Assembly: GCA_035702755.1 (NCBI GenBank)
Contig: DASSZQ010000331.1
Coordinates: 478-64,477, forward strand
Direction: 5' to 3'
DNA: 64,000 nt
Source: Solirubrobacteraceae bacterium
GTDB lineage: Bacteria > Actinomycetota > Thermoleophilia > Solirubrobacterales > Solirubrobacteraceae
In this document: positions 1 to 64,000 of the stretch, piece by piece
Position numbering within the stretch: the stretch's first letter is position 1
How the letters are laid out: each line of letters starts with the position of its first letter
The notes under the pieces: generated by a model
What the model was told of the DNA's origin: nothing
What the model saw: the letters and a program-made list of their open reading frames with translations, nothing else
Database searches by the model: none
Program-made: the position numbers and the translations under genes

Positions 1-183
1 CCGAGCTCGTTGGGCTCCAGCGAGCGCCCCACGCGGTCAAACAGCTCCGCGCCCACCATCGCCTCCAGGCGCCGCAGCGACCGCGACAGCGCCGGCTGGG
101 AGACGTGCAGGCTCTCGCTCACGCGCGACAGGTTCGGTTGGCCGACGGCGGCCACAAACCAGCGAAGCTCCTGCACCTGCATC
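1..183 (-). CDS. LysR-family transcriptional regulator, N-terminal HTH part (gene runs off the window start)
   Basis: Reverse strand from ATG at 183-181 reads MQVQELRWFVAAVGQPNLSRVSESLHVSQPALSRSLRRLEAMVGAELFDRVGRS, a canonical LysR winged-helix N-terminus. It is divergent from an MFS gene. Confidence 0.85.
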
Positions 184-193
184 TCGCCTACTT

Positions 194-1480
194 ATGCTTT
201 CAGCACATCGTTCTGCTGTCAATGATGCATTTTGTGCATCACGGATTCGGCCGTACTCTGGATCTGTGAGCGTTGACGAGGACACCCGCTTGCGCCGCGG
301 AGAGCCGGGCTTTCGCCGGGCGTCAGTGGCCATGTTCGCCGCCGGGGTCTCGACCTTCGTCCTCCTGTACGCCACCCAGCCGCTGCTGCCCCTGCTCGCC
401 CGTGACTTTCAGGTCACCCCGGCGAGCTCCAGCCTCACCCTGGCGCTGAGCACCGGGACCCTCGCGCTCGCCCTGCTCCCCGCGGGCTGGCTGTCGGATG
501 TGTGGGGCCGCACGCGGGTCATGCTGCTGGCTCTGGTCGCCTCCGCGCTGCTGGGCCTGGCCGCCGCCGCCGCTCCGACGTTCACCGTGCTGCTAGTGAT
601 CCGGGCGCTGCAGGGCATCGCGCTCGCCGGGGTTCCCGCGGTGGGCATGGCCTACCTCGCCGAGGAGATTCATCCTGAGTCGCTGGGCAGCTCGATCGGC
701 CTCTACATCGGCGGCAACGCCCTCGGCGGGATGTCCGGGCGACTGCTGGCCGGCGCGCTCGCCGACGGCGGGGACTGGCGGCTGGCGCTGCTGGGGGTCG
801 GCATCCTCAGCCTGGTCTGCGCGTTTCTGTTCGCCCGCCTCGCCCCGCCGTCGCGCCATCACGTCCCGGGCCGGTTTGCGCCCAGCCAGGCGGTCGCGTC
901 ACTGGCCGTGCACCTGCGCGACCGCGGCCAGCTGCGGTTGGAGGCGATCGCCGCCCTGCTGATGGGAACGTTCGTCGCCGTCTACAACGGCGTCAGCTTC
1001 CGCCTGCAGGCCCAGCCGTACGACCTCAGCCAGGCGGCGGTCGCCGCCATCTTCCTCGTCTATCCGATCGGCTCGATGTCCTCGGCCCTCGCCGGCCGGC
1101 TCGCCGACCGGGTCGGCCGCCGGCGTGTCCTGCCCGCCGGGGTGCTCATCGCCGTCGTCGGCGTCGCGGTCACCGGGCTGCACCCGCTGGCGCTCATCAT
1201 CGCCGGCATCGCGCTGCTCACCGTCGGCTTCTTCGCCGCCCACAGCGTCGCCTCAAGCTGGGTGGGCCGCCGGGCCCGGACCGCCCAGGCCCAGGCCTCG
1301 GCGCTGTATCTGCTCGCCTACTACCTGGGCTCAACCATCGCCGGACCGCTCGGCGGCGCCGCCTGGAGCACCGGCCGCTGGTCAGACGTGATGGCGCTCG
1401 CCGGCGGGCTGCTGGCGGTCGCGTTCCTCGTCGCCCTGCGGCTGCGCGCCACCCCGCCGCGCGTCCTGGCCGCCACCTGA
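194..1480 (+). CDS. MFS transporter, YnfM-like
   Basis: 428-aa ORF. RRGEPGFRRASVAMFAAGVSTFVLLYATQPLLPLLARDF resembles the conserved N-terminus of YnfM-type MFS pumps, and multiple hydrophobic helices follow. ATG 194 lies only 10 nt from the LysR start, so GTG 266 is an alternative start. Confidence 0.85.
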   Translation: MLSAHRSAVNDAFCASRIRPYSGSVSVDEDTRLRRGEPGFRRASVAMFAAGVSTFVLLYATQPLLPLLARDFQVTPASSSLTLALSTGTLALALLPAGWLSDVWGRTRVMLLALVASALLGLAAAAAPTFTVLLVIRALQGIALAGVPAVGMAYLAEEIHPESLGSSIGLYIGGNALGGMSGRLLAGALADGGDWRLALLGVGILSLVCAFLFARLAPPSRHHVPGRFAPSQAVASLAVHLRDRGQLRLEAIAALLMGTFVAVYNGVSFRLQAQPYDLSQAAVAAIFLVYPIGSMSSALAGRLADRVGRRRVLPAGVLIAVVGVAVTGLHPLALIIAGIALLTVGFFAAHSVASSWVGRRARTAQAQASALYLLAYYLGSTIAGPLGGAAWSTGRWSDVMALAGGLLAVAFLVALRLRATPPRVLAAT

Positions 1481-1543
1481 CGCAGAGACGGCACCGGACC
1501 AGCGACCACCGGGGTGGCTCGCGGGCTGCTGCCCACGCCAACG

Positions 1544-1607
1544 CCGGGGGCGATCCGGCCCAGGGGGTCATCCACTCGCCACTCCGGGGGGGATCCGGCC
1601 CAGGGGG
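1544..1607. repeat. Two 24-nt direct repeats, 40-nt period (CCGGGGG[C/G]GATCCGGCCCAGGGGG)
   Basis: 1544-1567 and 1584-1607 differ at one position. They are intergenic, immediately upstream of element copy 1. Both contain GATCCGGCC, which also occurs in box 2 of the copy at 31947-32068. Confidence 0.8.
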
Positions 1608-1630
1608 CTGTTGGCGTCGGCGGTGACTGT

Positions 1631-1755
1631 GGAGCGACCGAATCGTTCGAGATTCGAATTGGCCCTCACGATCTCGTACAGATCAGACGCCCAGCGCCAC
1701 TCGTTGACGAAATCCGGATGCCGCCAACCTAATTTCGCGCCAGATGGTTGCTTCC
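1631..1755 (+). repeat. Dispersed TIR-bearing intergenic element, copy 1
   Basis: The 106-nt core (1646-1751) is colinear with the other three copies. TTCGAGAT is at offset 1, GATCTCG at offset 25, GACGAAATCC at offset 61 and TAATTTCGCGC at offset 85. The 5-prime end GGAGCGACCGAATCGTTCGAGATT matches the reverse complement of the 3-prime end (GGAAGCAACCATCTGGCGCGAAATT). Confidence 0.75.
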
Positions 1756-1816
1756 GGACCCGGCCATCCACCTGGGGACCGGCCGGGCGCGCGCAGGGTG
1801 GCCCGCACGGCCGAGG

Positions 1817-2146
1817 TCATCCCGCGTCGGCGGGCGGGTCCGGCAGGCCCGGCATCGGAACGGCCTCGTCGCCGAACACGGCGATGATGTCCAACCGGCC
1901 CCCCAGCGCGGCCACGTACCGCGACAGCGCCGACAGGTAGACGGTTCCCTCTCCGCTCGCTGCCTCCTCCGCCTCGCTGCTCTCGATTGCGTCGCCGAGC
2001 GCGGTGTCGCTGACCCCCCGCCGGCGGCGCACATCCTCAAGCCGAGCCTCCGCCTCCATCAGCCGGTCGTACATGGCCATGCGCCGCTCGTTCAGCGGTC
2101 GCGCTCGGCGGACCTCCCGCCAGCTCGCCAGTCCCTCGTCGTCCAT
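1817..2146 (-). CDS. XRE-family HTH antitoxin (HigA-like)
   Basis: 109 aa. The C-terminal part LSALSRYVAALGGRLDIIAVFGDE is typical of antitoxins paired with Gp49/HigB-type toxins. GGAGA sits 9 nt upstream of the ATG. It lies directly downstream of the toxin gene. Confidence 0.75.
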   Translation of the reverse strand: MDDEGLASWREVRRARPLNERRMAMYDRLMEAEARLEDVRRRRGVSDTALGDAIESSEAEEAASGEGTVYLSALSRYVAALGGRLDIIAVFGDEAVPMPGLPDPPADAG

Positions 2147-2592
2147 GCGTGAGTTTCTCCGTTTCCCCGTAGATGTCTGTCGTACAGCTTGTCGGCCACG
2201 CGGATGTTGCGCCGGTACCAGCCCCGCCAGTCGTTGGTCTTGTCACCGCCGAGCAGGACCACCGCCCGCTGCCGCGGGTCAAACGCGACCAGCGCACGGA
2301 TGTGTCCCCCCACGGACCGCACCTCCTTCATGTTGTGATGCCGGGACCCGCGGATCAGGCCGACGTGGGGCCGCCGCAGGCCAGGACCCCCCTCCTCGAG
2401 CTTCTCAAACACCTTCGCAATCTTGTCCGCATCGCGGGAGCTGAGCCCCTCAAACCACTCCCGTGCCTCCGGGGTGAGAAGGACGCGCCAGCCATCCAGA
2501 GGCAGGTCGGCTGCGGTCTGCGCAACGCGCCGCGGCGACGGGCCGCCCCGCCCCCGGTCCTGGGTTCGTCGTGTGCCCGGTGTGCCAGCCAC
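2092..2592 (-). CDS. Type II toxin, RelE/ParE superfamily (HigB / phage Gp49-like)
   Basis: WRVLLTPEAREWFEGLSSRDADKIAKVFEKLEEGGPGLRRPHVGLIRGSRHHNMKEVRSVGGHIRALVAFDPRQRAVVLLGGDKTNDWRGWYRRNIRVADKLYDRHL matches the Gp49-like toxin pattern. The true start is probably near 2499, since the conserved core begins at WRV. The ORF tail overlaps the antitoxin start by 55 nt. Confidence 0.75.
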   Translation of the reverse strand: MAGTPGTRRTQDRGRGGPSPRRVAQTAADLPLDGWRVLLTPEAREWFEGLSSRDADKIAKVFEKLEEGGPGLRRPHVGLIRGSRHHNMKEVRSVGGHIRALVAFDPRQRAVVLLGGDKTNDWRGWYRRNIRVADKLYDRHLRGNGETHAWTTRDWRAGGRSAERDR

Positions 2593-2806
2593 GCCGCCAG
2601 CATGGGCTCAGGAGCTGTCACGGAACAAGACGCAGCCGTGCCAACACGGGCACGGCCGCGTGCCAGTTCGTCAGACGACGCCGGCCAGGTCGTCCACGAT
2701 GGCCTCGGCGTCGCGCGGATCCTCGTGTTCACCGAGGCCATCGCCGCCCACCTCGACCACGGTCGTAACCTGGCCGCCGTCCCGGCCTGACCCGGGACGG
2801 CCACGG

Positions 2807-3877
2807 CTACCGCGGCGCCCGGACCGCGTTCCAGTCCGGCATCCGGGCATGAGGGGCGAGCGTGCGCAGCCGCCCGCCGGTGTACGGGACCGCAACGACG
2901 TCGCTGTCGCCCGGATCCGGCCCGCCGGTCGTGGCCAGGACGGTCGTCCCATCCCGGGACAGCCCGGCGCCGATGAGCCCCTGGGCCGGCGTCCCCAGCC
3001 GCCGGACCCGGCCGGTGACGGGGTCGACGGTCTCGGCGTAGCTTGTGTCCTGCCCGGTGAACTCGGCGAGCAGCCGCCGGCCGTCGGCTGACCAGGCCGT
3101 GGCCACCAGCCCGGCCAGCAGGTACCCGGGGTTGGTGTGCGTCAGGCGATGCAGCCCGGTCCCTGACGGCTTGACGAGGTACAGGTCGAGCTTGGGGGCG
3201 TCGTTGCGGTGTGACGACGGCCGTGACCGGGAGAAGACGATCCAGCGCGGGCCCCAGACGGGCGCGAGGCTGTTGTGGTCGCGGGTGAGGGCGACCGGAC
3301 GGCCGCCGCTCACGCCGGCGGTGTAGAGGTCGCTGCCCTGACGGCCGACCGTTCTGGCGTAGACCAGCCGATCGCCGCGGGGGGAGAAGGACACGGCTCC
3401 GAAGTCCGGCGCCGAGGCGACGGTGCGCCGCACCGTGCCGGAGGCGACGTCGATGAGGATGAGGCGCTTCGTTCCCAGCTCGCGGCCGGTCACCGCCGCC
3501 ACCGTGCGCGAATCCGGCGACCAGGCGACCACGCCACCGTCCTGGACGTTGCCCAGCAGCCGCCGCGACCGTCCGCCCGCCGCCGGGACCACCTCAAGGC
3601 GCTGGGCGTTGCGGGTGAAGATCTCGTACACGACAAGCCGGCCGTTGGGCGACACCAGGGGCGCGACCCCCCTGGCCAGCCGGCGCGGCGACTGGCCGTT
3701 GTCCTTGGCCGACCACACCCATTCCGCGGCGGGCAGCTTCGGCGGCGTCGTGGGAAAGCCGCCGGTGCCATAGACGAGCGTCGCCGCGGCGCTCGCCACC
3801 CCGCCGGCGGCGAGCACGCCGAGCGCGGCGCATGTCATCGCCAGGATCCGCCGTACACGCTGCATCATCACCTGCAC
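2807..3877 (-). CDS. Secreted TolB-like beta-propeller (PD40 repeat) protein
   Basis: 356 aa. N-terminal signal-like segment ILAMTCAALGVLAAGGVASAAA. Repeated WSPDSRTVA / FSPRGDRLVY / WSADGRRLL / LSRDGTTVL motifs are typical of PD40/TolB blades. Confidence 0.75.
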   Translation of the reverse strand: MQVMMQRVRRILAMTCAALGVLAAGGVASAAATLVYGTGGFPTTPPKLPAAEWVWSAKDNGQSPRRLARGVAPLVSPNGRLVVYEIFTRNAQRLEVVPAAGGRSRRLLGNVQDGGVVAWSPDSRTVAAVTGRELGTKRLILIDVASGTVRRTVASAPDFGAVSFSPRGDRLVYARTVGRQGSDLYTAGVSGGRPVALTRDHNSLAPVWGPRWIVFSRSRPSSHRNDAPKLDLYLVKPSGTGLHRLTHTNPGYLLAGLVATAWSADGRRLLAEFTGQDTSYAETVDPVTGRVRRLGTPAQGLIGAGLSRDGTTVLATTGGPDPGDSDVVAVPYTGGRLRTLAPHARMPDWNAVRAPR

Positions 3878-4070
3878 CTCGTTGTGTCATCGCGGGCCGA
3901 GTGTCCGTGGGCCCCAGCGTCGCGCCCAGTTCGATCCGCCTCATCGGTGGCCTGACCGGACGTGCAGCGCAAACTACGGTGACCGCGGTCCGGCATTGCG
4001 GTCGCGCCCGGCGCGCCGCCACGGGAGACTCCGGATGCCGGCGCCGGCTCCCCCGCCAACACTGACGCCG

Positions 4071-6032
4071 ATGACCGCGCGACGGCGATCCCACCGCCTC
4101 TCGCCCGGCCGGCGGCTGGGGCTCGTGGCGCTGGCGGTGTGGCTGGGAGCGCTGTGGCTGCCGGGGTTTGCCCACGCGTGCACCGTGACCGCCGTGCGCT
4201 TCACCGACCACCCCGCGTACGTGGCGGTCACCGTCGATTTCGTCGCCGGTGCCGTCAGGCCGGCCGAGGTCACCGCCACCGACCCCAACCCGTTTGACGG
4301 CTCGAGCACGCTCGTCGTCACCCGGCCCGGGCTGCACACCCGGGTTTCGGCGCGCACCGGCCTGGGGGTGACGGCGCACATCAGGCGCCTGCCGTCCGGG
4401 GCGCTGCAGATCCGTCTGACCTCCGTGCGCAACCGCTTCAAGTACCTGGGCTACACCACCGTCTCCGGCTCCCACCTGGTCATCCAGTTGTGGAAGAGTC
4501 GCCCGCCGTCACCCGTCGCCGAGATCCGCCGGGGGGCCGGCGGCTGTCTGGAGCTGGACCGCAGCCGCGTCACCGCCGGCGTCGTCACCGCCTCCGGACG
4601 CTCAACCGGCCTGTTTGAGAATCAGGCGGTGCTGGCGCTCCGCGGCGCCGACGGGCGCGTGCTCGCCCAGCGCACCGTCCACGTCAGCCGCGGGCGCTGG
4701 AGCGGCCGGCTCACCTACCGGGCACGACGACAGGCGGGGACGCTTGAGGTCCACGCCGCCTCGGCCAAGGACGGATCGCTGGCGTGCCTGGCCCAGATCC
4801 GCGTCACCCTCCCCGCTTCTCCCCCGCCGCTCTCGGTCACGGTCCTCTCACGCTACCCGCAGCAGTGCCTGCGGGCGGTGACGCGCCCCAGCGGGGACGG
4901 GCGCGTGGCGACGATGAACGGCCTCACGGTGACCGTCGCCACCCCCTCCGGCGCGAACGCCGCCACCATCCAGTTCGCGCCCCCGCCGATGGGCAGCTAC
5001 ATGGGGCCCGTCCGGTCCCTGCAGTGGAGCCCGGATGGGCGCTGGCTCGCCCTGCGCTGGGGCGACCTGTTCACGGCTTCCGGCACTCCGGCCAGCATGA
5101 TGTTCCCCACGCCCGCGATTGGCGCCTGGACCTGGTCGCCGGCAAGCGACTGCGTGCTGGCGATCACCAAGGCGACGCGCACCGAGACGACGATCTCGGT
5201 CGGCGCCCCGCGCCGCACGGGAACCGCGTTTCTGCGGGGGCGGATCGGCCCGTTTGCCTTCTCGCCCAACGGTCGCGCGCTGTACCTGGGCCTGGGCAGC
5301 CCGTCAGGGAACCTGCGCTTTGCGCGACTTGATCTGGCCACCGGCCGGGTGCGCGACCTCGGCCCCGCGCCGGGGCTCGGCTGCTGCCTGGGCTTCGGAG
5401 GCTGGGCGCCGGGCGGCAAGATCCTGCTGTTCTGGGGCGGCTACGGAGCCTCGGAGATGGCCGACGGCGTGGAGCTTCAGGGCATCGACACCGCTCACAA
5501 CAATCGCATCGTCACGTACGGGACGAAGACCGACCGGGCGTTCATCCTGCCCGGTTCTGACTCGCTGGCGATCTGCGGAGACAGGCTGCTGGCGGTCGTC
5601 GGCGTCGGCCGGATCCTCACCAATGTCTCGGACAAGCGCCTGGCGTTCATTGCGCCGGGCAGGGCCCCTGTCTACCTGACGCCGAAGACGGTCGCCTACC
5701 TCTCCCCGGCGTGCGCGCCGGACGGGACCGCCGTCGCGGCGGTCCCCTACGCCAACGGCGGGGCCGTCACCGCGCCGGCGCCGGTGACTGTCATCTCGGT
5801 CAAGACCGGCGCCACACGTCAGCTGGCGCCCACCGGCTCGCTCACCGACTCAGCGCCGGACTGGGGTCCGGCCGGCATCCTGTACACCCGGACCGCCACC
5901 CCCTCCAACCCGTTCCAGCTCTGGTACGCACCGCACGGCATCGGCGCCCGCGACACCGGACTGCGCGCCACCGGGCCCGCCGGCAGCGGCTGGGACTGGA
6001 GCGCTACGCCGCCGAGCGGGGTCGGCGGCTGA
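4071..6032 (+). CDS. Secreted protein with a Gmad2-like Ig domain and TolB-like propeller repeats
   Basis: From ATG 4071 it reads MTARRRSHRLSPGRRLGLVALAVWLGALWLPGFAHA (signal peptide). The segment GLFENQAVLALRGADGRVLAQRTVHVSRGRWSGRLTY...GTLEVHAASAKDGS looks like a Gmad2 Ig-like domain. Later WSPDGRWLAL and FSPNGRALYL are PD40-like motifs. ATG 4035 is an alternative start. Confidence 0.7.
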   Translation: MTARRRSHRLSPGRRLGLVALAVWLGALWLPGFAHACTVTAVRFTDHPAYVAVTVDFVAGAVRPAEVTATDPNPFDGSSTLVVTRPGLHTRVSARTGLGVTAHIRRLPSGALQIRLTSVRNRFKYLGYTTVSGSHLVIQLWKSRPPSPVAEIRRGAGGCLELDRSRVTAGVVTASGRSTGLFENQAVLALRGADGRVLAQRTVHVSRGRWSGRLTYRARRQAGTLEVHAASAKDGSLACLAQIRVTLPASPPPLSVTVLSRYPQQCLRAVTRPSGDGRVATMNGLTVTVATPSGANAATIQFAPPPMGSYMGPVRSLQWSPDGRWLALRWGDLFTASGTPASMMFPTPAIGAWTWSPASDCVLAITKATRTETTISVGAPRRTGTAFLRGRIGPFAFSPNGRALYLGLGSPSGNLRFARLDLATGRVRDLGPAPGLGCCLGFGGWAPGGKILLFWGGYGASEMADGVELQGIDTAHNNRIVTYGTKTDRAFILPGSDSLAICGDRLLAVVGVGRILTNVSDKRLAFIAPGRAPVYLTPKTVAYLSPACAPDGTAVAAVPYANGGAVTAPAPVTVISVKTGATRQLAPTGSLTDSAPDWGPAGILYTRTATPSNPFQLWYAPHGIGARDTGLRATGPAGSGWDWSATPPSGVGG

Positions 6033-7542
6033 CGCACCCGCTGCGGTCACGCAGCCGCGGGGCGACGGTCACGGTGACCGTCCGCGCCCGCGGACAGGAG
6101 GCGATGGCCAGCACGGCCGCGCCGCGCCGGGAGACGATCCGCCCGCCGGCCACGCGTGCGCCGTAGCGCCCGCGGTACACGAGCCGGGGCGTGACGATCG
6201 TCGTGATCGTCCCCGCCCGGAAGCGGCCCCGCCCGCCGGCCCGGCGGGTGCTGTAGCGCAGCCGAAAGCGCCGGGAGGCGCGATCAAAACCCCAGGCGAG
6301 CGGTGTGCCGGCCACGACCTGCGGATACGGCTCCACCAGGGCGCGCAGCGTCGACCACTCCACGTTGGACCCGGTCGGCGGCTTGGCCGGGTCGATGACG
6401 ATCGCCTGCACGGTTCCGGGCCCGGCGGTGGTGGGATCGCCGCAGCCGCAGTACGCCCACTCCAGCCACGGCACCATGTTCTGATCGGCGAGGGCGACCA
6501 TGCTGTCGAGGTCAGTCGTGCTGTTGGTCGCGCCGAACTCGGTGAGCATCTCCGCCTGTCCGGTGGCGCGCACGTGCGCGGCCGCGTTCGCAAACACGGT
6601 GGCGTGCGACGAGCAGCCCTGCGCCTCGTTGGTCAGGCAGTAGTCATGAAACGAGAAGCCGGCGCGACGGTCGCCCGGGCCGGTGACGTCGGTGGGGAAG
6701 CCGAAGTCAAACAGGACGTTCGGCTCGTCAAAGACGAGCGTCCGGCGGTCGGCGGCGCGGATGGCCTGATCGACACGCCGGTCAAATGCGCTCAGCTTGG
6801 CGTCATCGGCCGGGCAGCCCGCGCTTGACGCGCACGTGAGGTAGGTCGTGCCCGGGAACGGCTCGTTGAAGATGTCGTAGCCGAGCACCCCGGGGACGCG
6901 GGCGAACCGGGCCGCCACGTGGCGCCACGCAGCGGCGTAGCGCTCCTGAAGGCCGACCCCGCCGGGGCCGGGGCTGTCGTTCCAGAAGTTGTCGAACGCC
7001 GCCTGCAGCGCAGGCATGCCCTCGTAGTTGCCCGGGAAGCCGAGCTGGGGCACCGCCGGCAGGCCGTCGTCCTGCACCGCCCAGGCCGGCTCGCCCTCAC
7101 CCTGGAAGCGCTGGTTGTAGAGGTCCTGGTGGAAGTCAAGCAGCGAGTAGATCCCATGGCGGGCCAGGATGCGCACGGTCTGGGCGATGCGGGCGAGATA
7201 CGCGTTGTCATACACGCCCGGCGCCGGCTCCACCCCCTGCCACAGAACGCCCACTCGGACCGCGTCGAGGCCGGCGCGGGCGAGGAAGGCGGCGTCGTCG
7301 TTGCCGAACCCCAGCGCCGCGGGGTAGAACGGCGCCAGCTTGTTGACCATGTTGACGCCGTGGACGATCACGACCCGCCCGTGCCCATCGGTCAGCCAGC
7401 GACCGGCATGGCCGAGCGGCGAGACGGCGCGGGCATGCGTCCGCGCCGGTCTCCGGGCGGCCTGCGCCGCCGGCGCGGCTCCGGCGAGGACGGCGAGCAG
7501 GACGAGAAGCACCCCGGGCCGCATGTATCTGCACCCACGCAT
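6004..7542 (-). CDS. Glycoside hydrolase family 5 (endoglycoceramidase-like), secreted
   Basis: Signal peptide MRPGVLLVLLAVLAGAAPAAQA. HGVNMVNKL, the acid/base motif DIFNEPFPG and the nucleophile context MLTEFGAT are characteristic of GH5. A basic C-terminal extension follows. Confidence 0.8.
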   Translation of the reverse strand: MRGCRYMRPGVLLVLLAVLAGAAPAAQAARRPARTHARAVSPLGHAGRWLTDGHGRVVIVHGVNMVNKLAPFYPAALGFGNDDAAFLARAGLDAVRVGVLWQGVEPAPGVYDNAYLARIAQTVRILARHGIYSLLDFHQDLYNQRFQGEGEPAWAVQDDGLPAVPQLGFPGNYEGMPALQAAFDNFWNDSPGPGGVGLQERYAAAWRHVAARFARVPGVLGYDIFNEPFPGTTYLTCASSAGCPADDAKLSAFDRRVDQAIRAADRRTLVFDEPNVLFDFGFPTDVTGPGDRRAGFSFHDYCLTNEAQGCSSHATVFANAAAHVRATGQAEMLTEFGATNSTTDLDSMVALADQNMVPWLEWAYCGCGDPTTAGPGTVQAIVIDPAKPPTGSNVEWSTLRALVEPYPQVVAGTPLAWGFDRASRRFRLRYSTRRAGGRGRFRAGTITTIVTPRLVYRGRYGARVAGGRIVSRRGAAVLAIASCPRARTVTVTVAPRLRDRSGCVSRRPRSAA

Positions 7543-7604
7543 GGCGGCGGAGGCTACTGTCGGCGGGGAACCGCGGTCAACCGGGAAGGCGCTGCCGGGG
7601 CCGG

Positions 7605-8147
7605 TCAGCCCACGCCCGCGGCCAGTTGCGACGGGCTCGGAACCGTTTGGGTGATGGTGTGACCCGCCGATCGCGCCAGCGCCGCCACCCGGTTCATGTC
7701 GGTGGCCACCCCCTGGAGGTCAGACAGGCTGAACGAGCCGCTGGTGATCGAGCTCTTGAGCGCGCGCAGCCGGCCCACGGCCGCGGTGAGCGGAGCGGTC
7801 ACGGGACGCATCGCGCGGCTGGACTGGGCGTCCTGGGCCGCGAGGTTGAGCTCATGGGAGATGAACAGCGCCGCCAGACCGGCCTGCACGACCGTCATGG
7901 GGTGCGACAGCGGGTGCATGATCGCGCCGGACCGGACCGGGCCGTAGATGAAGTGGTGAAAGGCGCCGAACGCCAGCCCCATGTGCAGCAGGAACTTCGC
8001 CGTCGGCACGGAGGTGGAGGCCGAGCGGGTGACGGTCCTGTGCGTCGTGGTGCGAGACGTCGAGGACGACGAGGAGCTTGAGCCGCAGCCCGCCAGCGCG
8101 AGCGCGGCGATGCAGGAGAAGATGGTGAGCGCCCGGATCATCGCCAA
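7605..8147 (-). CDS. Lipoprotein of unknown function
   Basis: 180 aa. Lipobox ALALAGCGSSSSSSS after a hydrophobic N-terminus. GC3-rich. Confidence 0.6.
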   Translation of the reverse strand: MAMIRALTIFSCIAALALAGCGSSSSSSSTSRTTTHRTVTRSASTSVPTAKFLLHMGLAFGAFHHFIYGPVRSGAIMHPLSHPMTVVQAGLAALFISHELNLAAQDAQSSRAMRPVTAPLTAAVGRLRALKSSITSGSFSLSDLQGVATDMNRVAALARSAGHTITQTVPSPSQLAAGVG

Positions 8148-8241
8148 CCGTCGATGCTAGACAGGCCTCGGCAGGCATTGTGATCCCGTCAGACGGCTGA
8201 CAAGATCGGGCGTACACCCAGTCGACGAGAGGAGTGACGCG

Positions 8242-8586
8242 ATGGCCCGTACGCCCCAGGAGATCTTCCAACACCACGGCGAGGCGCTGATGGCCGAGGA
8301 CCTTGAGGGAATCGTCAGCGACTACTCCGACGACGCCATCTTCATCACCCCGGACGGGATCAAGCGGGGCAAGGACGGTGTGCGCGAGGGCTTCGTCAAG
8401 CTGCTCGGCGATCTGCCCGGCGCCCAGTGGGAGCTGCCGACCCAGCTGTTTGAGGACGACATCCTCCTGCTGGAGTGGAAGGCCGAATCCGAGAAGACCA
8501 AGGCCGTGGACGGACTCGACACGTTCGTGTTCCGCGACGGCCTCATCCGGGTGCAGACCGTCCGCTACACGCTGACTCCCAAGTAG
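8242..8586 (+). CDS. SnoaL-like / NTF2-fold protein
   Basis: 114 aa with acidic, aromatic-rich composition. The DYSDDAIFITPDG...LLLEW...DTFVFRDGLIRVQTV pattern is typical of SnoaL/NTF2-like domains. GAGAGGAG lies upstream. Confidence 0.65.
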   Translation: MARTPQEIFQHHGEALMAEDLEGIVSDYSDDAIFITPDGIKRGKDGVREGFVKLLGDLPGAQWELPTQLFEDDILLLEWKAESEKTKAVDGLDTFVFRDGLIRVQTVRYTLTPK

Positions 8587-8596
8587 CGGCCGCGGC

Positions 8597-9574
8597 TCAG
8601 AGCTCGCCGCGCTGCAGCCGGTCGCGGAGATCGGCGATAAACAGCGCGGCGGGCTGCCCATCAAGCGCCCGGTGGTCGAACACCAGCGTCAGCGTCATCA
8701 TCGGCGCCACCGCCGGCGCGCCGTCGCGGGCGACGACCCGCTCGCAGAGGCGCCCGACGCCGAGGATGGCCACCTGCGGCGGGTTGAGGATGGGCGTGAA
8801 CCAGTCGACGCCCGCGCCGCCCAGCGTCGAGACGGTGAACGTGGCGTCCCGCAGCGCCGTCCCGGGCAGCGACCCACTGCGGGCCGCCGCGGCCAGCTCG
8901 GCCACCTCGGTGGCGAGCTCGACGATCGATCGGTGGTCGGCGTCGCGGATGACCGGGACGATCACCCCCTCCTCGAGGCTGACGGCGACGCCCAGGTTGA
9001 TCTCCTGAGCCAGCTCCACCACCTCGTCGGCGATCCGGGCGTTGAGCCGGGGGTGCCGGCGCAGCGTGAGCGCGACCGCGCGCAGGACCGCGGCTGTCGG
9101 CGAGAGGCGGGGCGCGGTCTCACCGGCCTCGGCGAGCGCTGCCAGCGCCGCCGTCATCTCCACCTCGGCGCCGATGGCGACGCGCGGCTCCTGCCAGGCG
9201 AGCGCCATCTCCCGGGCGACGGCGCCGCGCATTCCGGTCAGCGGCACCCGGCGCACCCGCGGCTCGGCGGGGCCGCCCGCCGGCGCCACCGGCGCCGCGG
9301 ACCCGCCCGCCGGCGGCGCACCCGCCGCCTCCTCCTCGATCCGGGCGAGCACCGCCCCGGCCGGGAAGCTGTCCCCGGGCGCCACCAGGATCTCGCCGAT
9401 GGTGCCGGCGCACGGTGCCGTGATCTGAAACGAGGTCTTGACGACGATCGCATCGGCGACCGGCTGTCCGGCGCTGACGCGGTCCTGCTCGGCGACGAGC
9501 CACGCCTCCAGCAGCCCCTCCGTCCCCTCGCCGGCCTGCGCAAACGGCTCCGCCGGCGCCGTGACCTCAATCAC
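8597..9574 (-). CDS. 2-oxoacid dehydrogenase E2 (dihydrolipoamide acyltransferase) with one lipoyl domain
   Basis: The GTG start overlaps the E1beta stop (GTGA). The lipoyl domain carries a lysine in AIVVKTSFQITAPCAGTIGEILV. The catalytic domain has FDHRALDGQPAALF (DHRxxDG motif). Confidence 0.85.
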   Translation of the reverse strand: MIEVTAPAEPFAQAGEGTEGLLEAWLVAEQDRVSAGQPVADAIVVKTSFQITAPCAGTIGEILVAPGDSFPAGAVLARIEEEAAGAPPAGGSAAPVAPAGGPAEPRVRRVPLTGMRGAVAREMALAWQEPRVAIGAEVEMTAALAALAEAGETAPRLSPTAAVLRAVALTLRRHPRLNARIADEVVELAQEINLGVAVSLEEGVIVPVIRDADHRSIVELATEVAELAAAARSGSLPGTALRDATFTVSTLGGAGVDWFTPILNPPQVAILGVGRLCERVVARDGAPAVAPMMTLTLVFDHRALDGQPAALFIADLRDRLQRGEL

Positions 9575-10602
9575 GACCGGGCGGTCACCATTTCCCGCGC
9601 CGCGGCGGCGATGCCGTCGACCTGCGGGATCACGTGCCTTTCCAGCGGCCGGCTGTAGGGAATGGGGACGTCCGGCACCGCCAGTCGCCGCACCGGGCTC
9701 TTGAGCCGGAGCGTGTCGAGCCGCTCGGCGACGATCGCGCACAGCTCGCCGCTGAGGCCGAAGCTGAGGTAGTCCTCGTCGGCGATCAGCAGCCGCCCGG
9801 TCTTGGCCACCGAGGCGGCCACCGCCTCGCGGTCAAGCGGCACGAGCGTGCGCAGGTCGATGACCTCGGCGCTGATGCCGTCGCCCTCCAGTTGCTCGGC
9901 GGCGAGCAGCGCCTTCTGCACCATCTGGCTGATCGTCACGATGGTGACGTCTGAGCCCTCGCGGGCGACCGCGGCCCGGCCGAACTCAATCGTGTACGCC
10001 TCGTCTGGCACCGCGGTGGTCGAGCCCTCAAAGTAGGACATCCACGGCAGCCCCATGATCCCCTTGTGGAAGAAGAACATCACCGGGTTGTCGTCGCGGA
10101 TCGCCTGGGTCATCAGCCCCTTGGCGTCATAGGCGTTGGAGGGCACCACCACCTTGAGCCCGGGGACGTGCGCGAACGTCGCGTACAGACACTGCGAGTG
10201 CTGGGCGGCATCGCTGTAGCCCCCGCCGATTGCCGTGGTGATGACGACGGGAAGCCGCACGTTGCCGTCTGACATGTACGTGTTCTTGGCCAGGTGGTTG
10301 TAGATCTGGTCCATGGCCACGCCGAAGAAGTCGACGAACATCAGCTCGGCGATCGGCCGCAGGCCCTGGGCGGCGGCGCCGGTCGCGGCGCCGATGAAGC
10401 CCGCCTCGGAGATCGGCGTGTCCATGACCCGGTCCGGTCCGAAGCGCTCCAGCAGCCCGCCGGTGGCGCCGAAGATGCCGCCGTAGCTGCCGATGTCCTC
10501 CCCCATCACAAACACGCGCTCGTCGCGCTCCATCTCCTGACCGATCGCCTCCGAGATCGCCTGGGCCATCGTCAGAGTGCGTTCCTGGGTGGCAACCGCC
10601 AT
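9571..10602 (-). CDS. 2-oxoacid dehydrogenase E1 component beta subunit
   Basis: 343 aa. LTMAQAISEAIGQEMERDERVFVMGEDIGSYGGIFGATGGLLERFGPDRVMDTPISEAGFIG is a canonical transketolase-like E1beta. Confidence 0.9.
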   Translation of the reverse strand: MAVATQERTLTMAQAISEAIGQEMERDERVFVMGEDIGSYGGIFGATGGLLERFGPDRVMDTPISEAGFIGAATGAAAQGLRPIAELMFVDFFGVAMDQIYNHLAKNTYMSDGNVRLPVVITTAIGGGYSDAAQHSQCLYATFAHVPGLKVVVPSNAYDAKGLMTQAIRDDNPVMFFFHKGIMGLPWMSYFEGSTTAVPDEAYTIEFGRAAVAREGSDVTIVTISQMVQKALLAAEQLEGDGISAEVIDLRTLVPLDREAVAASVAKTGRLLIADEDYLSFGLSGELCAIVAERLDTLRLKSPVRRLAVPDVPIPYSRPLERHVIPQVDGIAAAAREMVTARS

Positions 10603-10625
10603 GGTCTCTCTCCTCTCAAAATCCT

Positions 10626-11633
10626 CTAGACGAAGACGTGCTGAAGCGCCTCGGCCGGATCCGGCAGCGGGCTCTCCCGGGCAAAGTCATAGGCGGCGGT
10701 CACCCGCTGGGCGGCCCGCTCCTTGATCTCCGCATCGCGAGCGTCGTCGAGCATCCCCTGCTCGCGCATCTGCCCGGCGAGCTTGGGGATGGGGTCATGG
10801 CCGCGCAGCTCGTCGGCCTCCCCCTTGGGCCGGTAGACCTCGGCGTCGCCCTGGAAGTGACCGAGATAGCGGTCGGTCTGCACCTCGATGAGGGTCGGTC
10901 CCTCGCCCCGCCGCGCCCGGGCGATCGCCTCGCCGGCGGCCTCAAACACCTCGACGGCGTCGTTGTGCTCCACCGAGACACCCGGCATCCCGTAGGCGAC
11001 GGCCCGGTCGGCGTTGGACGCGACCGCCGTCGACTTGGACTTCGGCACCGAGATCGCCCACCGGTTGTCCTCGCAGATGAACACCACCGGCAACTGCCAC
11101 AGTCCGGCGAGGTTCAGCGCCTCGTGGAATGTCCCCTGGTTGGCGGCGCCCTCGCCGAAGAACGCGACCGCCACCGCATCGCGGCCGAGCTTCTTGTAGG
11201 CGAGCGCGGCGCCGGTTGCCGGCGGCAGGCTCGCCCCCTCGATGCCGCTGCAGCTGAAGTTGTGCTCCGGGTCAAAGATGTGCATGTGGCCGCCCTTGCC
11301 GCGGCTCAGCCCGGTGGTCTTGCCGAACAGCTCGGCCGCCATCCGGTCCAGGGGCACCCCCTTGGCGATGGCGAAGTGATGGGGGCGGTGCGTGCCGACG
11401 ACGGTGTCCTCGGTGCGCAGGTGCGCGCAGACGCCGACGGCCACCGGCTCCTGCCCGGCCGCCAGGTGCATCTCGCCCGGCACCGGACCGCCGGCGATGT
11501 CAAACGCCAGTCCGTGCTGGATCGACGGAGGGAGCTTGCCCTCGAGGTAGACGTTGACCATCCGCTCCTCAAAGTCGCGGATGACGAGCATCGTCTCGTA
11601 CATCCACTCAAGCTGCTGCGGGGTGGGGTCCAC
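10626..11633 (-). CDS. 2-oxoacid dehydrogenase E1 component alpha subunit (TPP-dependent)
   Basis: 335 aa. The TPP-binding region is AVAFFGEGAANQGTFHEALNLAGLWQLPVVFICEDNRWAIS. Substrate specificity (pyruvate, acetoin or branched-chain) cannot be assigned by eye. Confidence 0.9.
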   Translation of the reverse strand: MDPTPQQLEWMYETMLVIRDFEERMVNVYLEGKLPPSIQHGLAFDIAGGPVPGEMHLAAGQEPVAVGVCAHLRTEDTVVGTHRPHHFAIAKGVPLDRMAAELFGKTTGLSRGKGGHMHIFDPEHNFSCSGIEGASLPPATGAALAYKKLGRDAVAVAFFGEGAANQGTFHEALNLAGLWQLPVVFICEDNRWAISVPKSKSTAVASNADRAVAYGMPGVSVEHNDAVEVFEAAGEAIARARRGEGPTLIEVQTDRYLGHFQGDAEVYRPKGEADELRGHDPIPKLAGQMREQGMLDDARDAEIKERAAQRVTAAYDFARESPLPDPAEALQHVFV

Positions 11634-11736
11634 GGCGCGATCCTCTCCCTTCCGGGCCCCGGTAGGCCCATCGCGGTGACTGGGCTGAGTCTATGGCCGG
11701 CGTCTGCCCCCGTCCAGACGTGCGGACTGCGGATCG

Positions 11737-12531
11737 TCAGCCGGCGTCCGGAAGGTGACGCTCACGGAGGCGGCCCGCCGCGGCGTGCTCCTCCGCGCTC
11801 AGCGCCGCCGGGTGCAGCCGGAGGCGCTCGGCGTACTCGTCGAGCAGGACGCGCTCAACGTCGGCGACGCGCACGCCGGGTTTCTCGGCGGCGACCGAGC
11901 CGGTCGTCGCCGGCTCCCACTCCAGGTGCAGGGCGGCGTACACCTCCTCCAGGACCGGGCGCAGCGCCTCCGCTGAGTCGACGACGACGACGGTCGCGAA
12001 CAGCCAGCCGCCGCGGATGATCCGCTGGGCGGCGCCGATCAGCTTGCGCTCTCCGCGGGCGTTGACGCTGAACTCGCCGGGGCAGTACTCACCCGGCACC
12101 TCGCCGACCCGGGCGTCGACCCCCAGGCGCCGGAGCGCCCGGGCCTGCCGCTCGGCACCGGCGGCGAAGCGCGGACGGATCTCGGCGACGGCGTCGGCCG
12201 CCGGCATGATCTCGTCAAGCACCAGGCAGCCCTCGTCATAGGCGGCGGCCCGGCCGCCGGCGGCCCGGATGACGGGGGCAAACCCGCGCCGCCGGGCCGC
12301 GGCGATCGCGCGGGAAAACCCGGGCAGGAACGTGTCGCGGCGGGAGAAGGCGACGGTCGGCAGCGGCCGGTAGCAGCGGATCACCGGTGCGCGCCGCCCG
12401 GCGGCGACCAGTTCCAGAAGCGCCGAGGCGACAGCGAGTTCCAGCGCCGGGTCCTCGCCGGCCCGCCCGGTCAGGAGGTCGACATCGGCGAGGGCCACAG
12501 CGGCAAGCTTCGCAGGCCGCGGCCTCACCAC
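11737..12531 (-). CDS. Lipoate-protein ligase family protein (LplA catalytic domain only)
   Basis: 264 aa. GEYCPGEFSVNARGERKLIGAAQR matches the BPL/LPL catalytic-domain lysine region. It lies immediately upstream of the E1/E2 genes. Confidence 0.75.
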   Translation of the reverse strand: MVRPRPAKLAAVALADVDLLTGRAGEDPALELAVASALLELVAAGRRAPVIRCYRPLPTVAFSRRDTFLPGFSRAIAAARRRGFAPVIRAAGGRAAAYDEGCLVLDEIMPAADAVAEIRPRFAAGAERQARALRRLGVDARVGEVPGEYCPGEFSVNARGERKLIGAAQRIIRGGWLFATVVVVDSAEALRPVLEEVYAALHLEWEPATTGSVAAEKPGVRVADVERVLLDEYAERLRLHPAALSAEEHAAAGRLRERHLPDAG

Positions 12532-13403
12532 CAGGCCTCGTGCTCCTCCATGACCCCCAGACCGGTGGCAAGCTCAGGACCCCCCGGGAGCTGCCCGGCA
12601 AAGGTGCCGAACGGTGCGCGGTAGATGCTGCGCACGGCGATGAGGTTCTCCGTGCGCGCGCGCACCGCCTCGGCGGTGAACCGCAGTCCGTCGACCGCCG
12701 AGAGGTCGGCGGCGACGCTCACCGGCCCCACCTCCCGGGGCTCGCCGTCGATCCAGACCGTCCGCTCGCTGCCCTGCGCCGGGTCGTTGACGCCGCTGAC
12801 GAGGTTCCAGGCGACATCGCGCCCGTCGGCGGCGGTCCCCACGCCTGCGCTCCAGCGCCAGGCGGTGTGGCGGGCGTAGTAGGCGCCGGTGTCGTCGACG
12901 ATCGCCCGGCCGTGCACGGCGATCTCGACGCCGTCGAGGCGCACGTGCCCGGCGGCGTGGATCCCGCCCTGCTTGCGCGTCCAGGCGTAGGCAGCGCCGG
13001 TGCGGCACACGGTCTCGATCCCGGCCGTCTCGGCCAGGTCAAGGTCAATCGTCACCGAGCCGTCGCGCACGGCCACGCGCCCGGGCTCCAGCCGCACCCC
13101 GCCGCGGCCCCGCACCGTCCGCTCCCATAGCCGGCCGCGCCGGCGGTCCCACACCGCCCAGAACGCCTGGCGCGCCGGACCGACCCGCACCGAGGCCGCG
13201 CACAGCATCAGCTCCTCGGCAAACACGCCGACATAGCGCCACGCCTTGAGCGGCCGGAGCCCGTGGCGGGCGGGCATCGGCGCCGGGGGCAGCGCCAGCG
13301 CGGACAGCACCGCCGGGCGCGCCGCACCGAACGCGCCGCGGTGGGGCAGGGCGCTCAGCGCGGCCACGGTGGGGTCTGCGCCGGGTCTCACCGCCGGCAG
13401 CAT
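12525..13403 (-). CDS. Conserved hypothetical protein (possibly DUF2804-like, not verifiable here)
   Basis: 292 aa, GC3-rich. Its stop overlaps the ligase start by 7 nt. I see no motif I can assign with certainty. Confidence 0.55.
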   Translation of the reverse strand: MLPAVRPGADPTVAALSALPHRGAFGAARPAVLSALALPPAPMPARHGLRPLKAWRYVGVFAEELMLCAASVRVGPARQAFWAVWDRRRGRLWERTVRGRGGVRLEPGRVAVRDGSVTIDLDLAETAGIETVCRTGAAYAWTRKQGGIHAAGHVRLDGVEIAVHGRAIVDDTGAYYARHTAWRWSAGVGTAADGRDVAWNLVSGVNDPAQGSERTVWIDGEPREVGPVSVAADLSAVDGLRFTAEAVRARTENLIAVRSIYRAPFGTFAGQLPGGPELATGLGVMEEHEAWW

Positions 13404-13486
13404 GGCACGCGCACCGGGAGGGGCCGAGGCCCGATTGCGGTAATGCCCGGATGGCCGCCGGGGGCAATCCCGCCACCGTCCCTCGT

Positions 13487-15094
13487 ATGACCGCCACCCG
13501 GCGCCTGGGCGCGACGCAGATCGTCCTCGTCACCCTGGCCGCCGGTCAGTTCGTGATGGCGCTGGACACGACGGTCATGAACACGGCGATCGCCACCGTC
13601 GCCAAGGACGTCGGCACCACGGTCACCGGGGTGCAGACGGCGATCACGCTCTACGCGCTGGTGATGGCGTCGCTGATGATCACCGGCGGCAAGCTCGGCG
13701 AGATCCTCGGCCGCAAGCGGGCGTTCGCGATCGGCTCCGTCGTCTATGCGTGCGGGTCGCTGACGACCTCGCTGGCGCCGAACCTGACCGTGCTCATGAT
13801 CGGCTGGTCGTTGTTGGAGGGCCTGGGCGCGGTGCTGATCATGCCGGCGATCGTCGCCCTCGTCGCCGCCAACTTCGCCAGGTCCGAGCGGCCGCGCGCA
13901 TACGGGCTCGTCGCCGCCGCCGGCGCCGTCGCCGCCGCGCTCGGCCCGCTCGTCGGCGGAGCGTTCACCACCTATGCGTCGTGGCGGTGGGTGTTCGCCG
14001 GCGAGGTGATCATCGTGCTCGTCATCCTTACCCTGACCCGGCGCATGAACGACACCCCGCCGGAGGGCGGCACCCGGCTTGATCTGGTCGGCACCGCGCT
14101 GTCGGCGGTGGGGCTTGCCTCCATCGTCCTCGGAGTCCTGAAGTCCGGGACGTGGGGGTTCATCCGGGCCAAGCCGGACGCGCCCCAGTGGCTGGGCCTC
14201 TCCCCGGTCATCTGGCTGGTCTTTGCCGGCGGTGTCGTGCTCGGCCTGTTTGTGTGGTGGGAGAGCCGGCGGATCCGCCGCGGCGAGGGCGCGCTCATCG
14301 AGCCCGGGCTGCTGCGCAACCTGCAGCTGCGCAACGGCGTCCTGTCGTTCATGTTCATGTTCCTCGTCCAGGCGGGGACGTTCTTCACCATCCCGCTGTT
14401 TCTCTCGGTCGCGCTCGGGATGTCGGCGATGGCCACGGGCGTGCGGCTGCTGCCGCTCTCACTGTCCCTGCTCCTGTTCGCCGCCGGCATCCCGCGGCTG
14501 CTGCCCCACGTCTCGCCGCGGCGCGTCGTGCGCCTGGGGTTCATCGCGCTGTTCGCCGGGCTCGTGCTGCTCGTCGCCCTGCTTGAGGTGGGCGCCGGCG
14601 CCGGCATCGTCACCGGGCCGCTGCTGCTCGCCGGCGCCGGGTTGGGGGCGCTGGCCTCCCAGCTGGGCGCAGTGACAGTCTCGGCGGTCCCGGACGAGCG
14701 CAGCGGTGAGGTCGGTGGGCTCCAGAACACCGGCACCCAGCTGGGTTCCTCGATCGGCACCGCGCTCGCCGGCGCCGTTCTCATCTCCGCGCTGACGGCC
14801 TCCTTCCTCACCGGCATCGCCAACAACCCGGCGGTTCCTCAGTCCGTTGTCTCTCAGGCGCACACGCAGATGGCCAGCGGCGTGCCGTTCATCTCCGATG
14901 CCGACCTCTCGGCGGCGCTGAATCAGGCGAATGTCCCCCCGGCGACGGCCGACGAGATCGTCAAGGTCAACGAGGCCAGCCGGATCGACGGACTGCGCTC
15001 AGCCGCATCGGTGCTCGCCCTGCTCGCGCTCGTCGCGCTGCCCTTCACGCGGGGCATCCCCACGGTGCAGCCGGGCGCCGAGAACGGATCCTGA
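13487..15094 (+). CDS. MFS transporter, DHA2 (EmrB/QacA-like, 14-TMS) family
   Basis: From ATG 13487 it reads MTATRRLGATQIVLVTLAAGQFVMALDTTVMNTAIATVAKDV, a typical DHA2 N-terminus. The length of about 535 aa with many helices is consistent. Confidence 0.85.
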   Translation: MTATRRLGATQIVLVTLAAGQFVMALDTTVMNTAIATVAKDVGTTVTGVQTAITLYALVMASLMITGGKLGEILGRKRAFAIGSVVYACGSLTTSLAPNLTVLMIGWSLLEGLGAVLIMPAIVALVAANFARSERPRAYGLVAAAGAVAAALGPLVGGAFTTYASWRWVFAGEVIIVLVILTLTRRMNDTPPEGGTRLDLVGTALSAVGLASIVLGVLKSGTWGFIRAKPDAPQWLGLSPVIWLVFAGGVVLGLFVWWESRRIRRGEGALIEPGLLRNLQLRNGVLSFMFMFLVQAGTFFTIPLFLSVALGMSAMATGVRLLPLSLSLLLFAAGIPRLLPHVSPRRVVRLGFIALFAGLVLLVALLEVGAGAGIVTGPLLLAGAGLGALASQLGAVTVSAVPDERSGEVGGLQNTGTQLGSSIGTALAGAVLISALTASFLTGIANNPAVPQSVVSQAHTQMASGVPFISDADLSAALNQANVPPATADEIVKVNEASRIDGLRSAASVLALLALVALPFTRGIPTVQPGAENGS

Positions 15095-15223
15095 GCGCAG
15101 ACAGCTCCCGCCGCCGCCGGGTCACCCCGCCGGGCTGTGTCCCAGCACCTCCGCGACCTAGACTGAAAAAACGTCCCGCGGCCTGGGGTCACGGGCCGGA
15201 GGCACAGAGGAGAGGAGTCGTTC

Positions 15224-15544
15224 ATGCCCGTGATCAGAGCCCACACGCGCACCGACGCCAGCGTCAGAGGCGCCGATTACGGCGCCTCGATCTCGCTGAT
15301 CCTCGACGAGAGCGAGCCGGGGCAGGGCCCGCGGCTGCACCGCCACCCGTACGACGAGACGTGGGTCGTGCAGGAGGGGCATCTCACCTTCCAGTACGGC
15401 GAGGAGCGCCTGCAGCTCGGTGCCGGTGACATCGTCATCGTCCCGCCGGGCGTTCCCCACAAGTTCACCAACGACGGGCCCGGGCGCTCGAAGCTGGTGT
15501 GCATCCATGCCAGTCCCACGTTCATCGGCGAATGGCTGGAGTGA
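15224..15544 (+). CDS. Cupin domain protein
   Basis: 106 aa. The two cupin motifs are GPRLHRHPYDETWVVQEGH and GDIVIVPPGVPHKFTN. Confidence 0.75.
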   Translation: MPVIRAHTRTDASVRGADYGASISLILDESEPGQGPRLHRHPYDETWVVQEGHLTFQYGEERLQLGAGDIVIVPPGVPHKFTNDGPGRSKLVCIHASPTFIGEWLE

Positions 15545-15665
15545 GGTGAGGCGCGCCTGGGTCGCGTTCGCCACCGCCCTCAGCGCGGAGATCGCCCGGC
15601 GCAACTGAGCGGCGGGCGCTGTGCCCGGAGCGGCCGGGGCCGTCGACGCCCCCGCGACCCGGAGA

Positions 15666-16217
15666 TCAGTCGGCGAGGTCGCTCGGCAGCAGCGAGAAGA
15701 AGACCGCGTCACAACGCCGGCCGTCGATCACGCCGTAGGAGCGAAGGACACCTTCGCGGATAAAGCCCGCCGCCTCGGCCACCCGCAGCGATGGTTCGTT
15801 GTCCGGCTCGATCCACAGCTGGAGGCGGGCCCAGCCGAGGGATTGCAGGGCCCACGTGGCGGCCAGGCGCAGTCCGCGCCTGGCGTACCCGTGGCCGCGA
15901 TGCGGCGAGAGCAGCCAATAGCCGATGTCACCGCTGTCAGGGTCGTGGTTCTCAAGGAACACCGCGCCCACGGCTGCCTGCTGGTGCGGGGCGATCGTCA
16001 GCGCCCCACCCCGGCCGGCCTGCAACAGCCGGATGAAATGCTGGATCTGATCGTCGACCGCGCTCGTCTGGGTGCCAAAGCGATGGGCGATGGTGGGATC
16101 GGCCCGGGCCTTCGCAAACAGTGCCCGGTCCTGCGGTGTCAAGGGACGGATCGTCACCGCGTCATCGCTGAGGGGAAGGCCGCGGGCGGGCTGCTGGACG
16201 TCGGACATCGCGTTCAA
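15666..16217 (-). CDS. GNAT family N-acetyltransferase (RimJ/RimL-like)
   Basis: 183 aa. The acetyl-CoA binding region is GYWLLSPHRGHGYARRGLRLAATWAL, followed by REGVLRSY, which is typical of this GNAT subgroup. Confidence 0.8.
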   Translation of the reverse strand: MNAMSDVQQPARGLPLSDDAVTIRPLTPQDRALFAKARADPTIAHRFGTQTSAVDDQIQHFIRLLQAGRGGALTIAPHQQAAVGAVFLENHDPDSGDIGYWLLSPHRGHGYARRGLRLAATWALQSLGWARLQLWIEPDNEPSLRVAEAAGFIREGVLRSYGVIDGRRCDAVFFSLLPSDLAD

Positions 16218-16357
16218 CGATTATCCCGGCGTGTCCGCGCGCCGGCGCTCAGCCGGCACCGCAGGCACGGCGGCGGGTGCGTAGCCTCAGCGTGCCGGGC
16301 GGGGCGACCATGAGGCGACCCGCGGTGTTGCAGTCCGGGTCACGGATCGGAGGGTGC

Positions 16358-16717
16358 ATGCAGGACAAGATCAATCTGGCGGCAAAGCTCGCGCTCCTGG
16401 ACGCGCCATATCGGCCGGGCGTCGTCGGCTTCGTCAACGACTACAAGCTTCAGGTCGTCAAGATCAAGGGGCCGTTCGTCTGGCACAAGCACGACGAGAC
16501 CGACGACTTCTTCCTGGTCATCAGCGGCCACCTCACAATCCACCTCCGCGACCGCGACATCGAGCTCGATCCGGGCGAGCTCTTCGTCGTCCCCCGCGGG
16601 GTCGAGCACTGCCCGGACGCCGCCGAGGAGACCGAGGTGCTCCTGATCGAACCGGACGGCACCCCCAACACCGGAGACGCAGGCGGCTCGATGACCGCTG
16701 AGCCGCGCATGCTCTAG
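16358..16717 (+). CDS. Cupin domain protein
   Basis: ATG 16358 is preceded by GGAGGG. WHKHDETDDFFLVISGHLTIHLRD...FVVPRGVEHCP is a cupin fold signature. Confidence 0.75.
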   Translation: MQDKINLAAKLALLDAPYRPGVVGFVNDYKLQVVKIKGPFVWHKHDETDDFFLVISGHLTIHLRDRDIELDPGELFVVPRGVEHCPDAAEETEVLLIEPDGTPNTGDAGGSMTAEPRML

Positions 16718-16782
16718 CCATCCGGGGGCGGGTGCGCGGCATGGCTCCGTTGGTGGCGCGGGGCCCGGGCCGGGGGCAGGCT

Positions 16783-16910
16783 CCGAGCGGTCAACTCTGT
16801 TCGAAATGCGGACCGGGACCTGACGGTCTGGAACGAACCCGCCGCCATACCGCACTCACCGACGACATCGCACGGCGCGATCTCGATCTCGCACAAAACC
16901 GCTGCTCCGC
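16783..16910 (+). repeat. Dispersed TIR-bearing intergenic element, copy 2 (most diverged)
   Basis: The 106-nt core (16800-16905) starts TTCGAAATGCGGACCGG and ends GATCTCGCACAAAACCGCTGC, compared with GAATTTCGCACAAGCCGGCTGC in the 31947-32068 copy. The offset-25 box is degenerate (CGGTCTG). Confidence 0.6.
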
Positions 16911-16935
16911 ACCCTCCCCGGCGATGGACGTCAGT

Positions 16936-17820
16936 TCATCCGGCGCTGCGCCGGCGCACCTGCACGACACCGTCCTCGCGCCTGGTGTCAAACGCGGGCT
17001 GCGGCGCGGTGGCCGGACCCCGGAGGACCGACCCGTCCCGCAGATCAAACCGCGAGAAGTGACAGCCGCAGACGATCTCATGGCCCTCCACCTGGCCTTC
17101 GGAGAGGGGACAGCCCCGGTGCGAGCATCGATCATGGATGGCGTAGATCCCCTCGCCATGGTCGAGCAGCAGCACCGGCGTGTCGTCGACGATGACGCGG
17201 AGCGGCCGCCCGGGAACAAGCTGCGACGCGTCGGCGGCGGGACGCCATTCCTCAGGACCCGGATCGAACACTGTCTGATCCGGGCCGATCCCGCGCCGCA
17301 GCGACAGGTGGCCACCGAGGTAGCCACCGAGCATCAGCACACCGGCGCCCACGCCTGAGAGCAGCCGGCCGCGACCGTGCGCACCACGGCGACGCGCGAC
17401 CAGTGAGGAGACATACAGCGTCAGCGCGACGGCGTTCCCGCCGGCGTGGACCATCCCCACCCGCTTGACGCGCGTGTCGGACTCGCCGTCGATCCAATCG
17501 CTCGCTCCGGCCGCCGCCGTGGGGGCATATGCGGCGATGCCGAGCATGATCAGCCGCTCGCTGGCCGCCGATCCCTCCCCGGGATTGACCAGGTCCAGGG
17601 CCGCCGCGCTCACGAACGAGCCGATGACAACGTCGGTGAGCGCCGGGTGCAGGGCATGACCCAGCCAGGTCCCGCTCAGCGCATCTTTCACCTTTCCGGG
17701 CGACAGCGCGCCGCGCACCGCGCGCGCCAGCAGGGTCGCCGGCTTGTCGACCGCCGATGCCGACTCAATGGCGCGGACCAGCGGCTCCAACGGGGACATA
17801 TCACGTCGTTCAGGGCTCAT
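16936..17820 (-). CDS. Membrane-anchored Rieske [2Fe-2S] protein (DUF2231-like N-terminal membrane domain fused to a Rieske domain)
   Basis: 294 aa. The N-terminal half has several hydrophobic helices. The C-terminal half has CSHRGCPLSEG...CGCHFSRFDLRDG (CxH...CxxH Rieske ligands). Confidence 0.8.
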   Translation of the reverse strand: MSPERRDMSPLEPLVRAIESASAVDKPATLLARAVRGALSPGKVKDALSGTWLGHALHPALTDVVIGSFVSAAALDLVNPGEGSAASERLIMLGIAAYAPTAAAGASDWIDGESDTRVKRVGMVHAGGNAVALTLYVSSLVARRRGAHGRGRLLSGVGAGVLMLGGYLGGHLSLRRGIGPDQTVFDPGPEEWRPAADASQLVPGRPLRVIVDDTPVLLLDHGEGIYAIHDRCSHRGCPLSEGQVEGHEIVCGCHFSRFDLRDGSVLRGPATAPQPAFDTRREDGVVQVRRRSAG

Positions 17821-17964
17821 GGCCTTCTTTCGTACCCGGTGACGAACACCCTAAGCCCCGGCCGGGACCCGTGGGGCCTCACCACGCGCGGGCCTGCCGC
17901 CCCCGCGTCTGTGATATCTGAGACCGCCAGCAGCAACATCATCAACCCCGGAGAGGAGGAACCG

Positions 17965-18366
17965 GTGGATCAGACGGCGGAGACCAATGGGGGCGACGGC
18001 GAAACCCGCGGGCCGCGCGCACCCGCGTTGGCCCTCTCAAACGCGATCTCCCGGCTCCACAAGCAGTTTGTCGGCCGCGGCCCGGCGAACGTGCGGACGA
18101 CGCTTGACGACGACCTCGTCGTCTGTGTGCTCGAAGGCTGCTTGACGACCGACGAGCAGACGCTCGCCACCACCGGCCGCACGGATCTGGTGGCGGCCCG
18201 CCGCACAGCCCTCCAGGACTCGATGCGACCGACGCTTGTTGCCGCGGTCCGGGATATCACCGGCCGCCCCGTCCTGTCGTTCATGAGCTCCACGGACCTC
18301 GAGCATGATCTTCACGCCGAGGTGTTCGTCCTGGGCCCCCAGCACGAGCCCCCGCGGGCCTCCTGA
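17965..18366 (+). CDS. DUF2294-like protein
   Basis: GTG 17965 is preceded by GGAGAGGAGGAA. LSNAISRLHKQFVGRGPANVRTTLDDDLVVCVLEGCLTTDEQTL...LVAARRTALQDSMRPTLVAAVRDITGRPVLSFMSSTDLEHDLHAEVFVL fits the DUF2294 pattern. Confidence 0.65.
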   Translation: MDQTAETNGGDGETRGPRAPALALSNAISRLHKQFVGRGPANVRTTLDDDLVVCVLEGCLTTDEQTLATTGRTDLVAARRTALQDSMRPTLVAAVRDITGRPVLSFMSSTDLEHDLHAEVFVLGPQHEPPRAS

Positions 18367-18408
18367 CGCGTCTGCGGCCGACTGGCTGCGGCGGCTCTCG
18401 CGCTGTGC

Positions 18409-18717
18409 CTACAGCCCGTTCAGCAGGCCGCGCAGCGTTTCGGTGTAGGCCCCCAGTGCCGCCCGCCCCCGGTGCGTCAGCGCCACCGATGTCCGCGATG
18501 CGGGCCCGTTGCCGGTCTTCTCACTGGCGAGGTAGCCGGCATCCTCCAGCTTGCGCAGATGCGTGATCAGGTTCCCGGGCGTCAGCCCGATCATGGTTTG
18601 GAGCCGGGTGAAGGCCAGCGCGTCGCCGGCGGGCAGCGTCGCCAGGGTGGCCATGATCTGCAAGCGCGCGGGGACGTGGATCAGCGGGTCCAGCGTGTCA
18701 GCTGACATGTGTTCCAT
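18409..18717 (-). CDS. Winged-helix transcriptional regulator (MarR/ArsR-like small wHTH)
   Basis: 102 aa. RLQIMATLATLPAGDALAFTRLQTMIGLTPGNLITHLRKLEDAGYLASEK is a wHTH. It overlaps the upstream membrane-protein gene by 20 nt. Confidence 0.75.
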   Translation of the reverse strand: MEHMSADTLDPLIHVPARLQIMATLATLPAGDALAFTRLQTMIGLTPGNLITHLRKLEDAGYLASEKTGNGPASRTSVALTHRGRAALGAYTETLRGLLNGL

Positions 18718-19360
18718 GCGGCGTGCGCAGTCGCCACGCCTGAACCGCGCCGTACGCCAGGAGAACGAGACACAGCCCCACTCCGTCGCTCAACCACACT
18801 CCGCGCGGTCCGGCAAACGCGCTGCCGGCGGCGACGAGCACGATGGCCATCGCCACCCCCAGCCCGGACCAGTCCTCGCGGGCCGCGCAATGAGCGGCCC
18901 AGAACGTGCCGAGGACGATCAGCGTGGCGGTGCCGACATAGACCCCGTAGACGACCGCGTCACTGGCACCGACGTGCGCGAGTGCTCCCATGAACACGTA
19001 GACGGCGACCAACGCCACCACCAGGGCGGCCCCCTCCGCGCGGCGCTGGCGCACGGAGCGCCCGCTGACGCCGGCCTTGGCGCGGCGATGCGCGTAGACG
19101 ACGGTGGCGATCCGAACCAGGACCGCGAGATACAGGCCGATCAAGCCCAACGCGGTCGGCCCCACGTACGGATGCTGCCCGCGCACCGACAGCCACACGG
19201 CGCCGAACGCAACCAGCGCCACCACGGCGGCGATCAGCGACAGCCATGGCGAATGGAAGTCCAACTCGCGCTCGGCCCGCCGCTGGGTCTCCATCAGCAG
19301 TTGCGCCGCCCCGTGGGGATCCAGGCCGCCCTCGTCCCCATGTGACTCGGCGTTGCCCAT
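18698..19360 (-). CDS. Integral membrane protein of unknown function
   Basis: 220 aa with about 5 hydrophobic helices. It appears co-transcribed with the wHTH regulator. Confidence 0.6.
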   Translation of the reverse strand: MGNAESHGDEGGLDPHGAAQLLMETQRRAERELDFHSPWLSLIAAVVALVAFGAVWLSVRGQHPYVGPTALGLIGLYLAVLVRIATVVYAHRRAKAGVSGRSVRQRRAEGAALVVALVAVYVFMGALAHVGASDAVVYGVYVGTATLIVLGTFWAAHCAAREDWSGLGVAMAIVLVAAGSAFAGPRGVWLSDGVGLCLVLLAYGAVQAWRLRTPHGTHVS

Positions 19361-19548
19361 TCCGCGACCGGATAGCAGACCGCCTCCGCGGGAAAGCCGA
19401 AGCCTCGGCAGCGCTCGATGGTGAACCCGGCGTCGACGATGGCCGCCAGCGTGTCGCGGTCGGTGTGGCAGCCGCAGAAACGGTGAAAGAACCGCGCGAA
19501 CAATGGGTTGTCGATCTCCTGGCCGCCGTCAGGCACGGGCCGATTATG
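19294..19548 (-). pseudogene. C-terminal remnant of a class I SAM-dependent methyltransferase
   Basis: NPLFARFFHRFCGCHTDRDTLAAIVDAGFTIERCRGFGFP matches the conserved C-terminal block (GGCHxxRDT...AGF) of type-11 methyltransferases. The SAM-binding N-terminal two thirds is absent. The fragment overlaps a neighbouring gene end. Confidence 0.55.
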
Positions 19549-19672
19549 CATGCCCACCGGACCCTGGCCGCCGCGCGCCGGCCCGGCGGCTGCGTCGATC
19601 CGCCGCAAAGGCGACATCAAGGGTTGTTCGCAGGATGCCGACAACATCCTCAGGGCCGCCACGACAGGAGTC

Positions 19673-21361
19673 ATGTTTCACCGTATGAGGACTATTCCGG
19701 CGGTCGTTCTCGCCGCCGCCGCGGCCGCGATCGTGCTGATCGCAGTGCTGCAGGGTCGTTCCGACACCAGCCGCCGCGCTCAGGCGCAGCTGGGCCAGAT
19801 CAGCACCCAGGTCACCGAGAGCACCGATGCGCCGATGTCGGTGATGTTCGGCGCACCCGCCGGACCGGTGCGGGCGGAGATCAACCGGGTCAACGCCCAG
19901 ATCGAGCGCACCGTTGACAGCCTGCGCGCCGACGCGCCGGTGCCCGGACTGGCCGAGGTGCAGCGGGCCCTCGCCGGCAGCCTCGCGTCCGAGGGCGTCA
20001 TGTTCGACCTGTCCGCCCAGATCGCCACGGCGCAGGGGCGCGCCGCCCTCGCCCACGCGCTGACCGGCAACGATCCGGCGTTCACCCGCCTGCTGCTTGA
20101 GATGCAGCGCAGCGCCGTGCGCTTGGAGGGCGCGCTGAAGCAGGCCCAGTCGCAATATGCCGGCCAGGCCCAGAGCGCCGAGCGTCAGGCGACCATCGGC
20201 TCCACGGCGGCGATCCTCCTGCTCGTCCTGGCCTTCGGTCTCGCGCACCGGCGCTCGGTGCGCGCCCGGGCGCACGCCGAGAAGCTCGCCGCCGAGAACG
20301 GACGGATGGCACAGGCCAGCCAGCAGGAGGCGCTGACCGACGCGTTGACCGGTTTGGGCAACCGCCGCGCCCTCGTCGCCGCGCTCGACGGGGCGCTGGC
20401 CGAGATCGAGACCCGCCCGGCGGCGCTGGCGCTCTTTGACCTCGACGGGTTCAAGCAGTACAACGACACCTTCGGCCATCCGGCGGGCGACGCCCTGTTG
20501 CGGCGACTGGCCGAGCGCGTATCCGCCGTGCTTGATCACCGAGCCTCAGCCTTCCGCATGGGCGGGGATGAGTTCTGCGTCCTGGCCCGCCTGGACGGCG
20601 ACGATGCGCTGTCGATTGCCCGCACCGCCGCCGAGGCGCTTTCTGAGAAGGGCGAGATGTTCTCGATCGGCTGCTCGTTTGGGATCGCGCTCGTCCCGTC
20701 TGAGGCGTCGTCGGTGGAGGAGGCGCTCCGGATCGCCGACGTCCGCATGTATGAGCAGAAGGCGGCCGCAAAGCGCACCACCGCCACCCGTCAGACGGCC
20801 GACGCCCTGCTCCAGGTGCTGGTTGAGCGCAACGGGAGCCTCGCCGAGCATTCCGAGGACGTCGCTCGCCTGGCCGCGATGACCGCCAGGCGGCTGGGAA
20901 TGACCGAGTTCGAGGTCCGGCAGGTGCATCTCGCCGCTCAACTGCACGACGTCGGCAAGAGCGCCATCCCGGACTCGATCCTCAACAAGCCGGGTCCGCT
21001 CGACGACGACGAGTGGAAGTTCATCGAGCGCCACACCGTGATCGGCGAGCGCATCGTCAGAGCAGCGACGTCCATCTCGCACGCGGCGCCGATCATCCGC
21101 TCCAGCCATGAACGCATCGACGGGACCGGCTATCCGGATCGGCTACGCGCGGAGGAGATTCCCCTCGGCGCGCGGATCATCGCCGTCTGCGACGCCTTCG
21201 ACGCGATGATCACGACGCGCTCCTACCGGCCGGGCCTGGAGATCTCGCAGGCGCTTGACGAACTGCGACGGTGCGCCGGCAGCCAGTTTGACCCCCGCGT
21301 CGTCGACGAGTTCTGCCGGCTGGCCGAAGCGCCGGTCCACCCGGCAGGCGCCGTCTCCTGA
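19673..21361 (+). CDS. Membrane sensor with GGDEF diguanylate cyclase and HD-GYP phosphodiesterase domains
   Basis: From ATG 19673 the order is TM1 (IPAVVLAAAAAAIVLIAVL), a loop of about 170 aa, TM2, then LTGLGNRRAL...FRMGGDEFCVL (intact GGDEF), then HDVGK...HERIDGTGYPDRL (HD-GYP). Confidence 0.85.
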   Translation: MFHRMRTIPAVVLAAAAAAIVLIAVLQGRSDTSRRAQAQLGQISTQVTESTDAPMSVMFGAPAGPVRAEINRVNAQIERTVDSLRADAPVPGLAEVQRALAGSLASEGVMFDLSAQIATAQGRAALAHALTGNDPAFTRLLLEMQRSAVRLEGALKQAQSQYAGQAQSAERQATIGSTAAILLLVLAFGLAHRRSVRARAHAEKLAAENGRMAQASQQEALTDALTGLGNRRALVAALDGALAEIETRPAALALFDLDGFKQYNDTFGHPAGDALLRRLAERVSAVLDHRASAFRMGGDEFCVLARLDGDDALSIARTAAEALSEKGEMFSIGCSFGIALVPSEASSVEEALRIADVRMYEQKAAAKRTTATRQTADALLQVLVERNGSLAEHSEDVARLAAMTARRLGMTEFEVRQVHLAAQLHDVGKSAIPDSILNKPGPLDDDEWKFIERHTVIGERIVRAATSISHAAPIIRSSHERIDGTGYPDRLRAEEIPLGARIIAVCDAFDAMITTRSYRPGLEISQALDELRRCAGSQFDPRVVDEFCRLAEAPVHPAGAVS

Positions 21362-21399
21362 CGCGGGCCGCCGGCGGGCGGCAGCATGCCCCGGCGCAC

Positions 21400-21416
21400 G
21401 GGGTCATCATGACCCC
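21400..21416. promoter_or_regulatory. Perfect 17-bp palindrome GGGGTCAT-C-ATGACCCC
   Basis: Read directly. It lies 39 nt downstream of the GGDEF/HD-GYP stop and overlaps the ATG of a possible 57-codon ORF (21409-21582). Confidence 0.4.
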
Positions 21417-21619
21417 TGTGATGTTGAGTCCGATGCGCCTCCGCGACGGGTTGCTCGTGCTGCTGGGAATGAGCGCGGTCCGTCCGGACGGGCGGCTTGC
21501 GCTGTTCTCCGGCTGCGCCCTCGCCGGCTATGGGGCCGGCGCGCTGATCGCCGCGCCCCGCCGGCGCGCCGGAGCACGGTGACCGGCCGCTGTGGCCGCG
21601 CGCCGCCACCGCCGCGCTG

Positions 21620-21890
21620 GCCGGGGACCTGGCGGGTGCTCATCGGCTTCGCGGTTGTGTGGGAGATCGCCGGCGCTCACCCCACCCGGGGCGCGCAGCT
21701 GGTGCCGGCGTGCTGGAGGCGATCGTCACCCGCCGCTGGCCGCCCGGGCAGGGGCGCAGCCTGGGGATTCTGCTGGGGCGATCGTCGGCGCGGCCGCCGG
21801 ACTGGCCCTTTCCTCCACGCCCGGCCGTGGCTGCCGGCGCTGCAGCTCACCCCGGTCATCGTGGTGGTGGGGGATCGCGTCGCCTGATCG
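21620..21890 (+). pseudogene. Possible frameshifted remnant of an ABC-transporter permease (nitrate/sulfonate/taurine type)
   Basis: Permease-like peptide pieces appear in the expected order but in three different frames: WRVLIGFAVVWEIAG, then GVLEAIV and RSLGILLG, then GAIVGAAAGLALSS, then WLPALQLTPVIVVVG. No intact ORF exists. Confidence 0.3.
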
Positions 21891-22006
21891 GTCTCACCGG
21901 ATGTGTGTGGGCACGCGTGCCGGGAAGGCCAGACCGGCTGGGGCCCATCGCGACCGCGGCGGTACGGGACTCCGGGCCGGCTCTTCCGGGTGGGGCGGTG
22001 ACGCGC

Positions 22007-22714
22007 TCACGGCTGCAGGTAGGTCGTGATGTCGCGCTCCAGGGCCGCCGCCGAGGCGTAGGCGCCCGGGGACACGTGCACCACGCGGCCGGCGCGATCG
22101 ATGTAGATGGTGGTGGGCAGGCCGGCCAGCCGTCCCAGGCCCGGCAGGGCGGCGGTGAGCTCGTTCATGGGCGTCTGGTAGCTCGGAAACGCGGTCGCGG
22201 TGCGGGCCAGAAATGCGCGCGCGCGGCGGGTCGAATCGATCGTGTCCACGCCGAGGAAGGCCACCGCCGGGAACTCCCGCGTGACCGTTGCGTCCACGGC
22301 GTGCAGGTCCTCACCGCATGGCTGACACCAGGACGCCCACACCGTCACCACCACAGGGGAGCCGTGCAGCGAGCGCAGTCGTTGCGCGAGCTGGGGTTGC
22401 CCGCCCACCAGCCGGCTCGCCTGAGGTTGCCGGGCGGCGGGCGCGGGCGCGGCCGGCGGCTGTGGGCGGCGGGGATGGCCGAGCAGCGCCAGGAACGCGA
22501 CGGCCACGGCGCCCGCCGCCACCATCGCCAGGGTCGCGAGGGCGGTGCCGAGGGGCGGCCGGCGGCGCACGCGCAGCCCGGAGTGAGCCGCGCCGGACCG
22601 TCGTCCGGACACCTCGATGTCCTCGATGCGGTGCCAGACCGCGTCGATCGGTGGCGGCGGGCAGTCGCGCACGGGGTTGGCGGTCCGCAACCGCTCGATG
22701 ACGTCACTGCTCAT
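22007..22714 (-). CDS. Membrane-anchored TlpA/ResA-like thioredoxin-fold protein (candidate anti-sigma partner)
   Basis: 235 aa. The N-terminal cytoplasmic segment (VIERLRTANPV) is followed by one TM (ALATLAMVAAGAVAVAFLALLG) and a redoxin domain with VVVTVWASWCQPCGEDL (CxxC). Its start overlaps the ECF sigma stop (ATGA). Confidence 0.75.
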   Translation of the reverse strand: MSSDVIERLRTANPVRDCPPPPIDAVWHRIEDIEVSGRRSGAAHSGLRVRRRPPLGTALATLAMVAAGAVAVAFLALLGHPRRPQPPAAPAPAARQPQASRLVGGQPQLAQRLRSLHGSPVVVTVWASWCQPCGEDLHAVDATVTREFPAVAFLGVDTIDSTRRARAFLARTATAFPSYQTPMNELTAALPGLGRLAGLPTTIYIDRAGRVVHVSPGAYASAAALERDITTYLQP

Positions 22715-23214
22715 GAGGCCTCCTCGGCTCGAAACCCGCCCGGATGGCTCTCCATCCGGTCCTCGGCACGCCGCAGCACCGCCGCCAAACGCCGGCGGGC
22801 GCGATGCAGCCGGACCGCCACCGCGTTCTGCGAGCAGCCGAGCGCCCGTGCCGCCTGCGCCGGCTCAAGCCCCTCCCAGGCGATGAGCAACAGGAGCTCA
22901 CGGTCACGATCGCGCAGTTGCGACAGGGCCCACCCCAGCAGGGGATCGCCCTGTGGCGGGGGCGGGCCGGCCGCCGTCTCCAGGCGCTCGGCGAGAGCGG
23001 CATCACGCTGACGGCGGCGGTGCTGATGCGCCAGCACCAGCCGGGCGCAGCCCAGCAGCCACGGCAGCGCGGCCTCCGGCACGTCGTCCAGACGCCGCCA
23101 GGCGACGGCGAACACCTCGCTGACGGTGTCATCCGCGCTGACCGGGTCGATCCTCCGCCGCGCGTACGCCCGCACGGCGCCGGCGTGGGCGGCGAACAAC
23201 TGCTCAAGGCGCAT
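22711..23214 (-). CDS. ECF-type RNA polymerase sigma-70 factor
   Basis: From ATG 23214 it reads MRLEQLFAAHAGAVRAYARRRI...DDTVSEVFAVAWRRLDDVP (region 2) and ...RDRELLLLIAWEGLEPAQAARALGCSQNAVAVRLHRARRRL (region 4). Confidence 0.85.
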   Translation of the reverse strand: MRLEQLFAAHAGAVRAYARRRIDPVSADDTVSEVFAVAWRRLDDVPEAALPWLLGCARLVLAHQHRRRQRDAALAERLETAAGPPPPQGDPLLGWALSQLRDRDRELLLLIAWEGLEPAQAARALGCSQNAVAVRLHRARRRLAAVLRRAEDRMESHPGGFRAEEAS

Positions 23215-23305
23215 GCGGCGTTGGAGGTCGTCCACTGCCCCATAATGCCCGCCAACCCGCCGCGGATTACAGGCCCCCGGCAACGGCCTTCGCTACGTTC
23301 GAGCG

Positions 23306-23830
23306 ATGCCCAGCGCCCGGCGCAGCCCGGATTCCGACGCGCGCCGTCTCCCCCGCGAGGTCGTCGTCCAGCTGTTTCGACGACAGCCGCGCGAGCCGCT
23401 GCTGATGCTGCGGCGCGTGCCGGAGCGCGGCGGCTTCTGGCAGGGCGTCTCCGGGGCCCCGCTCCCGGGCGAGACCGACGCCGACGCCGCCGCCCGCGAG
23501 GTGCGCGAGGAGACCGGCTTTGATGTGACCGGCTCACTGTTTTCGCTGGGCATCGAGTATCGCCATGGCCTCGATCCCGCGCGCGCCGACCAGTGGCGGG
23601 AGCTGTTCGGCCCCGGCGTGCGCTCGGTCAGCGTCACCGCGTTCGCCGCCGAGATCCCTGATCGTGCGCCCGTGCTTGACCCCGCCGAGCACGACCGCTA
23701 CGCGTGGTGCTCGTTTGCAGCGGCTCGCGAACTGCTCGACTGGCCGATCGAGGCCGATGCCCGGGCCCGGCGGCGCGCCGTGCTGGACCGGCTGCGCGAC
23801 CGGCAGGACCTGTTTGCCGGAGCGGAATAG
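23306..23830 (+). CDS. NUDIX hydrolase
   Basis: 174 aa. The Nudix box is GVSGAPLPGETDADAAAREVREETGF. Confidence 0.8.
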   Translation: MPSARRSPDSDARRLPREVVVQLFRRQPREPLLMLRRVPERGGFWQGVSGAPLPGETDADAAAREVREETGFDVTGSLFSLGIEYRHGLDPARADQWRELFGPGVRSVSVTAFAAEIPDRAPVLDPAEHDRYAWCSFAAARELLDWPIEADARARRRAVLDRLRDRQDLFAGAE

Positions 23831-23842
23831 ACCGGCCGGCGG

Positions 23843-24643
23843 CTACGCCTCGTCGGGGACCGGCAGCGCGGACGCGACCCGGATCCCCGCGCTCGTGTGC
23901 TCGCCGCCGTCCATGTCGATCACATAGGCGTCATAGCCGGCCAGCGCCACGACAAGCTCGATCCCCCGCGGGCCGGCGACGGCGAGCGCGGTGGCCAGCG
24001 CGTCGGCCAGCGCCAGGCTGGGTCCCGTCACCGTGGCCGAGGCCGCGCGCGTTCGCGGCTGGCCGATCTTGGGGTCGATCAGATGAGCCCCGCGCTCATA
24101 GGACCCGGAGGTCGCCACCGCTGCGTCGGCCTCGATGATGCAGGCCAGCGCATCGCCTCGCCAGGGATGGCGGATGCCGATCCGCCACGCCGACTGCCCG
24201 GGGGGCTGCCCGTGGACGACGAGATCTCCGGCGGCGTTGACCATGGCGGCGAGAACCCCGGCCCCCACCAGCTCGGCGAGTGCCCGCTCCGCCGCCCACC
24301 CCTTGACCAGGCCCGTGGGATCGACACCCCCGGGCATCGCCCACGGGTCAAACCAGCCGGCGGACACCTCCTTGGCGTGCTCGCACAGTTCCAGGACCGC
24401 GGCGACGTCGGAGGGGAGCTCGGCGAGCGCCGCCTCGCCCCGGCGCAGCCGGCTGACCGGCGAGTCCGGGCGATAGGTGCTGAAGATGGCGTCGGCCTCA
24501 TGCAGGATCTGACAGGCGCGCGCCACAGCTGCCGCAGCCGCGGCGGCACCGAGGTCTCCCGGGTGCACGACGAACGACACCACCGTCCCCATCACCGGCT
24601 CGGCGTGACTGATCGGCGCGCCACCGGCGACGCCGGCGGTCAT
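23843..24643 (-). CDS. apbE: FAD:protein FMN transferase (ApbE family)
   Basis: 266 aa. VMGTVVSFVV...SRLRRGE...DPTGLVKGWAAERALAEL...AVATSGSYERG are typical ApbE blocks. Its start overlaps the upstream gene stop (ATGA). Confidence 0.85.
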   Translation of the reverse strand: MTAGVAGGAPISHAEPVMGTVVSFVVHPGDLGAAAAAAAVARACQILHEADAIFSTYRPDSPVSRLRRGEAALAELPSDVAAVLELCEHAKEVSAGWFDPWAMPGGVDPTGLVKGWAAERALAELVGAGVLAAMVNAAGDLVVHGQPPGQSAWRIGIRHPWRGDALACIIEADAAVATSGSYERGAHLIDPKIGQPRTRAASATVTGPSLALADALATALAVAGPRGIELVVALAGYDAYVIDMDGGEHTSAGIRVASALPVPDEA

Positions 24644-25164
24644 GCCACGTGCAGCTTGTCTAGCGCCGACTGAACCGAGAAGGCATACGCCTGGCTCGTG
24701 TAGCTCGCGCCGGAGATGCCGTTGATGTGGGCGCTCTGCGCCGAGAGCACCTGGGAGCGCAGCATGGGGATGACCTGCGCCGCCAGCTGCTGGGAGTACT
24801 GGTCGGCGGTCTGCAGGCGCTCGACGGCCACGCTCTGGATCTGCGTTCCGCGGACCGTGACGCGGACGGAGAGCACACCGTACCCGTACTGCTGGCTTGC
24901 GCCCACGGCGGTGCGGGGGAGCGCGACGAGCGGGACCGCGGAGCCGCCGGACGCCGAGGCCGGCGCCGGGGCGGCGGAGCTGGATCCGGAGGAGCCCGCG
25001 GGCGGCGCGGAGCCGTTTGCCGTCGCGGCGCCGTGGGCCTGGCGATCGGCGGTGGCGCGCGCCCCGGAGACCGGCATCAGCGTGGCCGGTGCCCCGATGT
25101 GGAGGCCGAGGACGGCGCCGAGGCCGGCCGCCGTGCCGGCCACGACAAATGGGGAGCGTCTCAT
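24640..25164 (-). CDS. Secreted/anchored FMN-binding domain protein (flavinylation substrate)
   Basis: 174 aa. An N-terminal hydrophobic segment and a Ser/Ala/Pro-rich linker precede an FMN_bind-like domain ending INGISGASYTSQAYAFSVQSAL, which contains the [S/T]GA[S/T] flavinylation motif. Confidence 0.8.
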   Translation of the reverse strand: MRRSPFVVAGTAAGLGAVLGLHIGAPATLMPVSGARATADRQAHGAATANGSAPPAGSSGSSSAAPAPASASGGSAVPLVALPRTAVGASQQYGYGVLSVRVTVRGTQIQSVAVERLQTADQYSQQLAAQVIPMLRSQVLSAQSAHINGISGASYTSQAYAFSVQSALDKLHVA

Positions 25165-25185
25165 GCGGGCCTGTCCAATTCGCCG

Positions 25186-26685
25186 TTACAGAGTGTAGGC
25201 CTCATGATGCACCGCCTCGGCGGGAACGCCCATGCTGCGCACGAGGGCGACGACGTGGTGCACAAACCCTTCACGGCCGCACAGGTACACGTCGCGCTCA
25301 AGGATCCCCGGGACCATGCGCTTGAGCGTCCGCGCATCGAATTGGACCGCGTCCCGCGCGCCGACGACCACGTGGAGCTTGCCGCCGCGCTGGCGCGTGA
25401 GCTCGGCGAGCTCCTCTGACAGGGCGGCGTCCTCGGCGCGGGAGACGCGCAGGATGACAATGGGCCGCGTCGACCGCGGCAGGTCCTCAAGCAGGCCGCG
25501 CATCGCCGTCACGCCGATCCCGCCCGCAATCAGCACGGCGCGCTCGCGACGACGGGCATCCGCGGTGAACGCCCCGTAGGGGCCCTCGATGATGACGCGG
25601 GTGCCCGGCTTGAGCAGCGCGAGACCGCCGGAATGATCGCCGAGGTTCTTGACCGTCAGCCGCAGATGCCGGGCCGTGGGCCGCGCCGACAGCGAATACG
25701 GATGGGCCTGCCACCAGATCCCGCGCTGCAGAAAGCGCCAGCACATGAACTGCCCGCCGGCGGCCGGCAGGCGGTCAAGCGCGCGGCCTTCGCACAGGAT
25801 CGACACCACGTCATTCGCCTCCGGGCGGACCTCCACGACGCGGGGACGGTGGCGCAGGGTGCGGTACACGGGAAACCCGAAGCGAAACACGATCACGACG
25901 CCGGCGGTCGCCGCCCACACGACCGACCACACCGCCTGGGTGACCGGGTGCTCGACGAACGAGGGTCCCAGGGCGATGACGTGGGAGAACGAGAGGGCGA
26001 GGGCCAGGTACATGGAGAGGTGAATCGTCCACCACGTTTCCCGCCGCAGACGGCGCCGGATGGCTCGGATCGAGACGATCCCGGCGGCGGCCATCAGTCC
26101 GAGCGCCACGGTCGCGGTCAGCACCCCGGGATACCCGCTGAGCAGCGAGCTGAGCTCATGTCCGACCCCGGTCTTCGCCGTCTGCGCGTAGCCGATCGTG
26201 ACAAACACGGCGTGCAGGCCGATCAACGTCAGCGGCCACGGCGACAACCACTTGTGCCAGCGCAGCAGGCCATCGAGGCCGAGCACCCGCTCGATCACCG
26301 GGATCCGCCCGGCGAGCAGCACCATGACCAACGCCAGGTACATGCCCACCAGGCCGGTGATGCTGCCGACAAACGTCGCCACGCCGCCCCGCGCCACCAG
26401 CTCGGCGTGCGTCTCGGCGGTGATCGCCAGCCCGGTGGTCGCGCCGAGCCCCAGCCCCACCACCACGAGCGCCACGTCCGGGACCCAGCGCCGACGCCGG
26501 CGGCCGTCCTCCGAGGGGGGGCCCTGCGGCTGGGCTCTCAGGCCTGAGAGCGGGTCAGCGGTCAGCGACACGGCGCGTCCATCATCATCATTCAACGCGG
26601 GGGAACCGAGCGTACGAGCACGCGGGCCTAAGCCGCCCATCCCTGGAGCATGGCGACAGCGTGGTGCCGGAGGCTCAAGCCACAC
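25186..26685 (-). CDS. NOX-like ferric reductase (transmembrane ferric-reductase domain fused to FAD- and NAD(P)-binding domains)
   Basis: A multi-helix N-terminal half with conserved His-containing helices is followed by HPYSLSA (RxYS-type FAD motif) and VLIAGGIGVTAM (NAD(P)-binding GGxGxxP-like). The start is uncertain: GTG 26685 or ATG 26640. Confidence 0.8.
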   Translation of the reverse strand: MWLEPPAPRCRHAPGMGGLGPRARTLGSPALNDDDGRAVSLTADPLSGLRAQPQGPPSEDGRRRRRWVPDVALVVVGLGLGATTGLAITAETHAELVARGGVATFVGSITGLVGMYLALVMVLLAGRIPVIERVLGLDGLLRWHKWLSPWPLTLIGLHAVFVTIGYAQTAKTGVGHELSSLLSGYPGVLTATVALGLMAAAGIVSIRAIRRRLRRETWWTIHLSMYLALALSFSHVIALGPSFVEHPVTQAVWSVVWAATAGVVIVFRFGFPVYRTLRHRPRVVEVRPEANDVVSILCEGRALDRLPAAGGQFMCWRFLQRGIWWQAHPYSLSARPTARHLRLTVKNLGDHSGGLALLKPGTRVIIEGPYGAFTADARRRERAVLIAGGIGVTAMRGLLEDLPRSTRPIVILRVSRAEDAALSEELAELTRQRGGKLHVVVGARDAVQFDARTLKRMVPGILERDVYLCGREGFVHHVVALVRSMGVPAEAVHHEAYTL

Positions 26686-26718
26686 TTAGGGATATATGAG
26701 GGGATGTATAGAACCGGC

Positions 26719-26738
26719 CTCGTCCGGCCGGGGACGAG
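26719..26738 (-). terminator. Stem-loop downstream of the glycine-rich protein gene
   Basis: CTCGTCC-GGCCGG-GGACGAG forms a 7-bp stem. It starts 7 nt past the stop at 26745 and is followed on the minus strand by an unusually AT-rich stretch (26686-26712). Confidence 0.45.
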
Positions 26739-26744
26739 CGGTCG

Positions 26745-28649
26745 CTACCGGCGCGTCCGGGCCGGCGCGGTCAGCGTCAGCGTGAAGCTGGCCACGGTTG
26801 CCCTCTGGCCGGCCGGCTGCTGGAGCGTCAGGGTGTCGTGGGTGACGAGCTTATGGAGCCGCGTGAGCAGATGCCTGCCCGGACGGTTCAACGCCACCCT
26901 GATCGTCTCTGTATGGCCCGGGGTGATCGCGTAGCGCGCGCGGCCGAGCATCAGCGTCCGCCGAGGCCGTCCCGTCTTGCCGGGCCGTTTGGCGCGGGCC
27001 CTCCCGGCGGTGTAGCCCAGCCTGATGCCTCCCGTACACGGCCGCCCGTCCGACGCGCACGCCAGCCTGACCCACACCGCCCCGGCGGCAAAGTGGGCGC
27101 TTCTGATGCTCAGCCGCGCGCTCCGGTCCGAGCCGGCCGGCGCCTGCACGACGGCCGTGGGGGCGGAGGCCAGCGGTGCGCTGGTGCCGTACGCGTTGGT
27201 GGCCGTCTCCTGCACCCGCAGCGTGGAGCCAATGTCGGCGGCGACCGGCGTGTACGTCTGGTTCACGGCACCGGCGATCGGTCGGCATGACCCGCCCGAG
27301 GCGTCGCAGCGCTCCCACGCGTCGGCGTAGCCGGTGATCGGCCCGCCACTCCACGGGGCATGGGTCTCGACGAGCAGGTGGCCCGGCGTGGCGGTGCCCG
27401 CGATCGTGGGCGGATCAATCGTCGTCGGCGCCGTGCCGCGGACCAGACCGGTGGCCGCCGAGACCGCGGCCGTGCTCGCCGGGCCGTAGAAGTTTGCCGC
27501 CGTCTCCTGCACCCGTAGCGTGTGGCCGATGTCGGCCGAGACCAGACGGTATGTCTGCCCGGTCGCGCCCCCAATCGCCGCACATGATCCCCCGCCGGCG
27601 TCGCAGCGCTCCCACTGGTAGGCGTACGCGGACAGCGGCAGGCTGCTTGACCATGGCGCGTGGCTCTCGGCCTGCACGTCGCCGACCGTCAACCCGCCGT
27701 CGGTCGTCGGCGGCGCCGCGACGGCGGGCACCGGCGCGGTGATCATCACCTCGGCCGGGTCGCTGCTGTCGGTCGCGATCTGCACGTTCTGCCCGCTCGG
27801 AGCGCCGCTTGAGCCACCGCCGCCGGCACCCGCATGCTGGGTGGCCACCCCTCCAGACCGGTAGCACTGCGCGCCGCCACCGCCGCCGGTGAGGCCGCCA
27901 CCGCCGCCGCCGCTGATCGGCGTCCCGGCGACGATGAACGCGCCGTTGCCGCCCGCCCCGGAGGTACCGGGGTCGCCGTGCTCGCCGTCGACGTCACCTG
28001 CGCCCTGGCAGTAGAAGGTGATCGTGGCCTGATCTGCCGCCAGCCCCCCGGCGACGGTGGCCGCGCCGGCGCCGCTGGCCAGCCCGACGCCCGCGTTGCC
28101 CGAGCCGTCGGGGTTGCCGGCGTCACCGCCGTTGGCGTTGAAGTCGCTGTTGCCACCGCCGCCACCACCCCCGCCGGCGACGGCGAGACGGGAGCTCAGT
28201 GAGTTCGGCTGGTCGTTGGCGACGGTCCGGATGTCCGATGCGCCACCGCCGCCGAACGGCCCGTTGCCGCCACCGTTGAAGCCGCCCGCCGCCGTGTACG
28301 GCACCGAGGGAGGACTGGCCGAGATGCCATCCCCGCCGACCTCAACGTACAGCGTCGTGATCCCCGCCGGTACCGGGATATCCCCGGTCAGCCGGGCACC
28401 ATGGCCCCCGGTGGCGTTCAGATCAGGGACGGTCTCAGAGGCTCCGGTGGCGCCGACAAGCACCACATGCAGGCCGGTGATCCCGGCGGGGACGGTGTAG
28501 GTCTGCTGGGCGCCGGTGTAGGTGAAGGTGTCCCCCAGCGCGGGTCCGGCGGCCACCACCCCCGACGCCGCCGACGCCGTCAGACCGGCAACCGTCACCC
28601 CCAGTACGGAGACTCCCCAGTTCCGCGTCGGCAGGGAGATGCGCAGCAC
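26745..28649 (-). CDS. Secreted glycine-rich domain protein with two tandem Ig-like repeats
   Basis: 634 aa. After a signal-like N-terminus comes FTYTGAQQTYTVPAGITGLHVVLVGATG...GGHGARLTGDIPVPAGITTLYVEVGGDG (glycine-rich domain family pattern) and long Gly runs. Two repeats of about 95 aa follow (...YAYQWERCDAGGGSCAAIGGATGQTYRLVSADIGHTLRVQETAANFYG / ...YADAWERCDASGGSCRPIAGAVNQTYTPVAADIGSTLRVQETATNAYG). The C-terminus is basic. Confidence 0.75.
   Translation of the reverse strand: MLRISLPTRNWGVSVLGVTVAGLTASAASGVVAAGPALGDTFTYTGAQQTYTVPAGITGLHVVLVGATGASETVPDLNATGGHGARLTGDIPVPAGITTLYVEVGGDGISASPPSVPYTAAGGFNGGGNGPFGGGGASDIRTVANDQPNSLSSRLAVAGGGGGGGGNSDFNANGGDAGNPDGSGNAGVGLASGAGAATVAGGLAADQATITFYCQGAGDVDGEHGDPGTSGAGGNGAFIVAGTPISGGGGGGLTGGGGGAQCYRSGGVATQHAGAGGGGSSGAPSGQNVQIATDSSDPAEVMITAPVPAVAAPPTTDGGLTVGDVQAESHAPWSSSLPLSAYAYQWERCDAGGGSCAAIGGATGQTYRLVSADIGHTLRVQETAANFYGPASTAAVSAATGLVRGTAPTTIDPPTIAGTATPGHLLVETHAPWSGGPITGYADAWERCDASGGSCRPIAGAVNQTYTPVAADIGSTLRVQETATNAYGTSAPLASAPTAVVQAPAGSDRSARLSIRSAHFAAGAVWVRLACASDGRPCTGGIRLGYTAGRARAKRPGKTGRPRRTLMLGRARYAITPGHTETIRVALNRPGRHLLTRLHKLVTHDTLTLQQPAGQRATVASFTLTLTAPARTRR
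27150..27716 (-). repeat. Coding tandem duplication (2 x about 95 aa Ig-like repeat) inside the glycine-rich protein gene
   Basis: The two repeat units aligned by eye share the W-ERCD-GGSC---G-Q-TY--V-ADIG-TLRVQETA-N-YG skeleton. Confidence 0.75.
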
Positions 28650-28658
28650 GTCTGACGC

Positions 28659-29465
28659 CTAGGGGCGAAGTACGGCCGCCAGGTATTCGGCGGGGGCCAG
28701 GAACGTGTCGTGGGCGCCGGTGTCATGGGCCTCGGCGATCTCGACCAGGCGGGCGCGCAGGGGCTCCCATTCCCCCCGCGCCTGGAGCATCGCGCGGGCC
28801 CGGACCAGGGGACCATAGGCGGTGGCCATGTAGTCCACCCAGTCACCGGGCGACGCCGCCGCCATCGCCACGTGCTCGCGCTGGAAGGCGGGGTCCGGCC
28901 CATCGGCGAACAGGGCGCCCAGCTTCTGCTCAGAACCCCAGTCAAGCGGTGAGCGGCCCTTCCCGGCAGCGCCGGTCGCCTTGCCGACGGCGGCGAGCAC
29001 CTGGCCGATGAAGCCCTCCGGTGTCCAGGCGATCAGCGCGATCTGGCCGCCGGGACGGCAGACGCGGACGAGCTCTGAGGCGGCGGCCTGATGGTCGGCG
29101 CAGAACTGCACGCCGACGCAGGACAGCACCCGGTCAAAGCTCTCATCCGGGAACGGCAGCGATTGGGCATCGCCGTGGACCCATTCGACGTCCAGACCGG
29201 CCGCGCTGGCGCGTGCGGAGCCGACCTCCAGCAGAGCCGGGGTGATGTCCAGGGCGGTGACGGTCGCGCCCGCCGCCGCGGCGGGCAGGGCGGCGTTGCC
29301 GGATCCGGCGGCCACGTCGATCACGGCATCGCCGGGCCGGACGCCGGCCAGCTCGACCAGGCGCGCGCCGAGCCGGGGGATCATCCGGTCGCACACGTCG
29401 GCGTAGTCGCCGGCCGACCACACCTCCGCCGGCGCGGGGAGTGTCTGATTGGGAGTAACGCTCAT
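28659..29465 (-). CDS. Class I SAM-dependent methyltransferase
   Basis: From ATG 29465. Motif I is VIDVAAGSGNAAL, followed by DAQSLPFPDESFDRVLSCVG and CRPGGQIAL. Confidence 0.8.
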   Translation of the reverse strand: MSVTPNQTLPAPAEVWSAGDYADVCDRMIPRLGARLVELAGVRPGDAVIDVAAGSGNAALPAAAAGATVTALDITPALLEVGSARASAAGLDVEWVHGDAQSLPFPDESFDRVLSCVGVQFCADHQAAASELVRVCRPGGQIALIAWTPEGFIGQVLAAVGKATGAAGKGRSPLDWGSEQKLGALFADGPDPAFQREHVAMAAASPGDWVDYMATAYGPLVRARAMLQARGEWEPLRARLVEIAEAHDTGAHDTFLAPAEYLAAVLRP

Positions 29466-29536
29466 GGGCGGAGCGTCGCGCCGCTGCCGACCGGCCTCAA
29501 GTAGCAATTTGCAACCGCGCCGGATACGGTGCGCGC

Positions 29537-30211
29537 ATGGAGAGCTACGGGCAGTTCTGCCCCGTCTCGCTGGCGGCGGAGATCTTCGCCCGCCGCTGGA
29601 CGCCGCTGATCATCCGCGAGCTGCTGTCCGGCAGCACGCGCTTCAACGACCTGCGCCGCGGCATCCCCAGCATCTCCGCCAGCGTCCTGTCCCGCCGCCT
29701 GGATGAACTGGCGATCGCCGGGATCATCGAGCGGCGCGAGGACGAGGACGGCATGCGGTACGTCCTCACCGCGGCGGGCAACGAGCTGCGGCCGGTGGTG
29801 GAGCAGCTGGGGGTGTGGGGCCGCCGCTGGCTCCCCACCGACTATCGCGACGAGGATCTCGACCCGCGCCTGCTTGTGTGGGACATCCACCGCAATCTCC
29901 GCCTCGACGAGGTCCCCAGGCGCACCGTCATCGAGCTGCACTTTCCCGACGCGCCCAGCGAGTACCGCGCGTATTGGCTGATCGTCACTCCGGACGGCGC
30001 CGAGGTCTGCCTCACCCACCCCGGCGGCGACATCGACCTGCACCTCAGCAGCGACGTGCGCACGCTCACCAACATCTGGATGGGAAATGTCACCTGGGAT
30101 GCCGCGCTGCGTACGGGCAGCCTGAGGCTTGTGGGGCACAGCGAGGTGCAGCGCGCGCTTCCCCGCTGGCTCAAGCTCAACCTGTTTGCCTCAATCAGAC
30201 CCGCCGCTTAA
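29537..30211 (+). CDS. HxlR-family winged-helix regulator with a C-terminal extension
   Basis: The N-terminus CPVSLAAEIFARRWTPLIIRELLSGSTRFNDLRRGIPSISASVLSRRLDELAIAGIIER is the HxlR signature. It is divergent from the methyltransferase gene. Confidence 0.8.
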   Translation: MESYGQFCPVSLAAEIFARRWTPLIIRELLSGSTRFNDLRRGIPSISASVLSRRLDELAIAGIIERREDEDGMRYVLTAAGNELRPVVEQLGVWGRRWLPTDYRDEDLDPRLLVWDIHRNLRLDEVPRRTVIELHFPDAPSEYRAYWLIVTPDGAEVCLTHPGGDIDLHLSSDVRTLTNIWMGNVTWDAALRTGSLRLVGHSEVQRALPRWLKLNLFASIRPAA

Positions 30212-30255
30212 CTGAAAAGCGGCGCAGCGTTCCTCCGGCTGCGATACTGGCGGCG

Positions 30256-31647
30256 ATGAGCGGTGGACGGGGCAGGGGGCGGAGGTCCGCGACGGTACTC
30301 GCGTCGCTTGCCGCGGGATGCCTGGCGCTGGGTTCAGGCGCGCTGGCCGCCCCGGCGGCGGCGCAGGCCGCCGCGCCCGGCGATCTGTGGACCTACGGGA
30401 CCGCCGGCACCGGCGACACCGGGCAGCAGGTCATGCCCCAGACGAGCCCCAGCATCACCGGCCTGGCCTCCGGCGGGTTTGAGATCGCCACTCAGGAGCC
30501 CGGCACGTCGGTCTCGATCGCCGGCGACGACGGCAGCGGCCCGCTTCATCTGGGGATGGCGTCCGGCACCAGCCCGTCGATCGCCGGCTTGCCGGGCGGC
30601 GGCTGGGAGATCGCGTTTCAGGCCAACACCACCGACCTGTGGGTGACCGGCAGCGACGGCACCAAGGACTGGCGCCTGGGCATGATGCCGGGCAGCAGCC
30701 CGGCCATCGCCGGGCTCGCCAACGGCGGTTACGAGGCGGCCTTCGAAGCGAACACCACCTCGCTGTGGACCGCCGGGACCGCGGATGAGACCAATCACTC
30801 CCTCGGCATGGCCCGCGGTACCAGCCCGGCGATCACCCGGCTGGGCTCCGGCTATGAGACGACGTTTCAGGCCAACACCACCGACCTGTGGACCGATGGT
30901 TCAGGAGGGGGAAGCGATCTGAAGCTGGGGATGGACTCCGGGACCTCTCCGTCGGTGGCCGACCTGGCCACCGGCGGCTTCCAGTCGGCGTTTGAGGCGA
31001 ACACCACCGATCTGTGGACGACCGGCTCGGCGGGGACCACCGACACCCACCTGGGGATGGCGCCGGGCACCAGTCCCAGCATCACCGGCCTCGCCCACGG
31101 CGGCTTTGAGGCCGCCTTCCAGGCCAATACGGGCGTGCTGTGGCTGTACGGCTCGGCGGGCACCATCAACACCGGAATGGCCATGGCGCCGGGCACCAGC
31201 CCCAGCATCGCCGGCCTGAGCGGAGGCGGCTACGAGGTCGCCTTCCAGGCCAAGCCGCCGCCGCCGGCACCGGTGGTCGCGGCTCCGGTGGCCTCCCCCG
31301 TGCCGCTTCCGCCGGCCCCGGTGGGAGCGAGGCGGCCGCTGCGGGTCAAGGTGACGCTGAAATGGACCTGGAATCACGCGCACACGCGCCTGATGGGTCT
31401 GCGGCTCGGACGCCGCCCCCATGACACCACGGTCCGACTCACCTGCCGCGGCCGCGGGTGCCCCCGCGTCAGCGCCCGGGCCGCCGGCCGGCGGGGGATG
31501 GCGCGGCTTGAGCGCTCGGTGCGCCGAGCGCGCTATCGCGCCGGCGACCACATCTTCCTGACGCTCCGGGCCGCCCGGTACACGCCGGAGCGGATTGAGA
31601 TCGCCATCCGCAACGGCCGGCTTCCCGCGGTGCGCCTGCTGAGATGA
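30256..31647 (+). CDS. Secreted protein with seven tandem repeats of about 42 aa (propeller-like) and a basic Cys-containing C-terminal domain
   Basis: ATG 30256. Signal peptide ...LASLAAGCLALGSGALAAPAAAQA. Seven units have the skeleton LW--G--G-----LGM--GTSPSI-GL--GG-E-AFQANT. A PPPPAP linker follows, then a 120-aa Arg-rich domain with CRGRGC. Confidence 0.75.
   Translation: MSGGRGRGRRSATVLASLAAGCLALGSGALAAPAAAQAAAPGDLWTYGTAGTGDTGQQVMPQTSPSITGLASGGFEIATQEPGTSVSIAGDDGSGPLHLGMASGTSPSIAGLPGGGWEIAFQANTTDLWVTGSDGTKDWRLGMMPGSSPAIAGLANGGYEAAFEANTTSLWTAGTADETNHSLGMARGTSPAITRLGSGYETTFQANTTDLWTDGSGGGSDLKLGMDSGTSPSVADLATGGFQSAFEANTTDLWTTGSAGTTDTHLGMAPGTSPSITGLAHGGFEAAFQANTGVLWLYGSAGTINTGMAMAPGTSPSIAGLSGGGYEVAFQAKPPPPAPVVAAPVASPVPLPPAPVGARRPLRVKVTLKWTWNHAHTRLMGLRLGRRPHDTTVRLTCRGRGCPRVSARAAGRRGMARLERSVRRARYRAGDHIFLTLRAARYTPERIEIAIRNGRLPAVRLLR
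30382..31251 (+). repeat. Coding tandem repeat array, 7 units of about 126 nt
   Basis: Example: TTTCAGGCCAACACCACCGACCTGTGG recurs exactly at about 30616 and about 30865. The unit lengths are 43, 42, 42, 41, 42, 42 and 38 aa. Confidence 0.8.
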
Positions 31648-31654
31648 CCGCCCA

Positions 31655-31930
31655 GACCCGCGCCGGTGCGCGCGGGGCGGTATTGATCTCCGGAGCGGTC
31701 GCCCCGTCGAAGTTCGGCGGGGCGTGGCCCCGCGAGGTTCCGGTGCAGATCCACATGATGGAGACCGACCCGGTTGTGGTGGAGGAGGCGATCTCGATGT
31801 CGCGCTCACCCGCGGCACGCTGAGGCCTGGGACCGGCGCACACCGGGATTGCCCCGTGCGCCGGCGCCTACCGGGTCGCCGACCCGGACCCGCCGCTCGC
31901 CGGGTGTGCTCACCCGGGCGCTCGTGGCCT
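31655..31930 (+). pseudogene. Frameshifted C-terminal remnant of a dienelactone-hydrolase-family protein
   Basis: GAVLISGAVAPSKFGGAWPREVPVQIHMMETDPVVVEE is followed in other frames by GDLDVA, RPGTGAH and YRVADPD. This resembles the C-terminal third of actinobacterial DLH-family proteins (...WP-GVPVQIH-M--DP-V-EGDLD-A...YPG--HLFAD). The N-terminal part is absent. Confidence 0.45.
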
Positions 31931-31946
31931 AACCGGTCCAGAGAAT

Positions 31947-32068
31947 GCGTCGAGATGGCAGCCGGCTTGTGCGAAATTCACCCGCACGCGGCCGGATCTC
32001 GAACGAAGTGGCTGCTATGCGGAACTTTCCGCCGAGATCCGGGGACCGCCTGACGATTTCGAACACAG
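31947..32068 (-). repeat. Dispersed TIR-bearing intergenic element, copy 3 (best preserved)
   Basis: The minus strand reads GGAGCAGCCACTGTG-TTCGAAATCG...GGATCTCGG...AGCAGCCACTTCG-TTCGAGATCCGGCC...GAATTTCGCACAAGCCGGCTGC. The last 22 nt are the inverted complement of a box (GCAGCCGGCTTGTGCGAAATTC). Confidence 0.8.
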
Positions 32069-32164
32069 TGGCTGCTCCGGATGCGGCGGCGAGAGGACGA
32101 CACGCGCTTCGATGGACGGAAGCCCACCAGATTGGGGGGGCGGGCGGCATCCGGTGGCCGCCGC

Positions 32165-32899
32165 TCAACGGACGCGCACCCGCCGGGCGTGCAGCGCGGC
32201 GTAGATCGGACGGCAGGCCTCGGCGACGGCCTGGTCGTGCTCGGAGAGAGTGGTGTCGCGGGAGAGCACGGGTTGGAATCCCGTGGAGGCCCAGACGGCG
32301 GCGTACCAGTGCGGCGCCCACACCCCATCGGAGGGCCGCGGGCCCGGCGGCCAGGAGAGCATGCGGGTGGTGAACGGGATCCCCAGCCACTCACACAGCC
32401 AGCGCAGATGCGCCTCCGGAGCGCGCAGGAAATCGGCCGCGTCGAGGATCGGCACCTCGGTGCCGCGGTCGTCCCACAGGGCCATGAGCCACTCCTGCTG
32501 GGGCAGCCCAATGTCCTCCGGCTCGCAGGTGGCTCGCGAGCGCACGTAGGAGGCCACCACCTCGCCGGGGTCGCGAATGAGCAGCACGTTGCGGAAGCGC
32601 AGCGTCCACTCCAGGTCCATGTCGCGGGAGACGTGGTGGGCCATGTGCTTGGCGTAGTGGACCCGGCGGCCGGGCGGCAGCGGCGCCGACAGCTGAGCGA
32701 TGGCGGTGGCGAGGTCGGTCGGCTGGGAGGCGATGACCGCCTCGCGCGCGGGATGGTCGATGCCGGTGCGCTCAAGGTAGGCCGCGTACAGCGGCTCGTC
32801 GACGACGACGGTGTCCGGGCGGTTCTCAAACGCGCGCATCATCGCCGTGGAGATGTTGCGCGGGCCGGACCACATCGCCACCCGCACGGGGTCGCTCAT
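32165..32899 (-). CDS. Sulfotransferase-like P-loop protein
   Basis: From ATG 32899 it reads MSDPVRVAMWSGPRNISTAMMRAFENRPDTVVVDEPLYAAYL... The PSB-loop-like GPRNIST and the overall pattern resemble the sulfotransferase-like family found next to, or fused with, class IV aminotransferases. Its start overlaps the upstream stop (ATGA). Confidence 0.65.
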   Translation of the reverse strand: MSDPVRVAMWSGPRNISTAMMRAFENRPDTVVVDEPLYAAYLERTGIDHPAREAVIASQPTDLATAIAQLSAPLPPGRRVHYAKHMAHHVSRDMDLEWTLRFRNVLLIRDPGEVVASYVRSRATCEPEDIGLPQQEWLMALWDDRGTEVPILDAADFLRAPEAHLRWLCEWLGIPFTTRMLSWPPGPRPSDGVWAPHWYAAVWASTGFQPVLSRDTTLSEHDQAVAEACRPIYAALHARRVRVR

Positions 32900-33834
32900 G
32901 GCGCGACGCGGACCGCGACGTCGCTGTCGACGAACTCGCGGTACAGGGCCTGCAGACGCTCCACCAGCGGGCCGCGGCGACCGTCGCCGATCGTGCGGCC
33001 GTCGACGGTGCGGACCGGCACCACGCCGGCGAACGTGCCGGTGACGAACGCCTCCCGCGCCGCATAGACGTCGGTGAGGCTGAACGTCGTCTCGCGCGCC
33101 GGGATGCCGTTGGCCCGGCAGATCTCCAGCACGTTGGCGCGGGTGATCCCACCGAGGCAGTAGCGGCCATCGGAGGTCAGGACCTCCGGTGCCTCCTCCG
33201 GCCCGGCGACGATGAAGAAGTGCGTGGAATTGCACGTGGCCACAAAGCCGTGCGGGTCGAGCATCAGTGCCTCGTCGGCCCCGGCGGTATACGCCTGGAT
33301 GCAGGCGGTGATGTCGTTGAGCTTGGAGTGCGCGTTGAGCTTGGGGTCAAGCGTGTCCGGAGCGGCGCGCCGGACATGGGTGGTGAACAGCATGATGCCG
33401 TCCCGCACCGTCGCCGGGAGCGGCTCCTTGTGCTCGGCGATGATCACAACCGTCGCCGGCCCAATCGTCACCCGCGGATCCTGGTAGGGCGTGCGCTTGA
33501 TCCCCCGGGTGACCATCAGCCGCACGTGCACGCCATCGGTCATGTCGTTGGCGCGCAGCGTCGCGTAGATGGCCTCGGTGAGCTCGCGGCGGCTGCGTCC
33601 CACGTCGAGCATGATCGCCTTGGCCCCCTCAAACAGCCGGTCGAGATGCCGCTCAAGAAACGCGGGGTGACCGGCCCGCACCCGCAGCCCCTCCCACACG
33701 CCGTCGCCGAGCACGAACCCGGCGTCAAACACCGACACCACCGCCTCAGCGCGGGGCACGAGCTTCCCATTGACCCAGATCCGGATGTGGTCGTTGCGCG
33801 GATCCTCGTCGAAGTCGTGCGTGCCGTGAGCCAT
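32896..33834 (-). CDS. Class IV (branched-chain / D-amino-acid type) PLP aminotransferase
   Basis: From ATG 33834 it reads IWVNGKLVPRAEAVVSVFDAGFVLGDGVWEGLRV...HLDRLFEGAKAI...VRLMVTRG...KLNAHSKLNDI...EALMLD..GFVATCNSTHFFIV...GGITRANVLE...AREAFVTGT. This is a canonical fold-type IV pattern, with the catalytic Lys in KLNAHSK. Confidence 0.85.
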   Translation of the reverse strand: MAHGTHDFDEDPRNDHIRIWVNGKLVPRAEAVVSVFDAGFVLGDGVWEGLRVRAGHPAFLERHLDRLFEGAKAIMLDVGRSRRELTEAIYATLRANDMTDGVHVRLMVTRGIKRTPYQDPRVTIGPATVVIIAEHKEPLPATVRDGIMLFTTHVRRAAPDTLDPKLNAHSKLNDITACIQAYTAGADEALMLDPHGFVATCNSTHFFIVAGPEEAPEVLTSDGRYCLGGITRANVLEICRANGIPARETTFSLTDVYAAREAFVTGTFAGVVPVRTVDGRTIGDGRRGPLVERLQALYREFVDSDVAVRVAP

Positions 33835-33964
33835 GGCGCGCAAGCTTACGGGCGGTCCGGCGGCGGAGGACGACGCCACGGCTATGAGGCAGTTTCCGGG
33901 TCCTTTGTGCGGCCCCCGGCGGGCGTTATCGTGGGTGCGTACATCAGAGAGAGGGGGCCTTGAG

Positions 33965-35878
33965 ATGTCTGACGAGCATCTCCGCCGCGGGGATGAGCGC
34001 CTCGATCCTGGGGAGGTGGATCGGCGCCGGTTCATGAAGACGATGGGGGCCGCGGCGGCCGGCGGGATCCTGGCCGAGCTGGGTGTGTTTGAGCAGATGG
34101 CGGGCGGCGCGACCGGGCCGGCCGGCGGACGGTCCCGGCGCCCCAACATCATCTTCCTGATGGTCGACGAGATGCGGTTTCCCAGCGTGTTCCCGCACGG
34201 GGTGCGCACTCCGGAGCAGTTCCTTGAGCGATTCATGCCCAACCTCCACGTGCTGTGGCGCCACGGCGTGAAGTTCACCAACCACCACACGGCGGGGGTG
34301 GCGTGCAGTCCGGCTCGGGCGTCACTGGTCACCGGGCTATACCCTCATCAGCAGTGGCTGCTGCAGACCCGGGCCGGTCGGCTCGCTCCGTCACTGCAGA
34401 CCGCGTTGCCCACCTACGGCAAGCTCCTGCGCAGCCTTGGCTACCGCACTCCGTACGTTGGCAAGTGGCATCTGTCCAACACCCCGTTGCGCGGCGCGAA
34501 GAGCAACCCGTGCGCCAGCGAGCACACGAGCGGATACCTTGAGGAGTACGGGTTCACCGGCATGACCAACCCGGACCCCTGGGGCCACAACGGGGAGGGC
34601 GCGCAGAAGGATGGTGATCCGATCGCCAACCAGGCGATCTGCTGGCTGGCGCATCACAGCTCCGCGCGCCAGCCGTACTGCCTGACGGTGAGTTTCGTCA
34701 ACCCGCATGACCGTCAGTACTTCTGGGCCGGCACCGAGGGCACCGCGTATGAAGCGCTGTTCGCCGGCCAGTCGCTCAAGCCGTTCATCGATGACTACAC
34801 ATCGATCCCCGGTGAGGACGATCCGCCCAGTTACGGATATGCCGCGTTGCCGCCCAACTGGGAGTCAGCCGCGCGCCTGCGCCAGCACAAGCCGTCGACC
34901 CAGACACTGTTTCGGCAATCTCAGGCGGCCGTGTGGGGAGGAGCCAGCGATTCTCCGGCGGCCACCGGCTTTGCGATCGAGCCGTTCCCGGGCGCCCCGG
35001 ATACGTATGGCCTCGGCATCGCGCCGTTCAGCTACTGGCGCCGGGGAATGGATGCCTACACGTACGCGATGACGCTGATCGACCAGCAGATCGGCAGGGT
35101 GGTGGCCAGCGTGCCCCGCAGCCAGCTTCGCAACACCGTGTTTGTGTTCGCCTCCGATCATGGCGATTTCAGCGGAGCCCATGGATTCCTGAATGGAAAG
35201 ATGGGCACCGGTTACCGGGAGGCCTACCACGTCCCGTTGATCGTGGCTGATCCCAGCGGCCGGCTCACCGCTCACCAGGAACTGCCGCGCCACCAGCTGA
35301 CCTCAAGCGTGGACGTGACACCGTTTCTGGCCAGCCTGGGAAACGGCGGCAGCCGTTCGTGGATGCGGGGCGATCTTCGTCGCATGTACGGTCACCGCCT
35401 GGACCTGGTCCCCCTGCTGCGCAATCCGCGTGCGACCGGCCGTGATCACCTGCTCTTCGCCACCGACGAGATCCCGCCCACGGGGATCAATTACCTGCGG
35501 GCGCCGTATCACATCCTCGGCGTGCAGACCGACACCGCCAAGCTCGTCACCTACAGCCACTGGGCGCCGCGAACCGCAACGCTCATCGCGCGGGGCATGG
35601 AGATCGAGTTCTACGACTACGCCACGGCGGCCGGCCGGGCCGAGCTGGACAGCACCCCGGAGGATCCCCGCGCCCGGGCGCTGCTGCGAAAGCTGCTCGG
35701 CCAGTACCTGGCGCAGGAGATGCAGGCGCCGTTACCGACGCCGGCCCTGCGTGCCGCAGCGCGCCGCGCGCAGAAGGCCTATCTCAACTGGGTGACGGTG
35801 GTCAACGCCTACGGCCTCACCCAACTCATCCAGCAGCACAAGCTTCGCGACGTGCTTGGCTGGGGCCTGACGGTGTGA
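33965..35878 (+). CDS. Tat-exported formylglycine-dependent sulfatase
   Basis: ATG 33965. The twin-arginine signal is DRRRFMKTMGAAAAGG. PNIIFLMVDEMR and the CSPARASLVTG (CxPxR) formylglycine motif are present, followed by SDHGD. Confidence 0.85.
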   Translation: MSDEHLRRGDERLDPGEVDRRRFMKTMGAAAAGGILAELGVFEQMAGGATGPAGGRSRRPNIIFLMVDEMRFPSVFPHGVRTPEQFLERFMPNLHVLWRHGVKFTNHHTAGVACSPARASLVTGLYPHQQWLLQTRAGRLAPSLQTALPTYGKLLRSLGYRTPYVGKWHLSNTPLRGAKSNPCASEHTSGYLEEYGFTGMTNPDPWGHNGEGAQKDGDPIANQAICWLAHHSSARQPYCLTVSFVNPHDRQYFWAGTEGTAYEALFAGQSLKPFIDDYTSIPGEDDPPSYGYAALPPNWESAARLRQHKPSTQTLFRQSQAAVWGGASDSPAATGFAIEPFPGAPDTYGLGIAPFSYWRRGMDAYTYAMTLIDQQIGRVVASVPRSQLRNTVFVFASDHGDFSGAHGFLNGKMGTGYREAYHVPLIVADPSGRLTAHQELPRHQLTSSVDVTPFLASLGNGGSRSWMRGDLRRMYGHRLDLVPLLRNPRATGRDHLLFATDEIPPTGINYLRAPYHILGVQTDTAKLVTYSHWAPRTATLIARGMEIEFYDYATAAGRAELDSTPEDPRARALLRKLLGQYLAQEMQAPLPTPALRAAARRAQKAYLNWVTVVNAYGLTQLIQQHKLRDVLGWGLTV

Positions 35879-35914
35879 GCGCGGGGATGTCCCGGAACCG
35901 AACCGCGGGCCCGC

Positions 35915-36709
35915 TCACGACGCGCCGGGAAAGCGCGGTGCGCGCCGCTCGCTGATCGCCTCGGCCCCCTCGCGCACGTCGCCGCCGAGGAACGAGAGCA
36001 TCTCGTAGGCGACGCTGGCGTCAAACGCCGGGATGGCGGCGCGCAGCCAGTGGTTGAGCGTCCGCTTCGTCCAGCGCGCGGCGTCCTGCGGCCCGGTGGC
36101 GATCCGCTCGGCGACCTCCAGCGCCGTCGTCAGCACCTCGTCTCCGGGAACGCACCGGCTGACGAGCCCAATCCGCTCGGCCTCGGCCCCGTCGATGAAG
36201 TCGGCGGTGAGCAGGTAGTACTTGGCCTTGGCCATCCCGCACAGCAGCGGCCACAGCAGCGCCGCATGGTCCCCGGCGACGACACCGAGGCGCAGGTGCC
36301 CGTCGGTGAGCCGCGCCTCGCGGGCGATGATGCTGATATCGGCCATCAACGCCACGGCCAGGCCGGCCCCCACCGCGGTTCCGTTGATCGCCGAGACGAT
36401 CGGCTTGTCGCAGTCGATCATCCCCAGCACCAGCTCGGCGGCCTCGCTCGCCATCGCCGCCACGCGCCGGTAGTCCCCGCTCATGCGCCGGATCATCTCG
36501 AGGTCTCCCCCGGCCGAGAACGCGCTGCCCGCGCCGGTGATGACCGCCACCCGGGTGGCCGGATCGCCGGCGATGCCTCGCCACAGGGTGGCCAGCTCCC
36601 GGTGCAGCACCTCGTCGGTGGCGTTCAGGCGCTCCGGGCGGTCGATCGTGACCAGCAGGACTCCGTGATCGCGCTGCTCGAGACGGAGGTGGCGGTGCTG
36701 CCCTGCCAT
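35915..36709 (-). CDS. Enoyl-CoA hydratase/isomerase (crotonase) family protein
   Basis: 264 aa. [13 protein letters not shown]...[17 protein letters not shown]...[24 protein letters not shown] is the classic crotonase signature. Confidence 0.85.
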
Positions 36710-36770
36710 GTCCTCGTTGTACGGGGCCGGTCAGACGGAACGGTCGACCGCGGTCAGCTACCGTGCGCCC

Positions 36771-39116
36771 ATGGACGAGGTCCTGACCGCAACACCGCCG
36801 CGTCTCAGCCTCGCCGATGCCGTGACGGTCGCCCACTCATGCTTCGGCGTGGCGGCCGCCGAGGCGCGCGACCTCGGCAGCGAGCGCGACCGGACCTTCG
36901 CCCTCAGCGACACCGCCGGCAGGCCGGTGGCGATCATGAAGATCTCCAACCCCTCAGAGGACGCGGACGTGCTCGACATGGAGGCCGAGGCCGCCCAGCA
37001 CGTGGCGGCCGTCGACCCCGGGCTGCGCGTGGCGTTGCCGTGGCGGTCACTGGCCGCCGGCGACCCGGGGACGGCCCGCCCCGGCGATGCCCTCGCCGAC
37101 CTGCGGACACGCTGGGAGGACCGCGACCACGTCGGCCACTGGGTGCGGCTCTATGACGTCCTGCCCGGTCACAGCCGCATCGCCGCCAACCGCCTGGCCG
37201 ACGAGGCGCTCATCGCCTGGGGCGAGACGACGGCGCGGCTGGCCCGGGCGCTGCGCGGCTTCACCCACGCCCGGGCGCGACGCACGATGCTGTGGGACGT
37301 CCAGCACGCGCTCGCCGCCCGCGGGATGCTTGACGACATCCGCAATCCGCGGGAGCGCGAGCTCGTCGTCCGCGTGCTCGACCGCTTTGAGCAGACGGTG
37401 GCGCCGGTGTGGCCGCGGCTGCGCGCCCAGGTCGTCCACACCGACCTGACCGTCGACAACACGCTCACCGACGACGCGGGCTTCATCACCGGCGTCATCG
37501 ACTTTGGCGACATGAGCTTCACCGCGCTCATCACCGACCTGGCGTCGGTGCTCGACTCGCTGGGCGAGGGCCGCGAGGGCGCCGAGCTCTTTCGCATGGC
37601 CCGCCTCGTGCTCGACGGCTACCAGCGCCGCATCGAGCTGGAGGCGCTGGAGCTCTCGGTGCTCGGCGTCATGTGGGCGGCACGCAGCGCACTGACGATC
37701 GCGATCAGTTCCTGGCGGGTGGCCCAGGGCCTGGAGGAGCAGGCGTTCGCCGAGCGCTACAACGCCGAGTGCACCCGGATGCTCGCCACCATGGAGGCCG
37801 CGGGGTGGGACGAGGTCGCCCGGCAGCTGGGTGCACCCGCGCGCCGCCCGCCGGCGGACGCCGCCCTCGCCGAGCGCCGCGCCGCGGTGTTCGGCCCCAC
37901 GATGGAGCCCCTCTTCTACGACGTCCCCGTGCAGGTCGCCTCCGCCGCCGGCGTGTGGATCACCGACACGGCGGGGCGCCGCCACCTCGACGCCTACAAC
38001 AACGTGCCGTGCGTCGGTCACGGCCATCCCCGGGTCACCGCCGCCATCGCCCGTCAGAGCCGGCAGATCAACACCCACATGCGCTACCTGCACCCGGCGG
38101 CGATCGACCTGGCCGAGCGGCTCGTCGCCCTCTGCCCGCCGCAGCTCGACACCGTCCTGTTCGTCAACTCCGGCTCGGAGGCCAACGATCTGGCGTGGCG
38201 AATGGCCACGGCGGTCACCGGCCGCACCGGCGCCCTGTGCACGGCGTTCGCGTACCACGGGATCACCGAGGCGACGGCCGCGCTCTCGCCGGAGGGCTGG
38301 TTTGACGCCACGCCGCCGGCGCACGTCGAGACGTGGGAGCCGCCGGACACCTACCGCGGGACGCACCTGACCGCCGACGGCTTTGCCGCCGCGCTCGCGC
38401 GCCTCGGAGCCCGGCAGATGGCGCCGGCGGCGGCCATCCTCGACGGGCTGATCACCAGCGACCGCATCGCCGACCTCGACGCGGCGTACGTCCAGGACCT
38501 CGTGCGCCTCACCCATGAGGCGGGCGGGCTGTGGATCGCCGACGAGGTCCAGGCCGGCCACGGCCGCACCGGCGATGCCATGTGGGCGTTTGCGCGCTTT
38601 GGCGTCGTCCCGGACTTCGTCACCCTCGGCAAGCCGATGGGCAACGGCCATCCCGTGGCCGCCGTCGTCACCCGCCGCGAGATCGTGTCGGCGCTCGCCG
38701 GCCACACGACCCTGTTCAGCACGTTCGGCGGCAACCCCGTCTCCGCCGCCGCTGCCCTCGCCGTGCTTGACGTCATCGAGGACGAGCGGGTGCTTGACCG
38801 CGTGCGGCAGACCGGGGCGGTCCTGCGCGAGGCGCTGGCCGAGGTGGCGGCGCGGCACCCCGGCGTCGGCGAGGTCCGCGGCACCGGGCTCGCCTGGGGA
38901 ATCGAGCTTGTCAGCGACCCCGCCACGCGCGAACCGGACAGGGCCCGCGCCCGGGCCGTGCGCGATCGCCTGCGCCACCGCGGCGTCCTCGTCGGCACCA
39001 CCGGCCGGGACGTCAACACGCTGAAGATCCGCCCGCCGCTGGCATTCACCGCCGAGCACGTGCCCGTCCTCACCGCCGCCCTGGACGCGGCACTGGCCGA
39101 GACCGCCCCGGCCTGA
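36771..39116 (+). CDS. Fusion protein: APH/hydroxylysine-kinase-like phosphotransferase domain + class III PLP enzyme of the phospho-lyase (AGXT2L-like) type
   Basis: The N-terminal domain has VVHTDLTVDNTL (HxDxxxxN catalytic loop) and GVIDFGDM (DFG-like). The C-terminal domain has YNNVPCVGHGHPRV, FVNSGSEANDLAWRMA, IADEVQAGHGRTG and VTLGKPMGNGHPVAAVV (PLP lysine). Confidence 0.8.
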   Translation: MDEVLTATPPRLSLADAVTVAHSCFGVAAAEARDLGSERDRTFALSDTAGRPVAIMKISNPSEDADVLDMEAEAAQHVAAVDPGLRVALPWRSLAAGDPGTARPGDALADLRTRWEDRDHVGHWVRLYDVLPGHSRIAANRLADEALIAWGETTARLARALRGFTHARARRTMLWDVQHALAARGMLDDIRNPRERELVVRVLDRFEQTVAPVWPRLRAQVVHTDLTVDNTLTDDAGFITGVIDFGDMSFTALITDLASVLDSLGEGREGAELFRMARLVLDGYQRRIELEALELSVLGVMWAARSALTIAISSWRVAQGLEEQAFAERYNAECTRMLATMEAAGWDEVARQLGAPARRPPADAALAERRAAVFGPTMEPLFYDVPVQVASAAGVWITDTAGRRHLDAYNNVPCVGHGHPRVTAAIARQSRQINTHMRYLHPAAIDLAERLVALCPPQLDTVLFVNSGSEANDLAWRMATAVTGRTGALCTAFAYHGITEATAALSPEGWFDATPPAHVETWEPPDTYRGTHLTADGFAAALARLGARQMAPAAAILDGLITSDRIADLDAAYVQDLVRLTHEAGGLWIADEVQAGHGRTGDAMWAFARFGVVPDFVTLGKPMGNGHPVAAVVTRREIVSALAGHTTLFSTFGGNPVSAAAALAVLDVIEDERVLDRVRQTGAVLREALAEVAARHPGVGEVRGTGLAWGIELVSDPATREPDRARARAVRDRLRHRGVLVGTTGRDVNTLKIRPPLAFTAEHVPVLTAALDAALAETAPA

Positions 39117-39159
39117 GCCGGTCCCAGCGCCGCCGGGCTTGGCACGTTCCTGACGCGGG

Positions 39160-39519
39160 TCATGAGCACGGGCGCGCCGCCGTGCACGGGTTCCGAAGCA
39201 CGACGACGCTGCCGGACCGAACCCGCGTGCCCGGCGCCGGCACCTGGCCGGTGACCCGGAACTCGTCCATGCTGCTGTGCACCCCGCCTGAGCCGCACCC
39301 GGAGATCGGCCCGGCCGTCCCCTGCCGCTGTCCCGGGAAGCGCCACCGCAGGCGCACCTGAGTCAGCCCGCAGGTCGCGTCCCGCAGCGTCAGGCCAACC
39401 ACGTCCGGCACCGTGACCGTGTCCGTCACCGGACGTGGAGCGGGCGTGCCCGTGGCGCCGCACCCCGCGCCGATCAGCGCGATCCCAGCCAGGACAAGCG
39501 CACCGAACCGCCGCATCAC
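39160..39519 (-). CDS. Small lipoprotein with a PASTA-like domain
   Basis: Lipobox IALIGAGCGATG. VTVPDVVGLTLRDATCGLTQ...VTGQVPAPGTRVRSGSVVVLR has the PASTA pattern. The start is GTG 39519 or ATG 39516. Confidence 0.6.
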   Translation of the reverse strand: MMRRFGALVLAGIALIGAGCGATGTPAPRPVTDTVTVPDVVGLTLRDATCGLTQVRLRWRFPGQRQGTAGPISGCGSGGVHSSMDEFRVTGQVPAPGTRVRSGSVVVLRNPCTAARPCS

Positions 39520-39535
39520 CTGCCGAGACTACGGT

Positions 39536-39566
39536 GATCCCACGGTCCCGTCACACACGTGGGATC
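39536..39566. promoter_or_regulatory. Perfect 9-bp inverted repeat GATCCCACG-N13-CGTGGGATC in a divergent promoter region
   Basis: Read directly. It lies between the lipoprotein start (39519, minus) and the patatin start (39695, plus). Confidence 0.4.
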
Positions 39567-39694
39567 TGAGTGCGACCCGGAGAAACCCCCAGGACAGGCC
39601 GCGCCGCCGGGCGGATGTGAGGGTGCTCGCGCATGTCTAGCGTCGGTGTCACCCGGTGCGATGACCAACACCGGGGCTGACAGGAGGATCCGGG

Positions 39695-41044
39695 ATGCAC
39701 GGCGATCCGACAGACGTTCACGCCAGCACGCCACACCTGGCCGAGACCGAGCAGGAGAAGACGGTGGCGGTCGTCGTGGCCGGCGCGGGCGCGCGCGGCG
39801 CCTACGAGGCCGGCGCGCTGTCGGTCCTCATTCCCTGGCTGACCAAGCACGGACGCAAGCCCTCGGTCTTCGTCGGCACCAGCGCCGGAGCCATCAACGC
39901 GGTTCTGTTCGCGGCCGTCGCCCACCGCAAAAACCAGGCCGACGCCGCCCAGGAGGTGCTCGATGCCTGGCGGTCGCTGACGCCGCATACCAAGGTGTTT
40001 CGCTCGCCCTGCAGGAGCGCCCTGGTCAAGACGCTGCCGGCCTATCTCAAGCAGGTCGCCGACAACGGCCACGTTGTCAGCCTGCTGGACACGACACCGA
40101 TGCTGAAGACGGCCCAGACGATCTTCACCCCGGAGCGAGCACGGCAACTGCGGCACAACATCCACGGCAAGGACGGGGCCGTCAAGGCGGTCGCCGTGAC
40201 CGCGACCAGCGACACCGAGCGCACGACGGTGTTCATCGACAAGCGCGAGGGCTGGCCCGTCGCTGCTCCGGACCCCGGTCGCGCCATCGACTACGAGTTC
40301 ACCGCGCTGACGACCGACCACGTGCTGGCGTCATGCGCCATCCCGGTGTTCTTTCCCCCGGTCACCGTCAACGGACGCGCCTACATCGACGGCGGCGTTC
40401 GCCTGAACACCCCGCTGGAGCCGGCGATCAACCTGCACGCCGACGAGGTGGTGGTGGTCGCCACCCATCCCGCAACCTATCCCCCACCGGACGGCGTCGC
40501 GCGAACCCGGGATGCCGTCGACGGCGTCGTCACGCTGCTTGACACCGTCCTCGCCGATCGGATGGTCGAGGACCTCCATACGCTGGAGCGCATCAACCAG
40601 GCGGTCCGTGCGGTGGGGCAGAGCATTCGCCTGCCGAGCACCGAGCTGCGCTACGTGGAGCCGACGTTTGTGGGGCCGACCAGCCGCCATGAGCTGGGCC
40701 AGCTGGCCGAGGATGTCTTTGACAGCAGCTACGGCACGCGCCACCCCCTGCACAGCATCGACCTGGGGCTGCTGCACCTGTTCATCGGCGCGCGCGAGCA
40801 GGGCGCCGGTGACCTGCTCAGCTACCTGTTCTTTGAGCGCGACTTCGTCAACGCGGCGATCGCCCTCGGCATCTGCCATGCGCAGGAGTTCATCCGCCAC
40901 GCTCCCGCGGCCGGCCGCCCGTCGCCACCGCCCCCGGCGGCGAACCGGACGACGGGACGAGCGGCGCCGCCGGTGAGCCTGGTGACGCGCCGTCGCCCCA
41001 CCATCGTCAGACCTGCTCGGCCGTCGCCCAGAACGCGTCCATGA
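39695..41044 (+). CDS. Patatin-like phospholipase
   Basis: VVVAGAGARGAYEAGAL (oxyanion GxGxxG), VGTSAGAINA (GxSxG nucleophile) and IDGGVRLNTP (catalytic Asp, DGG). The C-terminal tail is Pro/Arg-rich. Confidence 0.85.
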   Translation: MHGDPTDVHASTPHLAETEQEKTVAVVVAGAGARGAYEAGALSVLIPWLTKHGRKPSVFVGTSAGAINAVLFAAVAHRKNQADAAQEVLDAWRSLTPHTKVFRSPCRSALVKTLPAYLKQVADNGHVVSLLDTTPMLKTAQTIFTPERARQLRHNIHGKDGAVKAVAVTATSDTERTTVFIDKREGWPVAAPDPGRAIDYEFTALTTDHVLASCAIPVFFPPVTVNGRAYIDGGVRLNTPLEPAINLHADEVVVVATHPATYPPPDGVARTRDAVDGVVTLLDTVLADRMVEDLHTLERINQAVRAVGQSIRLPSTELRYVEPTFVGPTSRHELGQLAEDVFDSSYGTRHPLHSIDLGLLHLFIGAREQGAGDLLSYLFFERDFVNAAIALGICHAQEFIRHAPAAGRPSPPPPAANRTTGRAAPPVSLVTRRRPTIVRPARPSPRTRP

Positions 41045-42122
41045 CCACGGCGCGGCGCTCGTCGTCAAGCGACGTCGGCCAGGTCGACAGCACCGCGATC
41101 ACCGTCCGCGTCGCCCGGTCGACGAACAAAAACTGCCCGTGGATGCCGATGCCGAGCAGCACCCGCCCCGGCACTGGGACCCACCACTTGTTGCGGTAAT
41201 GGCCGCCGGGCCACTCGGCGCTGTGCTCGTCCTGGGCAAACGCCTGCGCCGAGTCCTCGCCCCCGGCGAGCGTGTCGGCCAGCCACTGCGCCGGGACAAC
41301 CTGCCGACCCTCGACGGCGCCGTCGTCCAGCACCATCTGTCCGAACCGCGCCAGGTCGCGCAGCGTCACGCAGATGCCGCCGTCGGCGACCGGGAACCCG
41401 TCGGCGTCGACGGTGACGTAGGCATCGGTCTCGGCACCCATAAGGCTCCACAGCTCGCGGCCCAGCGTCTCGCCGAACGACGCGCCCGCGGCCCGTTCGA
41501 TCACCAGCCCCAGCACATCGGTGAGGATCGACCGGTACTCAAAGCGCCCGCCGTGCTCACGGTGATTGCCCAGCCCCGCCAGATAGGCCAGCGAGCTGAC
41601 CGCCGGGCGCGGCCCCGGCGCCCAGCCGAACTGCGCCTCGCTGGCGCGGATGTCGCTGTCCGGGTCGGCGTAGGTCTCGTCAAACCGGGTGCCCGCGCGC
41701 ATGTCCAGCAGATGGCGCACGGTCGCGCCGGCAAAGCTGGAGCCGGCCAGTTCCGGGACGTGCGCGGTCACCAGGTCATCCACGGTCAGCGCCCCGCGCG
41801 CCACCAGCACGCCGGTCAGCATCCCGGTGATCGACTTGGAGATCGACTGCAGCAGGTGGACGTCGTCAGGTTGCATGCCGCGCCGGTACTCCTCCACCAG
41901 CACCGCCCCGTCATGCAGGACCATCACCCCGTCGGTTCGATCGTCGTCGAGCAGGCGCTCCGCTGCCAGCCCGGTCCGCCCCGCCGCCGCCGCGGGCAGC
42001 GCGGACGGCCGGTCGGCGCGGCGTACGCGGGCGGTGGGGATGAGCTCGCGGATGTGGCGGTAGCTCCACGCGGTGTGCTCCGGCCGCTGCCAGTTGGCCA
42101 GCGTGATCCCATTGCGCGGCAC
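41007..42122 (-). CDS. Serine hydrolase, beta-lactamase (class C/esterase) family
   Basis: 371 aa with the SxxK motif in LQSISKSITGML. Length and pattern are typical of this family. Its 3-prime end overlaps the patatin 3-prime end by 38 nt. Confidence 0.8.
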   Translation of the reverse strand: MPRNGITLANWQRPEHTAWSYRHIRELIPTARVRRADRPSALPAAAAGRTGLAAERLLDDDRTDGVMVLHDGAVLVEEYRRGMQPDDVHLLQSISKSITGMLTGVLVARGALTVDDLVTAHVPELAGSSFAGATVRHLLDMRAGTRFDETYADPDSDIRASEAQFGWAPGPRPAVSSLAYLAGLGNHREHGGRFEYRSILTDVLGLVIERAAGASFGETLGRELWSLMGAETDAYVTVDADGFPVADGGICVTLRDLARFGQMVLDDGAVEGRQVVPAQWLADTLAGGEDSAQAFAQDEHSAEWPGGHYRNKWWVPVPGRVLLGIGIHGQFLFVDRATRTVIAVLSTWPTSLDDERRAVVMDAFWATAEQV

Positions 42123-42268
42123 GTCGTTCCTCCTCAGTCGGCGGGCGCTGACCGTACGCGCTCACCAGCGCGCCTGTCAACGCGGGTGACATCACCGGCC
42201 GCGGGGCCCGGCGGTCGCGCGCGCGGTGAGGGTTGAGCTATGCCGGATGGAGGGGAGGCCGAACGTCT

Positions 42269-42396
42269 GCGGAGGACCCGGTTTGTTCGAGACTCGGACC
42301 GGCCGATCTGATCTCGCCGGTATGTGCCCTCTGGGGGCAGTTATGTTCGAGATCGTCGGCGCCGATCGGGATTTCGAACGGATCGGAGGCGTCCGC
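42269..42396 (+). repeat. Dispersed TIR-bearing intergenic element, copy 4
   Basis: The core (42286-42390) has TTCGAGAC at offset 1, GATCTCG at 25, TTCGAGATCG at 61 and GGATTTCGAAC at 84. The 5-prime end GCGGAGGACCCGGTTTGTTCGAGAC matches the reverse complement of the 3-prime end (GCGGACGCCTCCGATCCGTTCGAAAT). Confidence 0.75.
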
Positions 42397-42537
42397 GGCC
42401 CGCCGCCGGCGCTCCGACCCCCCGTTCGCCCAAGGACCGCCGCCGGGGCCCGGCCCCTACGACGATCAGGCGATCGACGGCCTGGCGGCGCTTGAGGGCT
42501 ACACCACCCACGCGGCTCGGCGGAGACGTCCGGGCCG

Positions 42538-42939
42538 TCAGCCGGCCACCGAGGCCGAGCTGGCGAACAGCAGGATGATCCGCGCCGAGCGCGGGTTGCC
42601 CCGCACGGCGCTGAGCGTGAAGCGATACTCGGATCCGCCGAGCAAGAAGCGCGCCCGGCTGATGCTGAACGATCCGCGGGAGGCCCGTGGGATGACCCGG
42701 ATGCCGACCCGGGTGAAGTCGGTGTCGGTCAGCGCGATCGTGACCACGCGGTTGCTGGCGCCGCCGGCGATGCTGACCGTCGCCCCGCAGAAGTCGCCGT
42801 TGCCGATGCAGCGCACCGTCCGCGACCGGGCCGCTCCCGCCGCCAAGGCCGTGGCGGCCGCCGAGACCGTCAGCACCGAGCCGACCAGCACGGCGATGGC
42901 GATCACGGGCAGGTGCAGGCGACGGGCGGTGCAGGGCAT
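42538..42939 (-). CDS. Small secreted protein of unknown function
   Basis: ATG 42939 gives MPCTARRLHLPVIAIAVLVGSVLTVSAAATALAAGA (signal peptide), then a beta-rich domain of about 95 aa with a Cys pair (RCIGNGDFCG). It is the only credible part of the 623-aa ORF 42538..44409, whose remainder lies antisense to the permease gene. Confidence 0.55.
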   Translation of the reverse strand: MPCTARRLHLPVIAIAVLVGSVLTVSAAATALAAGAARSRTVRCIGNGDFCGATVSIAGGASNRVVTIALTDTDFTRVGIRVIPRASRGSFSISRARFLLGGSEYRFTLSAVRGNPRSARIILLFASSASVAG

Positions 42940-43179
42940 GGCCAGGACCTCAGCGGTTAATTGCACGCGGACGGCGGCTATCGTTGAACATCTGCCGGTC
43001 CCCGTCGTCATCCCAACCGGGTGACGCGCGGTTTTTCTCGCAACGTGCGGCCACTCCGCCGCGGGAGCGCGAGCACGGCCCCAGTTTGGCCCCGTGGACA
43101 TGGTCCTCCCGCCGGAGCGCCGCGTACATTGACGGTGCCGCTGGGGACCGGATGACCACGATCCATATGGAGGAATGCG

Positions 43180-44646
43180 TTGAGCGCAACGTTGGCGCCT
43201 GAGCCCGTGCTGGTCCCTGAGGGACCGGTCTCCGATGAACCCGCGTTCGAGCAGCGGGGGATCGACTACATCCCGCTGGCCGAGCGCCGCGGACGCCCCA
43301 GCGATCTCGGCTGGATGTGGGCCGGCGCCCTGTTCAACGTCGAGTACGTCGTCTACGGCGCGCTGCTCATCGTCGCCTTCGGCCTGCGCTTCTGGCAGGC
43401 CGCGCTCATCATCGTCGTCGGCAACCTCTCGTATCTGATCAACGGCCTCGGCTCGTTGCAGGGCCCCCGGGCGGGGACGGCCGCGTTCACCATCAACCGC
43501 GCGCCGTTCGGCCCCAAGGGAGCCAAGCTCATCGCCGTGTTCAACTGGATGACCCAGGTCGGCTATGAGGTGGTCGGACTGGCGCTCGTCGTCGCCGCCG
43601 GGCTGGCCCTGCTCGGCAAGGCCGGGGTGGGCACCTCCACCGGGCTGAAGGTGGCCCTCATCGTCGCCGCCGCTGGGATTCAGATGATCCTGCCGCTGTT
43701 CGGCCACCGGGCGATGCTGCGCGTGCTGCGGATGATGGTGCCCCCGTTCATCGTTCTGTTCGTGGTGCTGGCGATCCTCGCCCTGCCCAAGGCCAACCTC
43801 GGCGCCGGCCATAACGCCAGCCTGGCCGAGGTGCTCGCCGGCCTGGCCCTCGTCCTCTCGGCCGGCGGCTACGGCTGGCCGATGAACGCCAACGACTTCT
43901 CGCGGTACCTGGCCCCGGACACGAGCCGCCGCAGGATCGTCTTCTCGGTCGCGCTCGGCGGCTTCATCCCCACCACGCTCCTGCTGCTGCTCGGCGCGGC
44001 GGTGGCCACCGCCATCCCGGCGGCGTCGGATGCCATCAGCGGCCTGCCCCACGCGTTCGCCGGCTGGTTCGTCGTGCCGTACCTCATCTTCGTGATCGCC
44101 CAGCTGTTTGCCATCAACTCGATCGACCTGTACTCCTCCGGGCTGACGCTGCAGGCGATCATCCCCAGCATCAAGCGCTGGCAGTGCGTGCTCCTGGACA
44201 CGATCGTCGCCGGAGGGCTGACCGCGTTCACCGTCTTCTCCAGCGGCTTCAACACGTTCCTCACCGACTTCCTGCTGTTCATGCTGGTGTGGATCGCGCC
44301 GTGGGTGGCGATCTACATCACCGACTACTTCATGCGCCGCGGGCGCTATGACTCGCGCTCGCTGCTTGACACCGGCCCCGGGCTGTACTTCCGCAACGGC
44401 GGCGTGCACGTGGCCGGCATCGTCGCTCAGCTGGTGGGGATGGCCGCCGCCGCCTCATGGCTGGACGCCTACCCGGCCTGGACCTCGCCGCTGTCCAACG
44501 CCACCGGCGGCGCGGACCTCAGCGTGTTCATGGGGGCGCTGTTCGGCGCCGGCATCTACTGGCTCCTCGCCCGGCGCTCGGTTGCGCGGGAGGCCGAGGC
44601 GTCGCTGATGGAGCCGACGCTGGCGACGGCCCCGCCGGCGGGCTGA
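43180..44646 (+). CDS. Purine-cytosine permease (NCS1 family)
   Basis: The TTG start is preceded by GGAGGA. ERRGRPSDLGWMWAGALFNVEYVVYGALL and 12 predicted helices are typical of CodB-like NCS1 permeases. Confidence 0.85.
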   Translation: MSATLAPEPVLVPEGPVSDEPAFEQRGIDYIPLAERRGRPSDLGWMWAGALFNVEYVVYGALLIVAFGLRFWQAALIIVVGNLSYLINGLGSLQGPRAGTAAFTINRAPFGPKGAKLIAVFNWMTQVGYEVVGLALVVAAGLALLGKAGVGTSTGLKVALIVAAAGIQMILPLFGHRAMLRVLRMMVPPFIVLFVVLAILALPKANLGAGHNASLAEVLAGLALVLSAGGYGWPMNANDFSRYLAPDTSRRRIVFSVALGGFIPTTLLLLLGAAVATAIPAASDAISGLPHAFAGWFVVPYLIFVIAQLFAINSIDLYSSGLTLQAIIPSIKRWQCVLLDTIVAGGLTAFTVFSSGFNTFLTDFLLFMLVWIAPWVAIYITDYFMRRGRYDSRSLLDTGPGLYFRNGGVHVAGIVAQLVGMAAAASWLDAYPAWTSPLSNATGGADLSVFMGALFGAGIYWLLARRSVAREAEASLMEPTLATAPPAG

Positions 44647-44670
44647 GCGTCAGCGGGAGGGCGACGCAGG

Positions 44671-45057
44671 TCAGAAGCGACTGGCCAGCGCCCGGCGGCC
44701 GAGCAGGACCGGCGTCGCCACCCCGCCGATCACACAGATGACGACCAGCGGAATCCCGAGCGCCGGGGGCAGCGCCGGACCGGTGCAGTGCCCAACGGTC
44801 CGCTGCCCGGGCGCTCCGCCCACCGTGCAGGAGCTGGAGTCCACGAGCACGAGCTGGATGAGCACCCCGCTCAGACCCCCGGGCACCACCAGCGTGCCGA
44901 TCAGCTTCTCACCGATCGTCCACACCCGGGAGGACCACAGGAACGCGACGCCGACGAGCCAGCCGAACACCGGCAGCAACAGCCAGCCGAAGGGCAGCAG
45001 GAACAGCGCAGCCCATTCCCGCAGACCGGCGGCTCGGTGGGGGCTGGATGCGCTCAC
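44671..45057 (-). CDS. Small integral membrane protein
   Basis: 128 aa with 3-4 hydrophobic helices. GC3-rich. Confidence 0.5.
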   Translation of the reverse strand: MSASSPHRAAGLREWAALFLLPFGWLLLPVFGWLVGVAFLWSSRVWTIGEKLIGTLVVPGGLSGVLIQLVLVDSSSCTVGGAPGQRTVGHCTGPALPPALGIPLVVICVIGGVATPVLLGRRALASRF

Positions 45058-45122
45058 GTTGATCCCGGGCGTCGTCCGCTCGGCTCACGGCCCCGGCGGG
45101 CGGTGCTCCGCCGGCGCCGCGG

Positions 45123-46079
45123 TCACCGGGAGCGCTCGGCGCTGAGGGGGGACATGACGGCGCTGTCGGCCAGCTCCCGCGCTCGTTGGGGATCAAAGCG
45201 GGCGGCGCCGGGGGTCTCGGCGTTGGCCGCCGCCGCCCCCAGGCCCAGGGCCGCGGCCGCCGGCCACGGCTCGCCGGCGGTCAGCGCCGTGAGCAGCCCG
45301 CCCAGGAACGCGTCGCCGCTGCCGACCGGGTAGCTGCCGCGGGCCTCGGAGGCGCCGTGCCACGCCTCCCCGCCCGGGTCGACAAGCACCATGCCCTCCT
45401 CCCCCAGGGTCACGACCGCGGCATGGCCGTCGCCGCCGGCCCGGCCCCGGATCTCGGCCGCCGCGTCACACGCCTCACCGACGCCCGCGATCTCGCGGCC
45501 GAGGAGCTCACACGCCTCGTGGATGTTGATCTTGACCAGCTCTGGCCCGGCCGCGAGAGCGCGGGCCAGCGCCTCCCCGCGCGAGTCGACCGCCGCCGGC
45601 ACCCCCGCCTTGCGGGCGGCGGCCATCAGCCGTGGGTAGCCCTCGGTGTCGGCCTCCGCCGGCAGCGATCCGGCCAGCGCCAGCCAGGTCGCGTCCCCCA
45701 CCAGCCCCTCCACAACCTCCACCAGCGTCGACCAGTCCTCGCTGCGCAGCGGGACCCCGTCCTCGTAGAACTCGGTGAGGCGGCCGGTGGCACGGTCGGC
45801 CACCGACAGGCTGGAGCGCGTCTCCCCCGGCCCCCAGGCAAAGGCGGTGGTCACGCCCTCGGCGGCGAGCGTCTCGGCCACCCACTGGCCGGTGTGGCCG
45901 GCGAGGATCCCGGTGACGACCGCCCGGCCGCCGAGCGCCGTCGCCACCTGGGCGACGTGGATGCCCTTGCCGCCGGGCAGCGCCATGAACGAGCACGGAC
46001 GATGGATCTCGCCCAAAAGCAGCTGTTCGACCTCAAACAGCTTGTCGACGGAGGGATTGCCGGAGACGCAGACGATCAT
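45123..46079 (-). CDS. PfkB-family sugar(-phosphate) kinase (1-phosphofructokinase / tagatose-6-P kinase type)
   Basis: From ATG 46079 it reads MIVCVSGNPSVDKLFEV...LPGGKGIHVAQV...; the C-terminal motif is GSGDAFLGGLL. ATG 46100 is an alternative start. Confidence 0.8.
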   Translation of the reverse strand: MIVCVSGNPSVDKLFEVEQLLLGEIHRPCSFMALPGGKGIHVAQVATALGGRAVVTGILAGHTGQWVAETLAAEGVTTAFAWGPGETRSSLSVADRATGRLTEFYEDGVPLRSEDWSTLVEVVEGLVGDATWLALAGSLPAEADTEGYPRLMAAARKAGVPAAVDSRGEALARALAAGPELVKINIHEACELLGREIAGVGEACDAAAEIRGRAGGDGHAAVVTLGEEGMVLVDPGGEAWHGASEARGSYPVGSGDAFLGGLLTALTAGEPWPAAAALGLGAAAANAETPGAARFDPQRARELADSAVMSPLSAERSR

Positions 46080-46114
46080 GGCGGTGGTGGTGGGCTGCAT
46101 GATCGCCCACGCCC

Positions 46115-46330
46115 GTGTCAGAGCGGGGTTTGAGGGTAGAACACGAGCGCTCGTTTCACTTCCGGGGCGGGCGCTACCGCGGCCGGCCGGTGCAAATCGA
46201 GGTGCCAAAGGACGACCACTGGTTCGCCGTGCTGGAGCTCGGCACCTACAACGGCCGGGCCCGGGCCACCGTGGAGGTGATCGCCGCCAGCGGGGACGCT
46301 GAGCGGGAGCTCGTCGGAACCGTCGGCTAG
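46115..46330 (+). CDS. Small hypothetical protein
   Basis: 71-aa ORF with strongly GC3-biased codons from about 46160 onward (FRGGRYRGRPVQIEVPKDDHWFAVLELGTYNGRARATVEVIAASGD). It has no recognisable motif and the start is uncertain. Confidence 0.4.
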   Translation: MSERGLRVEHERSFHFRGGRYRGRPVQIEVPKDDHWFAVLELGTYNGRARATVEVIAASGDAERELVGTVG

Positions 46331-47220
46331 GCGCCGACGACCGGCCCCAGAGACTGCGCGCCGGCGACGCGCTCCAGCTCGGCGCGCAGCTCTGTGGCGC
46401 GCTCGGCCGCCAGGGGGCGCAGCGGCGCGCGGACATCGCCGCGCACGGGGAGGCCGCGGGCACCGAGCGCCGCCTTCACCGACGCCTGGAAGCGGTCGGC
46501 CGACAGGATCCGGCGCAGCGCCTCGACGACCGCGGCACCGGCGTCGGTCGGCTCGCGCACCAGCGCCGCCACCGCCTCGGGAAAGGCGGCCGCGACACCG
46601 GATACGGCGCCGACGGCGCCGTGCTCCATCCCGCGCGGGATGAGCGGCTCCATGCCGATGAACACGTCGAGGCCGAGCTTCAGGTACGGGGCCACGCGCT
46701 CAAACGGGGCGTCGGAGACCTTCATCCCGGCGAGGTTGCCGGCCCGCTCGCGCAGCCGCTCGATGACAGCGATGGGAATGGCATAGCCGCTGCGGTCGGC
46801 GTACTCGTAGACGTAGAAGGGCAGCGGGGCACACGCCGCGGCCGCCCCCGCCAGATGCTCCAGCAGCTCCTCAGCGTCAAAGCCAAAGTACGGCGGGGCG
46901 ATGACGGCCACGCCGTCGGCTCCCGCCTCCGCGGCATGGGCCGACAGCGCGGTGGTCTGCGCCGTGGTCTGCGCGCCACAGTGCACGACGATGCGCAGCC
47001 CGCCGGCGCCGGCCACCGCCAGCTCGGCCACCCGCCGCCGCTCGTCGTCGCGCAGCAGGACACCCTCGCCGGTCGTCCCCAGCACGAGCGCCCCGTTCAG
47101 GCCGGCGGCGCCGTAGAAGTCCAGCAGCGGGTGCAGCGCGTCCTCGTCCAGGCGCGTGCCGTCGTCGCGCAGCGGCGTCACCGCCGCCGCCAGGGTCCCG
47201 GTGATGCGTTCGCTCGTCAT
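46327..47220 (-). CDS. Dihydrodipicolinate synthase family (class I aldolase) protein
   Basis: From ATG 47220 it reads ITGTLAAAVTPLRDDGTRLDEDALHPLLDFYGAAGLNGALVLGTTGEGVLL..., with the Schiff-base lysine context GMKVSD. This is typical of the DapA/KDG-aldolase family. Confidence 0.8.
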   Translation of the reverse strand: MTSERITGTLAAAVTPLRDDGTRLDEDALHPLLDFYGAAGLNGALVLGTTGEGVLLRDDERRRVAELAVAGAGGLRIVVHCGAQTTAQTTALSAHAAEAGADGVAVIAPPYFGFDAEELLEHLAGAAAACAPLPFYVYEYADRSGYAIPIAVIERLRERAGNLAGMKVSDAPFERVAPYLKLGLDVFIGMEPLIPRGMEHGAVGAVSGVAAAFPEAVAALVREPTDAGAAVVEALRRILSADRFQASVKAALGARGLPVRGDVRAPLRPLAAERATELRAELERVAGAQSLGPVVGA

Positions 47221-47386
47221 CTGTCTGATGATCGCATCCCCACCGCTGGGGATGGAAACGGCGCACGGCAGCGGGCGGACGCCGGAGCGGTTGTGCGCGG
47301 TCTTACGGATGGCCGCGCTGTCGCGCCGGCCGGATGATGGCTGCGAGGGCGCCGCCGGTGCGGACGACCCGCGACTGCAGACCACC

Positions 47387-48124
47387 ATGAGCTCTGGCTT
47401 GGAATCGAACCCCCGCCGGGATGCGCCCACGGTGCAGCGGGCGTCAACGCTCGACCCGGTGGCGGCGGAGCCCGGCGCCACCGTTGAGGTGACCGGCGTG
47501 GTCAGATCGTTTGGCCCGGTCCGGGCCCTGCGCGGCGTGTCCCTGACGGTCGCCGCCTCGGAGTTCGTCACGATCACCGGCCCGTCCGGATCGGGCAAGA
47601 GCACGCTGCTCAACCTCATCGGCACCCTTGATCGCCCGGATGCCGGGAGGATCCTCGTCGACGGGAGAGCCGTGCCTGATCCCCGCCATGCCGAGGTCTT
47701 CCGCCGCCGCATGGTCGGATTCGTCTTCCAGGACAACCTGCTGCTCCCGTACCTGTCGGCGCGGGGCAACATCGAGGCGGCATTGCTCGGCGCGGGCGTC
47801 GGCCGGCGCGAGCGGCGGAGTCGTGGCCTTCAGCTGCTCGGCGAGGTGGGACTCGCTCAGCGCGCCCACCACCTCCCCTCCGAGCTGTCCGGCGGCCAGC
47901 GCCAGGCCGTGGCGCTGGCGCGCGCCCTGGCCAACGACCCCCGCCTCCTCCTGGCTGACGAGCCGACGGGTGCGCTCGATTCGGAGAGCGCTGCGCACGC
48001 GCTTGACCTGCTCGCCTCACTGCGCGAGCGCCGCGGCATGACCGTGCTGATCGTCAGCCATGACCCCGCGGTCGCCGCCCGCGCCGACCGGGTCGTGCAC
48101 CTCGTTGATGGACGTGTCATCTGA
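47387..48124 (+). CDS. ABC transporter ATP-binding protein (MacB/LolD/FtsE type)
   Basis: Walker A is GPSGSGKSTLLN, the signature is LSGGQRQAVALARAL and Walker B is LLLADEPTGALD. The start is approximate. Confidence 0.85.
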   Translation: MSSGLESNPRRDAPTVQRASTLDPVAAEPGATVEVTGVVRSFGPVRALRGVSLTVAASEFVTITGPSGSGKSTLLNLIGTLDRPDAGRILVDGRAVPDPRHAEVFRRRMVGFVFQDNLLLPYLSARGNIEAALLGAGVGRRERRSRGLQLLGEVGLAQRAHHLPSELSGGQRQAVALARALANDPRLLLADEPTGALDSESAAHALDLLASLRERRGMTVLIVSHDPAVAARADRVVHLVDGRVI

Positions 48125-48145
48125 ACGTCGCGGAGGAGGCCGCCA

Positions 48146-48658
48146 ATGTCCATCGCCACACGCATGATCACGATGTCAGTCGCCGGGGCGATCGCCCTGG
48201 CGCCGGCCGGGTGCGGGGCCGCCGCCAATCCCGGGCCCACCCGGGCGCAGTACGTCACGAAGGCCAACGCAATCTGCGCCGCGGCGGCGACGCAGATCGT
48301 CCCCCTCGTCAAGCGGATCAAGACTGAGGGGGCGACGCTCGTCGCCGGCGGCGCGGCCACCCCGCAGCGCCTGGCCGGTGACCTCAGGCAGCTGCACACC
48401 GCGGCCGCGGGCGACCTCGCCCAATTGCGCGGGCTCAAGCAGCCGAAGGCGGACCACGCCGCGATCGGCCGATTCCTCACGCCGCTGTCGAGCTTCGTCG
48501 ACGCGATTGACAAGGCCGCCGGACTTGTCGCCTCCGGAGACCTGCCGCAGGCGCTCGCGCTCCTGGGGCAGACCGCGACCGTCGAGCAGCAGGCGGCCCA
48601 GAATGCGCACGCCTACGGGCTGCTCCGGTGCGAGGCGCTCTTGCCGTCACTGACCTGA
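48146..48658 (+). CDS. Lipoprotein of unknown function
   Basis: Lipobox IALAPAGCGAAANPG. 170 aa and helical/Ala-rich. It lies 21 nt after the ABC ATPase gene. Confidence 0.6.
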   Translation: MSIATRMITMSVAGAIALAPAGCGAAANPGPTRAQYVTKANAICAAAATQIVPLVKRIKTEGATLVAGGAATPQRLAGDLRQLHTAAAGDLAQLRGLKQPKADHAAIGRFLTPLSSFVDAIDKAAGLVASGDLPQALALLGQTATVEQQAAQNAHAYGLLRCEALLPSLT

Positions 48659-48669
48659 CGGCGCGCCGC

Positions 48670-49770
48670 TCAGGCGCGGTTGATGGCGGCGAGCAGCGGG
48701 AGGCGCATCACCTGCCACACACAGAACAGCGTGCCGGCGACACCGAGGGCAAGGCCGACGAGCAGCCCTCGGCCGAGCACCCACGGGCTGACGACGGGTG
48801 AAACGAACGGCCCCGCCCCCAGCGCCCGCACCACGAGGTCGCTGGCGAGCGCGCCAAGGCCGAGTCCGGCCGCCGCACCGGCGAGGCTGATGGCCAGCAT
48901 CTCGCCGAGGATGAGCCCGCCGATCCGCCGGCGACTCCAGCCGATCGCGGTCAGCACACCGAACTCCCGCCGGCGCTCGATGACCGCCATCGCCATCGTG
49001 TTGATGACGACGACGGCGCCGAGGAGCAGCGCGAGGATGGTGATGATGGTGCCCGCCTTGGTGATGATCCGGCTGTTGGTGTCCACCCGGGCCACCTCGC
49101 TGGGGTCGGACAGCGCCAGCGTCCCCGGGACCGCGTGCTCAATCTCGGCCTCGACCTGCCGGTTGCCGTAGCCGGGCGCGACCGACACAGCGACCATGCT
49201 CAGCTCGCCCGGCTTGCCGGAGAGCTGCTGGGTGATCGCCAGTGGCAGCACGACGCCCGCATCCTCCAGGGAGATGCCGGAGCGGTAGATACCCGCCACC
49301 TCCAGGGCGCGGCCGCTGACGACGAGCCGGTCGCCGGGGCGGAGATGCAGGCGCTGGGCGGCCCCCACGCCGGCGAACAGCTGCGCGCCGCGCGGGGCGG
49401 TGCCGGAGACGAGCACGAGGCGCCGCGTGAGAAAGCTCGGCGTCCCGGCGCCGAACAGGAGGACCGAGGGATCGGCCGGGATCGCCCGGGCCACGATCTG
49501 AATCGGCGCGACCGCCGCCACCCCGGGCTGGGACTCGATCCGCGACAGCGCCGACTCCGGGAGCGAGGAGGCGGTCAGATCGGCCAGCCCGGACTGAAAG
49601 ACGCCGAAATCGGCCTGGCCCAGGCGGGCGAGATCGCCGGCGCTGCGCGCCAGCCCGGTTGTGACCGCCAGCAGTGCCACCACCGTGGTGACGCCGACCG
49701 CGACGCCGACCGCGGTGAGCCCGGTCCGGCCCGCGCGGCGCCGGAGGTTGGAGCGGATCATCTCCAGCAT
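48670..49770 (-). CDS. ABC transporter permease, FtsX/MacB-like
   Basis: From ATG 49770 it reads MLEMIRSNLRRRAGRTGLTAVGVAVGVTTVVALLAV, then an extracytoplasmic domain of about 200 aa, then three C-terminal helices with the FtsX pattern (EFGVLTAIGWSRRRI). Confidence 0.8.
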   Translation of the reverse strand: MLEMIRSNLRRRAGRTGLTAVGVAVGVTTVVALLAVTTGLARSAGDLARLGQADFGVFQSGLADLTASSLPESALSRIESQPGVAAVAPIQIVARAIPADPSVLLFGAGTPSFLTRRLVLVSGTAPRGAQLFAGVGAAQRLHLRPGDRLVVSGRALEVAGIYRSGISLEDAGVVLPLAITQQLSGKPGELSMVAVSVAPGYGNRQVEAEIEHAVPGTLALSDPSEVARVDTNSRIITKAGTIITILALLLGAVVVINTMAMAVIERRREFGVLTAIGWSRRRIGGLILGEMLAISLAGAAAGLGLGALASDLVVRALGAGPFVSPVVSPWVLGRGLLVGLALGVAGTLFCVWQVMRLPLLAAINRA

Positions 49771-49975
49771 GGCCCGGCGCCACGAGAGCTCCGACAGCGG
49801 CTTGTCATGACGGGACACTACGGCGCCCGGCCCGGACCTCCCTCTGGGCATTGATGCCGACCCGCTGCGGATAAGTACCCCCGCCCGGGCACGACGTTCT
49901 TCATCCGACCGGCGCCGATTAGGCGACGTGACGCCGGGTACGCCGGTAGGGAACCCAACTGGAGGGAGAACTCCC

Positions 49976-50281
49976 ATGCTCGCGCTCACCCCAGATGCAA
50001 CGCAGATGATTGAGCAGATCCTTGAGCGGTCCGACATCCCCGATGGAGCCGGGATCCGGATCGCGACCACGGAAACGTCGAGCGACGGCAACTCCGCCGG
50101 CGCCGCCACGCATCTCGAGATGTTCATCGCGCCGGAGCCGGAGGTGGCCGACCAGGTCATCGAGAACGCGGGCGCCCGCGTGTTCGTCGACGATCGGCTC
50201 GCCGACCTCCTCGACGACAAGCAGCTCGATGCGGCGGTCGACGGCGAGCAGGTGCAGTTCCGCCTCGACGATCAGGCCTGA
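49976..50281 (+). CDS. HesB/IscA-like protein lacking all cysteines
   Basis: ATG 49976 is preceded by GGAGGGAG. LTPDATQMIEQIL...GAGIRIA...DQVIENAGARVFVD has the IscA/HesB fold pattern, but the 101-aa product contains no Cys. Confidence 0.6.
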   Translation: MLALTPDATQMIEQILERSDIPDGAGIRIATTETSSDGNSAGAATHLEMFIAPEPEVADQVIENAGARVFVDDRLADLLDDKQLDAAVDGEQVQFRLDDQA

Positions 50282-50300
50282 GCGCCCCCCGGCGCCGGCC

Positions 50301-50331
50301 CCGGCGCGCCGGTCGTGAGACGGCGCGCCGG
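50301..50331. terminator. Bidirectional GC-rich hairpin between convergent genes
   Basis: CCGGCGCGCCG-GTCGTGAGA-CGGCGCGCCGG forms a perfect 11-bp stem. It lies between the stops at 50281 (+) and 50342 (-). No clear U-tract follows. Confidence 0.55.
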
Positions 50332-50341
50332 TAGCGCCTGC

Positions 50342-50884
50342 CTACCCGCCGAGCGCCGTGCGGGAGGCACCGGTCCCGTCGACGCCGGTGCGCGCCCAGT
50401 GATCGAGCACCATCAGCGTCTTGGTGCCCACGACCAGTTCCGAGCGGCGCAGCGCGTTGACGACGTCCTTGAGGTGGGCGACGCTCTCCAGGCGGATGCG
50501 CACGAGCGCGTCCGGATCCCCGGCGATCGTGAACACCTCGCACACCTCAGGCACGCGGGCGACGGCCGAGGTGATCTGCTCCAGCCCGGCGTTGCCGGAC
50601 ATTCGGATCTCGACGAAGGCGTCAACTGACGGCCCCAGCTTGGCCTGGTTGAGCACCACTGTGTAGCCGGCGATGACGCCGAGCTGCTCCAGCCGGTCGA
50701 TCCGCCGCTTGACCGGCGCCGGCGACAGGTTGACCAGGCCGGCGATGTCGGAGATCGTGCGGCGCGCGTCCTGGCGCAGCAGCTCGATGATCTGCAGGTC
50801 GGTGTCGTCAAGCGTCGGCGGGGCGGTCACGCGGTGCGACTGTACGAGCTCGTGCGGCATCGCGCAACAAAGGACATCCGTCAC
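50342..50884 (-). CDS. Lrp/AsnC-family transcriptional regulator
   Basis: LDDTDLQIIELLRQDARRTISDIAGLVNLSPAPVKRRIDRLEQLGVIAGYTVVLN (HTH) is followed by a RAM/ACT-like effector domain. The start is 50884 or 50860. Confidence 0.85.
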   Translation of the reverse strand: MTDVLCCAMPHELVQSHRVTAPPTLDDTDLQIIELLRQDARRTISDIAGLVNLSPAPVKRRIDRLEQLGVIAGYTVVLNQAKLGPSVDAFVEIRMSGNAGLEQITSAVARVPEVCEVFTIAGDPDALVRIRLESVAHLKDVVNALRRSELVVGTKTLMVLDHWARTGVDGTGASRTALGG

Positions 50885-51004
50885 CGGGTACGAACAGACG
50901 AAATCAAGCGTCCGGGTCTCAAATCCTGCGCATTAGTTGCGCAATGGCTCCGGGACGGCTTTCCTTCACCGGGTCAGCGTCCGTTCACACGGGAGGAACG
51001 AGGC

Positions 51005-52072
51005 ATGGAACAACCAGGAGACGTACCGGAGCTTTTCGGCTCAGAGCAGCTCGTGCTCTGCCGCGACGACGAGGTGGGCCTGCGGGCGGTCATCGCCATC
51101 GACGACACCACCCTCGGCCCCGGCCTGGGCGGCGTGCGCTACCGCGCGTACCCCAGTGAGGCCGCCGGTGTCCTGGAGTGCCAGCGGCTCGCCGCCGCCA
51201 TGACGCTGAAGAACGCCGTCGCCGAGCTGCCCTTCGGCGGCGCCAAGTCGGTCATCCTCAAGGCCGGTCCGGTCGCCGACCGCGAGGCGCTCATGCGCCG
51301 CTTCGGCGAGTTCGTCGCTCGCACCGCCGGCGCCTACCTCCCGGGCGTCGACATGGGCACGACGACCGAGGACCTGGCCCACATCGGCGACGCGGGCGCA
51401 ACCGTCTCCTGCTCGGAGAAGGACCCCTCCCCGTGGACGGCGCTCGGCGTCGCCGCCGCCATCCGCGCCGCCGTCGCCCACGTCGACAAGCGCAGCGGCA
51501 TCGAGGGCGTGCGCGTCCTGATCCAGGGCGCCGGGCACGTCGGCGGCACGCTCGCCCGTGACCTCGCCGCCGACGGCGCGCAGATCGTGCTCGCCGACAT
51601 CGACACCGAGCGCGCCGCCGCGCTCGCTGAGGAGGTGGGCGGCACGACGGTCGCCGCCACCGCCGTCCTTGACACCCCGTGCGATGTGTTCGCCCCGTGC
51701 GCGGTCGCCCGCGTGGCCGCCGAGGAGACCGTCGACCGCCTCGCCTGCCGGATCATCGCCGGCGCCGCCAACGACACACTGGCCCACCGTGCGGTCGCCG
51801 ACGCCCTCCAGGCCCGGGGGATCGTCTACGTGCCGGACTTCGTCGCCAACGCCGGCGGCGTCATCGACATCCACGCGCTGCGCGCCGGCTGGGACGAGGC
51901 TCAGCTGGAATCCGCCGTCGCCGCCATCGGCGACCGGGTGCGCGAGCTGCTGGAGCGCGCCGACGCCACCGCCCAGACGCCGCTCACCGTCGCCGAGCAG
52001 CGGGCCGCCGAGATCCTCGCCCGCGCCCGGGCCGCAGGTCGCGCCGGCACCCGCGCCGGGGTGGCGGCATGA
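51005..52072 (+). CDS. Leucine/valine/phenylalanine dehydrogenase family (Glu/Leu/Phe/Val DH)
   Basis: ATG 51005 is preceded by GGGAGGAA. IAIDDTTLGPGLGGVRYRAY...MTLKNAVAELPFGGAKSVI (catalytic Lys region). The Rossmann motif is IQGAGHVGGTLA. Confidence 0.85.
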   Translation: MEQPGDVPELFGSEQLVLCRDDEVGLRAVIAIDDTTLGPGLGGVRYRAYPSEAAGVLECQRLAAAMTLKNAVAELPFGGAKSVILKAGPVADREALMRRFGEFVARTAGAYLPGVDMGTTTEDLAHIGDAGATVSCSEKDPSPWTALGVAAAIRAAVAHVDKRSGIEGVRVLIQGAGHVGGTLARDLAADGAQIVLADIDTERAAALAEEVGGTTVAATAVLDTPCDVFAPCAVARVAAEETVDRLACRIIAGAANDTLAHRAVADALQARGIVYVPDFVANAGGVIDIHALRAGWDEAQLESAVAAIGDRVRELLERADATAQTPLTVAEQRAAEILARARAAGRAGTRAGVAA

Positions 52073-55000
52073 GCGTCTCCACCACCCGCCCCCTCGACGC
52101 CCAGGGCGCCCCCGGCGTTGACCTGCGCCCGGTCACCCTCGAGGACCGCTACGCCGCCGCCTCCGGGCCGATCCTGCTCTCCGGGATCCAGGCGCTGGTG
52201 CGCGTCATGCTTGACCAGCGCCGCCTGGACGAGCGCCGCGGCCATGACACCGGCGTGTTCGTCAGCGGCTATCAGGGCTCGCCGCTCGGCGGCCTTGACC
52301 AGGAGCTGCGCCGCTCCCAGCGCTGGCTTGACCCCGCCGGCATCGTCTTCACCCCCGGCCTCAACGAGGAACTGGCGGCGACCGCCGTCGGCGGCACCCA
52401 GCTGCTCGGCGAGCTGGCCGGCGCCCGCAAGGAGGGCGTGACCGGCTTCTGGTTTGGCAAGAACCCGGGTCTTGACCGCGCCACCGACGCCATCCGTCAC
52501 GCCACGCTCACCGGCACCGCCCCGCTCGGCGGCGCCGTGGCCCTCATCGGCGATGACCCCTCCAGCAAATCCTCGACGGTGCCGAGCTCCTGCGAGGCGA
52601 TCTGCCGCAGCCTGGTGATGCCGCTGCTCGCCCCCGGCAGCGTCGCCGAGATCATCGCCTTCGGCCTGCACGCGGTCGCGCTGTCTCGCCACGCCGGGCT
52701 GTGGACCGGGATGAAGATCGTCGCCGACATCGCCGACGCGTCGATGACGGTCACCGCCGGCGAGGCCCTGGAGCTGATCCCGGAGCTGGAGCCACGGCCC
52801 CCGCGCCCGGCCCCGGTGCTCCTGCCGCCGACCAACCTCGACGCCGAGCAGGACCTGATGACCGCCCGGCTGGACCGCGTCCATGAGTACGCGCGGCTGG
52901 TCTCGCTCAACCGCATCGTGTGTGAACCGGCGCGGCCGCGGATCGGCGTCGTCGCCGCCGGCATGGGCCATCAGGCGCTGCTGCGCGCCCTGGATGACCT
53001 CGCCATCGACGCCGACGCCCGCGAGGCGCTCGGCCTGCGCATCATCGCGCTGGGGATGCCGTGGCCGCTTGAGCCCAGCGTTGTGCGCGAGCTCACCGCC
53101 GATCTGGAAACGGTGCTCGTCATCGAGGACAAGCTCCCGTTCGTCGAGGCCCAGCTCAAGGAGGCGCTGTACCGCGCCCCGCACCAGCCGCTCGTCATCG
53201 GCAAGGCCGACGCCGAGGGCCGCCCGCTGCTGCCGGCGCGCAGCGCCGTCAGCGCCGACCACGTCGCCGGGGCGCTGCTCCGCGTGCTCGGCGACGCCCC
53301 GCTGCCTGAGCGCGTCCAGGCGCGGGCGGCGCGGTGGGCCGACCCGGCCGAGAGCGCGCCCGCGCCCCCAGTCGACGACGTCCGGCGCACCCCGTACTTC
53401 TGCTCCGGCTGCCCGCACAACACCTCGACGCGGGCGAGCGGCGATCAGCTCGTCGGTGTCGGCATCGGCTGTCACACGATGGTCGCGCTCGACGGCTCTG
53501 ACCGCCGCGGCAAGCTGCTGGGGATGTCGCAGATGGGCGGCGAGGGCGCCCAATGGATCGGCCTGGCGCCGTTCTGCTCAGAGCCCCACTTCATCCAGAA
53601 CATGGGCGACGGCACCTTCCACCACTCCGGCTCGCTCGCCATCCGGGCCGCGGTCGCCGCCGGCGCCAACATGACCTACCGCCTGCTCTACAACGACGCC
53701 GTGGCCATGACCGGCGGCCAGACGCCCGCCGGCAAGCTGCCGGTGCCGGCGCTGGTGGCCGAGCTGGCGCTTGAGGGGGTCAAGCGCGTCATCGTCACCA
53801 CGCCGGAGCCGGAGCGCTACCGCGGGGTGGCGCTTGATCCGATCGCCACCGTCCGCCACCGGGACGACCTGGACGCCGCCCAGCGCGAGCTCGCCGCCAT
53901 CCCCGGCGTCACCGTCCTGTTGCATGACGATCGCTGCGCCACCGAGAAGCGGCGGATGCGCAAGCGCGGCAAGCTGGACACCCCGCCGGAGCGCGTCTGG
54001 ATCAACGAGCGCGTGTGCGAGGGGTGCGGCGACTGCGGCGATCAGTCCAGCTGCCTGTCGGTGATCCCGGTGGCGACCGAGTTCGGCCGCAAGACCCAGA
54101 TCCACCAGAGCTCATGCAACCAGGACTTCTCCTGCATCAAGGGCGACTGCCCGTCGTTTGTCATGGTCACCCCGGGCGGGCCGCCGCCCAAGCCCCAGGC
54201 CCCGGCACCCCCGGAGCAGCTGCCGGCCCCCGTCCTGCGCTTCGCCGATGAGGTGCTCATCCGCATGCCCGGCGTCGGCGGCACCGGCGTCGTCACCGTC
54301 TCGGCCATCCTGCAGATGGCCGCCCACCTCCAGGGCCGGCACGCCGCCGGCCTGGAGCAGACCGGCCTGGCCCAGAAGGGCGGTCCGGTCATCTCTGACC
54401 TCCGCATCTCCACCGCGCCGATCGACGGCCAGCTGAAGGCCAGCCGCGGCGAGGTCGACGTGCTGCTCGGCTTTGACCTGCTCGGCGCCAGCACCCCGGA
54501 CACGCTGGGCACCGTCGACCCGGAGCGCACGGTGGCCGTGCTCAATACCGACATCTCCCCCACCGCCGCCCAGGTGACCTCCCCGGACGCCCCGCGGGCC
54601 CGGGCCGAGCGGCTGGTGGCGCGCGTGCTCCGTGCCACCCGCGGCGATGACGCCTTCACCCTGGCCGCCGAGACCGTGTCCGAGCGCCTGTTCGGCGACC
54701 ACATGCCGGTCAACATGATCCTCGTCGGTGCCGCGCTGCAGCATGGCTGCCTGCCGCTGGATCCGGCGGCCGTGGAGCGCGCGATCGAGCTCAACGGCGC
54801 CGCCGTCGAGGTCAACCGGGCCGCCTTCCGCTGGGGCCGCGCCGCGGTCGCCGCTCCGGAGGCGCTCCAGGCGGCGATGGCCGCCGCCACCCCGGAGCCG
54901 GCTGCCCATCGGCCGAGCCCGGCCGCCGGCGCGCTGCTCGTCTCCCTGGGCGCGCCCGCCGAGCTGCGCGGCCTGCTTGAGCGCCGCGTCGATGAGCTCA

Positions 55001-55629
55001 TCGCCTACCAGGACGAGCGCTACGCCCGCGAGTACGCCGCCGAGGTGGTGCGGGTGGCCGCGCTGGAGCGCGAGCGCGCCGGCGACGACAGCCTGCGCGT
55101 CGCCGAGGCCTACGCCCGCGGCCTGTACAAGCTGATGGCCTACAAGGACGAGTACGAGGTCGCCCGCCTGCACCTCGACGCGGTGGAGCAGGCCCGGCTG
55201 ACCGCCGAGTTCGGCCCGGACGCCAAGATCGAGACGCTGCTGCATCCGCCGCTGCTGCGGGCGATGGGCCTGAAGCGAAAGCTCCGCCTCGGCCGCTCGG
55301 CGGCGCCGCTGTTCACCGGCCTGCGCGCCGCCCGCCGCCTGCGCGGCACGCCGCTTGATCCCTTCGGCTACGCCGCCGTGCGCCGCGCCGAGCGTGAGCT
55401 CATCGGCGAGTACCGCGCCCTGGTCACCCGCGCGCTGGAGCGCCTGGACGCCGGCACCGTCGAGCTCGTCGCCGAGGTCGCCGGGCTGCCGGACATGGTG
55501 CGCGGCTATGAGCAGATCAAGCTGGACAACATCGAGCGCATGCGCCGCCGGGCCGCCGAGCTGACCGCCCGCCTGGCGGAGTCGGCCGAGCCGGCGCCGC
55601 GGGGCGAGGCCGCCGCCGCGCTGCGCTGA
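52069..55629 (+). CDS. Indolepyruvate/2-oxoacid:ferredoxin oxidoreductase family protein (fused IOR-type, about 1186 aa)
   Basis: Its start overlaps the dehydrogenase stop (ATGA). LEDRYAAASGPILLSGIQALVRVMLDQRRLD is the typical N-terminus of large IOR-family proteins. Also present are the TPP region GCHTM...MGGEG, the ferredoxin-like Cys cluster CEGCGDCGDQSSC and a C-terminal DUF-like tail. Confidence 0.85.
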   Translation: MSVSTTRPLDAQGAPGVDLRPVTLEDRYAAASGPILLSGIQALVRVMLDQRRLDERRGHDTGVFVSGYQGSPLGGLDQELRRSQRWLDPAGIVFTPGLNEELAATAVGGTQLLGELAGARKEGVTGFWFGKNPGLDRATDAIRHATLTGTAPLGGAVALIGDDPSSKSSTVPSSCEAICRSLVMPLLAPGSVAEIIAFGLHAVALSRHAGLWTGMKIVADIADASMTVTAGEALELIPELEPRPPRPAPVLLPPTNLDAEQDLMTARLDRVHEYARLVSLNRIVCEPARPRIGVVAAGMGHQALLRALDDLAIDADAREALGLRIIALGMPWPLEPSVVRELTADLETVLVIEDKLPFVEAQLKEALYRAPHQPLVIGKADAEGRPLLPARSAVSADHVAGALLRVLGDAPLPERVQARAARWADPAESAPAPPVDDVRRTPYFCSGCPHNTSTRASGDQLVGVGIGCHTMVALDGSDRRGKLLGMSQMGGEGAQWIGLAPFCSEPHFIQNMGDGTFHHSGSLAIRAAVAAGANMTYRLLYNDAVAMTGGQTPAGKLPVPALVAELALEGVKRVIVTTPEPERYRGVALDPIATVRHRDDLDAAQRELAAIPGVTVLLHDDRCATEKRRMRKRGKLDTPPERVWINERVCEGCGDCGDQSSCLSVIPVATEFGRKTQIHQSSCNQDFSCIKGDCPSFVMVTPGGPPPKPQAPAPPEQLPAPVLRFADEVLIRMPGVGGTGVVTVSAILQMAAHLQGRHAAGLEQTGLAQKGGPVISDLRISTAPIDGQLKASRGEVDVLLGFDLLGASTPDTLGTVDPERTVAVLNTDISPTAAQVTSPDAPRARAERLVARVLRATRGDDAFTLAAETVSERLFGDHMPVNMILVGAALQHGCLPLDPAAVERAIELNGAAVEVNRAAFRWGRAAVAAPEALQAAMAAATPEPAAHRPSPAAGALLVSLGAPAELRGLLERRVDELIAYQDERYAREYAAEVVRVAALERERAGDDSLRVAEAYARGLYKLMAYKDEYEVARLHLDAVEQARLTAEFGPDAKIETLLHPPLLRAMGLKRKLRLGRSAAPLFTGLRAARRLRGTPLDPFGYAAVRRAERELIGEYRALVTRALERLDAGTVELVAEVAGLPDMVRGYEQIKLDNIERMRRRAAELTARLAESAEPAPRGEAAAALR

Positions 55630-55638
55630 GAACCGCGG

Positions 55639-56301
55639 TCACCCCAGCGGGCACACGCCGAGGTCGCGCTGCACCGCACCGGGCAGATGCGTCACCGGGC
55701 AGCGGTAGGCGCTGCCGGCGAACACCATCTTCCAGCGGTTGGCGCGCACGCGGTGAAACACGGTCACGCCGTTGGCCAGCCACCGCTGGCAGCGCGAGGC
55801 GGCGCTGAAGCGGATCGTGCCGTAGTTGGCGTTGGCGGCGGCGATGAGCACCGCCACGCACGGCTGCTCGGCCTTGGGCGCGCCGAACGCCATGAGGATC
55901 CCCGCCCGCTGGGCGCGGGTGGCCGCCACCGTGTCTGAGGACAGCCGCGCGCGCCAGTGCAGCAGCCCGCTGTCGCAGTCGCCGGTCAGGTCGCGCTCGG
56001 TCCCGGTCGCCCGCCCGCCGGAGAGAAAGCGCCCGGTGATCGTGAACTGCTGGGTGTGGTAGGCGAAGCGGCCGTGGCGGATGGCCATCGTGGCCGGGAC
56101 CGGCGTGCCGGTGGCCAGGCCCGGGCAGCGGTTGACGAACACAAACTGGCTGACCTTGCCGCCGGAGACCGCAAACGCCATCTCGGCGTTCCCGGCCAGC
56201 CCGGTGTAGGTCTGCGTCGTCGTCCGCCCCCAGCCGACGGCGCTCAGGGCGGCCAGGGCGGCGACCAGCCCACCGATCAGCACGACGATGCGCTGCCGCA
56301 T
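55639..56301 (-). CDS. Secreted hypothetical protein
   Basis: 220 aa. Signal peptide MRQRIVVLIGGLVAALAALSAVGWG. Eight Cys residues. No recognisable family. Confidence 0.55.
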   Translation of the reverse strand: MRQRIVVLIGGLVAALAALSAVGWGRTTTQTYTGLAGNAEMAFAVSGGKVSQFVFVNRCPGLATGTPVPATMAIRHGRFAYHTQQFTITGRFLSGGRATGTERDLTGDCDSGLLHWRARLSSDTVAATRAQRAGILMAFGAPKAEQPCVAVLIAAANANYGTIRFSAASRCQRWLANGVTVFHRVRANRWKMVFAGSAYRCPVTHLPGAVQRDLGVCPLG

Positions 56302-56406
56302 GCTCTCTCCTTACCTCGGTGGGGCGACGCGGGGTGCGCCGGTCCCCGGTGAGGCGGCAACCTACCACGGCCGTGCCGGCTCAGCGGGCCGGCGCCGGCG
56401 CCGTGG

Positions 56407-57774
56407 CTATTCGATCGGCCAGCCGTGATCGGCCCACGTCCCCACGCCGCCGTCGGCGACGTGGATCACCGCCTCGGCGCCGTGGCGGCGCAGCAGCGAG
56501 GCGGCGACGGCGCTGCGCTGTCCGGAGGAACAGATCGCCGCCACCGGACGCGTGGGGTTGAGCACCTGCGGGATGGCGTCCAGGTCGTGGTAGGGCGTGT
56601 GCACCGAGCCGGGGATGTGGCCCTGCTCCCACTCGTCGGCACCGCGCACGTCGAGGATCTGCACATCGCCGGCGCGCTCGCGCAGCTCGCCGACGGTGAT
56701 GCGCTCCACCCGGTCGATGGGGTGCTTCTCCTCCCGCCAGCTCGTCATCCCGCCGCGGAGGTAGCCGGCCACGTTGCGGATGCCGACCGCCGCCGCCAGG
56801 CGCACCGCCCGCAGCGCGTCCGCGTCGTCGCGGCCGATGAACACCACCTGCTGGTCGCGATCGGCGACCCACGCCAGCTTGGTGCCAAAGCCGGCGCGCA
56901 CCGCCGGGTTGCAGACCGCGCCGGGGATGTGGGCGTCATCGAACTGCAGGTCGGTGCGCACGTCGACGAGCAGCGCGCCGGCGGCCTGCTGGGCCTGCAC
57001 CTGGCGGGGCGTCAGCGCCTCGGCCTGCGCGGTCCCGTCCGACAGCGGGCCCCGGTTCAGCGCCACGATCGCCTTGAAGTTCGGCGGCTGGGGACCGAGC
57101 GCCGACGTCGTCTTTAGGACAAACGCCCGCTCGTCGTCGATCTGCAGCAGCCGGTTGTGGGCGCGCTCGTAGGCGACCGTCGAGGAGACCTTCATGTCCA
57201 TGCCCGGCCCGCCGCACAGCGACCCGCCGAGGTGCCCGGGCCACACCTCGCACTCTCCCGGCAGCGACAGCAGCGTGTCGTGCAGGGAGTGGAAGATGCC
57301 CTGCGCGCCCTCCTCCTTGTCGACGGCGAGATCCGGGCGGGCGATGTCGCCGACAAACAGCGTGTCGCCGCTGAGCACCGCCCACGGCTCCGGGCCGCGC
57401 GCGGTGTCGATGAGCGCGAACGCCGTGTGCTCCGGCCGGTGCCCGGGCGTGTGCAGCGCGCGCACGCGCACCGACCCCAGCTCCAGCTCAAAGCCGTCGT
57501 CGAAGGGCTCATGCTCGTAGTCCGGCTCGGCGAGCCGGTTGATGTGGATGGTGGCCCCGGTGGCGGCGGCCAGCCGCCCGTGCCCGGAGACGTGGTCGGC
57601 GTGGTTGTGGGTCTCCAGGATGTGCTCGATGCGCACGCCCATGTAGCGGGCCAGCGCGAGGTACTCCTCAATCTCCAGCTTGGGATCGACGACGGCGGCC
57701 ACCCCGGCGTTCTCGTCGCCGATGAGATACGACGCGCAGCCGAGATCGTCGTGGGTGATCTGGCGAAAGATCAT
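56407..57774 (-). CDS. Persulfide dioxygenase (MBL fold) fused to two rhodanese domains (CstB-like)
   Basis: The N-terminus MIFRQITHDDLGCASYLIGD...ILETHNHADHVSGHG is the MBL HxHxDH motif of ETHE1-type dioxygenases. The C-terminal rhodanese domains end with the active-site loop AAICSSGQRS. Confidence 0.85.
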   Translation of the reverse strand: MIFRQITHDDLGCASYLIGDENAGVAAVVDPKLEIEEYLALARYMGVRIEHILETHNHADHVSGHGRLAAATGATIHINRLAEPDYEHEPFDDGFELELGSVRVRALHTPGHRPEHTAFALIDTARGPEPWAVLSGDTLFVGDIARPDLAVDKEEGAQGIFHSLHDTLLSLPGECEVWPGHLGGSLCGGPGMDMKVSSTVAYERAHNRLLQIDDERAFVLKTTSALGPQPPNFKAIVALNRGPLSDGTAQAEALTPRQVQAQQAAGALLVDVRTDLQFDDAHIPGAVCNPAVRAGFGTKLAWVADRDQQVVFIGRDDADALRAVRLAAAVGIRNVAGYLRGGMTSWREEKHPIDRVERITVGELRERAGDVQILDVRGADEWEQGHIPGSVHTPYHDLDAIPQVLNPTRPVAAICSSGQRSAVAASLLRRHGAEAVIHVADGGVGTWADHGWPIE

Positions 57775-58112
57775 CGTCCCCTCCGCTTGGAGCCGGAGGC
57801 CAGCGGCAGCCCGGCGCGTGACCAGGCGATGACGCCGCCCCTGACGTTGGCGGCGTCAAGCCCGGCGCCCGAGGCCGCCCGCGTCGCCGCCGCGCTGCGG
57901 CTGCCCGAGCGGCACAGGAAGGCGACCGGGCGTCCGGTGTCAAGCTCGCCGAGCCGCCCGTAGAGCTGCTCCAGCGGGATGTGCTTGGCACCGGCGACGC
58001 GGGCGTGGGCGAGCTCGGCGTGGCCGCGGACATCGACGAGCTGCAGCTCGCCGCGGTCCAGCGCGGCGGCAGCCTCGCTCGGCGTCAGCGATTTCGAGCG
58101 GCGAAAGAGCAT
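57771..58112 (-). CDS. Single-domain rhodanese sulfurtransferase
   Basis: 113 aa with the active-site loop VAFLCRSGSRSAAA. Its stop overlaps the dioxygenase start (ATGA). Confidence 0.8.
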   Translation of the reverse strand: MLFRRSKSLTPSEAAAALDRGELQLVDVRGHAELAHARVAGAKHIPLEQLYGRLGELDTGRPVAFLCRSGSRSAAATRAASGAGLDAANVRGGVIAWSRAGLPLASGSKRRGR

Positions 58113-58186
58113 TCAGACCTCCTTGGGAGGGCGGCGGTGAGGATCAACTACCCATCCACGATGGGGGGAACCCCAGAGTAGCACAT

Positions 58187-58219
58187 CTACTGAGTTGTAT
58201 AGTTGTGTCTACTCAGTAG
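58187..58219. terminator. Perfect 9-bp stem (CTACTGAGT-N15-ACTCAGTAG) in an AT-rich spacer, overlapping the adhE stop codon
   Basis: Read directly. It lies at the 3-prime end of adhE and in the upstream region of the rhodanese/dioxygenase operon. It could be a terminator hairpin or an operator. Confidence 0.45.
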
Positions 58220-60807
58220 GCGGCGGTGAGCAGCTCAACGATCTCGCGCAGCAGCGGGATCCGCGGGTTGGTGCGGATGCTCGGATCGCTGAAGGCGGCG
58301 CGGGCCAGCTCCGGCAGCGCCGCCTGGAAGTCCGCGGCGTCAACCCCGGCCTGGGCCAGGGTCCGGGGCTCCTCCACCTCGTCGAGCAGGCGCTCGACGC
58401 GGGCGAACAGCCGCGCGCGGCGCTCCTCCTCGCCGCGGCCGCCGAGGCCGAGGATCCACGCGATCTGCGCGTACTTCTGCGGCGCCACGTAGGTCGCATA
58501 CCCGGGGGCGGGCATGAACTTCGTCGGCAGCGCGGCGTTGTAGCGCAGGACGTGCGGGAGGAAGATCGCGTTGGCGCGCCCGTGGGCGATGCCAAAGCGG
58601 GCGCCGACGGCGTGCGCGAGCGCGTGGTTGAGTCCGACAAACGCGTTGGAGAAGGCCAGGCCGGCGATGGTGGCGGCATTGGCCATCGCCGTGCGCGCCG
58701 CCAGGTCGGATCCGGCGCGGTAGGCGCGGGGCAGCGCGTCGAGGATGAGGTTGACCGCCTGCATGCAGAAGGCGTCGGTGAACGGCGAGGCGAAGATGGA
58801 GACGGCGGCCTCCAGCGCGTGGGTGAGCGCGTCGATGCCGGTGTCGGCGGTGACGCTCGGCGGCATCGTCAGCGTCAGCTGCGGGTCGACGATCGCCATG
58901 TCCGGGACGAGCGAGTAGTCGACGAGCGTGACCTTGCGCTCACCGACGCTGATGACCGCGGCCGGCGAGACCTCAGACCCGGTGCCGGCCGTCGTGGGGA
59001 TGGCGATCAGTGCAAACGCGTGGGCCTTCTGAGGGAAGGCGGCGATCCGCTTGCGCGCGTCCAGGAACGGCAGCGAGAGCTCGCGGAGGTTGAGCTGCGG
59101 GCTCTCGTGAAACAGGCGCATCGCCTTGGCGGCGTCCATGACCGAGCCGCCACCGACGGCGATGATGGCGTCGGCGTCGGTGCGCTGAAGCTCGGCGACG
59201 CCGGCCCGGATCTGGGCCTCGTCGGGCTCCGGCTCGATCGCGGAGAACACGTGGACGGAGGTGGTGCCGAGGTGGCGGCTGATCTGGGCCGGGACCCCGC
59301 GGGCGTCGCTGGGGCCGTCGGTGACGATCATCGGCCGGCGGACGTCGAGCTGGCGCAGGTTCTCCAGCGCGCCCGGGTTGAAGTACGTGTCCGACGGGAC
59401 GCGGAACCACTGGGGCGGGGTCTGGCGGCGGGAGACGGCCTTGACGTTGAGCAGGTTGCGGTAGTTGACGTTGTCAGTGGTGTTGGAGCCGCCCCACGTG
59501 CCGCAGCCGAGCGAGAACGTCGGCGTCATCGCGTTGTAGACGCCGCCGAGGGCGCCGACCGCGGTGGGGGCGTTGACGAGGATCCGGCCGGTGCGCACCG
59601 TCCGGGCGAAGGCGTCGATCACCGCCTCGTCGCGGGCGTAGACCGCCGAGGTGTGCCCCAGCCCGCCGTGCTCGGTGACGAGCTCGCAGGCCCGGATGGC
59701 GTGCTCCACCGACGGCGAGCGCACGACGCCGAGCACCGGCATCAGCTTCTCGGCGATGAACGGGTGGGCGGCCAGCGCCTCGAGGTCTGAGGGCAGCGGT
59801 GCCAGCAGCACCTTGTCGGCGGCGTCGGCGGAAAAGCCGGCGAGGGCGCCGAGGTTGACGCAGGACTGGCCGAGGACCTGGAGCTGAACCCGGCCGTCAG
59901 GGTCAAAGGACTGCGCGGCCAGCGCCGCCGTCTCCTCGTCGGTCAACAGCCGCGCCCCCATGCGCTGAAACTCGGCGAGCATCTCGTCATAGACGGCGTC
60001 GTCGATGACGCACGTCTGCTCGGCCGGGCAGATGACCGACGAGTCAAACGTCTTGGAGATGAGGATGTCGACGACGGCCATCCCCGTGTCCGCGCTGCGG
60101 TGGACGTAGACGGGGGCGTTGCCGGAGCCGACGCTCAGGCACGGCTTGCCGGCGGCGTTGGCGGCCGCCACCGCCTTGGGGCCGCCGGTCGTCCAGATGA
60201 AGTCAACCCCGGGGTGATGGAAGAGGTACTGGGAGACGTCGAGCGACGGGTCCGGGATGACCTGCAGCGCGTGCGGCGGCAGCCCGGCGGCCTCGCCCGC
60301 CGCCTGGAGCAGCTGCGCGGCCCGCGCCGCGCACCGGGCCGCCCGGGCCGACGGGCGCATGATGAGCGCGTTGCGCGTCTTGGCGCACACGATCGACTTG
60401 AACAGCGCCGTCGAGGTGGGGTTTGTGATCGGCAGCAGCGCCAGCACAACGCCGATCGGCTCCGCGACGTACTGGATCGCCCGCTCCTCGTCCTCGTCGA
60501 TGACACCGACCGACTTCTTGTCCTTGAGGTAGTCGTAGAGGAACTCGGTGGCGATGTAGTTCTTGAGCACCTTGTCCTCAAGCACGCCGAACTGCGTCTC
60601 CTCCATCGCCAGCTCGGCCAGCTCGACGGCGTTCTCCAGGCCGGCAACCGTCATCGCCCACACGATCCGGTCAACGGCCTCCTGATCAAGGCCACGCAAC
60701 TGCTCGGCGGCGGTGCGGGCCCGCTGCACGTACCCATCGAGCCGAGCCGTCCATTCCTTGGTGCCGGCGGCAGACGCATCGGTGACTGCGGTGGCCATCG
60801 CCATCAA
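58213..60807 (-). CDS. adhE: Bifunctional acetaldehyde-CoA / alcohol dehydrogenase
   Basis: 864 aa. The N-terminal ALDH domain (ITNPTSTALFKSI...FDSSVICPAEQ, catalytic Cys) is fused to an iron-type ADH domain (GGGSVMDAAK...HALEA...NHALAH). Confidence 0.9.
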   Translation of the reverse strand: MMAMATAVTDASAAGTKEWTARLDGYVQRARTAAEQLRGLDQEAVDRIVWAMTVAGLENAVELAELAMEETQFGVLEDKVLKNYIATEFLYDYLKDKKSVGVIDEDEERAIQYVAEPIGVVLALLPITNPTSTALFKSIVCAKTRNALIMRPSARAARCAARAAQLLQAAGEAAGLPPHALQVIPDPSLDVSQYLFHHPGVDFIWTTGGPKAVAAANAAGKPCLSVGSGNAPVYVHRSADTGMAVVDILISKTFDSSVICPAEQTCVIDDAVYDEMLAEFQRMGARLLTDEETAALAAQSFDPDGRVQLQVLGQSCVNLGALAGFSADAADKVLLAPLPSDLEALAAHPFIAEKLMPVLGVVRSPSVEHAIRACELVTEHGGLGHTSAVYARDEAVIDAFARTVRTGRILVNAPTAVGALGGVYNAMTPTFSLGCGTWGGSNTTDNVNYRNLLNVKAVSRRQTPPQWFRVPSDTYFNPGALENLRQLDVRRPMIVTDGPSDARGVPAQISRHLGTTSVHVFSAIEPEPDEAQIRAGVAELQRTDADAIIAVGGGSVMDAAKAMRLFHESPQLNLRELSLPFLDARKRIAAFPQKAHAFALIAIPTTAGTGSEVSPAAVISVGERKVTLVDYSLVPDMAIVDPQLTLTMPPSVTADTGIDALTHALEAAVSIFASPFTDAFCMQAVNLILDALPRAYRAGSDLAARTAMANAATIAGLAFSNAFVGLNHALAHAVGARFGIAHGRANAIFLPHVLRYNAALPTKFMPAPGYATYVAPQKYAQIAWILGLGGRGEEERRARLFARVERLLDEVEEPRTLAQAGVDAADFQAALPELARAAFSDPSIRTNPRIPLLREIVELLTAAY

Positions 60808-60918
60808 GGGTCACAGCGGCGTGCCGGGGCCACATCCGGTCTAACTCTGTGCCCGGGCTGGGGAGTTGTCCGCACTCACACGCGCACCGCCGGCCCAGAT
60901 GCGCCACCATGGGCGGGG

Positions 60919-61962
60919 ATGGAGGACGAGGAGCGCCGCGGGCAGGACGCCGTCTCCGGCCGCACGCGGCGCAGACGACGAGGCTGGCGTGCGGCCGCGA
61001 CCGTCGGCGTCGGCGTGATCTCGGTCGCGCTGCTGCTGTGGGTGGCGCCCCCGGGGCAGGTCATGACCCAGATCGGGAACATGGATCCGGCCTGGGTGCT
61101 GGCGGCGGTGGGGTTCGAGCTCGCCTCCTGCCTGAGCTATGTCGTCGTCTTTCGCCGGTTCTTCCCGGAGCCCCCGCGCGCGGTCAGCCACCGTGTCGCC
61201 TGGATCGCCATGGGCGCCGGGGCGGTGCTGCCCGGCGGCAACATCTCATCGGCCGCGGCCACCGGCCTGTTGCTGCGCCGCCACGGCGTCGACACCCGCC
61301 GGCTGGTCAAGCGCTGCGCCGCGCTGCTGTGCCTGCTGACCGGGTTTGGCTTCTTCGTCAACGGCCTGGCCGGCGTGGTGCTGCTCGCCGGCGCGCCCGG
61401 CGGACCCCATGACCTCAGCCACACCGTGCTGCCGATCCTCGTCTCCGTCGTGGTGCTGGGGACCGCCGCGCTGGTGATGATGGGCGCCCGACGGGTCGGC
61501 GCCGGCGCGCCGCGGCCGATCCGGGGGATCGCCGCCGGGCTGGAGGGGGCGTGGGAGGCGGTCGGAAGCCCGCACTGGCGGCTGCTCGGCGCGGCCGGCT
61601 TCCTCGGCCTGGACATGGCGGCGCTGTGGGCGTGCACCGCCGCCACCGGTCACCCGCTCGGCGCCCCGGCGCTCGTGATCGCCTACTGCATCGGCTACCT
61701 GGCGACGACCCTGCCGATGCCCGCCGGCCTCGGCGTGCTCGACTCCGGGCTGGCGGCGTCCCTGGTGCTCTACGGCTTCTCGCCGGCGGCCTCGGTGGGG
61801 GCCGTGCTCGTCTACCACGCGATCTCCATCTGGGTCCCGGGCGTCGGTGGTCTGGTCGCCTGGCTGCCGGCCCGGCGCCGGCGCCCGGTCACCGCCCCCA
61901 GCGTGGCGCTGCCGGCGCTCGTCGTCATCCCGGCGGCCGAGACGGCGGGCCCGGACGCCTGA
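60919..61962 (+). CDS. Flippase-like / lysylphosphatidylglycerol-synthase transmembrane-region family (UPF0104) membrane protein
   Basis: From ATG 60919 a basic N-terminus precedes about 8 helices. The pattern DPAWVLAAVGFELASCLSYVVVFRRFF is typical of the UPF0104 family. Confidence 0.65.
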   Translation: MEDEERRGQDAVSGRTRRRRRGWRAAATVGVGVISVALLLWVAPPGQVMTQIGNMDPAWVLAAVGFELASCLSYVVVFRRFFPEPPRAVSHRVAWIAMGAGAVLPGGNISSAAATGLLLRRHGVDTRRLVKRCAALLCLLTGFGFFVNGLAGVVLLAGAPGGPHDLSHTVLPILVSVVVLGTAALVMMGARRVGAGAPRPIRGIAAGLEGAWEAVGSPHWRLLGAAGFLGLDMAALWACTAATGHPLGAPALVIAYCIGYLATTLPMPAGLGVLDSGLAASLVLYGFSPAASVGAVLVYHAISIWVPGVGGLVAWLPARRRRPVTAPSVALPALVVIPAAETAGPDA

Positions 61963-62180
61963 CCCGCGGGCCCCGGCCCGGCGCCCGCGGCGGCGCCCCG
62001 GCGGCCTGGTGGGCCCGGCGGCCCGGGGGCCCGGGGGGGCGCGTCGCTCATACAAACGTCCGCCCGTGCCGATACGGGGCGTGACCTTTGCTCCCGCGCG
62101 TGGTCTAAAGAGGCAGATCAACCGCCTCCCGCAGCGGCGGCGAGGCCGGACCGAGGCAACTCACAAGGAGTGTTTTCAGC

Positions 62181-63137
62181 ATGACGATCAGTCTCAGACG
62201 GGCCGCCGCCAGCGCGCTCGGCACCGTGACGGTGCTGGGGGCGATGGCGGGCGTGGCCGACGCGAAGACGTTCCGGGGCGCGGTGGTCCACCACAACCGG
62301 CGCGCGCATTCGTTTGTCGTCGCCGACCGCAGCGGCCACCTCTATGCCGTACACGCCAACCACGCTCCCCGGATCGGCAGCGAGGTCATTGTCCGCGCCC
62401 AGCGCCTGCGCAACGGGACCTACCGCCTCCAGCACGTCCGGCGCGCCGGCCACGCCGCCCGGCACGTTCGCATCCGCGGCGTCGTCAGCTACGTCGACCG
62501 GCGCACCGGCGCGTTCACGGTCTCGGCCCCCGGCGTGTCGATGCTGGTGATCCGCTCCCGCAGCCGCCGCTTCCACGCCGCCGATCTCACCTCCTCCTCC
62601 GGCACGGGGACCACTCCGCCGGTCGGCTCGCCGGTCGTCGTCACCGGCACGGTCAACGACCAGGGCGAGATGGACGACCAGAGCGTCCAGACCGTCGGCA
62701 CCCCGGCCACCAGCATGGATCTGGAGGGAACCGTGCTGTCGGTCGACCCCACCGCGGGGACGATCACCGTCTCGGCCGATGACAGCGAGCAGTCCGGCGC
62801 CTCGGTGGTCGTGACCGTGCCCTCCACCCTGAACATCAGCCAGTTCAGCCAGGGCCAGGAGGTTGAGCTCCTGGTGCAGCCCACCGGCACCGGAACCGCC
62901 ACCCTGCTCGGCTCCTCCGAGGATCAGAGCGCGCAGTCGGCCAACGACGGCGCCAACCAGCAGGGCGACAACCCCAGCGGCGACAGCCAGGGTGGGGACA
63001 GCCAGGGCGGCAGCCAGGGCGGCGACGGCCAGGGCGGCAGCCAGGGCGGCGACAGCTCATCGCAGACCGGCGGGACCGGCTCGCAGACGGGCGCGACCGG
63101 CAGCGGCTCGTCCCAGAGCGGCGGCGGCCACGACTAA
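62181..63137 (+). CDS. Secreted protein (DUF5666-like repeats) with a Gly/Ser/Gln-rich C-terminal tail
   Basis: AAGGAG lies upstream of the ATG. Signal peptide ...LGTVTVLGAMAGVADA. There are three beta-rich modules of the form G-V--VD--TG-FTVSA. The tail is GDSQGGDSQGGSQGGDGQGGSQGGDSSSQTGGTGSQTG. Confidence 0.65.
   Translation: MTISLRRAAASALGTVTVLGAMAGVADAKTFRGAVVHHNRRAHSFVVADRSGHLYAVHANHAPRIGSEVIVRAQRLRNGTYRLQHVRRAGHAARHVRIRGVVSYVDRRTGAFTVSAPGVSMLVIRSRSRRFHAADLTSSSGTGTTPPVGSPVVVTGTVNDQGEMDDQSVQTVGTPATSMDLEGTVLSVDPTAGTITVSADDSEQSGASVVVTVPSTLNISQFSQGQEVELLVQPTGTGTATLLGSSEDQSAQSANDGANQQGDNPSGDSQGGDSQGGSQGGDGQGGSQGGDSSSQTGGTGSQTGATGSGSSQSGGGHD
63003..63056 (+). repeat. 27-nt in-frame tandem duplication (2 copies, 1 mismatch)
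   Basis: CAGGGCGGCAGCCAGGGCGGCGAC[G/A]GC occurs at 63003-63029 and 63030-63056, encoding QGGSQGGDG / QGGSQGGDS. Confidence 0.85.
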
Positions 63138-63210
63138 ACCCCGGTACCGGCACGATCCCCGGCGCCCCGCGCGCCGGGGATCCGCCCCACCGCATAAGCT
63201 CCCGGCCTGA

Positions 63211-64000
63211 GTGAGCCCGCGCCTCTCCCCCTCTGAGCTGTTCCTCAGGGCGCAGACCGACGAGCGCCTCGCCGCGCTCGCCGCCGAGGGTCACGGCCGG
63301 GCGTTTGCCGTCCTCATCGAGCGCCACCGCCGCCCCCTGATGGGACACGCGCGCCGTCTCGTCGGCCCGGAGCGCGACGAGGACGTCGTCCAGCAGGCCC
63401 TGCTGCGCGCCTGGCGGGCGCTGGAGCGGGGCGCCGAGGTCCGCCACGTGCAGGCGTGGCTGCACCGGATCGTGCACAACACGGCGCTGACCGAGATCGA
63501 GCGCCAGATGCCGGCGGCCGAGCCTCTTGACGATGCGCTGATCGACCCCCGCTCGGCCGACGTCGCCGCCGAGCAGCGGCTCGCCGTGCGCGAGGTCCTG
63601 GCCGGCGTCTCCACACTGCCGGAGCGCCAGCGTCTGGCCCTGCTGGGGACCGAGCTTGAGGGTCGCTCGCGGCGACAGCTCGCCGCCGAGCTGGGGCTGA
63701 GCGAGGGGGCCATCCGCCAGCTCGTCTATCGCGCCCGGGACGGCGTGCGGTCGGCGCTGGCGGCGTTTGTGCCCCTCCCGCTCGTCACGCGCGTCATGCG
63801 CGCGTCCGGCTGGCTGCCGGGCACCGGCACGGGCGCCTCGTCGGCCCTGCGGCCGGTCGGCGAGACCGCGGCCGCCTCCGGGCTGGCCACCGGGGCGATC
63901 GTCAAGGCCGGCACCGTCGTGCTGGCCATCGGCGCGGTCGGCGGTCTGGTGCTCCACGATGCCCACGGACACCACCATGCTCGCCATGCCGGGGCGCACC
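63211..64000 (+). CDS. ECF-type sigma-70 factor with a C-terminal membrane-associated extension (runs off the window end)
   Basis: It is not in the ORF track because no stop is reached. GTG 63211 gives VSPRLSPSELFLRAQTDERLAALAAEGHGRAFAVLIERHRRPLMGHARRLVG...DVVQQALLRAWRAL (region 2) and ...LPERQRLALLGTELEGRSRRQLAAELGLSEGAIRQLVYRARDGVR (region 4). A hydrophobic stretch GAIVKAGTVVLAIGAVGGLVL and a His-rich end follow. Confidence 0.75.
   Translation, partial: MSPRLSPSELFLRAQTDERLAALAAEGHGRAFAVLIERHRRPLMGHARRLVGPERDEDVVQQALLRAWRALERGAEVRHVQAWLHRIVHNTALTEIERQMPAAEPLDDALIDPRSADVAAEQRLAVREVLAGVSTLPERQRLALLGTELEGRSRRQLAAELGLSEGAIRQLVYRARDGVRSALAAFVPLPLVTRVMRASGWLPGTGTGASSALRPVGETAAASGLATGAIVKAGTVVLAIGAVGGLVLHDAHGHHHARHAGAH

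Follow-up and report, generated by a model that had tools for sequence, protein, structure and literature searches.

A NOX-like flavocytochrome, a membrane-anchored FMN_bind protein and a compact ApbE lacking an export signal form a conserved cassette, a candidate NAD(P)H-driven electron exporter

The analysed window, a stretch of 64,000 nucleotides from a Solirubrobacteraceae bacterium, carries on its minus strand a three-gene cassette that is probably a self-contained electron exporter, in which a membrane protein with two haems would relay electrons from NAD(P)H to a flavin tethered on the outer face. As an annotation the locus is ordinary, a further member of a class that has already been catalogued and described computationally. 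Its one oddity is that the enzyme attaching the flavin has no export signal. An earlier note on this DNA had read the locus as a ferric-reductase module paired with an ApbE-flavinylated FMN_bind protein, and our analysis supports this overall reading, every element named in it having been verified.

The NOX-type flavocytochrome b gene (25186..26571, minus strand, 461 aa, with the longest ORF extending up to 26685) is followed by the gene of a membrane-anchored FMN_bind protein (24640..25164, minus strand, 174 aa) and by that of a compact, signal-less ApbE, an FAD:protein FMN transferase (23843..24643, minus strand, 266 aa). The ORFs are arranged as the earlier note had described: the first two genes are separated by 21 nt, read from the sequence as TAA cggcgaattggacaggcccgc ATG, and the last two share an ATGA overlap, likewise read from the sequence, through which apbE is translationally coupled to the FMN_bind gene. 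All three ORFs have a coding-type GC3 of 0.87-0.92. The most likely start of the NOX-like gene is the GTG at 26571, and 26685 merely delimits the longest possible ORF, since the database record of the identical protein was called from 26571 and the N-termini of the orthologues (MS[VL]T.DP) begin there.

A narrow pattern search turned up relatives of the cassette in the genomes of 552 species, and about 5% of a phylum-wide sample carried them. Of the 80 related loci that ranked best, homologues being accepted at E <= 1e-5, 76 have the FMN_bind gene directly after the NOX-like gene and 69 have ApbE in place downstream, the order being NOX-like, FMN_bind, ApbE. Most misses correspond to a contig end or to a homologue that does not reach this cut-off; in three loci (L063, L066 and L071) ApbE is there, yet not immediately downstream. 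The linkage of the three genes is thus far above chance, and their order and orientation are kept in distant members of the phylum as well, with different flanks. The neighbourhood comparison proposed in the earlier note hence bore out the triad as the conserved unit and not its surroundings. Indeed, all-against-all clustering of the flanks of the 80 loci revealed no conserved partner gene, only clade-specific synteny. In a clade of about 17 loci PspA, PspAA/AB, an M48 peptidase, an Fe-S carrier, PfkB and CtaG occur near the triad, which has PspA/HtpX-type envelope-stress genes on one side and CtaG/Fe-S carrier genes on the other. The neighbours in the window, namely a NUDIX hydrolase, an ECF sigma/TlpA pair and a Gly-rich secreted protein, are not conserved; the ApbE stop and the ECF sigma/TlpA-like redoxin pair downstream of it are about 560 nt apart, with the convergent NUDIX gene between them. 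The nearest upstream gene, whose stop is at 26745, is not conserved either. The 173-nt intergenic region 5' of the operon (26572..26744, minus strand) is the presumed promoter region and carries no recognised operator. It showed no match to the sigma-70 consensus, no terminator of note and no IdeR, Rex, Zur or SoxR box, and none of these boxes was recognised in the 80 orthologous upstream regions; over the 81 upstream regions together, the consensus scans returned 0 matches for IdeR, 0 for Rex, 3 for Zur and 1 for SoxR, all weak.

The membrane protein has six TM helices, two bis-His haem sites and cytosolic FAD- and NAD(P)H-binding lobes. The fusion of a ferric-reductase domain to both dehydrogenase domains, as claimed previously, was confirmed by three Pfam matches above the curated cut-offs: Ferric_reduct (4e-16), FAD_binding_8 (6.5e-6) and NAD_binding_1 (3.8e-5; residues 385-478, 24.7 bits against a cut-off of 22). 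The four haem-ligating histidines, whose absence would have spoken against the earlier reading, are all there. H106, H120, H184 and H197 in the 461-aa form (H144, H158, H222 and H235 in the 499-aa ORF) do not vary across the family alignment (A1) and form an H-x13-H motif in TM3 and an H-x12-H motif in TM5, within helices 91-131 and 177-200 of the model. The HPYS and GIG(V/I)TA motifs are also invariant in A1, the latter being GIGVTA (G351-A356) here and GIGITA in some orthologues, and no flavinylation motif was found among the conserved columns of this alignment. In a phmmer search, the protein matched SpNOX (8qq7/8qt6) at 5e-13. SpNOX 8qt6 was again the top fold match of the AF2 model (pLDDT 64), with E 2e-14 and TM scores of 0.60/0.68 over 438 columns; DUOX1, NOX5 and NOX2 came next. 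The TM half of this model, built from a 12-sequence alignment, is of low confidence (pLDDT about 45-68), and no distances were taken from it.

The 174-aa protein matches Pfam FMN_bind with an E-value of 1.7e-5 (25.8 bits against a cut-off of 22). An MRR n-region and a hydrophobic stretch of about 17 aa (KD 1.78) come first, followed by a Pro/Ser/Thr/Ala/Gly-rich linker of about 60-67 aa and the FMN-binding domain, and this N-terminal architecture is kept in 76 orthologues. The SGAS flavinylation motif noticed earlier was located at residues 151-154, within the segment INGISGAS, 24 residues from the C-terminus. In an alignment with the covalently flavinylated SaFMN3-D2 (PDB 8P2A; E 1.4e-10), SGAS stands opposite SGAT, so that the predicted acceptor Ser154 faces the Thr of SaFMN3-D2. 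The 76 orthologues carry SGAT (65), SGAS (8), TGAT (2) or TGAS (1). ApbE is less efficient on a Ser than on a Thr acceptor (PMC12052999), and the Ser of the window clade (8/76) therefore counts against the electron-exporter explanation.

The lack of an export signal in this protein had been named as a finding that would overturn the earlier reading; instead, we observed a basic n-region and a hydrophobic anchor. Since the basic n-region precedes the hydrophobic segment, an N-in, C-out orientation is predicted. A second line of evidence is provided by a fusion (P0243), in which the NOX-like protein, the anchor, the linker and the FMN_bind domain form a single chain. In this chain the anchor segment comes after the C-terminus of the cytosolic dehydrogenase domain, and the FMN domain must therefore cross to the outside. 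Judged from its sequence, P0243 would both link the NOX-like and FMN_bind proteins functionally and fix the FMN domain outside. It is the single NOX-like-FMN_bind fusion from one search for longer relatives, and as it is known from one contig, a sequencing or gene-calling artefact is possible. Collectively, these data indicate that the FMN domain lies on the outward face of the membrane.

The third protein is an ApbE by its Pfam match (2.2e-41, 142.6 bits) and by its fold, the AF2 model (pLDDT 88.5) giving a TM score of 0.84 with T. pallidum Ftp (4ifu) and scores of 0.72-0.84 with other ApbE/Ftp chains (6nxi, 7esa, 1vrm and others). Its Ser179, His187 and Asp214 correspond to the active-site residues Ser241, His257 and Asp285 of V. 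cholerae ApbE, as listed in PMC12052999, and are invariant in an alignment of 16 subfamily members (A2). Compared with canonical ApbE, the stretch between the FD.. and KG(W/Y) motifs is shorter by about 45 aa, and this compact form of about 260 aa is found throughout the family. The flavin-transferase assignment of the earlier note is upheld by the fold and the three active-site residues, but the usual extracytosolic action that it assumed sits badly with the N-terminus: no signal peptide, lipobox or hydrophobic stretch was detected, the MGT motif beginning already at residue 18. Such a signal is likewise missing in 119 of 120 ApbE homologues and in 69 loci. A signal peptide hidden behind an upstream start was considered and rejected, as no ATG, GTG or TTG stands in frame upstream of 24643, where the open frame consists of off-frame R/P/G-rich sequence. 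An N-terminal lipoprotein or secretion signal is typical of ApbE/Ftp proteins, though not universal, and its absence here does not fit the usual scheme of extracytosolic flavinylation.

Since ApbE is signal-less and the FMN domain is topologically outside, flavinylation may precede export. We tentatively suggest that, throughout this large actinobacterial family, the compact ApbE could flavinylate the C-terminal motif of an unfolded or Tat-competent FMN_bind precursor in the cytoplasm, which would then be exported. If this is true, export of FAD is no longer needed, and the bacterial NOX-type enzyme gains a physiological acceptor in the form of a protein-bound flavin rather than oxygen. A classical Tat route for the pre-flavinylated protein is not supported: the sequence departs from the S/T-RRxFLK motif, and a comparison with Tat-signal models gave no match even at E <= 10. 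The window protein begins with MRR, and among the orthologues KR (41) is commoner than RR (22). TatC is encoded in the genome, and an atypical form of Tat export is possible. In a limited search of the literature on MsrQ-like clusters, we found no discussion of signal-less ApbE or of the order of flavinylation and export.

We infer the following electron path for the cassette. NAD(P)H would reduce FAD in the cytosolic dehydrogenase domain of the 461-aa protein, and single electrons would cross the membrane via the inner and then the outer b-type haem, held by the four His of TM3 and TM5. Given the short outer loops, the outer haem would be exposed, as in SpNOX and MsrQ, and its putative partner is the FMN_bind domain, tethered on the outer face by the anchor and the flexible linker. 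FMN would be bound to Ser154 through a phosphoester, put in place from FAD by ApbE. The final step could be transfer from the reduced flavin domain to an acceptor located in the wall or medium, for which the cassette has no gene. The direction of this flow would be favourable: the Em of SaFMN3 is -184 mV (PMC10339131), so that transfer from NAD(P)H to the flavin is downhill. In SpNOX the outer haem is accessible to solvent and promiscuous, and the authors of that work doubt whether bacterial homologues use O2 as their physiological acceptor (PMC11564096).

One candidate function is that of an assimilatory ferric reductase, whose tethered flavin would reduce extracellular Fe(III) or ferric chelates for Fe(II) uptake. 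The membrane domain is itself a member of the ferric-reductase superfamily, and iron assimilation was proposed on account of 153 MsrQ-like clusters that include a VIT1 ferrous transporter (Méheust et al., PMC8238504). Furthermore, Tn5 insertions in apbE and in sifE, which encodes an FMN-binding membrane protein, led to poorer growth of the actinobacterium Bifidobacterium breve under iron chelation (PMC5449479). However, the triad has no conserved iron transporter or siderophore gene beside it in the 80 loci, the neighbours in the window are of other kinds, and neither an IdeR-type nor a Zur-type box was recognised in the 81 upstream sequences. Reduction of Fe(III) by SpNOX is, moreover, slow and was judged non-physiological (PMC11564096). 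We consider this function rather unlikely. It amounts to a specific choice of terminal acceptor inside the electron-exporter explanation.

The cassette could also encode a true NADPH oxidase, with the outer haem or the reduced flavin producing superoxide or H2O2 outside for signalling or competition and the flavoprotein serving as an oxygen-reactive tip or modulator. NOX enzymes are the closest solved relatives, and O2 reoxidises reduced SaFMN3 (PMC10339131). The filter of Hajjar et al. 2017 for bacterial NOX proteins includes two His-X12/14-His motifs on separate TM helices, an NADPH motif and the FAD motif H[PSA]F[TS][LIMV]. Here, H106-x13-H120 and H184-x12-H197 satisfy the haem part and GIGVTA the NADPH part, but the FAD motif is HPYSL, with Tyr292 invariant family-wide, against the required HPF[ST]. 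As the F-to-Y change is conservative, the family would, to judge by its motifs, still work as a NOX dehydrogenase domain while failing the literal filter. Beyond this mismatch, an exposed haem could reduce O2 without a dedicated, covalently flavinylated partner, the O2 site is undefined even in SpNOX (PMC11564096), and no ROS-handling genes are evident within the cassette. We regard a role as NADPH oxidase as doubtful.

It is about as doubtful that the cassette supplies reducing power to an envelope enzyme with a repair or redox function whose gene lies elsewhere (MsrP-like, thiol-disulfide or cofactor-maturation), with the flavin acting as a swinging arm. Such a role would agree with the homology of the membrane domain to MsrQ, with the ECF sigma/TlpA-like redoxin pair beyond ApbE in the window and with the envelope-stress and CtaG/Fe-S carrier genes around the triad in the 17-locus clade. 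These neighbours are, however, not conserved family-wide, there is no adjacent MsrP-type molybdoenzyme, and the synteny is probably a clade-specific housekeeping context. Finally, an FMN_bind domain residing in the cytoplasm, modified there by the signal-less ApbE and acting at the inner membrane side, would suit an ApbE family without export signal and a linker with Arg/Lys/His and hardly any Asp/Glu, whose positive charge disfavours Sec translocation, but it is very improbable in view of the N-in, C-out prediction, the geometry of P0243, the cytosolic FAD/NAD(P)H input already present in the NOX-like protein and the predicted anchoring of SaFMN3, the closest characterised homologue, outside the cell.

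Under the electron-exporter explanation, the locus is one of a widely distributed class of electron exporters driven by NAD(P)H, and biochemical work on the class could conveniently begin with this three-gene member and its single FMN domain. The locus raises two questions for specialists, namely what the natural acceptor of bacterial NOX-type proteins is, a point left open by the authors of the SpNOX structure, and how a signal-less ApbE matures a flavoprotein working outside the membrane.

Comparison with known systems places the cassette among the 1,797 'MsrQ-like' flavinylation clusters, mostly from Actinobacteria, of Méheust et al. 2021 (eLife 10:e66878, PMC8238504), defined operationally by a PF01794 gene at most five genes from an ApbE or FMN_bind gene. 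Here the three genes are adjacent, with Pfam matches above the cut-offs, and the cytochrome ends in the C-terminal NAD-binding domain (PF00175, NAD_binding_1) that marks the majority subtype. The earlier note had singled out the membrane module with its own dehydrogenase; it is indeed present but not special, being the form of 1,437 of the 1,797 catalogued clusters (PMC8238504). Méheust et al. 2021 further asked that SignalP 5 predict a signal peptide or lipidation site in at least one of the two proteins, ApbE and FMN_bind; by our proxy, the N-terminal sequence and its hydropathy, FMN_bind shows MRR and the 17-aa hydrophobic segment and ApbE shows none. The same PF01794+PF00175 cytochrome, FMN_bind and apbE in Actinobacteria, with the same proposed NAD(P)H-driven transfer to an extracytosolic flavin, have been described in these clusters (Méheust et al. 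2021; Huang et al. 2024, mSystems). Nothing is categorically different, though the window clade has Ser in place of Thr as acceptor, and anything ascribed to the class beyond domain identity would apply here conditionally.

SpNOX of Streptococcus pneumoniae (PDB 8QQ7, 8QT6; Hajjar 2017; Dubach 2024; Petit-Hartlein 2024) is, like the NOX-like protein, a single chain with six TM helices, two haems and an FAD/NAD(P)H dehydrogenase. It shares the short outer loops and the TM3/TM5 bis-His motifs and is the best sequence and fold match, but identity over the fold alignment is about 18% and its motif is HPFS instead of HPYS. Moreover, no acceptor is genetically linked to SpNOX, whereas a flavinylation partner and its maturase are co-encoded with the NOX-like protein here (76/80 and 69/80 loci). 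In E. coli MsrQ-MsrP with Fre, a two-component NOX-like system, a haem protein with a ferric-reductase domain passes electrons outward to a soluble or tethered periplasmic redox partner, as is proposed for the cassette. In contrast, MsrQ lacks a fused dehydrogenase and is supplied by quinol or Fre, it works with a molybdoenzyme and not with a flavinylated FMN_bind domain, and ApbE is not involved. SaFMN3 of Streptomyces azureus (PDB 8P2A) and the FMN_bind domains of NqrC/RnfG type belong to the same FMN_bind fold family and have the [ST]GA[ST] phosphoester motif. SaFMN3 is membrane-anchored and adjoins apbE; it differs by its three domains and Thr acceptor from the window protein, which has one domain and Ser. 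In one large actinobacterial genome (L095), a three-motif homologue is part of the same NOX-like/ApbE cassette. NqrC and RnfG themselves are subunits of ion-pumping complexes, which are missing here. The cytosolic ApbE2 of Klebsiella pneumoniae, which matures a cytoplasmic fumarate reductase, also lacks a signal peptide (PMC12052999), but its substrate is soluble and cytoplasmic, whereas the only substrate co-encoded in the window is topologically extracytoplasmic.

The cassette lies in a window of 72% G+C and comprises three minus-strand genes, all with a coding-type third-position G+C (0.87-0.92). The NOX-like ORF in its longest form (25186-26685) carries Ferric_reduct, FAD_binding_8 and NAD_binding_1 domains, the second gene (24640-25164; 174 aa) FMN_bind and the third (23843-24643; 266 aa) ApbE, and all these Pfam matches exceed the curated cut-offs. 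Direct reading of the junctions revealed a 21-nt spacer with a Shine-Dalgarno-like GGACAGG element between the NOX-like stop and the FMN_bind ATG, then an ATGA in which the FMN_bind stop overlaps the ApbE start. The three-gene operon described in the earlier note is confirmed, and its interpretation is supported. Since an identical database protein has 461 aa and the conserved N-termini of orthologues begin there, the NOX-like gene probably starts 38 codons into the longest ORF with the GTG at 26571, which would leave an upstream intergenic region of 173 nt.

The triad is well conserved as a unit. Among the 80 best related loci, NOX-like is followed by FMN_bind in 76 and by ApbE in 69, and most misses in this order correspond to contig ends or matches below the E ≤ 1e-5 cut-off. 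On the other hand, none of the flanking genes of the window (Gly-rich 634-aa secreted protein, methyltransferase, NUDIX hydrolase, ECF sigma/TlpA-like pair and HxlR regulator) recurs beside the cassette in these loci. Flank clustering showed clade-level synteny only: about 17 loci share PspA-module genes, an M48 peptidase, an A-type Fe-S carrier, PfkB and CtaG. A pattern scan with one genome per species found relatives in 552 genomes. In an even phylum sample of 300 genomes plus this one, 17 of 301 matched at E ≤ 1e-40. Large genomes carried two or three copies, and the two complete genomes sampled besides this one from its genus (G045 and G145) gave none at this threshold. The cassette is therefore patchy and appears accessory within the genus.

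Concerning the immediate neighbours, the 634-aa gene directly upstream (26745-28649, minus strand) matches the ALK/LTK glycine-rich domain PF12810 (E 5.9e-13) and, more weakly, Ig-like domains (AIR9 A9, SCAB-Ig). The NUDIX gene (23306-23830, plus strand) converges on the ApbE stop, the two stops being 12 nt apart, and 22007-23283 (minus strand) encodes an ECF sigma factor (Sigma70_r2/r4), then a membrane-anchored AhpC-TSA/Redoxin protein.

The membrane protein of the cassette is a NOX-type flavocytochrome. In an alignment of 12 members with 57-78% identity to the window protein, the four haem-ligating histidines (His106-x13-His120 and His184-x12-His197) are invariant, as are the FAD motif HPYS, the nucleotide motif GIG(V/I)TA and an aromatic residue three positions from the C-terminus. 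Among solved structures, the best sequence matches are SpNOX, the S. pneumoniae NADPH oxidase (4.4-5.2e-13, from TM5 through the dehydrogenase domain), and 4eh1, a flavohaemoprotein FAD/NAD-binding domain whose match (4.4e-13) covers the dehydrogenase part alone. The AF2 model, of modest confidence (pLDDT 64, the dehydrogenase half being better), has short outer loops and six long helices, of which the third and the fifth hold the His pairs. Over the whole chain, its fold is closest to SpNOX (E 2e-14, TM 0.60/0.68) and next, counting full-length NOX-type structures, to DUOX1, NOX5 and NOX2; high ranks were also reached by flavohaemoglobins and FNR-type reductases, which match the dehydrogenase half only (TM 0.34-0.40). 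When the literal sequence motifs of the bacterial-NOX filter of Hajjar et al. 2017 are applied, the haem and NADPH motifs pass, whereas the FAD motif deviates at one conservative position, an invariant Tyr replacing Phe. Thus, the core is NOX-like, yet that screen would have missed the protein.

The FMN_bind product, which the earlier note takes to be exported, is made up of MRR, a 17-residue hydrophobic segment, a P/S/T/A/G-rich linker of about 67 residues and the FMN_bind domain. Among solved structures it is closest (E 1.4e-10) to 8P2A, domain 2 of Streptomyces azureus SaFMN3, a covalently flavinylated domain with a predicted anchored position outside the cell. The SGAS motif aligns with SGAT of 8P2A, so that Ser154 is the predicted flavin acceptor. 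The same architecture recurs in 76 orthologues, where the hydrophobic segment (median Kyte-Doolittle 1.98) is preceded by KR in 41, RR in 22, KK in 2 and a single basic residue in 11, the linker (median 56 aa) is 77% P/S/T/A/G with only 0.4% Asp+Glu, and the flavinylation motif sits 24 residues from the C-terminus. The usual acceptor is Thr (SGAT in 65 of 76); Ser is found in eight, seven being the closest relatives of the window. Besides the window, Ser loci are L013-L017, L026 and L074, L015 being included as SGAS. NOX-like identity to the window is 71-81% in six SGAS loci and 58% in the more distant L026, from an Actinomycetota MAG. The Ser acceptor is largely clade-specific; ApbE accepts Ser, less efficiently (PMC12052999).

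Two blocks of the 266-aa ApbE align to solved ApbE/Ftp proteins, and about 45 residues are absent between them. Its Ser179/His187/Asp214, invariant in 16 subfamily members, correspond to Ser241/His257/Asp285 conserved in the active site of V. cholerae ApbE (PMC12052999), and its model, predicted with confidence (pLDDT 88.5), reaches a TM of 0.84 when superposed on T. pallidum Ftp. From these residues and this fold, the enzyme looks competent.

Canonical ApbE is an exported lipoprotein whose substrates are modified outside the membrane. Here, no signal peptide or lipobox was found, the conserved MGT motif beginning at residue 18, and there is no in-frame start upstream of the ATG, where the frame is off-frame FMN_bind sequence. 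Export signals are likewise absent across 69 orthologous loci and, among 120 database homologues from several gene-calling pipelines, in 119 (with medians of 17 residues ahead of MGT and 260 aa in length, and essentially no hydrophobic window). In distant cassettes elsewhere in the phylum (36-48% NOX identity), including those of a 9-Mb genome, ApbE is signal-less in seven of eight, with the N-terminus directly readable in five. Known cytosolic ApbEs have cytosolic enzymes as substrates (PMC12052999); in this family, the signal-less ApbE constantly accompanies a substrate with its domain topologically outside. Classical Tat export of a pre-loaded FMN domain is not supported, KR outnumbering RR and no Tat model matching; TatC is present in the genome. 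Since ApbE flavinylates seven-residue tags, best at protein termini (PMC12052999), and the motif is close to the C-terminus, it is conceivable that the unfolded tail is modified before post-translational export. Flavinylation before export is not discussed in the ApbE literature searched.

Four further ApbE paralogues of this genome (320-338 aa; C222:16391-18524, C335:229-1607, C323:570-2653 and C231:2926-8033; loci L001-L004, L009, L011 and L012) also lack an evident signal peptide, and two adjoin short MsrQ-like genes without a dehydrogenase domain. Small single-anchor low-complexity ORFs without convincing Pfam match (nothing at E < 0.01) are found close to each of the four paralogues and have flavin-tag-like tails at, or nearly at, their ends: PVISGGS, PVTSGQS, VTTGASGAPP and PVTSRAS directly before the stop, and HATTGASGGSG not quite at the end. 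The whole genome has only one PF04205 domain. In a 9.2-Mb actinobacterial genome with three NOX-like paralogues, the FMN_bind protein of cassette L095 (G054:C1:1866000-1874000) has three SGAT motifs, similar to SaFMN3, and is followed by a 266-aa signal-less ApbE.

The best-supported reading is a path from NAD(P)H to an outer FMN. Electrons would pass from NAD(P)H via FAD to the inner and outer haems of the NOX-like protein, then to covalent FMN on the tethered outer domain, and from there to a terminal acceptor. This path would be downhill if the FMN domain resembles SaFMN3, whose Em, for the whole protein, is -184 mV (PMC10339131). In P0243, a 589-aa JGI metagenome protein, one chain combines a whole NOX-like protein with the anchor, the linker and the FMN_bind domain. 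Its anchor lies behind the dehydrogenase domain, whose C-terminus is cytosolic, suggesting that both proteins cooperate and that the FMN domain is outside. As one sequence on one contig, it is supportive only. An RR directly precedes its internal anchor.

The short outer loops of the model parallel the exposed outer haem of SpNOX, which reduces cytochrome c directly; the authors of the SpNOX structure consider that the physiological acceptor in bacterial homologues may not be oxygen (PMC11564096). The co-encoded flavoprotein is a natural candidate for the electron partner. The evidence does not discriminate among final acceptors. For ferric iron it is circumstantial: VIT1 is associated with 153 MsrQ-like clusters (PMC8238504) and B. 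breve apbE and sifE mutants (PMC5449479) point the same way, but no iron transporter was found in cis, and 81 upstream regions showed no IdeR-like or Zur-like operator. Oxygen, or an envelope redox enzyme supplied with electrons, is possible.

Méheust et al. 2021 (eLife) described this type of cassette as an 'MsrQ-like' flavinylation-associated system; their 1,797 clusters, 'broadly conserved in Actinobacteria', usually include apbE and a gene for an FMN-binding protein (PMC8238504). The membrane module does carry its own dehydrogenase domains, as the earlier note pointed out, but this is the common form: a C-terminal PF00175 domain, with proposed NAD(P)H use, is present in 1,437 of the 1,797 (PMC8238504). 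A following paper modelled MsrQ-like haem sites and reported no experiment on the class, so that this kind is known from genomics only and the locus is an additional member. What makes it modestly interesting is the acceptor question, together with the topology puzzle posed by an ApbE that has no export signal; in itself, it is an ordinary member of a catalogued, genomically described system.

Follow-up and report, generated by a model that had tools for sequence, protein, structure and literature searches.

Several families of short extragenic sequences are described that resemble the element reported here. REPINs, REP doublets and BIMEs are extragenic sequences of about 100 bp in which two short, imperfectly palindromic units lie in inverted orientation, with the potential to form a long hairpin, and their sequence is lineage-specific. 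In REPINs, the spacer is less conserved than the REP ends on either side of it, and these ends still pair (PMC3116915). REPIN populations consist of tens to hundreds of near-identical copies accompanied by a single cognate RAYT (Y1 transposase) that is flanked by REPs. Palindromic MITEs, together with the ERIC, Correia and RUP repeats, are non-coding, intergenic sequences of 100–150 bp, palindromic as a whole and without a transposase of their own. The attC sites of integrons have two inverted pairs of short boxes, four in all (R''-L'' ... L'-R'), around a variable centre, with conserved symmetry, and their function depends on the folded single strand. Intrinsic terminators, including bidirectional ones, are found after stop codons, especially between convergent genes, and have symmetric hairpin potential; a repeated terminator motif ('TRIT') has reportedly been described in mycobacteria, but our interpretation does not draw on it. 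To our knowledge, RAYT/REPIN systems have been described mainly in Proteobacteria and not in Solirubrobacterales, and almost no non-coding repertoire has been described for the Solirubrobacterales and Thermoleophilia, which are abundant soil actinobacteria. Our literature search found no report of repeats in Solirubrobacter or of REPIN/RAYT in Actinobacteria.

The window, by which we mean the whole 64-kb stretch of Solirubrobacteraceae DNA that was analysed, contains four colinear elements of about 125 bp (Table 1). Their existence had been claimed in a preliminary description of this DNA and is borne out by the alignment, by a sequence profile and by the pattern statistics given below. Searching the 64-kb window with an nhmmer profile of the four copies returns exactly these four places, and nothing else rises above noise. 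Each copy carries four short boxes with the core CGARAT/ATYTCG and the full 10-mer GTTCGARATC, whose orientation alternates in every copy (forward, reverse, forward, reverse; F-R-F-R), and the core-to-core spacings of 23–24, 37 and 23–24 nt are kept within 1 nt in all four. Anatomically, an element comprises two inverted-repeat units of about 36 bp that lie 60 bp apart, each made of two 10-bp arms (GTTCGARATC and its complement) with 15–16 bp between them, the whole being framed by imperfect GGAGC...GCTCC ends. For the copy first taken as reference, the extent in Table 1 is to be preferred over the interval 31947–32068 given earlier for the minus strand, which loses the 5' GGAGCAGCC arm.

Table 1. 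Repeat copies and other features of the 64-kb window (positions in nt; gene strands in parentheses; box cores with their start positions)
Feature	Position	Profile match	Centre	Boxes	Left flank	Right flank	Gap	Remarks
Copy 1	1630-1757	1630-1756	1691	core starts 1648/1671/1708/1732	MFS transporter gene stop (+, 1480)	small antitoxin-like ORF stop (-, 1817)	convergent	57% G+C
Copy 1, 10-mer boxes				GTTCGAGATT 1645-1654; GATCTCGTAC 1670-1679; TGACGAAATC 1705-1714; AATTTCGCGC 1731-1740
Copy 2	16783-16911	16784-16908	16845	CGAAAT 16802; GTCTGG 16826; CGACAT 16863; ATCTCG 16886	cupin gene stop (+, 16717)	Rieske/DUF2231 gene stop (-, 16936)	convergent	most diverged copy
Copy 3	31952-32080	31954-32079	32018	+ strand: CGAAAT 31972; ATCTCG 31996; CGAGAT 32033; ATTTCG 32056	42-aa-repeat protein ORF stop (+, 31647)	sulfotransferase gene stop (-, 32165)	convergent
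Copy 4	42269-42396	42270-42394	42332	CGAGAC 42288; ATCTCG 42311; CGAGAT 42348; ATTTCG 42371	beta-lactamase-family serine hydrolase gene start (-, 42122)	small putative secreted-protein ORF stop (-, 42538)	tandem	best palindrome
16-nt direct repeat GATCCGGCCCAGGGGG	1552-1567 and 1592-1607							spaced by 40 nt, shortly before copy 1
Small acidic ORF	1817-2146 (-)							antitoxin-like C-terminus
Gp49/HigB-like toxin gene	2092-2592 (-)
Stretch of ~645 nt	21362-22006							no recognised gene; candidate ORFs without Pfam match; no element copy
Tandem 126-nt (42-aa) coding repeats	30381-31269 (+)							motif '...FQANTTDLW...'; in the ORF ending at 31647
Short-period (15- and 27-nt) coding repeat	62942-63056 (+)							G/D/S/Q-rich; inside ORF 62181-63137, without Pfam match

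All four copies fit a degenerate four-box pattern, for which 100 dinucleotide-preserving shuffles predict 0.00 matches. The 8-mer TTCGARAY or its complement occurs seven times in the 64 kb, each time inside one of the four copies, and the only two-box inverted pair outside the elements has a mismatch and lies inside a gene. Pairwise identity between copies amounts to 85% in the box cores (24 columns) and 79% in the 10-mer boxes, as against 46% in the rest of the element and 37% in flanking DNA; none of 5000 random 24-column sets reached the identity of the cores. Pairwise BLAST between copies is weak, only copies 2 and 4 matching at E = 1e-7, in reverse-complement orientation. It is the boxes and their spacing, not overall identity, that define the family, and chance resemblance is excluded by the pattern statistics.

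All four copies are extragenic, lying in gaps between called or Pfam-supported genes. Three of these gaps are convergent and one is tandem, none is a divergent promoter region, and each copy is located downstream of a gene end, copy 4 being at the same time upstream of the next gene. The G+C content of the elements is 57–64% compared with 72% for the window, in agreement with the earlier remark that they are AT-richer. The genes that flank the four copies are unrelated and share no common theme, which argues against a regulon. The idea of a regulon promoter or operator was likewise rejected, given that related genes do not follow the copies and that three of the copies lie between stop codons. 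The assertion that the copies occupy the four largest gaps without an intact gene does not strictly hold, since the ~645-nt stretch listed in Table 1 has neither a recognised gene nor a copy; this stretch may be a decayed membrane-protein gene.

Along the window, the centre-to-centre distances are 15154, 15173 and 10314 nt, so the first two are equal within 19 nt and the regularity is not continued by copy 4. A large segmental duplication as the origin of the ~15-kb spacing was rejected, as none is present. The near-equality was noticed post hoc and may be a coincidence.

Each copy also matches the profile on the opposite strand (E 2e-15 to 2e-7). It follows that the element has dyad symmetry and that the strand of the copies is ambiguous; the fixed strand assignments made in the preliminary description were overstated. 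The best multiple alignment takes copies 1, 2 and 3 on the plus strand and copy 4 on the minus strand, with 71% column identity versus 66% in the orientation adopted earlier. Copy 4 fits the four-box pattern on both strands, and the 23/24-nt spacing asymmetry gives no consistent polarity. Given that the boxes alternate, they could pair as 1:4 and 2:3, forming a long hairpin or cruciform, or as 1:2 and 3:4, forming two hairpins, either in single-stranded DNA or in transcripts.

Imperfect terminal inverted repeats (GGAGCrrCC...GTTCGARAT / ATYTCGmAC...GGyyGCTCC), a MITE-like feature, are visible in all four copies, though the earlier claim that such repeats hold in every copy was overstated. Self-complementarity of the whole element is significant only in copies 3 and 4 (z of 4.1 and 7.0) and not in copies 1 and 2 (1.6 and 1.1). 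Folded as RNA, copy 4 forms one long hairpin of -73.8 kcal/mol (z -4.2), a stability reached by 0 of 200 shuffles. Copy 3 gives a nested long hairpin that joins box 1 to box 4 and box 2 to box 3 (z -2.1 to -2.3). On at least one strand, copies 1 and 2 fold no more stably than shuffles, and these copies have little complementarity outside the boxes. Pairing of box 1 with box 4 gives 7–8 Watson-Crick pairs out of 10, and ungapped spacer complementarity is 33–47% versus 27% expected. The RNAalifold consensus is nested as well, with box 1 paired to box 4, box 2 to box 3 and a small apical stem; its energy is -9.9 kcal/mol and its covariation term -0.19. Four of its pairs show double changes, and most pairs are formed by invariant box positions.

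Among about 60 ORFs of the window scanned against Pfam, no transposase, integrase, recombinase or RAYT was detected, and ordinary chromosomal genes were found instead, as the preliminary description had stated for transposases and integrases. Inspection by eye of the immediate flanks, where the copy boundaries are uncertain by a few nt, revealed no target-site duplication. Rfam yielded no match at gathering thresholds across the whole window, and permissive searches with the copy-3 and copy-4 regions returned nothing relevant; the preliminary description had likewise recognised no named RNA family. A consensus scan of the four gaps for U-tract terminator hairpins found none, save one weak site inside copy 4.

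With REPINs, REP doublets and BIMEs, the element shares its extragenic position, its length, the two inverted units of short imperfect palindromes, ends that are more conserved than the spacer and a lineage-specific sequence; the box layout that would allow a long hairpin is present in all four copies, with significant folds in copies 3 and 4 only. In contrast to REPIN populations, the window holds four diverged copies, with low identity outside the boxes, and no RAYT; in addition, no conserved 5' GTAG-type tetranucleotide is evident in the element. The likeness to palindromic MITEs and to ERIC, Correia and RUP repeats extends to size, non-coding and intergenic nature, palindromic whole and absence of an own transposase. 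Unlike MITEs, however, the element shows no target-site duplication by eye in its flanks and has no known parent IS with matching ends, and it differs from typical MITEs in that the terminal box recurs as a second, internal pair (F-R-F-R). We assign it neither to the REPINs nor to the MITEs, because no target-site duplication was seen by eye and because its copies are far more diverged than is typical.

The F-R-F-R layout also recalls the two inverted box pairs of attC sites. Nevertheless, attC boxes (RYYYAAC/GTTRRRY) are 5–6 nt apart and the sites stand in tandem cassette arrays next to intI, whereas the boxes of the element (GTTCGARATC) are 15–16 nt apart and its copies lie 10–15 kb from each other with no integrase; the likeness is an architectural analogy only. 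As regards intrinsic terminators, the position after stop codons, mainly between convergent genes, and the symmetric hairpin potential are alike. The element lacks U/A tracts, though, and is far longer than a terminator stem-loop, its hairpin is poor in two of the four copies and the primary sequence of its boxes is conserved. The attC, dif/Xer and parS sites, SOS boxes and tRNA T-loops were rejected as identities for the element, their box consensus or spacing being mismatched. A replication terminus was also rejected, as no GC-skew switch occurs within the window.

Regarding its distribution, no copy was found in loci of relatives at 76–83% protein identity (L067, L069, L074-L077; ~67 kb non-redundant), for which about four copies would be expected at the density of the window (Poisson P ~0.015 for zero). 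No analogous F-R-F-R layout on any other 6-mer was found in these loci, which are not syntenic with the window at the copies. Two flanking proteins, the Rieske protein and the beta-lactamase-family one, have homologues annotated as Solirubrobacteraceae, Capillimicrobium and Conexibacter, which places the window in Solirubrobacterales, close to the latter two. Three contigs that other samples yielded for the same species (L070, L071 and L078) are 99.7–99.85% identical and re-cover the window only. Copy 2 recurs among them, as in L070 (99.85% identical), which shows six differences, two of them at 16896 and 16916, in or beside copy 2 and outside the boxes. Exact look-ups of two proteins of the window, one of them aimed at contigs that reach beyond its right-hand edge, returned no record. 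Contig L071 ends at window position 16907, at the edge of copy 2, and L078 at 42204, 65 nt before copy 4; these breaks might come from more similar copies elsewhere in the genome or from hairpin-related loss of coverage.

The strict four-box pattern has no match in JGI metagenome contigs or in viral contigs. A relaxed version, which matches all four copies, gave two JGI metagenome matches, neither a true member, and none among viral contigs; the two were dismissed as chance (65% and 51% G+C, profile score of at most 8 bits). A loose three-box pattern with variable gaps returned at least 66 single matches in genome contigs of unrelated phyla, which were also set aside as chance (at most 20 bits with the profile among the matches listed) and which probably represent coding F-E-I / D-L codons. 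Comparison by blastn of copies 3 and 4 with plasmids, and of copy 4 with phages, yielded nothing relevant, and the family is not in the curated libraries searched. The absence of copies from the relatives and from the metagenome, viral, plasmid and phage sets fits a lineage-specific expansion.

Together, our findings define a repeat family that is real and reproducible, was not previously described and belongs to a well-known general class, that of extragenic palindromic repeats. On the present evidence, it is an ordinary kind of object, with no sign yet of a new mechanism. Judging from sequence features, we give an even chance to the notion that it is a lineage-restricted extragenic repeat akin to REP doublets, BIMEs or MITEs, with putative protein-recognised boxes. 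Against this notion, the four known copies are all very diverged, while classical REPIN and MITE families comprise many near-identical copies; moreover, no target-site duplication is seen and the window contains no parent transposase or RAYT. From the three readings that had been put forward, namely a MITE/REP-like element, a structured RNA and an array of protein sites, the REP/MITE kind and the protein-recognised boxes both fit our results, and the RNA is the weakest.

The concentration of conservation in the boxes points to their recognition by a protein, and the fact that it resides in four 10-bp arms at fixed spacing favours a sequence-specific protein over an RNA conserved for structure only. 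In this regard, the 10-bp arms would be the recognition sites, and the layout would suit two dimers per element, seated on the two 36-bp inverted repeats. The binder could be the transposase by which the family spread, or else a DNA-binding protein of the host that co-opted it; selection would act on replicating masters in the former case and at each locus in the latter. Independent decay of immobile copies would not alone keep the boxes intact, which leads to either selection per locus or active masters that have diverged, and selection per locus on the boxes favours a host function. What is unusual is that the four boxes stay intact and keep their spacing while the rest of each copy is randomised, which hints at locus-by-locus selection, and hence at a host function at gene ends. 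Copies may persist after gene ends because such sites tolerate insertions, and transcripts coming from either side could incidentally be stabilised or ended by a hairpin.

Selection at each locus is also at the heart of a different explanation, according to which the element is a fixed, non-mobile cis-site, a composite operator with four half-sites for a putative lineage-specific DNA-binding protein, kept by purifying selection locus by locus. Possible roles for such a site include organisation of domains or topology, a roadblock or insulator between convergent units, and the handling of replication or recombination. Highly conserved boxes in a remainder that is near background, with spacing kept within 1 nt, are the pattern expected of selected protein sites, half of the copies have no significant hairpin, no mobility signature is present and the first two intervals are strikingly similar. 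We nevertheless consider this explanation somewhat unlikely: no candidate protein is known, a core chromosomal function would not normally be absent from 67 kb of relatives and from metagenome contigs, the equal spacing fails at copy 4 and was observed post hoc, the window shows no GC-skew inflection or other landmark, and known architectural sites such as parS and matS are single short palindromes. A more specific version, which we hold to be improbable, sees in the element a dedicated, lineage-specific and non-selfish chromosomal cis-site, that is, a dyad-symmetric platform of four half-sites placed at the ends of convergent units at intervals of ~10–15 kb, acting as a topological or transcriptional insulator or as a domain boundary. 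Purifying selection on the boxes of such a platform would explain why they are intact amid a randomised remainder.

A further explanation is that the elements act at the RNA level, either as structured RNAs in 3'-UTRs or intergenic regions or as bidirectional transcript-end hairpins, with stems made by the boxes and the alternative pairings working as a switch. In its favour, every copy directly follows a gene end and three copies sit between convergent genes, dyad symmetry would give the same structure from either side, copies 3 and 4 fold well, and the consensus fold is nested with its four doubly changed pairs. That fold is weak, however, and its pairs, being mostly invariant boxes, say nothing on structure; two copies are no more stable than shuffles on at least one strand, spacer complementarity reaches only 33–47%, Rfam offers no matching model, whether thresholds are set to gathering or made permissive, and a U-tract terminator signature is missing. 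What is conserved is the sequence and not the pairing, and we regard an RNA-level role as quite unlikely. Far less credible still are fragments of one decayed coding gene or coding repeat, or a chance likeness of AT-richer intergenic stretches. It is true that in copies 1, 3 and 4 the distances between box starts (24, 36 and 24 nt) are divisible by three as far as box 3 and that copies 3 and 4 have a frame with the reading FEI...DL...FEI. But G+C by codon position in this box frame (F-E-I / D-L) is flat, with 0.62–0.72 at third positions where real genes have ~0.9, stops interrupt it in copies 1 and 2, the frame shifts before box 4 between copies, and the ORFs over the copies have no Pfam match. 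The absence of a conserved reading frame noted earlier is thereby corroborated, the decayed-gene scenario that had been named as a refutation finds neither a coding signal nor a protein-level match, and the pattern statistics exclude a chance likeness, so that this reading is essentially refuted.

If the family proved to be high-copy, it would constitute a new interspersed-repeat system for the Solirubrobacterales, useful in strain typing and in explaining assembly breaks, and it would offer a handle for finding the cognate transposase or binding protein.

Other features lie in the vicinity of the copies or elsewhere in the window (Table 1). The 16-nt direct repeat that precedes copy 1 has no counterpart beside copies 2, 3 or 4. 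The ORF with the 42-aa repeats has no Pfam match, and its product is probably secreted. The antitoxin-like ORF adjoining copy 1 comes after the Gp49/HigB-like gene, which it overlaps by ~55 nt as called, and the two look like a toxin-antitoxin pair.
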